From: a virus
DNA length: 7,894 bases
Direction: 5' to 3' (one strand)
IMG/VR virus record: IMGVR_UViG_3300011013_000867
Span: 1-7,894 of that record
Shown: in pieces, positions 1-7,894 of the stretch
How the letters are laid out: every line of letters starts with the position of its first letter
How positions within the stretch are numbered: position 1 is the stretch's first letter
The notes under the pieces: generated by a model
Database searches by the model: none
What the model was told of the DNA's origin: nothing
What the model saw: the letters and a program-made list of their open reading frames with translations, nothing else
Position numbers and translations under genes: made by a program

Positions 1-170
1 ATTAGAATTAGATGAATTAGAATTAGAACTGTTATCAGAAGTAGATGAATTAGAATTAGATGAATTAGAATTAGAACTGTTATCAGAAGTAGATGAATTA
101 GAATTAGATGAATTAGAATTAGATGAGCTTGATGAATTAGAATTAGATGAATTAGAATTAGATGTATCAT
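1..170. repeat. In-frame tandem repeat: 48-nt unit x2 (1-48, 49-96) followed by degenerate 15-nt sub-repeats; encodes SNSNSSNSNSSTSDNS-type linker
   Basis: The unit attagaattagatgaattagaattagaactgttatcagaagtagatga occurs twice without mismatch. The attagaattagatga motif continues to about base 165. Confidence 0.9.
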
Positions 171-855
171 TTGAAAAAGAAAGAGTAAATCTTCTATAAC
201 CATCGTGCGGAACAATTTTAGTTAAATTACTCTCATTACCATCAGAATAACAAAAAGAATTAGACGCATAAACAGGTACATCATCATAACATTTTTTACC
301 ATCACCAACAATATCAATACATTTATTAACTCCATAATTAGTCATAGTATCCATACAATCAAAAGCTAAATTAAGACCTTTTTGAGAGCAAAAATAATAA
401 AAAATTCCATAAAGATCGTTACAATTTTTTGGTTTATGATATTGAACGCATCTATAATCGCTAATGTTTTCATCAAATAAAAGATAAGAACCTTCAGAAC
501 AAATACACCTATTACCAGAATGATTAGGAACAAAATTAGCATCACACTCACACTTATTAGAACCAACCTTATGAGAAAATGGAGGACACTTATAAACAGG
601 ACGTTGAATTTGATACCAACAAACATAATAATGTATATGTCTATAACGATTATAATAATGATATGTACTTAAATATTTACAATGTGGATAATGAACTTGC
701 TTACAATATTTTTTAACATAATTTTTACAACCGGTATTATCAGGCAAAACCCAAGTTTTATTACCTACATTCTTAAATTCTACATAAGCAGAGATATATC
801 CAGAAGCAAAAGAAAAAACTAAAAAAAGATTAAAAAAGAGAAAAATAAATCTCAT
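1..855 (-). CDS. pIII-like adsorption/minor coat protein, N-terminal 285 codons (signal peptide, 16-Cys domain, Ser/Asn-rich linker); runs off the left edge and continues at the right edge
   Basis: ATG at 855 (cat at 853-855) is preceded by AGGA with a 6-nt spacer. Hand translation reads MRFIFLFFNLFLVFSFASGYISAYVEFKNVGNKTWVLPDNTGCKNYVKKYCKQVHYPHCKYLSTYHYYNRYRHIHYYVCWYQIQRPVYKCPPFSHKVGSNKCECDANFVPNHSGNRCICSEGSYLLFDENISDYRCVQYHKPKNCNDLYGIFYYFCSQKGLNLAFDCMDTMTNYGVNKCIDIVGDGKKCYDDVPVYASNSFCYSDGNESNLTKIVPHDGYRRFTLSFSNDTSNSNSSNSNSSSSSNSNSS... and has no stop down to base 1. It is absent from the ORF track because no stop lies inside the window. Confidence 0.75.
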   Translation of the reverse strand, partial: MRFIFLFFNLFLVFSFASGYISAYVEFKNVGNKTWVLPDNTGCKNYVKKYCKQVHYPHCKYLSTYHYYNRYRHIHYYVCWYQIQRPVYKCPPFSHKVGSNKCECDANFVPNHSGNRCICSEGSYLLFDENISDYRCVQYHKPKNCNDLYGIFYYFCSQKGLNLAFDCMDTMTNYGVNKCIDIVGDGKKCYDDVPVYASNSFCYSDGNESNLTKIVPHDGYRRFTLSFSNDTSNSNSSNSNSSSSSNSNSSNSNSSTSDNSSNSNSSNSNSSTSDNSSNSNSSNSN

Positions 856-863
856 TAAAAATC

Positions 864-992
864 CTATGAAGATTCTTTAATGAGAGACAGAATTGCAAAA
901 AAAGGAACCAAGATAACAGCAAACCAAATCATAATCGAAGCAAAATAATTAAATACAACATCATTAGTTAAATCTATAATTGTTATATCCAT
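864..992 (-). CDS. 42-aa small hydrophobic protein, candidate pVII/pIX-like minor (tip) coat protein
   Basis: Hand translation from ATG at 992 (AAGG 7 nt upstream) gives MDITIIDLTNDVVFNYFASIMIWFAVILVPFFAILSLIKESS, ending at TAG 864-866. It has one hydrophobic segment and no signal peptide. It is wedged between the 69-aa ORF stop (1005) and the pIII-like start (855). It is too short for the supplied track. Confidence 0.5.
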   Translation of the reverse strand: MDITIIDLTNDVVFNYFASIMIWFAVILVPFFAILSLIKESS

Positions 993-1004
993 AGATAAAC
1001 CTTT

Positions 1005-1214
1005 TTATTTAACAACTACTTTTATAGAAAAATATAAAATAACAAAACCAACCAAAACACCACTTAAACCCATAAGGAAATTATAATCATTATAAGCTAA
1101 ATTAAGATTATTAGCAATCTTTGTAGCATTATAATCATCATCAGAAAAAGAAAAAACAGGGAGTATTAAAAATAAGATTCTAATTAAGATGAGTTTTAAG
1201 CAGCTTAATCGCAT
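1005..1214 (-). CDS. 69-aa secreted coat-like protein (signal peptide, acidic N-terminus, hydrophobic core, basic C-terminus)
   Basis: The track ORF 1005..1223 begins at a GTG; the first ATG is at 1214 (cat at 1212-1214), with GGGGTG upstream. Sequence: MRLSCLKLILIRILFLILPVFSFS|DDDYNATKIANNLNLAYNDYNFLMGLSGVLVGFVILYFSIKVVVK. The layout resembles pVIII. Confidence 0.55.
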   Translation of the reverse strand: MRLSCLKLILIRILFLILPVFSFSDDDYNATKIANNLNLAYNDYNFLMGLSGVLVGFVILYFSIKVVVK

Positions 1215-1286
1215 TTTTAACACCCCACAAAAAAACCATAAAAGTTAAAAAAGAGCTAAAAAAAACTACAAAATTATCAACATAAA

Positions 1287-1316
1287 TTTTAAAACCCACG
1301 GGAAAAAACTCCCGTG
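1287..1316 (-). terminator. Rho-independent terminator candidate directly after the major coat gene
   Basis: A 7-bp stem (cacggga 1297-1303 paired with tcccgtg 1310-1316) encloses a 6-nt loop. On the minus strand this reads CACGGGA-GTTTTT-TCCCGTG followed by GGTTTTAAAA. The GC-rich stem stands out in AT-rich DNA. Confidence 0.5.
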
Positions 1317-1496
1317 TTATCTAATTAAGTGTAGAGCTTTTTTAATAGCCCATATACCAGCCAAGCCAGTCAATAAAGCACCAGCAACAGTAACAACATT
1401 GCTTAAATCAAATGTAGGAGCAGTCAAAGTAGCATCCGCAAAAGCCATAGAAGCACCAAGACCAACTACAGCAGCAATCTTAAAAAGCTTTTTCAT
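1317..1496 (-). CDS. 59-aa major coat protein (pVIII-like)
   Basis: Hand translation from ATG at 1496 (AAGGAG 6 nt upstream) gives MKKLFKIAAVVGLGASMAFA|DATLTAPTFDLSNVVTVAGALLTGLAGIWAIKKALHLIR, with TAA at 1317-1319. It has a signal peptide with an AxA site. The mature ~39-aa product has an acidic N-terminus, a hydrophobic middle and a basic C-terminus. A GC-stem hairpin follows immediately, as after Ff gene VIII. Not in the supplied track. Confidence 0.8.
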   Translation of the reverse strand: MKKLFKIAAVVGLGASMAFADATLTAPTFDLSNVVTVAGALLTGLAGIWAIKKALHLIR

Positions 1497-1520
1497 AGAA
1501 AACTCCTTAAAAAAAATTTT

Positions 1521-1537
1521 TTAGGGATTAACCCTAA
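1521..1537 (-). promoter_or_regulatory. Small hairpin between the ssDNA-binding gene and the coat gene (weak attenuator or mRNA element candidate)
   Basis: ttaggg (1521-1526) pairs with ccctaa (1532-1537) around a 5-nt loop. On the minus strand it is followed by AAAAATTTTTTTT and then the coat AAGGAG. Confidence 0.25.
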
Positions 1538-1615
1538 TAATATTTTATAATCTTTTTACTTAATTATTTCTTAACTTTCAATAAATCATTTTACCAGAAA
1601 AGAAAGAAATAAAAC

Positions 1616-1969
1616 TCATTTTTTCAACAAACTATCAATATATTTAACAAATTCATTAGAATCAGAAACTTTAACTTGAAACTGACTTTTTCCTCCTGTT
1701 GGCATAGGAATTTGTGTTTTGAACTCCAAAATTACATTTTTCTTTCTAATTTCATCTAATTTATCACGCAAAATTAAAGCATTACTGTATTTTTCCAAAG
1801 GAACAACAAAAATTATATCTTGAACAATCTCATTACCATTTTCATCAAGCTTAAACGCTTGTGAAGAAAATTGAACTTTTGAAGGAAAAGAAATACCTTG
1901 AAAAGTACCACTTTCCAAAGCTTTTAAACCACTAAAACCTTTAACACGAAAAATAATATCTAAACTCAT
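1616..1969 (-). CDS. 117-aa putative ssDNA-binding protein (gene V analogue, assigned by position only)
   Basis: A strong AAGGAG lies 5 nt upstream of ATG 1969. The small soluble protein sits immediately after rep and before the coat gene, which is the gene V slot in Ff-type genomes. I recognised no sequence motif. Confidence 0.5.
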   Translation of the reverse strand: MSLDIIFRVKGFSGLKALESGTFQGISFPSKVQFSSQAFKLDENGNEIVQDIIFVVPLEKYSNALILRDKLDEIRKKNVILEFKTQIPMPTGGKSQFQVKVSDSNEFVKYIDSLLKK

Positions 1970-2027
1970 ATAAACTCCTTATAATTTATTTGTAATATAA
2001 TTATAATAAAATAATATAAAATATAAC

Positions 2028-3014
2028 TTAAACAATATAATAATTATTAAAATCTTTAGAAAAAAACAATTTATTATTATGATATATCTTCAAAACATTG
2101 TTTTTAAAAACAATAGTATGATTTAAATCAGAATTATAAAGAACAAACTCACCCTTTTTAAAGTTCTTTTCTTTAACATCATAAAAAACAGTATAATCAA
2201 ACCAATCTGAATTTAAAAAAAATATTTTCTTATATATCCAAAAAGGTAAAACAGAAAAAGAAGTCGTAAATCTTCTAATCTTATATTTTAAATACCAAAC
2301 TTGCAAAGCATCTAATTTTTGATTTTTTTTTATATTTAAAAATGATTTTGTAGTATATTTTAAAATATAACCTACAGGATTTTTTAAAGCAACTTCAAAT
2401 TTTTTTTGTTTAGCAGGAAAATATTCATAAAACTTATTTTTAACTTCATCAACAAAATCATTATGTATCCAAAGAAGCATATGAATATGAGGAACTCCAT
2501 CAGATCGATGAGGCTCTGTAGCTCTAATATAAGCCCTCTTATAACCCAATTTCCTCATTTTCCTAAAAACATTTGTATAAATAAATCTCCATAACTGAAA
2601 ATTTAAAATATTATACAAATCTTTAATAGTAAAAACTTCATTATTATTTATCTTATCACGCAAAAAACCAAAACGTTCATTATTTGGAATATATCTATCG
2701 TAAAAATTTCTATTTTTTAAATTATTATACCTTTTAAAATTAGAACATAAAAAATCACGAAAAAAACCATCCAAAGTAACAGTTAAAAAAATAGGAACTA
2801 AACGAAAATTAGATGATATTAACTTAAAAGTATTAATTTTGTTTATAAGGGTATTATAATAACGCTCACTTAAATTAGCAGACATAGAAATATCTAAAAA
2901 AGTTTTTACTTCACCATTTGAATTTACAATATGTTTATTATTTAAAAAACTTCTTTGTTGCTCTAATTTTTTATTATAAAAAATTATATCAGACTCAGAA
3001 ATACCATACAACAT
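2028..3014 (-). CDS. 328-aa HUH-superfamily rolling-circle replication initiator (Rep)
   Basis: Three RCR motifs occur in canonical order: FLTVTL (residues 76-81), PHIHMLLW with HUH = H176-I-H178 (plus strand aagcatatgaatatg at 2475-2489), and GYILKYTTK with Y216 and Y220 (YxxKY). Confidence 0.9.
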   Translation of the reverse strand: MLYGISESDIIFYNKKLEQQRSFLNNKHIVNSNGEVKTFLDISMSANLSERYYNTLINKINTFKLISSNFRLVPIFLTVTLDGFFRDFLCSNFKRYNNLKNRNFYDRYIPNNERFGFLRDKINNNEVFTIKDLYNILNFQLWRFIYTNVFRKMRKLGYKRAYIRATEPHRSDGVPHIHMLLWIHNDFVDEVKNKFYEYFPAKQKKFEVALKNPVGYILKYTTKSFLNIKKNQKLDALQVWYLKYKIRRFTTSFSVLPFWIYKKIFFLNSDWFDYTVFYDVKEKNFKKGEFVLYNSDLNHTIVFKNNVLKIYHNNKLFFSKDFNNYYIV

Positions 3015-3104
3015 TTTTTATCTTTTTATAAATTTTTTATATATTTTATATTTTTTAATTTATTTTAATTTTATTAATTATTAATAATTTAAATATATTT
3101 TATC

Positions 3105-3132
3105 ATTACAACATTTTTTGTTAATTTGTCAA
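3105..3132 (-). promoter_or_regulatory. Sigma70-like promoter candidate for rep
   Basis: On the minus strand: TTGACA (3132-3127), a 16-nt spacer ending TGt, then TGTAAT (3110-3105). This is about 90 nt upstream of the rep ATG and abuts the GC hairpin. -10-like hexamers are common in AT-rich DNA, but TTGACA is rare here. Confidence 0.35.
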
Positions 3133-3133
3133 G

Positions 3134-3178
3134 GGACGCTGCGCGTCCGCTCGCAAGCTCGCTATCCGCGTAGCGTCC
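3134..3178. promoter_or_regulatory. GC-rich imperfect hairpin; candidate replication origin/nick-site or packaging structure
   Basis: ggacgctgcgcg (3134-3145) pairs with cgcgtagcgtcc (3167-3178), giving 12 bp with one G.T position and a 21-nt loop containing gctcgc twice. An alternative local hairpin is ggacgc (3134-3139) with gcgtcc (3143-3148). Region 3133-3178 is 33/46 G+C by hand count. It lies between the RHH gene and the rep promoter candidate. Confidence 0.55.
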
Positions 3179-3206
3179 TATTTCTTTCTTTATTATACAA
3201 AAAAAA

Positions 3207-3371
3207 TTAATTAAAAAGAGAAGAATTCTTAATAACATAATCTTTAATCAACATTCTAATAACTTTGCTTGCATCTAAATCTTTTGATTTGCATACACTC
3301 ATAAATATTTTTTTAGTATTTTTATCTATAAGCACAGATATTCTATCATTTTTAATATTTTTATGCTTCAT
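3207..3371 (-). CDS. 54-aa ribbon-helix-helix (CopG/Arc-like) DNA-binding protein
   Basis: Hand translation from ATG 3371 (GGAG 5 nt upstream) gives MKHKNIKNDRISVLIDKNTKKIFMSVCKSKDLDASKVIRMLIKDYVIKNSSLFN, with TAA at 3207-3209. RISVLI(strand)-KNTKKIFMSVCKSK(helix)-DLDAS-KVIRMLIKDYV(helix) aligns without gaps with CopG RLTITLSESVLENLEKMAREMGLSKSAMISVALENY (recalled from memory). Not in the supplied track. Confidence 0.6.
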   Translation of the reverse strand: MKHKNIKNDRISVLIDKNTKKIFMSVCKSKDLDASKVIRMLIKDYVIKNSSLFN

Positions 3372-3419
3372 AATAACTCCAAAAAAATTTTTACAATATT
3401 ATTATAACAAAATTAAAAT

Positions 3420-4163
3420 CTATGAATTTTTTAATTTATTATTTTCTAAAAAAGAATAAAAAACATCAATATTTTTTAGTCTTCTATTATACATCTTATT
3501 CCAAAGATACAAAGCATCTTCACGATTGCAAAAATCATCATAATAATAACAATAAATAAAACCATTTCTAATCTCAAAAACAACATCATCTTTAAATCTT
3601 TCAGGATCTGAAAACTTAAAACCATTAAAATATTTAGTAATAAAATCTTTAAATTCTTTAAGAGAGATATTTTTAAAAAACTCTCTCAAATCTTCTTTAG
3701 TAGAGAGAGTATTTATTATATTTCTTTTATTAGTATATTCAATATTTAATAGTGTCTTGTTATCCGATGTCGGATTTTCCAACTTCGGAGTTGACAACGT
3801 AGGATTATCAACATTTTTATCAATATTTTCATTTTCTTTTAATTGCTCTTCGTATTTTTTTAAAGGTATTTCATAAACTTCATATTCAACTCTTAAAAAT
3901 CTACCTTTCTCATCTCTTATAGTATTTCTAACTAAATATCCAGAATTTTCAAGCTCTTTCAAACCAGAACGTAAAGAATCACGACCATCAGTAGAACGAT
4001 TAACTAAATCATTCAAACGAACTTGCCAATTAGAAGGACGAGAAAACAAATACAACAAAATTCCTTTAGCTTTCCAAGAAAGACCGCAATCACTTATAAA
4101 ACCATTATCAACGACAGTATAATTTCTTAACTTCTTTTGCTTAAACTGTAGTAAAGAACTCAT
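3420..4163 (-). CDS. 247-aa winged-helix DNA-binding protein of the DnaD/plasmid-phage replication-initiator-like (HTH_36-type) kind; C-terminal half unassigned
   Basis: AGGAG lies 6 nt upstream of ATG 4163. The N-terminus YTVVDNGFISDCGLSWKAKGILLYLFSRPSNWQVRLNDLVNRSTDGRDSLRSGLKELENSGYLVRNTIRDEKGRFLRVEYEVYEIP matches the pattern I know from that family (LS..AKG..LYL.S.P..W....DL.......I...LKELE..GYL......D..G.F....Y.VYE.P). It is followed by a DNP...ENP...LLNIEYTNK linker typical of those proteins. Confidence 0.75.
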   Translation of the reverse strand: MSSLLQFKQKKLRNYTVVDNGFISDCGLSWKAKGILLYLFSRPSNWQVRLNDLVNRSTDGRDSLRSGLKELENSGYLVRNTIRDEKGRFLRVEYEVYEIPLKKYEEQLKENENIDKNVDNPTLSTPKLENPTSDNKTLLNIEYTNKRNIINTLSTKEDLREFFKNISLKEFKDFITKYFNGFKFSDPERFKDDVVFEIRNGFIYCYYYDDFCNREDALYLWNKMYNRRLKNIDVFYSFLENNKLKNS

Positions 4164-4193
4164 AATAAACTCCTAAATAAATAATGTAAAAAC

Positions 4194-4221
4194 ATTATAA
4201 TAAAATTATAATAAAAAGCAA
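4194..4221 (-). promoter_or_regulatory. Promoter candidate for the wHTH/RHH genes
   Basis: On the minus strand: TTGCTT (4221-4216), a 16-nt spacer, then TATAAT (4199-4194), about 30 nt upstream of ATG 4163. Specificity is low in AT-rich DNA. Confidence 0.25.
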
Positions 4222-4287
4222 ATAAAATATAAAAAAATAAATAAATTAGCTTTTTTTAACAAACTGATTGAGAGTTTAAAACAATAT

Positions 4288-4343
4288 GAGCAAAGATTTT
4301 TTTTTGCTTTTTTGACACGAAGCAAAAAAAATCTACTTTGCTC
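4288..4343. promoter_or_regulatory. Long imperfect AT-rich hairpin downstream of the secretin gene; candidate packaging signal and/or terminator
   Basis: gagcaaag (4288-4295) pairs with ctttgctc (4336-4343). The T9 run (4297-4305) pairs with the A8 run (4324-4331). gctt (4306-4309) pairs with aagc (4320-4323). This gives about 20 bp, a small bulge and a 10-nt loop ttttgacacg. On the minus strand it is followed by ATATTGTTTT. Confidence 0.45.
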
Positions 4344-4522
4344 TCAAACCTTATTAAGTATATACAAAATATTTACATTATCAACATAATAATATCATTT
4401 CAATTTGATATGACAGTTATATTATTACATTAATATTATTTGATATTAAATAATATTATTAAAAGCTTAAAAATTTTTCGAGTTTCGCACGATTCAAGCA
4501 ATTTATAAGTTTATCTAATTAT

Positions 4523-5698
4523 TCAATGATTTTTAAAAGGATTATTTTTATTTATAAATTTTAAAAGAGGATTTGAAGTTTTCAAAACATTAACATTAAG
4601 ATACAAAATATAAGTAAATTTTAAATCTGAATGAGTAGATGAATTAAACAAATTTTTAATGATAGGAATATCAGAAAGCAACGGAATATATTTTCTATTA
4701 TCTTTTGCAAAAACATCAGTGTTTAATCCAGCAATGGCAATTTTTTGCCCAACAGGAATTATAAAAGAAGTATCTAAATCTATAGCATTTTTAACATAAT
4801 TATCATTTCTACTATCATAATAACTATCTTCAAAAAACATTTTAATCAAAACTTTATCACTTATCAGAACAGGCTTAACTCTAAAAATAAGACCCACAGT
4901 TTTCTCTTCATAAGTAGTCGTATTTGTAGGAATAGTCTTATCATAAGAAGTAATAATCTGATTAGGTATTCTATAAACCTTTGAATTAGTAAACCTAACA
5001 GATTGACCAGATAGACAAATAAAGTTAGGCTTTACAATAGAATTTATATAACCCTTACTTTCTAAAAAGTCAAGATAAACAGAAATATCATCACCCGAGT
5101 TTCTATAGTCAAATCCAATCTTTTTAAAAAAATCAAAAAATAAAGATGGATTAGAATATTCATTAATAGATTTAATAAGAATATTTAAATTAATATTATT
5201 ATTTTTTATATTATTAATGTTAACGCGATAAATAGAACTTATAAATTTTAATGTCTTTGGAAAATTTATTTGTTTAATTGTTTTATAAAAACGATTAAAA
5301 TCATCAGTTTTATCATACAAAACAATAAAATTATTTTTGTTTAAATAATGAACTTCTAAATTAAATTTACTAGCAATATTATTAAGTTTTTTTATATTCA
5401 AATTATTAATTTTTATAATTTTTGATTTTTTAGGAATTTTTTTAATGTAATAAAATCCAGCATTATAAGATAGATAATAATTATTAGGTATAAGAACTTG
5501 TTTAATCATATCAATATATTGTTTCTTTGAAATATCATCATGCACAGACATGAAAACATTAATATTCATATCTTTATCGTACAAAAAATTTATATTGTAT
5601 CTCTCTGAAACAAACAAAATAAAATCTTTAAATTTTAATTGTAGAACATTAGCACTAACAAAAGAAAAAGTTAAAAACAAAAACAATAAAAATCTCAT
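4523..5698 (-). CDS. 391-aa outer-membrane secretin (pIV-like)
   Basis: It has a signal peptide MRFLLFLFLTFSFVSA and an N-domain-like LKFKDFILFVSERYNINFLYD. The secretin C-domain pattern is present: YLDFLESKGYINSIVKPNFICLSGQSVRF...KTVGLIFRVKPVLISDKVLIKMFFEDS...DTSFIIPVGQKIAIAGL...YIPLLSDIPIIKNLF. GGAGG is upstream, and the ATGA overlaps the pI stop. Confidence 0.85.
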   Translation of the reverse strand: MRFLLFLFLTFSFVSANVLQLKFKDFILFVSERYNINFLYDKDMNINVFMSVHDDISKKQYIDMIKQVLIPNNYYLSYNAGFYYIKKIPKKSKIIKINNLNIKKLNNIASKFNLEVHYLNKNNFIVLYDKTDDFNRFYKTIKQINFPKTLKFISSIYRVNINNIKNNNINLNILIKSINEYSNPSLFFDFFKKIGFDYRNSGDDISVYLDFLESKGYINSIVKPNFICLSGQSVRFTNSKVYRIPNQIITSYDKTIPTNTTTYEEKTVGLIFRVKPVLISDKVLIKMFFEDSYYDSRNDNYVKNAIDLDTSFIIPVGQKIAIAGLNTDVFAKDNRKYIPLLSDIPIIKNLFNSSTHSDLKFTYILYLNVNVLKTSNPLLKFINKNNPFKNH

Positions 5699-6798
5699 CT
5701 AAAAAGACCTCCAGAACCAAAAAGATAAGTATTATTATTATCAAACTTTTGAATAGTCTTAATCTTATTAGCATTAACATATTTATCCAAAATCTTAAAT
5801 TTATAATTATTTAAAGAATAGCAATAAAAAAAATATAAACCATATGAACGCTTAAATATAAGCTTTTGACCTTTAATAATATATTTAACAAATGCAACAT
5901 TCAAATAAACATCTTTGTAATAACAGCTATCCTTACTACACTTAAAAAATACAATATTGTCAGAATTAGAAGTATTATCAACAAAATTATTCTTACCATT
6001 TTCAGATTGATATTGTTTAATATTAGATTGACTTAAAACTTTTTCATTGTCAACAGGAACATTTTTTTTATCTTCAGAAGAAGACATAAAATATCGAATA
6101 ATAAAAAAAGCAAGAAAAAATAAAAGCAATAAAACCAAAGCAATAAGACCAAATTTTTGTATAAAACTCTTATTTTGAACAGAAGAGCCAGAATTATATA
6201 ACAAAAAAACGTCAGGAATAACAGAAACAGATATAACAGAAACTTTTTGAGTATTATACATTTTATCGCCAGAGTACAAATTGTATCTCATTTTGTTTTT
6301 TGAAATCCTCAAAGAAGATGGAAAAGCTTTATAAAAATGCTCCGAGAAAGCTTTATATTTTGAATCAACGAGAGATAAATTTTGAGTTACTAAAATTATC
6401 TCTTGATACAAATGCCTTGCATATGAAAGCCACCAAATTAAAACATCGTCTTTCTTGCTCAAATAATTATGACATTCATCAAAAACAATCAAACATCTTG
6501 ATAATTTATATTCAGAAGCTTTTTCATTTAATTCAACATCAGTAACATTATCTTTATAAAGAGCATATAAATCTGATAAATAATTGTAAAAATTCTTAAA
6601 ATTTATATTTTCAACATTATCAAATTTTGATAAATCCAAACCATTGATATTAGTATAGCAAAAATCAATATTTTTTACTTCAAAATCTTTCTTTATCTTT
6701 TTTTTTAACTCTTCATCTTTAACGAAGTTTTTAACAATAAATAGTAGTGAAAAATAAGTTTTACCACTTCCAATTACACCTGTAACAAAGCGTATCAT
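5695..6798 (-). CDS. 367-aa pI/Zot-family P-loop assembly ATPase
   Basis: An N-terminal Walker A (MIRFVTGVIGSGKTY), a Walker B (CLIVFDECH) and a central TM segment (FGLIALVLLLLFFLAFFIIRYF) precede a Cys-containing C-terminal domain. The gene sits directly upstream of the secretin with 4-nt overlaps on both sides. Confidence 0.9.
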   Translation of the reverse strand: MIRFVTGVIGSGKTYFSLLFIVKNFVKDEELKKKIKKDFEVKNIDFCYTNINGLDLSKFDNVENINFKNFYNYLSDLYALYKDNVTDVELNEKASEYKLSRCLIVFDECHNYLSKKDDVLIWWLSYARHLYQEIILVTQNLSLVDSKYKAFSEHFYKAFPSSLRISKNKMRYNLYSGDKMYNTQKVSVISVSVIPDVFLLYNSGSSVQNKSFIQKFGLIALVLLLLFFLAFFIIRYFMSSSEDKKNVPVDNEKVLSQSNIKQYQSENGKNNFVDNTSNSDNIVFFKCSKDSCYYKDVYLNVAFVKYIIKGQKLIFKRSYGLYFFYCYSLNNYKFKILDKYVNANKIKTIQKFDNNNTYLFGSGGLFR

Positions 6799-7226
6799 GC
6801 AACACCACGAAGAGCATCTTTAATTAAATTTTTTAATATTCTTTTTGCTTCAACTGACATTTTATAAAAAATAAAAGTGAAAACAAATAAAATTGAAGAG
6901 AAAAAAATAGGTTTTGATTGATTAATACCATCTAAAAAACCAGAGCAAGAAAGCATATGAGAAATCATTTTAAAAATACAACTTGATTGAGAACTAACAG
7001 AGCCAGAGCTACCAGAAGCTAAAATTTGTATATTATGTAATACATTTGTTATTAAATTGTATAAATCAGAAAGAGTAACAAGTATAAAAACATAAAAAGT
7101 TATAACAGCAGAATAATAAGATACCAAAAAAGTATATTCTATCGCAATTACAACTGTTTTAGTAGAAAATTTCTTAACAAAGAAAGATATTAAATCACCC
7201 AAGAAAGCAACAATTGCACCCCACAT
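6795..7226 (-). CDS. 143-aa multi-pass membrane protein, pVI-like minor coat protein (by position)
   Basis: GGAG lies inside the last codons of the pIII-like gene, with ATG at 7226. Several hydrophobic segments are present. The gene lies between the pIII-like and pI genes, as Ff gene VI does. I recognised no sequence motif. Confidence 0.55.
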   Translation of the reverse strand: MWGAIVAFLGDLISFFVKKFSTKTVVIAIEYTFLVSYYSAVITFYVFILVTLSDLYNLITNVLHNIQILASGSSGSVSSQSSCIFKMISHMLSCSGFLDGINQSKPIFFSSILFVFTFIFYKMSVEAKRILKNLIKDALRGVA

Positions 7227-7228
7227 AA

Positions 7229-7894
7229 TTAACTCCTAAATCTTAAAATTGTTTTAACAACTATAAGAATAGACAAAATACTTATTAAAATATTAATTAT
7301 TAATGCAATAATCGGAGCCATAGGAGAAATGTATGGACAAAAATCAATTGAGATCTCTTTACCGTTAAAAGGATTTCTAAATTTTGCACATACAGGAAGA
7401 TTATCATTTTTATGAATATCTAATTTAAAACCTCTTCTAAAAACATCTTTCGTTTTAGAAATCTCTCGAAATAAAGAATCAAAATCACTTTTAACATTAT
7501 CTTTAAATTTGTTAAAACCAGAAAACAAACTATCTTCTTTACCAGTCAAAGTATTTAAGCCACTTGTATCAATATTATAATTAACATCTTTACCAGCACC
7601 TTGACCAGCGTTACAATGTTTAAACTCATTATTACCAGAACTACCACCAGAGCTACCAGAACTACCACCAGAGCTACCAGAACTACCACCAGAGCTACCA
7701 GAACTACCACCAGAGCTACCAGAGCTACCACCAGAGCTACCAGAACTACCACCAGAGCTACCAGAACTACCACCAGAGCTAGTCAAAGGATCTGAAATAT
7801 TAGAATTAGATGAATTAGAATTAGAACTGTTATCAGAAGTAGATGAATTAGAATTAGATGAATTAGAATTAGAACTGTTATCAGAAGTAGATGA
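7229..7894 (-). CDS. pIII-like adsorption/minor coat protein, C-terminal part (Ser/Asn linker, (SSGGSSG)x7 linker, C-terminal domain with membrane anchor); 7799-7894 duplicates 1-96
   Basis: The reading frame stays open from the right edge to TAA at 7229-7231. The tracker's M at 7786 is a TTG inside ...SNSNISDPLTSSGG... The frame matches the 855-start ORF when 7799=1: codon first bases fall at 7786, 7789...7801=3, and 855 is also 0 mod 3. The C-terminus MAPIIALIINILISILSILIVVKTILRFRS is a hydrophobic anchor plus basic tail, as in Ff g3p. The joined product is 474 aa. Confidence 0.75.
   Translation of the reverse strand, partial: SSTSDNSSNSNSSNSNSSTSDNSSNSNSSNSNISDPLTSSGGSSGSSGGSSGSSGGSSGSSGGSSGSSGGSSGSSGGSSGSSGGSSGNNEFKHCNAGQGAGKDVNYNIDTSGLNTLTGKEDSLFSGFNKFKDNVKSDFDSLFREISKTKDVFRRGFKLDIHKNDNLPVCAKFRNPFNGKEISIDFCPYISPMAPIIALIINILISILSILIVVKTILRFRS
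7634..7780. repeat. Seven tandem 21-nt in-frame repeats encoding (SSGGSSG)x7
   Basis: The unit accagaactaccaccagagct starts at 7634, 7655, 7676, 7697, 7718, 7739 and 7760. Six copies are identical. The fifth has one substitution (a->g at 7724), which is synonymous on the coding strand (AGT->AGC). Confidence 0.95.
7799..7894. repeat. Terminal redundancy: exact copy of bases 1-96 (the same two 48-nt units)
   Basis: Direct comparison of the window ends. The identity starts at 'at' (7799-7800) after ...tctgaaat. Confidence 0.95.

Follow-up and report, generated by a model that had tools for sequence, protein, structure and literature searches.

An undeposited filamentous phage genome, probably from an Arcobacter-like host

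Described relatives and host

The Ff phages (M13, fd and f1) carry all of their genes on one strand, in the order replication, ssDNA-binding position, coat, pIII, pVI, pI, pIV and a hairpin-bearing intergenic region, and their pIII has Gly/Ser-rich linkers. Zot-carrying filamentous prophages of the CON_phi2/CON_phi3 type are present in Campylobacter concisus and other Campylobacter (Liu et al. 2016, PMC5025632).

The stretch of DNA analysed here (the window, 7,894 nucleotides) shares the Ff gene order, the single coding strand and the linkers. It has 11 genes, all on the minus strand; this strand would be the one packaged in the virion. The order is Rep, ORF117, coat, small hydrophobic proteins, pIII, pVI, pI and pIV. 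The sequence is 88.6% coding, with Shine-Dalgarno sites, overlapping stop and start codons, and a T-rich coding strand (42% T). TGA is the stop codon in four genes, and therefore the standard code applies. The window differs from Ff in the placement of the major coat gene ahead of those for the two small hydrophobic proteins, and in the presence of additional RHH and winged-helix genes.

The window very probably comprises a single full copy of a circular inovirus genome, with 96 nucleotides of assembly overlap; the virus is uncultivated and has a diderm, very AT-rich host in the Campylobacterota, probably in the Arcobacteraceae. It is an undeposited filamentous phage that adds a member to a well-known virus type and does not represent a new kind of element; its filamentous ssDNA phage nature is predicted from the genes. 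A BLAST comparison with 50,697 deposited phage genomes found no similarity, and no similar element turned up in INPHARED, PLSDB or IMG/VR. The Ff/Inoviridae-like layout on one strand, proposed in a preliminary description, is supported by profile matches for pI/Zot, the secretin and the HUH Rep, in the order proposed. Its labels for Rep, pI/Zot and pIV thereby stand, and those for coat, pIII and pVI fit by sequence features.

Relatives of pI occur in 80 GTDB loci, nearly all of them Campylobacterota and mostly prophages, at 44% identity or less. In the first NJ tree of pI, and in 71 of 100 bootstraps, the window falls together with Arcobacteraceae prophages. The nearest pI lineage consists of Arcobacteraceae inovirus prophages (L015, L029, L033, L034, L038, and L057) and the metagenomic sequences P0003-P0005. 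The window pI is 53% identical to that of P0003, and the core clade is recovered in 99 of 100 bootstraps. Protein identity to this lineage does not exceed 53%, and the window pIII, ORF117 and RHH54 have no detectable counterpart in it. One member (L034) also has a wHTH247 homologue. Unlike the window, these relatives are integrated or fragmentary. The GC content of the window is 24.1%, compared with 24.7-26% in the Arcobacteraceae loci. Composition and pI relatives (at most 44% identity) point to a very AT-rich, Arcobacter-like Campylobacterota host, probably one of the Arcobacteraceae. The earlier reading of an uncharacterised inovirus from a very AT-rich host agrees with the lack of a deposited match and the 24% GC, and the host can be narrowed.

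The Campylobacter prophages, represented by L006, L007, L020, L030 and others (which may not be CON_phi2/CON_phi3 themselves), are homologous to the window in pI/Zot (37-40% identity), Rep (35-37%), secretin (about 25%) and the small hydrophobic proteins. They have a GC-rich hairpin and CCTTGTCAAATTAATAAAAAA just upstream of rep, as in the window. These prophages are chromosomal with 34-39% GC, whereas the window is a circle at 24% GC. They also lack RHH54 and wHTH247, and their rep directly follows pIV, where the window has a two-gene module between pIV and the origin and rep.

Terminal overlap and genome length

Bases 1-96 are exactly identical to bases 7799-7894, as the preliminary description had claimed. 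The overlap is composed of two exact copies of a 48-nucleotide tandem unit, which limits the matching prefix and suffix lengths to 1, 48, and 96. The left copy (1-96) lies inside the pIII gene, in a 48-nucleotide array of 3.3 copies at 1-164, and the right copy (7799-7894) is redundant after circularisation. Points against the closure are the position of the overlap in a tandem repeat and its length, 96 being unusual as a k-mer overlap. Joining the window ends at 7798/1 yields a single unbroken ORF of 474 amino acids on the minus strand, from an ATG at 855 to a stop at 7229. The two half-ORFs at the edges are therefore in phase, as had been proposed, and their join has a signal peptide and a C-terminal anchor.

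A second contig, L001 (ENA ERZ27251151 k141_253690, assembled with MEGAHIT), is 7,786 bp long with a 141-nucleotide terminal overlap. It is permuted differently, with its break inside the secretin gene, and reads continuously across the window junction. Outside two tandem arrays in pIII it is 100% identical to the window; within them it is shorter by 153 nucleotides (one 48-nucleotide unit and five 21-nucleotide units). These two full-length contigs may share a source sample, so their biological independence is uncertain. Window positions 1478-3097 are matched colinearly, at 100%, by a Logan contig (SRR6056610, 1,620 bp). Because L001 spans the junction and closes elsewhere, the molecule is circular, or tandem, and the claim of a complete, circularly permuted genome is borne out. 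The junction is real and the repeat copy number is ambiguous. The length is 7,798 bp with the 96-nucleotide overlap, 7,846 bp with the 48-nucleotide overlap, and 7,645 bp in the L001 assembly. The circular closure of the 7,798-bp genome first proposed is thus retained but not its exact length, which lies at 7.65-7.85 kb and varies with how many units the two pIII-linker arrays really contain.

Both contig ends could merely have stopped in the same low-complexity repeat, since the overlap is exactly two 48-nucleotide units and a 48-nucleotide overlap exists too. Such a false circularisation is extremely improbable, and is effectively refuted by the restored, in-phase pIII-like ORF and by L001, which is continuous through the junction and closes in the secretin gene. 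The same contigs would result from an integrated prophage arranged in tandem or from a circle that had been excised from a lysogen's chromosome. De Bruijn assemblers merge tandem copies into a circle, and under either reading the circular appearance of the contigs would not reflect a stably episomal phage. Tandem arrangement is common among filamentous prophages such as CTXphi, most relatives of the window are chromosomal prophages, and some (L002) carry a tyrosine integrase. The window element, however, contains no integrase domain in Pfam and PHROG profile searches, no tRNA, and no difH or dif-like site. Flanking host DNA was absent from every retrieved contig carrying these proteins, and no similar copy was found in the 185,579 GTDB species genomes (best pI relative, 44% identity). 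Integration or excision is thus considered unlikely, and the circular phage genome is the preferred reading.

Structural, export and replication genes

All features described from here on are on the minus strand. The pIII-like adsorption protein is divided by the window ends into an N-terminal part (1-855) and a C-terminal part (7229-7798). The N-terminal part has a signal peptide, MRFIFLFFNLFLVFSFASG, and a Cys-rich domain, followed by a Ser/Asn-rich linker encoded by the 48-nucleotide array. The C-terminal part has a linker of seven GGSSGSS repeats, encoded by a 21-nucleotide array at 7633-7781, then a C-terminal domain and a hydrophobic membrane anchor. The joined ORF of 474 amino acids in the window has 423 in L001, and among the related loci no relative was found outside L001. 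The pIII label fits by sequence features and position rather than by homology. The pVI-like polytopic membrane protein (6795-7226, 143 amino acids) is likewise labeled by its position, between pIII and pI, and its hydrophobic segments. It has homologues in 10 related loci and no Pfam or PHROG profile match.

The major-coat-like protein of pVIII type (1317-1496, 59 amino acids) is assigned from sequence features. It has a signal peptide that ends at AFA|DA, an acidic N-terminus, a transmembrane helix at 33-52 and a basic C-terminus. Its gene has a strong AAGGAG ribosome-binding site. Homologues in 13 related loci share at most 53% identity, and no Pfam coat family was matched. A second coat-like protein (1005-1214, 69 amino acids), kept in 32 related loci, has a signal peptide, an acidic stretch, a transmembrane segment and a basic end. 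A 42-amino-acid hydrophobic protein (864-992), kept in 33 related loci, is a candidate pVII/pIX-type minor coat protein.

The pI/Zot morphogenesis ATPase (5695-6798, 367 amino acids) matches PF05707 (E = 2.3e-18) and phrog_197 (1.4e-19). It contains a Walker A motif (GSGKT) and a Walker B motif (DE at 107-108), with residues invariant among relatives, and a single transmembrane segment at 210-241. The pIV-type outer-membrane secretin (4523-5698, 391 amino acids with a signal peptide) matches PF00263 (E = 3.2e-16), phrog_1012 (protein IV of M13, 4.7e-20), and the GspD and PilQ families. Both Pfam matches are above the gathering cut-offs.

Rep328 (2028-3014) is a rolling-circle HUH endonuclease that matches, above the cut-off, the G2P domain family (PF23343 REP_ORF2-G2P, 7.2e-9). 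Motif I (FLTVTL), the HUH motif (PHIH, 175-178) and the two-tyrosine YxxKY motif (YILKY, 216-220) are invariant in 11 relatives, and homologues occur in 89 loci. ORF117 (1616-1969) occupies the position of the Ff gene V ssDNA-binding protein. It has no Pfam, PHROG, NCBIfam or PDB match, and a search of 1.84 billion representatives found two remote relatives and no others. Faint similarity was seen to positional equivalents in L036, L041, and L049. Its AF2 model (pLDDT 61) gave no fold match and, in contrast to Ff, no gene V-like fold. The ssDNA-binding label given to it earlier is thus putative and positional.

A GC-rich island (3114-3178, 70% GC) that forms hairpins is the candidate (+)-strand origin. 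It contains a hairpin with a G-N-A triloop (GGACGC-GCA-GCGTCC, 3148-3134), directly followed by a conserved motif, CTTGACAAATTAACAAAA (3133-3116). Across the clade, a GC-rich G-N-A-triloop hairpin abutting CTTGWCAAATTAAYAAAA is conserved upstream of rep. Hairpin and motif go with this Rep family and occur in 30 related loci, usually 40-70 nucleotides upstream of rep. Of the IMG/VR contigs that carry the motif, all 17 that also encode a Rep homologue have the hairpin, versus 2 of the 58 without one. By conservation and analogy, the hairpin with the CTTGACAAATTAAC motif, 110 nucleotides upstream of rep, is a candidate replication origin. PhiX174, of another virus family, has a two-tyrosine HUH Rep (gpA, YxxKY) as well, and its origin, CAACTTG^ATATTAATAAC (NC_001422), shares CTTG and TTAATAA with the clade motif and has a G-N-A-triloop hairpin (CCCC-GAA-GGGG) nearby. 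The spacing between CTTG and TTAATAA is three nucleotides in phiX174 and five in the window, and the hairpin is 3' of the origin in the former and 5' in the latter. Given its shortness and the AT-rich DNA, the likeness may have arisen by chance; it is a lead, not a test.

The gene pair between pIV and Rep

Two genes overlooked in the preliminary description lie between pIV and Rep. RHH54 (3207-3371) is a ribbon-helix-helix DNA-binding protein (PF19839 RHH_9, 7e-12) with sub-threshold matches to the plasmid copy-control families ORF56, RepC IncL/M and RepA regulator. It probably regulates rep or copy number in the manner of CopG/Arc proteins. In pMV158, copG, which encodes the RHH copy-control protein CopG, is upstream of repB, and RHH54 is similarly upstream of rep.

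The second gene, wHTH247 (3420-4163), encodes a 247-amino-acid plasmid-type winged-helix protein resembling initiators (phrog_4707 'replication initiation protein', 1.2e-25). Its N-terminal domain is homologous to the winged helix of plasmid and phage replication initiators (DnaD-like, HTH_36) and is modelled by AF2 with pLDDT above 90; the C-terminal half is poorly conserved and poorly modelled. Weak fold matches are to DnaD-N, primosomal DnaB-N, RctB domain 1 and MarR-type regulators. On Legionella plasmids, a homologous 'replication protein' is accompanied by an RHH (TraY-domain) gene. The window differs from plasmid initiator systems in its gene order (wHTH, then RHH) and in the lack of a DnaD/DnaB_2 C-terminal domain and of clear iterons.

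The main intergenic region (4164-4522) follows pIV and is strongly structured as ssDNA (fold z = -3.9). It contains a long imperfect hairpin (4288-4343), AT-rich palindromes (4379-4461) and a cluster of AATAATATTA-like sites. It is a candidate packaging signal, complementary-strand origin or set of operator sites.

These features raise a less likely but appreciable alternative, in which the element is mainly a plasmid-like phage-plasmid hybrid, with wHTH247 acting as initiator on 4164-4522 and the filamentous export module serving as a transfer device. The wHTH247 family matches 350 plasmid records, one annotated 'replication protein', and its closest full-length relative adjoins parA-parB. 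Homologues recur beside inovirus modules in four other Campylobacterota loci, RHH54 resembles copy-control proteins, and palindromes and repeats adjoin the wHTH247 gene. The palindromes, however, are only weakly above chance, no clear iterons were found, and the rolling-circle module of Rep and conserved origin-like element is complete and would suffice. No helicase-loader domain was found in wHTH247 by Pfam or in the AF2 model, and the fold matches, which include MarR-type repressors among the best, are equally compatible with a repressor; the protein could simply be a transcriptional regulator.

For the preferred filamentous phage, a cycle can be proposed. Judging by its motifs, Rep328 would nick the replicative form at the hairpin-associated site with its two catalytic tyrosines and drive rolling-circle synthesis. 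The displaced strand would be coated, possibly by ORF117 given its position. Based on the profiles, export would proceed via pI/Zot, the ATPase of the inner membrane, and pIV, an outer-membrane secretin that the phage itself encodes. During export, the strand would gain the 59-amino-acid major coat, the two small hydrophobic proteins and the pIII/pVI cap, as sequence features and position suggest. RHH54 probably represses rep or sets copy number. The initiator-like wHTH247, with the lack of an integrase, tRNA attachment site or dif-like site, suggests persistence as an episome rather than as a prophage.

Gene content of the element

In agreement with the preliminary description, the window is supported as an inovirus genome that is complete, circularly permuted, and uncharacterised, with a very AT-rich host. 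The support comes from profile matches and from a second permutation of the same genome. Inoviruses have a circular genome of approximately 5–12 kb with genes on one strand, a mature coat protein of about 50 amino acids, and single-stranded DNA in a filamentous virion. All supported ORFs in the window are on the minus strand, and 88.6% of the sequence is coding. AGGAG-type ribosome-binding sites precede most genes, and at both pVI/pI and pI/pIV the stop codon of one gene overlaps the start codon of the next.

The pI gene (5695–6798, minus strand) matches the Zot profile PF05707 (2.3e-18; 66.8 bits, with the cut-off at 20.3) and also phrog_197 (1.4e-19). The Walker A and B residues G12, K13, D107, and E108 of its product are invariant, and there is one transmembrane segment at residues 210–241. 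The pIV gene (4523–5698, minus strand) matches the Secretin profile PF00263 (3.2e-16) and phrog_1012, “protein IV of M13” (4.7e-20). These matches bear out the pI/Zot and secretin genes named in the preliminary description. A pIV secretin is present in Ff-like members and is optional across the inovirus family. The HUH initiator Rep (2028–3014, minus strand) matches REP_ORF2-G2P, PF23343, above the cut-off (7.2e-9). Its motif I (FLTVTL), HUH motif (PHIH), and two-tyrosine motif YILKY (YxxKY) are invariant in 11 relatives.

The coat candidate coat59 (1317–1496, minus strand) has a signal peptide, an acidic N-terminus, a transmembrane helix, and a basic C-terminus, and is 34–53% identical to its equivalents in 13 related loci. 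It matches no Pfam coat family. It would be the small major coat protein on the basis of these features, not of homology to Ff pVIII. A second coat-like protein of 69 amino acids (1005–1214), a hydrophobic protein of 42 amino acids (864–992), and a pVI-like protein (6795–7226), all on the minus strand, were assigned by features and conservation in relatives.

A small, perfect palindrome, TTAGGGTTAATCCCTAA, is located at 1521–1537 between ORF117 and the coat gene. It is followed on the coding strand by an A-run and a T-run (AAAAATTTTTTTT), and the terminator scan flags both strands. In Ff phages, transcription is attenuated or terminated ahead of the coat gene, and the palindrome could have such a role before this highly expressed gene.

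ORF117 (1616–1969, minus strand) occupies the position of the Ff gene V single-stranded DNA-binding protein and had been described as that protein. The position agrees with this reading, and no match was found in Pfam, PHROG, NCBIfam, or PDB sequence searches. A word-seeded homologue search returned only ORF117 itself, while an exhaustive HMMER search of 1.84 billion representatives gave two remote, unannotated relatives. The single-sequence AF2 model has a pLDDT of 61, and its Foldseek matches are meaningless, with no fold match. Similarity to positional equivalents in three related loci is faint (11–23%). The single-stranded DNA-binding assignment is neither rejected nor supported, position being its sole basis.

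Closure of the circle

End comparison shows that nucleotides 1–96 are identical to 7799–7894. Prefix and suffix of the window agree at lengths of 1, 48, and 96 only, because the 96-nucleotide overlap is composed of two exact copies of a 48-nucleotide tandem unit, the array of which spans 1–164 with 3.3 copies. The preliminary description had noted two half-ORFs in phase at this junction. On circularisation at 7798/1, they join into a single pIII-like ORF of 474 amino acids on the minus strand, assigned by sequence features, which extends from an ATG at 855 across the junction to a stop at 7229. From the N-terminal side it contains a signal peptide and a Cys-rich N-terminal domain. Its first linker is Ser/Asn-rich and corresponds to the 48-nucleotide array (1–164); the second, (GGSSGSS)x7, corresponds to a 21-nucleotide array at 7633–7781. 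The C-terminal end is a hydrophobic anchor.

A second contig (L001; ENA ERZ27251151 k141_253690) was identified by exact-protein look-up. It is 7,786 bp in length with a terminal overlap of 141 nucleotides, as is typical of circular contigs from MEGAHIT, and its break point is inside the secretin gene, not pIII. Over 6,676 + 952 nucleotides it matches the window at 100% identity, and it runs through the window junction. The sole difference is that L001 has one 48-nucleotide and five 21-nucleotide units fewer (L001 4231–5502 compared with window 1–164 and 7633–7781); its pIII is 423 amino acids in length and its circle 7,645 bp. The two assemblies are possibly from one sample, and the difference in copy number reflects either collapse by the assembler at k=141 or true variation of linker length in the population. 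A Logan contig from SRR6056610 is colinear with window 1478–3097 at 100% identity.

A false circle driven by the repeat is excluded, since the two permutations close on each other. The element has the form of a small circular genome of about 7.65–7.8 kb, found as two differently permuted contigs with overlapping ends. The circle of the preliminary description holds, and its exact length of 7,798 bp does not: because the join falls within a repeat, this is one of several possible lengths, and L001 gives another. The two closing permutations do not tell a free replicative form apart from a tandem prophage. Chromosomal integration is a trait of the clade for which the window has no sign. Pfam and PHROG profile searches found no integrase domain in the element, no tRNA or attachment site was found in the window, and no retrieved contig has host flanks. 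The best matches in the window to difH (query sequence from PMC2731167) and to E. coli-type dif have at least five mismatches, too many to count as a site of either kind.

Relatives and host

By tblastn, pI matches were found in 108 loci and Rep matches in 89, nearly all from Campylobacterota. Among the matches listed from a 5.8-billion-protein collection, and in GTDB genomes, pI homologues are almost exclusively from Campylobacterota, with identity of at most 44%. Their hosts are Sulfurimonas, Campylobacter concisus and relatives, Aliarcobacter/Arcobacteraceae, Sulfuricurvum, Sulfurospirillum, and Nautiliaceae. Neighbour-joining trees placed the window pI in the Campylobacterota clade, grouped with three metagenomic relatives (P0003–P0005) in 99 of 100 bootstraps. 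The nearest named relatives are Arcobacteraceae prophages, both in the first tree and in 71 of 100 bootstraps. The GC content of the Arcobacteraceae loci is 24.7–26%, and that of the window is 24.1%. A Campylobacterota host is thus supported, and tree and composition together favour Arcobacteraceae.

Mollicutes, the hosts of plectrovirus-type phages, and Gracilibacteria were considered and rejected. Plectrovirus-type phages of Mollicutes, brought into consideration by the 24% GC of the window, have hosts using code 4 (TGA = Trp) and lack an outer-membrane secretin. In the window, TGA ends 4 of 11 genes, which rules out the Mollicutes and Gracilibacteria codes. The encoded secretin in turn implies that the host would be diderm. 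Five loci (L008, L012, L050, L075, and L080) carry a clade-typical pI on short contigs (1.7–5.5 kb) in GTDB bins of Gracilibacteria, Micavibrio, Aquificales, and Izemoplasmatales; these are probably mis-binned inovirus contigs and no evidence for those hosts.

The relatives are mostly chromosomal prophages, and a tyrosine integrase is present in at least one of them (L002). This locus (4780–14225 of a 220-kb contig, JGI 3300049406) is an integrated prophage with 47% pI identity, between murG-side genes and lolA/secA. Its rep follows pI, and its secretin tblastn match covers only 119 amino acids at 24% identity. Integration and the secretin are shown to be variable traits within the clade. The Campylobacter members are the zot prophages of Liu et al. 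2016 (PMC5025632). Prophages studied for C. concisus virulence are among those of the clade.

No match to the window was found in INPHARED by distant blastn with the whole genome or tblastn with pI, nor to pI in PLSDB plasmids by tblastn. The best pI relative in IMG/VR is 40% identical, and the matches listed from the metagenome pI scan consist of one 1-kb fragment with 84% identity (L108). With nothing in INPHARED, PLSDB, or IMG/VR, this inovirus lineage of Arcobacter-like Campylobacterota is without an isolate or deposited genome, and the window serves as its complete, closed reference. Current understanding is not overturned. Cryptic inoviruses have been catalogued in the thousands, with Campylobacterota among the host clades (Roux et al. 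2019, PMC6813254). The more interesting by-products are two hypotheses, a hairpin-plus-motif candidate origin and a plasmid-type initiator module.

Candidate origin and plasmid-type module

A GC island at 3114–3191 is 70% GC in a 24%-GC genome and has no exact match in IMG/VR. Hairpins form in it on the coding strand, among them GGACGC-GCA-GCGTCC (3148–3134). Directly after this hairpin is CTTGACAAATTAACAAAA (3133–3116, minus strand), which is present once in the window. Conservation upstream of rep makes the GC hairpin plus CTTGWCAAATTAAYAAAA (3114–3178, minus strand) a candidate for the rolling-circle origin and its nick site. The pair was defined as a clade trait in this analysis, not taken from the literature, and a search of the literature with the motif text found no description of it, nor did the sample and run accessions turn up in the literature.

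The hairpin and CTTGWCAAATTAAYAAAA are also present upstream of rep in related loci (L006–L106 and L114–L183). Across 30 related loci, whose proteins share only 25–45% identity, conservation of the motif is 90% or higher, and in 28 of these loci the motif is 40–70 nucleotides upstream of rep. A GC-rich hairpin always precedes it; stem sequences vary from one lineage to another, whereas the motif hardly changes. A scan of IMG/VR for the exact motif found the hairpin (∆G of −10.9 or lower) in all 17 contigs with a Rep homologue, with the motif 27–167 nucleotides upstream of rep. Among the 58 other contigs, taken as chance matches, a GC-rich segment lies upstream in only two. The pair of hairpin and motif is specifically linked to this Rep family. 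A perfect stem on a G-N-A triloop occurs in 21 of 37 distinct upstream segments, many of them close variants with at least eight unrelated stems represented, whereas shuffles yield 0.6 on average and at most 3.

A promoter fits poorly as the main explanation of the motif, which in C. concisus is followed within approximately 25 nucleotides by a ribosome-binding site and has no −10 box; promoter-like sites in the window (64, against 60 in shuffles) are not in excess. A terminator fits the GC hairpin no better, as it is followed on the coding strand by an A-run, not a T-run. With both readings fitting poorly, the hairpin and motif are proposed as the putative Rep recognition and nick site, a candidate for the whole clade and a concrete, cheaply testable origin hypothesis. 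The annotated viral-strand origin of phiX174 (NC_001422, 4270–4350), CAACTTG^ATATTAATAAC, has CTTG and TTAATAA in common with the clade motif, and a G-N-A-triloop hairpin, CCCC-GAA-GGGG, is 20 nucleotides downstream of it. The gpA protein of phiX174 has the same YxxKY two-tyrosine arrangement as Rep. This likeness is a possible lead only, reflecting a mechanistic parallel or chance in AT-rich DNA.

Two genes between pIV and Rep, neither with an Ff counterpart, were missing from the gene list of the preliminary description. RHH54 (3207–3371, minus strand) encodes a ribbon-helix-helix protein (RHH_9, PF19839, 7e-12) with a weak resemblance to plasmid copy-control proteins. The gene for wHTH247, a 247-amino-acid winged-helix protein (3420–4163, minus strand), matches phrog_4707, “replication initiation protein” (1.2e-25). 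Its N-terminal winged-helix domain, modelled by AF2 with a pLDDT above 90, has fold matches of weak E-value to DnaD-N, primosomal DnaB-N, RctB domain 1, and MarR-type regulators. The family has a match in 350 PLSDB plasmid records (Leptospira, Bacillus, Legionella, and others). One Legionella homologue (L225, 3483–4544) carries the annotation “replication protein” and has an RHH (TraY-domain) gene ahead of it. The closest full-length relative (L110, 9391–10161; 42% identity) is directly after parA-parB on a plasmid-like contig, and four further Campylobacterota loci (L034, L036, L041, and L053) have a homologue next to an inovirus module. The N-terminal domain is homologous to plasmid and phage winged-helix origin-binding domains. 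The search for iterons adjacent to wHTH247 turned up AT-rich palindromes together with clustered AATAATATTA-like sites (4388–4461) and nothing further.

We infer an episomal, chronically secreted phage, possibly with a plasmid-like maintenance module. It would be a member that does not integrate, in a clade of which only prophages were otherwise known, with the inserted plasmid-type module as a candidate route to episomal persistence. A joint reading, which we consider rather unlikely, would give this filamentous “phage-plasmid” two replication systems, one composed of the clade Rep and the hairpin-motif origin, the other of plasmid-derived wHTH247, RHH54, and a structured intergenic region. 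Separately, the G-N-A hairpin abutting CTTG^WCAAATTAAYAAAA would be a previously undescribed Rep nick site throughout the clade, C. concisus zot prophages included. Under the joint reading, the plasmid-derived system would allow the replicative form to be maintained and inherited in a plasmid-like manner without integration.

The intergenic region after pIV (4164–4522, minus strand) is 359 nucleotides in length and has a strong single-stranded DNA fold (z = −3.9). The only Rfam match in the window is at chance level (BTnc231, E=0.48). The region contains a long imperfect hairpin at 4288–4343 and AT-rich palindromes at 4379–4461, including a 28-nucleotide near-perfect palindrome at 4431–4458. 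In this 4379–4461 cluster, 8 of the window's 30 matches to AATAATATTA-like half-sites lie within 75 nucleotides. By analogy with the Ff intergenic region, the structures could be a packaging signal or a complementary-strand origin; operator sites are the other candidate, and the palindromes in particular could be operators for RHH54 or wHTH247, or single-stranded DNA hairpins of a complementary-strand origin.

Follow-up and report, generated by a model that had tools for sequence, protein, structure and literature searches.

The window analyzed here (the whole 7,894-nt stretch, IMG/VR record IMGVR_UViG_3300011013_000867) carries an open frame that reaches its first base and resumes near its other end. 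This raises the question of what the frame encodes and what its cysteine-rich N-terminal part does. We hold, with good confidence, that the product is a minor coat (attachment) protein of the pIII type, encoded by a filamentous phage with a circular genome of 7.8 kb, and that its N-terminal domain (N-domain) is most likely a receptor-binding domain held by disulfides. An adsorption function is suggested by gene position, domain architecture and the pattern of variation; we likewise infer disulfide formation, a location in the virion and receptor binding.

The gene across the window ends and its neighbors

The reverse complement of bases 1-855, joined to that of bases 7229-7798, gives a single open frame of 474 codons plus a stop codon, with an AGGA ribosome-binding site at 862-865, 6 nt upstream of the ATG. 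At the 24% G+C of the window, roughly 9% of random codons would be stops (arithmetic from composition), so that a frame of 474 codons would stay open by chance with a probability of about 1e-19 and is not a chance frame. Bases 7799-7894 are an exact copy of bases 1-96 (two 48-nt units), which makes the genome a circle of 7,798 nt. The phage genome is circular in two independent assemblies. All the sizeable ORFs of the window are on the minus strand. The parts of the gene are as follows.

853-855, minus strand: ATG start of the pIII-like gene, read from the sequence
802-855, minus strand: signal peptide, about residues 1-18 (MRFIFLFFNLFLVFSFAS), a hydrophobic segment (Kyte-Doolittle) kept in variants
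604-804, minus strand: hypervariable N-terminal sub-domain, residues 18-84, with four invariant Cys (C43, C51, C59, C79)
613-663, minus strand: His/Tyr stretch, residues 65-81, inside sub-domain 18-84
178-603, minus strand: conserved core, residues 85-226, with 12 invariant Cys
499-552, minus strand: CxC-x12-CxC module, residues 102-119, within the conserved core
1-177, minus strand: Ser/Asn-rich linker part 1 (residues 227-285), with 3.3 copies (TRF) of a 48-nt tandem repeat as its coding DNA
7625-7798, minus strand: linker part 2 (residues 286-343), made up of the last SN-repeat residues, ISDPLT and then (SGGSSGS)n from 7.1 copies (TRF) of a 21-nt repeat
7343-7624, minus strand: C-terminal domain (C-domain), residues 344-437, with a hairpin motif directly before the anchor
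7229-7342, minus strand: membrane anchor, residues 438-474, with basic tail RFRS and stop (7229-7231); hydropathy up to 3.2
7799-7894, no strand: terminal duplication of bases 1-96 (exact 96-nt end match), a circular-assembly overlap that adds nothing to the gene

Only two hydropathy peaks were seen in the 474-aa protein, at residues 1-23 and 438-474, and its C-terminus reads ...KTILRFRS. The g3p-like architecture of the original prediction was thus found in all its elements: signal peptide, N-domain, linker, C-domain and anchor.

The N-domain has 16 Cys, at residues 43, 51, 59, 79, 90, 102, 104, 117, 119, 136, 145, 156, 167, 179, 189 and 202. This agrees with the predicted run from C43 to C202, and both CxC pairs (KCECD and RCICS) and the His/Tyr stretch YHYYNRYRHIHYYVCWY are present in the translated protein. 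The even count that had been emphasized holds for these 16 and fails for the mature protein as a whole, which has 19: C422 and C439 are a pair in the C-domain, and a further Cys, C347, has no partner and is not conserved in the longest homologue described below (L049). Cys makes up 7.5% of the N-domain versus 0.8% of the phage's other proteins, about a nine-fold difference (binomial p = 5e-11). Tyr (11.7% versus 5.9%) and His (4.2% versus 1.0%) are also enriched over the phage's other proteins.

The genes around the pIII-like gene are listed below.

1317-1496, minus strand: 59-aa major-coat-like protein with signal peptide, hydrophobic helix and basic C-terminus, assigned from position and form only
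864-992, minus strand: 42-aa hydrophobic protein, small and minor-coat-like, directly upstream of the pIII-like gene; 85-95% identity in L045-L049, five contigs of sister phages
6795-7226, minus strand: 143-aa gene directly downstream of the pIII-like gene, in the position of M13 gene VI
5695-6798, minus strand: pI/Zot morphogenesis ATPase (Pfam Zot E = 2.3e-18; PHROG 197 E = 1.4e-19)
4523-5698, minus strand: pIV secretin (Pfam Secretin E = 3.2e-16; PHROG 1012 "protein IV of M13" E = 4.7e-20)

With a 72-aa gene lying between the 59-aa and 42-aa genes, the order is 59 aa (coat-like), 72 aa, 42 aa, pIII-like, 143 aa, pI and pIV, which matches VIII-III-VI-I-(IV) of M13. The pVI-position ORF is kept, at 134-143 aa, in relatives. 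The genome also encodes a rolling-circle Rep (REP_ORF2-G2P, E = 7e-9) and an HTH/replication-initiator-like protein.

The secretin gene implies a diderm host. A pI profile found 37 genome loci; by far the most of these, like the named top matches of pI, are from Campylobacterota, at 27-43% identity, among them Campylobacter concisus, Sulfurimonas, Arcobacter/Aliarcobacter, Sulfuricurvum and Sulfurospirillaceae. A few of the pI loci are in MAG records labeled otherwise or unlabeled (Gracilibacteria, Aquificales, "bacterium"). A G+C content of 24% is seen also in L002 and L004, the long contigs nearest to the window, and their signal peptides resemble that of the window protein. The host is probably a vent-type member of Campylobacterota.

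The N-terminal domain and its variants

The N-domain was compared with a wide range of sequences. In a word-indexed homologue search of 5.8e9 proteins, neither the N-domain nor the C-domain had a relative, and an exhaustive phmmer search of 1.84e9 protein representatives with the N-domain returned only its own protein. Pfam and PHROGs, searched with the whole protein and four segments, gave noise, low-complexity or unannotated matches only. Nothing relevant was found in the PDB, either by phmmer or with a four-sequence N-domain profile. DNA and protein searches of GenBank phages gave nothing, and tblastn of the N-domain against them gave only a chance-level match, to a jumbo phage. IMG/VR scans using pI and an N-core alignment had no match, nor had two scans of metagenome contigs with N-domain alignments, the first of which was weakened by a search pattern that fell on the signal peptide. 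At the level of sequence, therefore, the N-domain is without a match to any described fold or family, and the original view that it cannot be related to Ff N1/N2 agrees with the Pfam and PDB sequence and profile searches.

Structure prediction and a Foldseek search had been proposed as a check. The single-sequence AF2 model of the N-domain had a pLDDT of 47; residues 20-110 of the query were better (pLDDT 60-76), with a helix followed by beta-hairpins, one of which spans the His/Tyr stretch at a pLDDT of about 60-76. No match to the PDB or BFVD at E <= 1e-3, and thus no confident receptor-binding fold, was obtained with the pLDDT 47 model; because of the poor quality of this model, the result is uninformative for or against a known fold, and the domain may still have one.

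An EGF-like domain was considered as a candidate. Residues 102-136 read C-x-C-x12-C-x-C-x16-C, and AF2 puts short beta-hairpins there. Two of the variants described below (L047 and L049) fit a PROSITE EGF_2-type pattern, whereas the window's own sequence lies outside it. On this evidence the N-domain is no member of the EGF family: Pfam hEGF gave E = 2.1 and 9.4 bits against a cutoff of 29.3, and Foldseek matches of the poor model to cbEGF were far from significance.

Relatives of the N-domain were found through the 42-aa upstream gene, which led to the sister phages and sits in a four-member cluster (>= 90% identity). The sister contigs are short and come from the same metagenomes or related ones: IMG 3300002242 ("KVWGV2", perhaps a mat metagenome of the Kolumbo submarine volcano; a literature search on the sample identifiers had no match) and ENA ERZ27251151 and ERZ27248471. 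Five of them carry truncated pIII homologues: L045 (227 aa), L046 (146 aa), L047 (304 aa), L048 (253 aa) and L049 (505 aa, only the last residues missing). They were presumably missed in the database searches because their products are cut at contig ends. Their identity to the window N-domain is 39-54%. All 16 of the N-domain Cys are invariant across these homologues, with almost fixed spacing from C79 on. The His/Tyr stretch has a partial echo in L045 and is absent in L047 and L049; His/Tyr richness is thus, in this alignment, a trait of the window variant and not of the family. As judged from these homologues, the N-domain is not an orphan; it has a family of its own, limited to a few phages that occur together.

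The divergence between the window and its sisters is very uneven along this part of the genome, as seen in the following list, in which dN/dS is a simple Nei-Gojobori count, made for residues 18-84 on about 65 codons of an extremely AT-rich genome with a difficult alignment:

42-aa gene: identity to the window 85-95%, dN/dS 0.06-0.32
72-aa gene: identity 83-94%, dN/dS 0.25-0.42
pIII C-domain (L049): identity 74%, dN/dS 0.40
N-core, residues 85-226: identity 48-65%, dN/dS 0.41-0.64
Residues 18-84: identity 22-41%, with indels, dN/dS 0.96-3.2

The expectation that the N-domain would be the variable part was borne out, with 22-41% identity in residues 18-84 versus 85-95% in neighbor genes. Of six pairs, four had significantly more non-synonymous change in residues 18-84 than in the core (Fisher p = 0.003-0.04), and in two of the six dN/dS > 1 in residues 18-84 was individually significant (p = 0.006 and 0.014). 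The alignments indicate a fast, at least neutral, evolution of residues 18-84 on a fixed Cys scaffold, with positive selection unproven; relaxed constraint could still account for it, since the significant pairs are few, the codons only about 65 and the count a simple one. Different parts of the domain group the phages differently. In residues 136-226, the window groups with L047/48, and L045/46 group with L049 (dN 0.23 each). The nearest to the window over residues 18-84 is L045. The N-domain thus looks like a mosaic among the sister phages, as far as grouping by segment can tell. Among the co-occurring phages, the core has two types and the variable part four. A diversity-generating retroelement was also considered as a source of the variation and was rejected, with no reverse-transcriptase match among the genes of the 7.8-kb genome.

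For a broader comparison, the position-equivalent ORF was taken from 29 Campylobacterota loci. A signal peptide and, at the C-terminus, the motif and anchor are present in all 29 of the encoded proteins, and a recognizable low-complexity linker in about half. Their N-terminal regions mostly have 8-18 Cys, the long proteins of L005, L037 and L039 having only 2-8; Cys density is 2.5-6.7% in most of these regions versus 7.2% in that of the window protein. High Cys content is therefore, by these counts, a clade-wide habit of Campylobacterota inoviruses and not an exception. No similarity of the window N-domain to the 29 proteins was seen, even in a database this small (the single sequence reached E = 0.28 at best, the four-sequence profile E = 0.011), and none of them has the CxC-x12-CxC module. 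In such comparisons it is clearly the N-domain that is exchanged as a cassette and the C-domain that is conserved.

The proposed role and its alternatives

If the Ff paradigm applies, the signal peptide would export the protein to the periplasm by the Sec route, and the C-terminal helix would be its anchor in the inner membrane. On completion of assembly, the virion would be capped by the C-domain together with the pVI-like protein and would leave through the phage's own secretin. The long Ser/Asn/Gly tether would then show the N-domain of ~210 residues at the tip, where binding to the host surface would start infection. Up to eight disulfides would hold the N-domain together as a scaffold. 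Receptor specificity would most likely reside in residues 18-84, to which the His/Tyr hairpin belongs, and the core (85-226) may bind a conserved host component or supply the fold.

A bolder version is possible, and we offer it only tentatively: the domain might have an unseen disulfide-rich fold that acts as a programmable receptor scaffold, directed at a non-pilus receptor of vent Campylobacterota. In it, a rigid core with eight disulfides would bear the hypervariable N-terminal sub-domain, whose alleles would be shuffled between co-infecting phages.

The protein might instead be a pIII equivalent whose N-domain stabilizes the tip in a harsh environment, mediates aggregation or biofilm attachment, or acts on the host as a secreted effector. 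Such a role could explain why Cys-rich N-terminal regions are widespread in the 29 position-equivalent proteins whatever their sequence, perhaps as a general need for stability, and the models at hand gave no fold assignment. We consider it unlikely. Non-synonymous changes gather in residues 18-84 on a Cys scaffold that stays intact; this is the pattern of an arms-race interface and not of a purely structural module, and to our knowledge receptor and co-receptor binding resides in the N-terminal part of pIII in every studied inovirus (Ff, CTXphi).

We judged receptor binding by a true pIII equivalent to be a better explanation also than the independent recruitment, as tip protein, of an analogue of Ff pIII whose C-terminal anchor would have arisen by convergence. 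The window protein has a pre-anchor motif, C422-AKFRNPFNGKEISIDF-C439 (C422...GK.I.ID.C439), and the motif C...GK.(I/V).(I/F)D.C followed by a hydrophobic helix is common to 25+ of the position-equivalent proteins. Hairpin motif and anchor are collinear with the CRPFVFSAGKPYEFSIDC motif and anchor of M13/If1/IKe pIII. In a single blastp comparison, the C-domain matched M13 with E = 4e-4. With hhalign, the probability was 12.8% against the single M13 sequence and rose to 38.5% (E = 3.3e-4, 48 columns) when 27 sequences were aligned with M13/If1/IKe/PEar6. A PDB profile search of the C-domain had no pIII among the 60 matches listed (143 at E <= 10), the best of those listed (E = 0.013) being to unrelated coiled-coil proteins. 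In the single-sequence AF2 model of the C-domain (pLDDT 49), the anchor helix was the only confident part (pLDDT 84-97).

Taken alone, the sequence similarity of the C-domain to the Ff pIII C-domain is marginal and no more than suggestive of homology. An independently recruited protein would be in line with the absence of any Pfam, PHROG-annotated or PDB sequence match to pIII and with an hhalign probability of just 38.5% over 48 aligned columns. It is, however, quite improbable, for the alignment runs collinearly through the very end of the protein and takes in both Cys, the GK turn and the anchor, and the pVI-position, pI and pIV neighbors are in canonical order. The pIII identity is well supported because the C-terminal motif combines with synteny and architecture.

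Even less probable is coordination of metal by Cys and His in a zinc-ribbon or metallothionein-like fold, with no disulfides. The window sub-domain is indeed rich in both residues, as in C51-x7-C59 with H55 and H58, but no His is conserved among four variants versus all 16 Cys, and we rejected this explanation. A Sec-type signal peptide and an anchor, moreover, imply that the domain folds in the oxidizing periplasm, and Ff pIII has disulfides in all its domains. Up to eight disulfides are thus preferred over metal sites because the 16 Cys are invariant, the route is periplasmic and the His are unconserved.

The last alternative concerns the gene itself. A second assembly of the same genome, ENA contig ERZ27251151:k141_253690 (L001; 7,786 nt), encodes the phage's pI as well and is 100% identical to the window outside the repeats. 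Its ends overlap by their own 141 nt at a place other than in the window, the break being inside the secretin gene. L001 holds the pIII-like gene as one unbroken ORF of 423 aa. Because L001 is broken elsewhere and has the gene contiguous, the two halves are one gene. The junction-spanning 474-aa product that had been predicted is supported by the open frame and by this unbroken copy, and the concern that its halves might not be contiguous was checked in the independent contig, where they are. The N-domain, the C-domain and the frame are the same in both assemblies. The L001 linker has one 16-residue SN-repeat unit fewer and 35 fewer (SGGSSGS) residues. The exact length of the protein (423 versus 474 aa) is uncertain because repeat copy numbers differ between the assemblies; the difference in linker length is either assembly uncertainty or real heterogeneity. 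As to the flexible linkers of the original prediction, a repeat-encoded flexible linker is present between the N- and C-domains (low-complexity, ~residues 227-343), as a single composite linker with no separation into N1 and N2. That the ORF is an assembly artifact of repeat-induced false circularization has a negligible probability: although the contig ends sit within the tandem repeat and its copy number is unequal between the two assemblies, the whole gene in L001, 100% identical elsewhere, effectively refutes it, and the near full-length homologue L049 keeps the order of N-domain, linker and C-domain.

Significance and comparison with known systems

A pIII-type attachment protein is known in kind; the new element is a putative, undescribed receptor-domain family in a phage group without isolates. 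Campylobacterota include sulfur oxidizers that dominate vents, as well as an oral/gut pathogen, C. concisus, with zot prophages that are being studied. We know of no filamentous-phage receptor for the vent-dwelling Campylobacterota. The gene family is a concrete candidate for a module of host recognition, in which both a hypervariable patch and a conserved scaffold have been mapped. A small secreted scaffold with what we take to be eight disulfides and one sub-domain tolerant of heavy change might also be of use in phage display.

Sulfurimonas inovirus-like elements have been placed in the proposed family Amplinoviridae (PMC11531552, following PMC6813254). The survey describes a family without isolates, does not discuss attachment proteins and notes that Campylobacterota filamentous phages have no cultured representative (PMC11531552). 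In our data, the prophages of this phylum (C. concisus zot, Sulfurimonas, Arcobacter, Sulfuricurvum) share with the window the gene order, including the 42-aa upstream gene, and the architecture of the protein, and their pI is 33-50% identical to that of the window. They differ in that many carry integrases, whereas the window has none.

The window protein resembles Ff g3p in several respects. Its gene has the same position, upstream of VI, I and IV. Common to both proteins are the signal peptide, a Gly/Ser-rich tether encoded by repeats and N-terminal domains with disulfides (predicted for the window protein), and both C-domains end in a Cys...GK...ID.C hairpin, one anchor and a basic tail. 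In contrast, the window N-domain has no detectable similarity to N1 (TolA-binding) or N2 (pilus-binding), one composite linker replaces the two of Ff with no N1/N2 split visible, and there are 16 Cys in ~210 residues versus 6 in N1+N2 of the M13 translation. A tblastn search of GenBank phages found no sequence relation of the window N-domain to pIII(CTX)/OrfU of CTXphi or to other non-Ff pIII. As CTXphi and other non-Ff pIII illustrate, the N-domains of pIII differ from lineage to lineage, and what stays the same is the C-terminal assembly domain and the position of the gene; the novelty of the window N-domain is therefore expected diversity.

Apparent mosaic structure of the N-domain and variation of the virion surface

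In residues 136-226 of the pIII-like protein (window 178-450), part of the conserved core of the N-domain, the window clustered with L047 and L048, and L045 and L046 clustered with L049 (dN 0.23 each), these five being short metagenome contigs of sister phages. In the hypervariable sub-domain, residues 18-84 (window 604-804), the variant nearest to the window was L045. Judged from these sequences, the N-domain of pIII looks mosaic across the variants, and the different groupings in residues 136-226 and 18-84 suggest that sub-domain alleles were recombined between co-occurring phages.

The major-coat-like protein also varied among these phages.

Window 1317-1496, minus strand: gene for a 59-aa major-coat-like protein (counterparts at L045:250-432 and L046:1793-1972)

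The C-terminal 35 residues were almost unchanged among variants, which diverged in the signal peptide and the exposed N-terminus (overall identity 71-86%). Because this exposed N-terminus differs among variants, the virion surface varies too.

Linker length and cysteines of pIII and pI

The linker of the pIII-like protein contains 48-nt and 21-nt repeats. The window and ENA contig L001 are independent assemblies of one genome, and they differ in the copy number of these repeats.

Window 1-164 and 7633-7894; L001:4231-5502: linker-repeat regions
Window 7613-7615: codon of C347, just past the GS linker

The protein is 474 aa long in the window assembly but 423 aa in the L001 assembly. Both window ends are located within the 48-nt repeat, so the 474-aa length is assembly-dependent. 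Linker length may be heterogeneous within the phage population.

C347 is the seventeenth cysteine of the pIII-like protein and lies outside both cysteine clusters. Its presence makes the cysteine count of the mature protein odd (19); it could be free or form an intermolecular bond. The residue is not shared by L049, where Asn takes its place. In pI/Zot (window 5695-6798, minus strand), C287 and C292 were invariant among 22 relatives, in a periplasmic C-terminal part that was otherwise strongly divergent.

Replication and regulation genes

Window 2028-3014: rolling-circle Rep gene
Window 1993-2053 and 3013-3102: on either side of the Rep gene, AT-rich tandem repeats (19-21 nt)
Window 3420-4163, minus strand: gene for a 247-aa HTH protein (PHROG matches to replication-initiator/DnaD-like families, lowest E 1e-25)
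Window 3207-3371, minus strand: gene for a 54-aa protein (tagged RHH_9 by ENA annotation)

The AT-rich repeats are candidates for an origin or for regulatory repeats. Beside Rep, the HTH and 54-aa proteins would make up a second module for replication or regulation.

Prophage relatives and lifestyle

Two prophage relatives, L002 and L004, are in hosts of 24% G+C and adjoin defence or toxin-antitoxin genes.

L002:187-1582: RnlA/RnlB genes
L004:164-2603: AAA_15/DUF4435 and a restriction-enzyme fragment

The whole window encodes no integrase gene, and its genome was circular in two assemblies; the phage may be purely episomal. Related Campylobacterota elements are chromosomal and carry tyrosine integrases (for example, L002:12718-13866 and L005:11128-12225).

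What the first reader, a model, noticed from the sequence alone, without database searches (positions are those of the whole stretch)
3133..3178. Isolated 46-nt island of about 72% G+C forming a 12-bp hairpin just upstream of rep: candidate origin or nick site
Region 3133-3178 is 33/46 G+C by hand count, in a genome where long stretches contain almost no G or C. It folds as ggacgctgcgcg/cgcgtagcgtcc with a 21-nt loop carrying a gctcgc direct repeat, and it has a competing local hairpin (ggacgc/gcgtcc). It is flanked on the rep side by a TTGACA/TGTAAT promoter candidate and about 110 nt of almost pure A/T with short direct repeats, which could serve as an unwinding region. HUH Reps nick within or next to stem-loops, and Ff phages place the (+) origin hairpins directly upstream of gene II. 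No T-run follows on the coding strand, so it is not a standard intrinsic terminator. Its sequence is unlike any origin I know.
Basis: partly seen in the sequence, partly recalled or inferred. Interest (0 to 1): 0.7.

Follow-up and report, generated by a model that had tools for sequence, protein, structure and literature searches.

The report
Replication-origin hairpin of a filamentous phage
The G+C-rich hairpin is real and is most likely the stem-loop half of this filamentous phage's rolling-circle replication origin, next to a highly conserved sequence where the replication protein probably cuts; it is a new example of an origin type already mapped in Xanthomonas phages.

Summary
Region 3133-3178 is 33/46 G+C, the richest 46-mer in a 24% G+C circular inovirus genome, and it folds into the 12-bp hairpin described.

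Comparison with about 135 related Campylobacterota prophages and contigs shows what it is. The hairpin ends one base before an almost invariant core, C|TTGTCAAnTTAAYAAAA (window: C|TTGACAAATTAACAAAA, 3133-3116, - strand).
- The core occurs 88 times in 1.7 Mb, always on the rep-sense strand, and 82 times lies 35-118 nt upstream of rep.
- In 60 of 68 distinct loci a hairpin abuts it. The stems are unrelated in sequence.
- The hairpin tips are conserved: C-GNA-G DNA triloops or GAGCYTGCGA, and the window has the latter.

The same arrangement (GCGCAGC-tipped hairpin, CTTG, CTTGTCCATTACAAAA) sits inside the experimentally mapped gII-dependent origin of Xanthomonas phage phiLf. That phage's Rep belongs to the same Pfam family.

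So the origin reading is supported. Attachment site, terminator and conserved-promoter readings are rejected. An added role as minus-strand origin or packaging signal is not excluded.

Verdict: a new member of a known kind, of moderate interest.

The parts
3134..3178 (-). Origin hairpin. Long fold: 5' arm 3178-3167 (GGACGCTACGCG), 3' arm 3145-3134 (CGCGCAGCGTCC), 21-nt interior.
   Evidence: DNA fold gives -12.5 to -13.3 kcal/mol on either strand. Its position is equivalent to the hairpin that abuts the conserved core in 60 of 68 distinct related loci.
3149..3162 (-). Hairpin tip motif GCGAGC-TT-GCGAGC. It contains GAGCTTGCGA and can self-pair through four G-C pairs plus tandem G.A.
   Evidence: The same tip, TGAGCYTGCGAA, occurs in about 11 related loci whose stems are unrelated. 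L035 has GCGAGC-CT-GCGAGC.
3134..3148 (-). Alternative 6-bp mini-hairpin GGACGC-GCA-GCGTCC (tip GCGCAGC, of the GCGNAGC type) ending one base before CTTG.
   Evidence: A structure containing it lies within about 1 kcal/mol of the minimum even without any triloop bonus. It has the same tip and position as phiLf GGCCAGCGC-GCA-GCGCTGGCC. GCGNAGC stability is documented in PMC13037366.
3116..3133 (-). Conserved origin core C|TTGACAAATTAACAAAA. The predicted Rep nick is CTTG^A, between 3130 and 3129.
   Evidence: A position weight matrix (PWM) built without the window scores this site 27.5 bits; the next best site in the window scores -0.5. Thirteen positions are invariant in 68 distinct loci. There are 88 sites in 1.7 Mb, all on the rep-sense strand. 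The nick position is inferred by analogy with phiX174 (G4305/A4306) and with the putative phiLf G304.
3015..3115 (-). Almost pure A/T spacer between the core and the rep start codon, with periodic A/T tracts. It also holds the TGTAAT -10 candidate at 3105-3110.
   Evidence: Composition is 5% G+C at 3001-3100. Periods of 9-11 and 19 nt are present. The spacer is longer than in any relative: 118 nt from core to ATG against 35-73 nt. Its function is inferred only.
2028..3014 (-). rep. An HUH rolling-circle initiator with a two-tyrosine motif, the presumed enzyme acting on the origin.
   Evidence: Pfam REP_ORF2-G2P at 7e-9, with Phage_GPA below its cutoff. H176/H178 and Y216-x3-Y220 are invariant in 23 homologs. 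The N-terminus aligns from residue 2 with homologs, so the start codon is right.
3207..3371 (-). Upstream neighbour: a 54-aa ribbon-helix-helix protein, listed for context and not part of the origin.
   Evidence: Pfam RHH_9 at 7e-12. The hairpin begins 28 nt after its stop codon.

Best explanation
The island is the stem-loop component of the phage's plus-strand (double-strand) rolling-circle origin. The functional unit is [hairpin 3178-3134] + [C|TTGACAAATTAACAAAA 3133-3116] on the rep-sense strand, which is the packaged viral strand.

Proposed mechanism:
1. In the supercoiled replicative form the inverted repeat extrudes or breathes, and this exposes the adjoining core as single-stranded DNA.
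2. The two-tyrosine HUH Rep recognises the hairpin base plus the core and cuts after CTTG, between 3130 and 3129. It stays linked to the 5' end while the host polymerase extends the 3'-OH.
3. After one round the regenerated hairpin-plus-core on the displaced strand is cut and rejoined, and a circular single strand is released.

What is shown:
- The unit exists and is conserved as a unit.
- It is strand-specific.
- It is linked to this Rep family.
- It matches the segment of phiLf that is required for gII-dependent replication.

What is inferred:
- The exact nick position.
- Extrusion of the hairpin.
- Which of the two folds is used.
- Any role of the A/T-rich spacer as an unwinding or enhancer region.
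For: 1. The genome is a complete circular inovirus. It encodes Rep, a candidate ssDNA-binding protein (by size and position only; no family hit in Pfam or PHROGs), coat protein, a pIII-like protein, Zot and a secretin, all on one strand, and has a 96-nt terminal overlap.

2. Rep has HUH and Y-x3-Y motifs that are invariant across homologs.

3. The core C|TTGTCAAnTTAAYAAAA occurs 88 times at 20 bits or more in 1.7 Mb of 137 related loci, with nothing between 10 and 20 bits. All sites are on the rep-sense strand, and 82 lie 35-118 nt upstream of rep. The window site scores 27.5 bits with a leave-one-out matrix, against -0.5 for the next best site.

4. In 60 of 68 distinct loci a hairpin of at least 8 bp ends 0-3 nt before TTG; in 48 it ends exactly 1 nt before.
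   - Mean pairwise identity of the 3' arm is 0.33, against 0.87 for the core.
   - The basal 8-nt arm pairs perfectly in 41% of loci, against 4.6% at random positions.
   - Near the tip, 4 of 5 pairs show changes on both sides.

5. The hairpin tips are C-GNA-G triloops with all four N (about 36 of 68) or TGAGCYTGCGAA (about 11, including the window). The rep-sense strand folds better in 42 loci and worse in 5. This fits a structure used as single-stranded DNA on the viral strand; GCGNAGC mini-hairpins are described in PMC13037366.

6. In L068, L077 and L089 the hairpin and core travel together but are not in front of rep. The unit is therefore an autonomous cis element.

7. In phiLf-UK, nt 273-331 are required for gII-dependent replication and contain 'the CTTG recognition sequence' and a GNA-loop hairpin (bioRxiv 10.1101/2023.12.30.573655).
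   - The sequence there is GGCCAGCGC-GCA-GCGCTGGCC|CTTGGG|CTTGTCCATTACAAAA.
   - A gapped version of the core matches that genome once, at nt 307, with 0 matches in 2000 shuffles.
   - XacF1/Cf1c carries the same element.
   - phiLf gII is in the same Pfam family, PF23343, at 6e-31.

8. phiX174 is nicked at CTTG^A (annotated origin at 4306). The window reads CTTG^A.
Against: - No nick has been mapped here. In phiLf the nick (G304) is itself only 'putative', and the deletion data come from a preprint.
- The phiLf deletion that removes the hairpin also removes a CTTG, so the hairpin's own contribution is not separated from that of the core.
- phiX174-type Reps do not need a hairpin.
- The window's own hairpin is only about 2 sd better than shuffles. 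It has an A.C mismatch on the rep-sense strand, where the opposite strand has G.T.
- About 40% of Rep relatives show no core within +/-4 kb. Pf3 and RSS1, other filamentous phages tested, lack it, so the link between this Rep family and the core is not universal.
- L080 has lost the hairpin but keeps the core. That could mean the hairpin is dispensable, or that this prophage is defective, or that the assembly is wrong.
- GNA mini-hairpins are best documented at minus-strand priming sites. The hairpin may serve that function instead of, or as well as, the plus-strand origin.
Confidence: 0.72

Rival explanations
1. The hairpin is mainly a signal on the single-stranded viral DNA rather than part of the Rep nicking site. 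It would be the minus-strand origin, where a stable hairpin excludes SSB and recruits host primase or RNA polymerase to prime just 3' of it, and/or the packaging signal. It would merely sit next to the plus-strand origin because the intergenic region is tiny.
For: - GNA or GCGNAGC mini-hairpins occur at the primase start sites of G4, St-1 and alpha3 and in RSF1010 ssiA (PMC13037366).
- The tips are strand-specific and the rep-sense (packaged) strand folds better in 42 loci against 5.
- In many relatives the whole non-coding gap between the secretin gene and rep holds only this hairpin plus the core, yet a filamentous phage also needs a minus-strand origin and a packaging signal somewhere.
- The phiLf fragment 245-365 supports both replication and miniphage production.
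Against: - In phiLf the packaging signal was mapped to a different hairpin, SL4 (nt 332-357), not the GNA hairpin.
- The hairpin is locked in register with the core: it ends exactly 1 nt before it in 48 of 68 loci. That is expected for one recognition unit rather than two neighbouring elements.
- The window has another strong hairpin, 4288-4343 (z about -5), which could carry these functions.
- This rival is compatible with the best explanation, because one hairpin could do both jobs.
Confidence: 0.17
2. The element is a transcription signal for rep. TTGACA (3127-3132) and TGTAAT (3105-3110) form the rep promoter, and the hairpin is an operator (for example for the RHH protein encoded just upstream) or the terminator of the upstream operon.
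For: - In this window the hexamers are good: a perfect TTGACA, a 16-nt spacer, and TGtTGTAAT.
- An RHH regulator gene ends 28 nt before the hairpin.
- The + strand has a T-rich tail after the stem.
Against: - In relatives the core reads TTGTCA and has no conserved -10 partner. In Arcobacter-type loci it lies 35-37 nt from the ATG, so a -10 box would fall on the ribosome-binding site.
- In L068 and L077 the unit is followed by an ORF on the opposite strand.
- Thirteen invariant positions across Reps that share only 35-50% identity are far more than promoters show.
- Relatives without an RHH gene have the hairpin, for example L014, where the secretin gene directly precedes it.
- No U-run follows on the rep-sense strand.
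- Promoter-like hexamers are frequent by chance in this DNA.
- A promoter overlapping the origin in this one genome is still possible.
Confidence: 0.06
3. The island is an attachment (attP) core or a dif-like site for integration into a host chromosome.
For: Relatives are mostly integrated prophages. Many filamentous phages integrate at dif through Xer recombinases, sometimes using a folded single-stranded hairpin (PMC2731167).
Against: - In the integrated L014 prophage, phage genes lie on both sides of the hairpin plus core (zot, secretin, the unit, rep), so the phage does not open there.
- The window has no match to the epsilonproteobacterial difH consensus, even with 3 mismatches.
- In phiLf-UK the Xer site is annotated elsewhere, at 5393-5407.
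- The stems differ between phages of the same host genus.
- A 21-mer from the island is absent from viral contigs.
Confidence: 0.02

Closest known systems
Plus-strand origin of Xanthomonas filamentous phages phiLf / phiLf-UK / Cf1c (XacF1). Sources: Lin & Tseng 1996 as cited in, and the deletion analysis of, bioRxiv 10.1101/2023.12.30.573655.
   Same: - The Rep is of the same Pfam family, PF23343.
- A G+C-rich hairpin with a GCGNAGC-type tip is followed by CTTG and then the core. phiLf has CTTGTCCATTACAAAA, relatives such as L047 have CTTGTCCACTTAACAAAA, and the window has CTTGACAAATTAACAAAA.
- The element lies on the rep-sense strand.
- That phiLf segment is required for gII-dependent replication.
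   Different: - In phiLf the origin lies inside the gII coding sequence; here it is in the intergenic region upstream of rep.
- phiLf has an extra CTTGGG between the hairpin and the core, and a core two bases shorter.
- The window's long fold has a GAGCTTGCGA tip rather than a simple GNA triloop.
- The two Reps align only around the HUH and Tyr motifs (34% identity over 50 aa, E 7e-6).
- Host phylum and base composition differ.
phiX174 30-bp viral-strand origin (CAACTTG^ATATTAATAAC...), and the CTTG^ATA nick sites of pC194-type rolling-circle plasmids. The plasmid sites are from my own knowledge and were not checked here.
   Same: CTTG^A is followed by an A/T-rich stretch containing ATTAA. The initiator has two tyrosines spaced Y-x3-Y. 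The Phage_GPA profile gives a weak hit to Rep, E 2e-4, below the curated cutoff.
   Different: phiX174 has no flanking hairpin. Its 'key binding' sequence ACTATAGACCAC is absent here. Spacing between CTTG and ATTAA differs. Beyond CTTGA the similarity could be chance in A/T-rich DNA.
Ff (f1/M13/fd) intergenic region: packaging hairpin, minus-strand origin hairpins and plus-strand origin hairpins between gene IV and gene II. From established knowledge.
   Same: The genomic logic is the same. The cis-acting hairpin(s) lie in the gap between the secretin gene and the replication gene in relatives. An A/T-rich region lies downstream of the nick, like the Ff enhancer.
   Different: - The Rep belongs to a different Pfam family: the Phage_CRI profile that I recall covering Ff gene II gave no hit here (the Ff assignment is from my own knowledge and was not checked).
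- I recall no sequence similarity to the Ff origin; this was not tested here.
- There is one compact hairpin plus an 18-nt core instead of about 500 nt with five hairpins.
- In the window a two-gene module separates the secretin gene from the hairpin.
Primase-dependent minus-strand origins of G4/St-1/alpha3 and RSF1010 ssiA (PMC13037366).
   Same: A stable mini-hairpin of the GCGNAGC/GCGNNAGC class on the single-stranded template, with the start site in the flank 3' of the hairpin.
   Different: Those elements are independent of the phage Rep and have no CTTG core. Here the hairpin is locked to a core that matches a Rep-dependent origin.

Membership tests
phiLf/Cf1c-type plus-strand origin of PF23343 (superfamily I HUH) inovirus Reps | A cognate Rep of the PF23343 / HUH + two-tyrosine type is encoded by the same replicon. 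| tested here: met
   Window Rep hits PF23343 at 7e-9, above the cutoff. H176/H178 and Y216/Y220 are invariant. phiLf gII hits PF23343 at 6e-31.
phiLf/Cf1c-type plus-strand origin of PF23343 (superfamily I HUH) inovirus Reps | A core sequence CTTGTC(C/A)A-TTA(A)-CAAAA on the rep-sense strand. | tested here: met
   The window has CTTGACAAATTAACAAAA at 3133-3116 (- strand), with one change (T to A after CTTG). The leave-one-out PWM score is 27.5 bits against -0.5 for the next best site. phiLf-UK has a unique match at nt 307, inside the mapped origin, with 0 matches in 2000 shuffles.
phiLf/Cf1c-type plus-strand origin of PF23343 (superfamily I HUH) inovirus Reps | A hairpin with a GNA-type tip immediately 5' of CTTG. 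| tested here: met
   The window hairpin ends 1 nt before TTG. The alternative fold GGACGC-GCA-GCGTCC has the GCGCAGC tip, as in phiLf. The lowest-energy long fold has a GAGCTTGCGA tip instead.
phiLf/Cf1c-type plus-strand origin of PF23343 (superfamily I HUH) inovirus Reps | The element supports Rep-dependent replication in trans, and the nick is mapped. | not testable with these tools
   This needs a two-plasmid origin assay and nick mapping. Even for phiLf the nick site is described only as 'putative'.
phiX174-type 30-bp origin | A recognition sequence CAACTTG^A, an A/T spacer, and the key binding sequence ACTATAGACCAC. | tested here: not met
   Only CTTG^A and an ATTAA-containing A/T stretch are shared. 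The key binding sequence is absent and a hairpin is present.
Intrinsic (rho-independent) terminator | A G+C-rich hairpin followed directly by a U-run on the transcribed strand. | tested here: not met
   On the rep-sense strand the hairpin is followed by CTTGACAAATT. Relatives have the invariant CTTGTCAA there. Only the opposite strand, which has no upstream gene, gives a terminator-like call.
attP / dif-like integration site | The sequence matches host dif (difH in Campylobacterota), or the prophage is opened at this site. | tested here: not met
   There is no difH-like site within 3 mismatches. The integrated L014 prophage is continuous across the unit. A search of the island against host genomes was not possible.
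Sigma-70 type promoter of rep | -35 and -10 hexamers at correct spacing, conserved in relatives and placed upstream of the leader and ribosome-binding site. | tested here: inconclusive
   The window has TTGACA, 16 nt, TGtTGTAAT. Relatives have no conserved -10 and sometimes only 35 nt to the ATG. Such hexamer pairs are common by chance here. A lineage-specific overlapping promoter is not excluded.
Single-strand initiation (minus-strand) origin of the G4/ssiA type | A stable mini-hairpin on the viral strand with a priming start in its 3' flank. | tested here: inconclusive
   A mini-hairpin-type tip is present and the structure is strand-biased. Priming cannot be tested with these tools.
Known structured RNA (Rfam) | A match to a covariance model at its gathering score. 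| tested here: not met
   The only overlapping hit is BTnc231 at 21.8 bits against a gathering score of 80.4, E 0.48. No tRNA or tmRNA was found.

The most novel reading that the evidence does not exclude
The hairpin plus 18-nt core may be a minimal all-in-one cis element. The same GNA-tipped hairpin would serve as Rep recognition and termination structure, as minus-strand priming site and perhaps as packaging signal. The two mutually exclusive folds in this genome (a long stem with a GAGCTTGCGA tip, or a GCGCAGC mini-hairpin abutting CTTG) would switch between these roles.

In addition, the core is more conserved than the Rep itself and is shared between Campylobacterota and Xanthomonas phages. 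It would then define a broad, previously unrecognised origin class from which nick sites in hundreds of uncultivated inoviruses could be predicted.
Probability: 0.2. Interest if true: 0.55.

Novelty: new member of a known kind. Interest (0 to 1): 0.4.

Why it matters
Origins of filamentous phages outside the Ff and CTX groups are almost unmapped, and no phage of this Campylobacterota clade is in the phage sequence collection searched here.

The comparison gives a precise, testable origin: an 18-nt core, a predicted nick at CTTG^A, and a strand-specific GNA-tipped hairpin. It applies to this genome and to about 80 related prophages of Arcobacter, Sulfurimonas, Sulfurovum and Campylobacter concisus, and it ties them to the one experimentally delimited origin of this Rep family, phiLf.

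This would help in three ways: delimiting prophages, designing phagemid-type vectors for Campylobacterota, and asking how two-tyrosine HUH Reps read a hairpin-plus-flank substrate. It does not overturn anything: a replication origin next to rep in an inovirus is what a specialist would expect.

Tried and rejected
- **Nucleotide similarity.** megablast of the whole window against the phage and plasmid collections found nothing.
- **Close-relative protein scan.** A scan of viral contigs with Rep alone found no relative, and a 21-mer of the island was absent there. tblastn of Rep against GenBank phages gave only one marginal Vibrio hit.
- **Known RNA families.** Rfam (E up to 10) and tRNA scans found nothing meaningful at the island.
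- **difH / attachment site.** No match, and synteny argues against it.
- **Terminator.** Rejected because there is no U-run on the sense strand.
- **Conserved -35 box.** Rejected from spacing and context in relatives.
- **RNAalifold on a MAFFT alignment of 12 elements.** It recovered only the 5 pairs near the tip, because indels misalign the outer stems. I relied on per-sequence folds and an alignment-free arm-pairing statistic instead.
- **Wider motif scan.** Scanning viral contigs with CTTGTCNNNTTAAYAAAA gave 120 hits, mostly chance matches inside unrelated phages. Only the 15 with a Rep homolog on the same strand were kept as origin candidates, and 11 of them have an abutting hairpin.
- **Other filamentous phages tested.** Pf3 and RSS1 lack the core, so the origin type is not universal among filamentous phages.
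- **Solved structures.** A PDB sequence search with the Rep profile gave only marginal hits to small HUH Rep domains. No structure prediction was run.
Full report
**1. The observation**

The window is A/T-rich (24% G+C). The 46-mer starting at 3133 has 33 G+C, which is the maximum of all 46-nt windows (mean 0.24, sd 0.09). The only other G+C-rich stretch is a coding Gly/Ser repeat at 7632-7795.

The stem is 3134-3145 / 3167-3178 (12 bp). It has a G.T pair on the + strand, which is an A.C mismatch on the - strand. The 21-nt loop carries gctcgc-aa-gctcgc, and the competing local hairpin 3134-3148 is also present. Against shuffles of the same G+C-rich segment the fold is only about 2 sd better. 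The hairpin alone is therefore not decisive; the composition and the comparative data are.

**2. Context**

All genes are on the - strand:
- rep, 3014-2028. It hits PF23343 REP_ORF2-G2P and gives a weak Phage_GPA hit. It has the HUH motif PHIHM and the tyrosine motif YILKY.
- A 117-aa ORF at the position of an ssDNA-binding protein (no family hit), a 59-aa major coat protein, a pIII-like protein, Zot (6798-5695) and a secretin (5698-4523).
- A 247-aa protein with a DnaD-like / replication-initiator N-terminal domain (4163-3420).
- A 54-aa ribbon-helix-helix protein (3371-3207).

The window has a 96-nt terminal overlap and an ORF crossing the junction, so it is a complete circular inovirus of about 7.8 kb. 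The same Rep occurs on two independent assemblies, and one of them carries the identical island. The Rep start codon is confirmed by alignment from residue 2 with homologs, which are longer only at the C-terminus. H176, H178, Y216, K219, Y220 and K223 are invariant in 23 homologs. Rep is thus a two-tyrosine HUH initiator.

**3. Relatives**

Rep homologs at 35-50% identity come from prophages and contigs of Arcobacteraceae, Sulfurimonas, Sulfuricurvum, Sulfurovum, Sulfurospirillum and Campylobacter concisus. No nucleotide-level relative exists in the phage or plasmid collections.

**4. The key finding**

Upstream of rep, many relatives show a sequence that the window shares: C|TTGTCAAnTTAAYAAAA, preceded directly by a hairpin.

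*The core*
- A regular expression finds it in 82 of 137 loci, 35-118 nt upstream of rep on the same strand, and only twice elsewhere in 853 kb.
- A position weight matrix (PWM) gives 88 sites of 20 bits or more in 1.7 Mb of both strands, and none between 10 and 20 bits.
- Thirteen positions are invariant in 68 distinct sequences.
- A matrix built without the window scores the window site (3135-3112, - strand) 27.5 bits. The next best position scores -0.5.

*The hairpin*
- In 60 of 68 distinct loci the lowest-energy DNA fold has a hairpin of at least 8 bp ending 0-3 nt before TTG. In 48 it ends exactly one base before, at the invariant C.
- Stems range from 29% to 82% G+C and are unrelated in sequence. 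Mean pairwise identity is 0.33 for the 3' arm against 0.87 for the core, and there are 47 different basal arms.
- Without using any fold prediction, the basal 8-nt arm finds a perfect partner in 41% of loci, against 4.6% at random positions.
- On a MAFFT alignment, 4 of the 5 tip-proximal pairs show changes on both sides.

*The tips*
- The tips are conserved. About 36 of 68 have C-GNA-G triloops with N = A, G, C or T, and about 11 have TGAGCYTGCGAA. The window has GCGAGC-TT-GCGAGC, which contains GAGCTTGCGA.
- GCGNAGC is the 'extraordinarily stable' DNA mini-hairpin (PMC13037366).
- The rep-sense strand folds better in 42 loci and worse in 5. This points to a structure used on the viral single strand.

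*Independence from rep*
- In L068, L077 and L089 the hairpin and core stay together but are not in front of rep. In L068 and L077 they are followed by an ORF on the opposite strand. The unit is therefore an autonomous cis element.
- Among 120 matches to a looser pattern in viral contigs, 15 have a Rep homolog, always on the same strand. Of those 15, 11 have an abutting hairpin. Most other matches are chance hits in unrelated phages.

**5. Link to an experimentally studied origin**

A preprint on Xanthomonas phages (bioRxiv 10.1101/2023.12.30.573655) reports that phiLf-UK nt 273-331 (stem-loops SL2 and SL3) are required for gII-dependent replication. It states that this segment contains the superfamily I Rep 'recognition sequence CTTG' with a putative nick at G304, and a GNA-loop hairpin.

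The sequence there is GGCCAGCGC-GCA-GCGCTGGCC|CTTGGG|CTTGTCCATTACAAAACAAG. For comparison, L047 reads ...GGCGGCC|CTTGTCCACTTAACAAAAG and the window reads ...GCGTCC|CTTGACAAATTAACAAAAA.

- A gapped version of the core matches the 6062-nt phiLf-UK genome once, at nt 307 on the + strand, with 0 matches in 2000 shuffles.
- XacF1/Cf1c has the same element at nt 346. Pf3 and RSS1 have none.
- phiLf gII belongs to PF23343 and aligns with the window Rep around the HUH and Tyr motifs.
- phiX174 is cut at CTTG^A (annotated origin at 4306).

**6. Interpretation**

The island is the hairpin half of the plus-strand origin.

- *Shown:* the unit is conserved, strand-specific and linked to this Rep family, and it matches a functional origin segment.
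- *Inferred:* the nick position, hairpin extrusion, which fold is used, and any unwinding or enhancer role of the A/T spacer 3015-3115. That spacer is uniquely long here, 118 nt against 35-73 nt in relatives, and carries periodic A/T tracts.

The window's island can also fold as GGACGC-GCA-GCGTCC abutting CTTG. A structure containing that hairpin lies within about 1 kcal/mol of the minimum without any triloop bonus. That is the phiLf-like form.

**7. Rivals**

- *Minus-strand origin or packaging signal.* This is not excluded and is compatible with the main reading, since mini-hairpins mark primase start sites in G4-type phages. However, the phiLf packaging signal maps to another hairpin, the register with the core is fixed, and the window has a further strong hairpin at 4288-4343.
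- *Promoter or operator.* The hexamers are good in this genome only. In Arcobacter-type relatives the core lies 35-37 nt from the ATG, on top of the ribosome-binding site. Promoter-like pairs are frequent by chance.
- *Terminator.* There is no U-run on the sense strand.
- *Attachment site.* There is no difH-like sequence. The integrated L014 prophage runs zot, secretin, hairpin plus core, rep without interruption. The phiLf Xer site is annotated elsewhere.
- *Structured RNA.* There is no Rfam or tRNA hit.

**8. Verdict**

The origin interpretation is supported, with the nick site and the 'promoter' reassigned. The element is a new member of a known kind (the phiLf-type superfamily I origin) in an uncharacterised clade of Campylobacterota inoviruses. 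Interest is moderate. The comparison yields an exact, testable origin and nick prediction for about 80 phages, but an origin next to rep is what would be expected.

Noticed in passing
window 4288-4343: A second strong hairpin: about 20 bp, A/T-rich, z -4.5 and -5.3 on the two strands. It lies in the 359-nt gap between the secretin stop codon (4523) and the 247-aa gene, and on the - strand it is followed by ATATTGTTTT. It could be the terminator of the structural operon, a packaging signal or a minus-strand origin.
   Followed up: partly
window 3420-4163 (-) and 3207-3371 (-): The 247-aa protein matches phage 'replication initiation protein' and DnaD-like helicase-loader families (PHROG hits down to 1e-25). 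Together with a 54-aa RHH protein it forms a two-gene module between the secretin gene and the origin hairpin. In relatives such as L014 the secretin gene directly precedes the hairpin. A second replication-type gene in a rolling-circle inovirus is unusual.
   Followed up: partly
L080 3880-3966 vs L014 3880-4000: L080 is an L014-like Halarcobacter prophage. It lacks exactly the 42 nt that form the hairpin but keeps the core TTGCC|TTGTCAAATTAAC. This could be a natural deletion in a defective prophage or an assembly collapse at the inverted repeat.
   Followed up: no
L091 1-140: This metagenome contig starts exactly at TTGTCAAC, the first base after the invariant C. It carries a 68-nt tandem duplication that begins at the core. 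This could be an assembly artefact, or a trace of re-initiation or termination at the origin.
   Followed up: no
window 1-96 and 7799-7894; ORF across the junction: A 96-nt exact terminal overlap shows a circular contig. A roughly 500-aa pIII-like ORF spans the junction and contains long SNSNSS and GGSSGS repeats. The latter form the only other G+C-rich stretch of the genome.
   Followed up: partly
L039-L057 and related C. concisus loci, about 60-260 nt upstream of rep: Campylobacter concisus prophages have three successive hairpins before the core: GTAGGGGATTTCCCCTAC, TTTTGGC-GTA-GCCAAAA, and the origin hairpin with a GAA triloop. This is a multi-hairpin intergenic region reminiscent of Ff phages.
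   Followed up: no
L004-L012, L062-L068 (Sulfuricurvum-type loci): In this subgroup rep follows the preceding gene without a gap and no core lies within 300 nt. In L068 the hairpin plus core lies about 4.1 kb downstream of the rep start. Gene order around the origin therefore differs within the clade.
   Followed up: partly
window 3013-3103: The A/T-only spacer between the core and rep shows imperfect periodicities of 9-11 and 19 nt (phased A/T tracts). This suggests intrinsically bent DNA. No relative has a spacer this long.
   Followed up: no

Follow-up and report, generated by a model that had tools for sequence, protein, structure and literature searches.

Between its secretin and rep genes, this inovirus of the Campylobacterota type carries a cassette that runs from position 4522 down to 3207 of the window (the whole 7,894-nt stretch of DNA that we analysed) and consists of an AT-rich non-coding region, a gene for a 247-aa protein and a gene for a 54-aa protein. 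Both ORFs are real genes. Judged by sequence comparison, the N-terminal winged helix of the larger protein is predicted to belong to a family of temperate tailed-phage and plasmid initiators and replisome organisers, and the smaller protein to be a minimal ribbon-helix-helix (RHH) DNA binder. We put a probability of roughly 45% on the reading that the two are a plasmid-type initiator and a CopG/ORF56-like repressor serving episomal maintenance and copy control.

A cassette between the secretin and rep genes

Based on Pfam matches to Zot (2e-18), Secretin (3e-16) and REP_ORF2-G2P (7e-9), the genome is that of an inovirus, with the small coat proteins, pI/Zot ATPase, secretin and rolling-circle Rep that define such phages encoded on one strand of a circle within 5–10 kb. 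All phage genes share this strand, composition and skew are uniform, and the genome closes on itself through a 96-nt terminal repeat that falls in the g3-like gene, distant from the cassette. Gene order is that of 79 related loci from IMG/VR (drawn from the best 80 of 474 matches) and also that of the Ff phages (M13, fd and f1), in which coat and morphogenesis genes are followed by pI/Zot, secretin, a spacer and rep. Whereas in Ff a non-coding intergenic region lies between gene IV and gene II, here the spacer is split by two predicted genes, and the Rep differs from that of Ff in being of the P2 gpA/ORF2-G2P-like family. This rolling-circle replication endonuclease (328 aa; 2028..3014, minus strand) has intact HUH and YxxKY motifs and lacks a C-terminal domain of ~110–150 aa that is present in all aligned relatives; its homologues in Campylobacterota are 440–480 aa long. 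The host clade is probably Campylobacterota. We found no near-identical DNA among GenBank phages or PLSDB plasmids, and scans of IMG/VR with single proteins (the 247-aa protein or Rep) gave no confirmed match. A public ENA contig is identical in sequence, and the 54-aa ORF is called as a gene there too; the cassette is known from one genome only.

The two ORFs lie at 4163..3420 (247 aa) and 3371..3207 (54 aa) on the minus strand, exactly where the first-pass annotation had placed them between secretin and rep. Each has a Shine–Dalgarno sequence (AGGAG or GGAG) 6–7 nt 5' of its ATG and, upstream, a TTTRTTATAAT element that ends ~30 nt away, so a ribosome-binding site and a promoter-like element of the host type precede each gene separately. 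Codon-usage log-likelihood ratios per codon were +0.50 for the 247-aa ORF and +0.26 for the 54-aa ORF, in the annotated frame only, compared to +0.43 to +0.59 for core genes, −0.11 to +0.13 for spurious plus-strand ORFs and negative values for off-frames. The earlier view that a gene-free spacer is the norm also held: the end of the secretin gene and the start of rep are separated by 107–391 nt (median 248) in 68 of 70 related loci from the best 80 of 474 matches, and by 1508 nt in this phage. Neither protein is encoded in any of the 79 related inovirus loci (best 80 of 474 IMG/VR matches), and the proposed survey for the same pair in related inoviruses therefore came back empty.

No ORF of integrase size was found on either strand of the 7,894-nt window, in agreement with the first-pass annotation. 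This is more telling because all three relatives that we checked possess a tyrosine integrase, which adjoins rep. Phages without an integrase of their own may still integrate through host Xer.

Two predicted DNA-binding proteins

The 247-aa protein (3420..4163, minus strand) is composed of a winged-helix domain (aa 1–116, nt 3816–4163), an Asn/Pro-rich linker that AlphaFold predicts to be disordered (aa 117–141) and a rare C-terminal domain shared with four relatives (aa ~142–241, nt 3441–3740). Over residues ~6–170 it matches two replication-initiation families, PHROG 4707 (1e-25) and 428 (3e-21), and PHROG 186 (DnaD-like helicase loader; 4e-17). AlphaFold models a single winged helix with helix-helix-helix-hairpin topology and pLDDT >90 at residues 20–110, and Foldseek retrieved DnaD-N (2v79), DnaB-N (5wtn) and 35 tailed-phage proteins, although the PDB matches are generic winged helices, all with E >0.01. 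These results uphold the original call of a winged helix of the DnaD or plasmid/phage initiator type. The profile check is split: the DnaD-like PHROG is matched, but Pfam HTH_36 (PF13730) reaches only 21.4 bits (E = 2e-4) against a gathering score of 25 bits, while precomputed PF13730 annotations are present on many homologues. Searches of the PDB by sequence and by profile returned no match. An iteron-type initiator (Rep_3/RepA/pi) was rejected on the basis of the single winged helix, the absence of a Pfam match to Rep_3 and the lack of an iteron array.

In tailed-phage initiators and replisome organisers of these PHROGs, the N-terminal winged helix is homologous (35–55% identity over ~100 aa) and the layout is the same, with the winged helix followed by an Asn/Pro-rich linker and a variable C-terminal domain. 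The family annotations include, for example, Bacillus phage B13, Enterococcus phage fHoEfm07 and Lactobacillus phage LL-H. Unlike in those phages, the genome that encodes the protein here is that of a 7.8-kb ssDNA inovirus with a rolling-circle Rep of its own, the C-terminal domain of the protein is not that of DnaD and no helicase or loader gene adjoins. Our literature search on replisome organisers in filamentous phages found nothing relevant.

An exhaustive search of 1.84 billion representatives found the C-terminal domain on just four other proteins, all of the replisome-organiser or initiator type. At the N-terminus these proteins carry, respectively, a winged helix resembling that of the 247-aa protein (P0002), Pfam Phage_rep_org_N (P0194), a PHROG 'DnaD-like helicase loader' (P0195; 6e-59) and Pfam Lin1244_N together with PHROG 'replication initiation' (P0196). 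P0002, the closest full-length homologue, is immediately preceded by parA-parB and followed by a resolvase; the ParA of its contig, at 32% identity, is uninformative for taxonomic placement. The P0196 gene comes directly after a gene for a ParM-like protein and one for an 80-aa protein; its contig (69 kb) has toxin–antitoxin genes as well. A divergent DnaD C-terminal domain was considered and dismissed (hhalign probability of 0.1 against DnaD-domain homologues), and the 247-aa protein has no Pfam match to the DnaB_2/DnaD domain (PF07261), which sets it apart from DnaD proper. The AlphaFold model of the C-terminal domain was too poor for a Foldseek search.

We found homologues of the N-terminal domain, annotated as replication proteins, on 330 plasmids and in 336 phages; annotation of this family derives from homology, and some members are described simply as 'HTH DNA-binding' proteins. 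One homologue is the HTH protein adjoining parAB on Leptospira plasmid pGui1 (pGui1_0066 of L. interrogans, LA1839 family; 33% identity over residues 7–142, E = 1e-7), a protein predicted as the Rep of that plasmid (PMC4140679), which we equated with our match by position, size (471 versus 478 aa) and N-terminal HTH rather than by accession. Leptospira shuttle vectors with rep or rep plus parAB replicate (PMC4640553). The rep-beside-parAB layout is also seen at P0002; Leptospira Rep proteins differ in being ~470 aa long with an unrelated C-terminal half, and this phage lacks partition genes. A Clostridia genome bin includes a circular 4.8-kb contig whose largest ORF is a homologue of the 247-aa protein. 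Most homologues are found in dsDNA-phage replication modules or beside plasmid partition genes, with no HUH enzyme there.

The 54-aa protein (3207..3371, minus strand) matches Pfam RHH_9 (PF19839) over residues 9–51 at 45.5 bits (cut-off 23.4, E = 7e-12), in agreement with the RHH assignment first made by hand translation. It is a minimal RHH without a C-terminal extension; a single-sequence monomer model has helices at residues 17–29 and 34–53, with residues 6–13 modelled as helix and not as strand. Its sub-threshold NCBIfam matches are all plasmid copy-control or antitoxin RHH proteins, namely ORF56 copy control (2e-5; 24.6 bits against a cut-off of 50 for equivalog model NF041793), RelB/DinJ (5e-5) and RepC and RepA regulators. 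A RelB/DinJ type II antitoxin was rejected: scores fall short in Pfam RelB (19.9 versus 22.4 bits, 7e-4) and NCBIfam (23.5 versus 45.65 bits), a protein of 54 aa in total has no toxin-binding tail, and the neighbours are the 247-aa gene and rep. The best PDB matches, to DinJ and ORF56, were at E ~0.1, a word-index search returned the protein itself alone, and the literature on PF19839 yielded nothing relevant. A 71-aa ORF before rep in locus L003, considered as an RHH, had no profile support.

The first-pass annotation treated the two genes as one module, a view that did not survive comparison: among ~160 loci with a homologue of the 247-aa protein an adjoining RHH is rare, and there is no RHH gene beside P0002, so we rejected a conserved unit of RHH and winged helix. 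Because the pair does not recur as a unit elsewhere, the roles of the two genes may be unrelated. On Legionella conjugative plasmids a homologue of the 247-aa protein (36% identity, residues 9–218) does adjoin a TraY-type RHH, the pair leading a transfer operon, but the order there is reversed, with the RHH gene first and overlapping the start of the homologue, the RHH proteins are not detectably similar and the C-terminal domain is not common to both. Downstream of other homologues we found one NikA-like ORF and one MobC ORF.

Non-coding regions around the cassette genes

Region A (4164..4522, minus strand), between the secretin stop and the start of the 247-aa gene, folds better as single-stranded DNA than its shuffles (z = −3.9). 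It contains a long hairpin (~4288–4345), period-10 AT repeats (4430–4460), two copies of ATATCAAAT (4438–4446 and 4403–4411), one of GTTGATAAT (4377–4385), tandem TTTATTATAAT promoter-like elements (4194–4215) and the palindrome ATAATGT-N4-ACATTAT (4181–4198). In DNA this rich in AT no repeat clearly exceeds chance expectation: the ATATCAAAT pair, ATAATGT and the AT repeats are near chance, and the five occurrences of GTTGATAAT are partly explained by Val-Asp-Asn codons. Repeat searches for iterons gave no array or clear candidate, and DnaA boxes are not enriched. We infer a candidate role for region A as a packaging or complementary-strand signal; the 247-aa protein may also bind here.

The 48-nt spacer between the two genes (3372..3419, minus strand; repeat D1) holds the GGAG ribosome-binding site of the RHH gene and a promoter-like TTTGTTATAAT (3401–3411), and over 45 nt it shares 73% similarity with the sequence preceding the 247-aa gene. 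Palindromes at 4181–4198 and 3390–3411 overlap −10-like elements and are not above chance at 80% A+T; our search for operators established none above chance.

Region B (3015..3206, minus strand; fold z = −3.25), the ancestral rep-proximal region, retains the conserved element of the relatives, a GC-rich hairpin (3134–3178) together with CAAATTAAYAAAAAA. Exact copies of its 15-mer CAAATTAACAAAAAA (3114–3128) precede rep in 32 related loci among the best 80 of 474 matches and occur in no unrelated locus, and in the alignment the hairpin is conserved in position and variable in sequence. The 15-mer was first noticed through translations of spurious ORFs. A promoter-like TTAACA-16-TAAAAT lies at 3097–3124, and region B is a candidate plus-strand origin and/or rep promoter. 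Since it keeps the rep-upstream element of the relatives, the cassette is an insertion upstream of this ancestral element. Comparison of the intergenic regions with the relatives by blastn gave low-complexity matches only, and a search of the DNA against Rfam returned a single match at chance level. Like those of Ff, the spacers of this phage fold strongly as single-stranded DNA.

Replication, regulation or cargo

A second, initiator-like protein alongside a rolling-circle Rep, singled out as odd at the outset, remains an unusual pairing. Among the functions proposed in the first-pass annotation, the best fit is with replication or copy control in a non-integrating state, because the C-terminal domain is common only to proteins of the replisome-organiser or initiator type, of which two have plasmid partition genes as neighbours. 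Under this reading, the winged helix of the 247-aa protein would bind sites in or near region A or within its own gene, and the C-terminal domain would recruit host replication proteins, so that the replicative form could begin double-strand replication with no need for the rolling-circle Rep. A phage without an integrase could in this way retain its double-stranded circle as a plasmid. The RHH dimer would act like CopG of pMV158 or ORF56 of pRN1 on up to three promoters, repressing that of its own gene, that of the initiator gene and/or that of rolling-circle rep downstream, and this repression would set copy number and virion output. A copy-control role is suggested by the position of the RHH gene directly upstream of the rolling-circle rep, as for copG and orf56; these encode minimal RHH proteins of 45–56 aa and lie ahead of a replication gene in the same orientation, and orf56 lies directly upstream of rep (PMC4234260). 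In contrast to those systems, the 54-aa protein falls under the ORF56 family threshold and its gene is set apart from rep by 192 nt that include a hairpin and a distinct promoter-like site, so that co-transcription of the two is not evident. Two further points tell against plasmid-type replication. Inoviruses persist as episomes through their rolling-circle Rep, which makes a second replicon unnecessary, and the Legionella RHH and homologue heading a transfer operon point to single-strand processing, not theta-type replication. It is possible, if doubtful, that two replication systems make this a filamentous 'phage-plasmid', in which the initiator and an origin in 4164–4522 would maintain the circle at controlled copy number instead of integration, the shortened Rep would only make single strands for export and the RHH would switch the balance.

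A somewhat unlikely alternative is that both proteins are transcription regulators only, forming a lysogeny-like switch that throttles rep and the structural genes and does not initiate DNA synthesis. The two folds are typical of repressors, PDB matches in Foldseek are of the MarR, PadR and ArsR types, and each gene has a palindrome overlapping its promoter-like element; small regulators beside rep are common in inoviruses, and an RHH-like family is listed among inovirus proteins (supplementary table of PMC6813254). Yet the N-terminal domain falls in replication-initiator families at 1e-25, far above any regulator family, the restriction of the C-terminal domain to initiators and replisome organisers argues the other way, and a long linker and second domain would be superfluous for a simple repressor. 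The loss of the Rep C-terminal domain suggests a different role, which we regard as unlikely, namely that both proteins are rolling-circle accessories: the RHH, like TraY and NikA in the case of relaxases, would bend the origin hairpin or mark it for the HUH Rep, and the winged-helix protein would recruit helicase or priming machinery, putatively compensating for the lost domain. The RHH gene stops 28 nt ahead of the conserved GC-rich hairpin and 15-mer, and the Legionella TraY-domain gene ahead of tra genes and the NikA-like and MobC ORFs near other homologues are in keeping with this, but the 54-aa protein does not detectably resemble the TraY-domain protein, its sub-threshold profiles are of copy-control, replication-regulator and antitoxin types rather than TraY or NikA, and most homologues of the 247-aa protein have no HUH enzyme nearby.

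That the genes are cargo with no role in phage replication or regulation (superinfection exclusion, defence or a decayed toxin–antitoxin system with the RHH as antitoxin) is very improbable. Toxin–antitoxin pairs are known in inoviruses (PMC6813254) and the RHH has weak RelB/DinJ matches, but these lie below their cut-offs, the protein has no C-terminal toxin-binding tail, and its gene is flanked by the 247-aa gene and rep with no toxin-sized neighbour. Neither protein matches PADLOC, and the superinfection-exclusion role suggested in the first-pass annotation finds no support there. An artefact, either an assembly chimera of phage and plasmid or dead genes, seems extremely improbable: the sequence is a single metagenomic contig with repeat-rich ends and an uncertain exact length (7894 versus 7786 nt), but the circle closes through a repeat far from the cassette, the one-strand gene arrangement, composition and skew show no break, and both ORFs are intact, with ribosome-binding sites and a codon usage that fits the core genes.

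Replication-module exchange is a known theme, to which this cassette in an inovirus adds a new case, and the rare C-terminal domain, now defined, marks a small set of initiator-type proteins. The maintenance and self-limitation of non-integrating filamentous phages are poorly understood beyond a few models. If a plasmid-type initiator and a copy-control repressor are indeed what the cassette encodes, it would represent a natural swap of integration lysogeny for plasmid-like maintenance inside one phage lineage, and would provide a candidate replicon of ~1.3 kb for Campylobacterota, where genetic tools are few.

Genome organization and inovirus relatives

The window corresponds to a filamentous-phage genome, complete or nearly so, of 7,894 nt and about 20–23% G+C, with all genes on the minus strand and the circle closed by a 96-nt terminal direct repeat. 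An identical sequence is on public record (ENA contig ERZ27251151:k141_253690), and no near-match was found among GenBank phages or PLSDB plasmids. In gene direction, a 247-aa gene (4163..3420) and a 54-aa gene (3371..3207) are followed by a rolling-circle Rep (3014..2028; Pfam REP_ORF2-G2P, 7e-9), a 117-aa gene in the position of gene V, the single-strand-binding protein (1616–1969), a 59-aa coat-like gene with small membrane-protein genes, a g3-like gene, Gly/Ser-rich and split between the two window ends, a g6-like gene, Zot/pI (2e-18) and the secretin (3e-16). The 117-aa gene had no family match in Pfam, PHROG or NCBIfam and no tblastn match in any of 79 inovirus relatives. Within the g3-like gene (1–164 and 7633–7894), the Gly/Ser-rich linkers correspond to tandem repeats of 48 and 21 nt, whose copy number is uncertain because the identical ENA contig is 7,786 nt long.

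Relatives of Rep are ‘replication endonucleases’ with up to 51% identity from Aliarcobacter, Arcobacteraceae, Sulfurovum, Sulfurospirillaceae and Campylobacter ureolyticus, which points to a host in the Campylobacterota. The window Rep keeps the HUH and YxxKY motifs and has 328 aa, compared to 440–480 aa in relatives; it lacks an entire C-terminal domain (~110–150 aa, with a conserved ...NELIxRG...GE..SL motif and no Pfam match) that is present in all 15 aligned relatives. Three relatives checked (L003, L004 and L009) carry a tyrosine integrase directly after rep. As the first-pass annotation had noted, the window has no integrase, and none of its ORFs could encode one.

The cassette is missing from relatives and lies upstream of a conserved rep-proximal element

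Scanning IMG/VR yielded 79 related loci, most with recognisable Zot and secretin genes. The idea that related inoviruses might carry the same gene pair at this position found no support, as none of the 79 encodes either protein (tblastn and phmmer). The secretin and rep genes are separated by 107–391 nt in 68 of 70 relatives and by 1,508 nt in the window. One of the closest IMG/VR relatives, L003 (43% Rep identity), has a 71-aa ORF (6750–6965) filling this gap, with a strand-helix-helix pattern by eye and no Pfam match.

In the 192-nt spacer between the 54-aa gene and rep, a GC-rich hairpin (3134–3178, minus strand) is directly followed by CTTGACAAATTAACAAAAAA. The 15-mer CAAATTAAYAAAAAA occurs exactly, 40–55 nt 5' of rep, in 32 relatives and in none of 167 unrelated loci compared. 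In the alignment of relatives, a GC-rich inverted repeat of lineage-specific sequence stands before every copy; the combined unit spans 3114–3178 in the window (minus strand) and, for example, 6900–6962 and 2300–2371 in relatives L019 and L021. An invariant motif after a variable GC-rich inverted repeat is what one would expect at a rolling-circle origin and/or rep promoter, and for this Rep family the unit is a candidate nick region of the plus-strand origin and/or rep promoter. Because the pattern is kept upstream of rep in relatives, comparison shows the 192-nt spacer to be the ancestral rep-proximal region; the cassette (4522..3207, minus strand), with its 359-nt AT-rich spacer, therefore sits between the secretin gene and the conserved element, and describing the intergenic region as ‘split’ is reasonable. 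Single-strand folding beat shuffled controls in both the rep-proximal (z = -3.3) and upstream 359-nt (z = -3.9) spacers.

Both cassette genes are real and stand where they had been annotated. A Shine-Dalgarno sequence precedes each, and their codon-usage scores against the six core genes of the window (+0.50 per codon for the 247-aa ORF and +0.26 for the 54-aa ORF; core genes, +0.43 to +0.59) are positive in the annotated frames only. The element TTTRTTATAAT, which resembles a -10 box preceded by a T-rich tract, ends ~30 nt 5' of the ATG in the 247-aa, 54-aa and 117-aa genes. The window contains four exact copies, all on the coding (minus) strand: two in tandem before the 247-aa gene (4194–4215) and one each before the 54-aa (3401–3411) and 117-aa (2000–2010) genes.

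Fold and family affinities of the cassette proteins

The earlier reading of the 247-aa N-terminus as an initiator- or DnaD-type winged helix held in PHROG, where the first 100–170 residues matched ‘replication initiation protein’ and ‘DnaD-like helicase loader’ (1e-25 to 4e-17), and in the AlphaFold model; the Pfam HTH_36 match fell just under its cut-off. Modeled from a 78-sequence alignment, residues 20–110 form a winged helix (pLDDT above 90), followed by a disordered linker and a C-terminal domain of helix and hairpin modeled with less confidence. Foldseek matched the winged helix only: PDB matches were generic regulators, DnaD-N and DnaB-N, every E above 0.01, and all 35 BFVD matches at 1e-3 or better were from tailed phages, one named as a RepA-like initiator.

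This N-domain is, by sequence search, widespread. A word-index search gave 78 matches, chiefly from Firmicutes, with C-terminal parts that include DnaD, DUF6017 and Phg_2220_C domains; none of 80 matching genome loci was from Campylobacterota. It also occurs on 474 IMG/VR contigs (the best 80 were surveyed), 336 GenBank phages and 330 plasmids, 102 of them from Leptospira, the phage and plasmid proteins being annotated as replication initiation or DnaD-type. The window's Zot, secretin and Rep are absent from all 163 loci with an N-domain homologue. On Leptospira pGui1 the match (471 aa) is an HTH protein adjoining parAB, which we equate by position, size and N-terminal HTH with the predicted 478-aa Rep (PMC4140679); shuttle vectors based on the Leptospira rep gene replicate both with and without parAB (PMC4640553).

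The C-terminal ~105 residues, left unplaced by the first-pass annotation, form a rare domain: phmmer, run exhaustively on 1.84 billion representatives, found it in just four other proteins. P0002 shares the winged helix (42% identity, 91% coverage); its gene directly follows parA-parB and precedes a resolvase gene, and the 13-kb contig also encodes a type I restriction system. P0194 begins with Phage_rep_org_N (PHROG ‘replisome organizer’, 4e-43), P0195 matches PHROG ‘DnaD-like helicase loader’ (6e-59), and P0196 begins with Lin1244_N (PHROG ‘replication initiation’), its gene directly following those of a ParM-like and an 80-aa protein on a contig of 69 kb with toxin-antitoxin genes. The domain is thus joined to three or more distinct N-terminal modules from initiator or replisome-organiser proteins, and twice (P0002 and P0196) occupies the expected plasmid-Rep position. 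A diverged DnaD C-domain was ruled out by comparison. P0194, P0195 and P0196, each with a different N-terminal domain, come from one metagenome sample (JGI 3300014197).

The small ORF proposed as RHH matched Pfam RHH_9 (7e-12), well over the curated cut-off, and by this profile is a minimal RHH protein. No relative with shared 5-residue words was found in 5.8 billion clusters. Sub-threshold matches to ORF56 (2e-5), RelB/DinJ (5e-5), RepC of IncL/M and replication regulatory protein RepA (NF010256/PRK13702) were all to plasmid copy-control or antitoxin RHH proteins; an antitoxin role is unlikely because the protein has neither a C-terminal tail nor a toxin neighbor.

A search for operator-like repeats gave nothing convincing. 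ATATCAAAT occurs twice, 35 nt apart, in the upstream spacer only, and the 19-nt perfect direct repeat of the P0002 gene described below contains a related ATATCAATT; the counts are close to chance, and the motif was chosen post hoc. ATAATGT-N4-ACATTAT overlaps the -10-like element of the 247-aa gene. GTTGATAAT has five coding-strand copies versus 0.23 expected (1273–1281, 3804–3812, 4104–4112, 4377–4385 and 5974–5982, minus strand), three in or beside the 247-aa gene; codon usage may explain part of this excess, since four of five encode Val-Asp-Asn. DnaA boxes were not enriched. On the P0002 contig (L001), a perfect 19-nt direct repeat, GTTATATCAATTCAAACAA (9299–9317 and 9393–9411, copies 94 nt apart), has as its second copy the first codons of this closest full-length homologue and may be an autoregulatory or initiator site. 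Just 5' of it, parB is followed by a large inverted repeat.

Possible roles of the cassette

The two genes do not appear, from neighborhood comparison, to be the two-gene module originally proposed: P0002 has no RHH neighbor, and when small flanking ORFs of ~160 N-domain homologues were searched against Pfam, those upstream were mostly Cro/cI-type HTH proteins (13 HTH_3). RHH-type neighbors were rare, with one RHH_3, one NikA-like and one MobC. The exception is Legionella conjugative plasmids, where a gene for a TraY-domain RHH protein and the start of one for a 353–363-aa homologue share 23 nt (L245, 4763–6074; L246, 4763–6044), the pair heading the transfer genes directly before traT and traL-E-K-B; compared to the window, the two genes stand in the opposite order and their RHH proteins lack detectable similarity. 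This adjacency lends some weight to a competing reading, which we consider unlikely, that both cassette proteins would aid single-strand processing by an HUH enzyme, as rolling-circle accessories compensating for the shortened Rep. A purely regulatory role for both proteins is somewhat less doubtful, but the C-domain is found on initiator and replisome-organiser proteins, twice at the plasmid-Rep position; of the arguments for the 247-aa protein being a replication protein and more than a repressor, this distribution is the strongest. That the genes are unrelated cargo is improbable, and an artefactual arrangement more improbable still.

Replisome-organiser-type proteins of filamentous phages were not encountered in the searchable literature, which like the genome scans is incomplete. 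Inoviruses and other mobile elements are already known to exchange replication and integration modules (PMC6813254), so the cassette is not new in kind. Our tentative reading (probability about 0.45) is an initiator or organiser accompanied by an RHH repressor: the 247-aa protein would start or organise double-strand replication of the phage circle, the 54-aa protein would repress one or more of three local promoters, and together they would give the phage plasmid-like maintenance and copy control.
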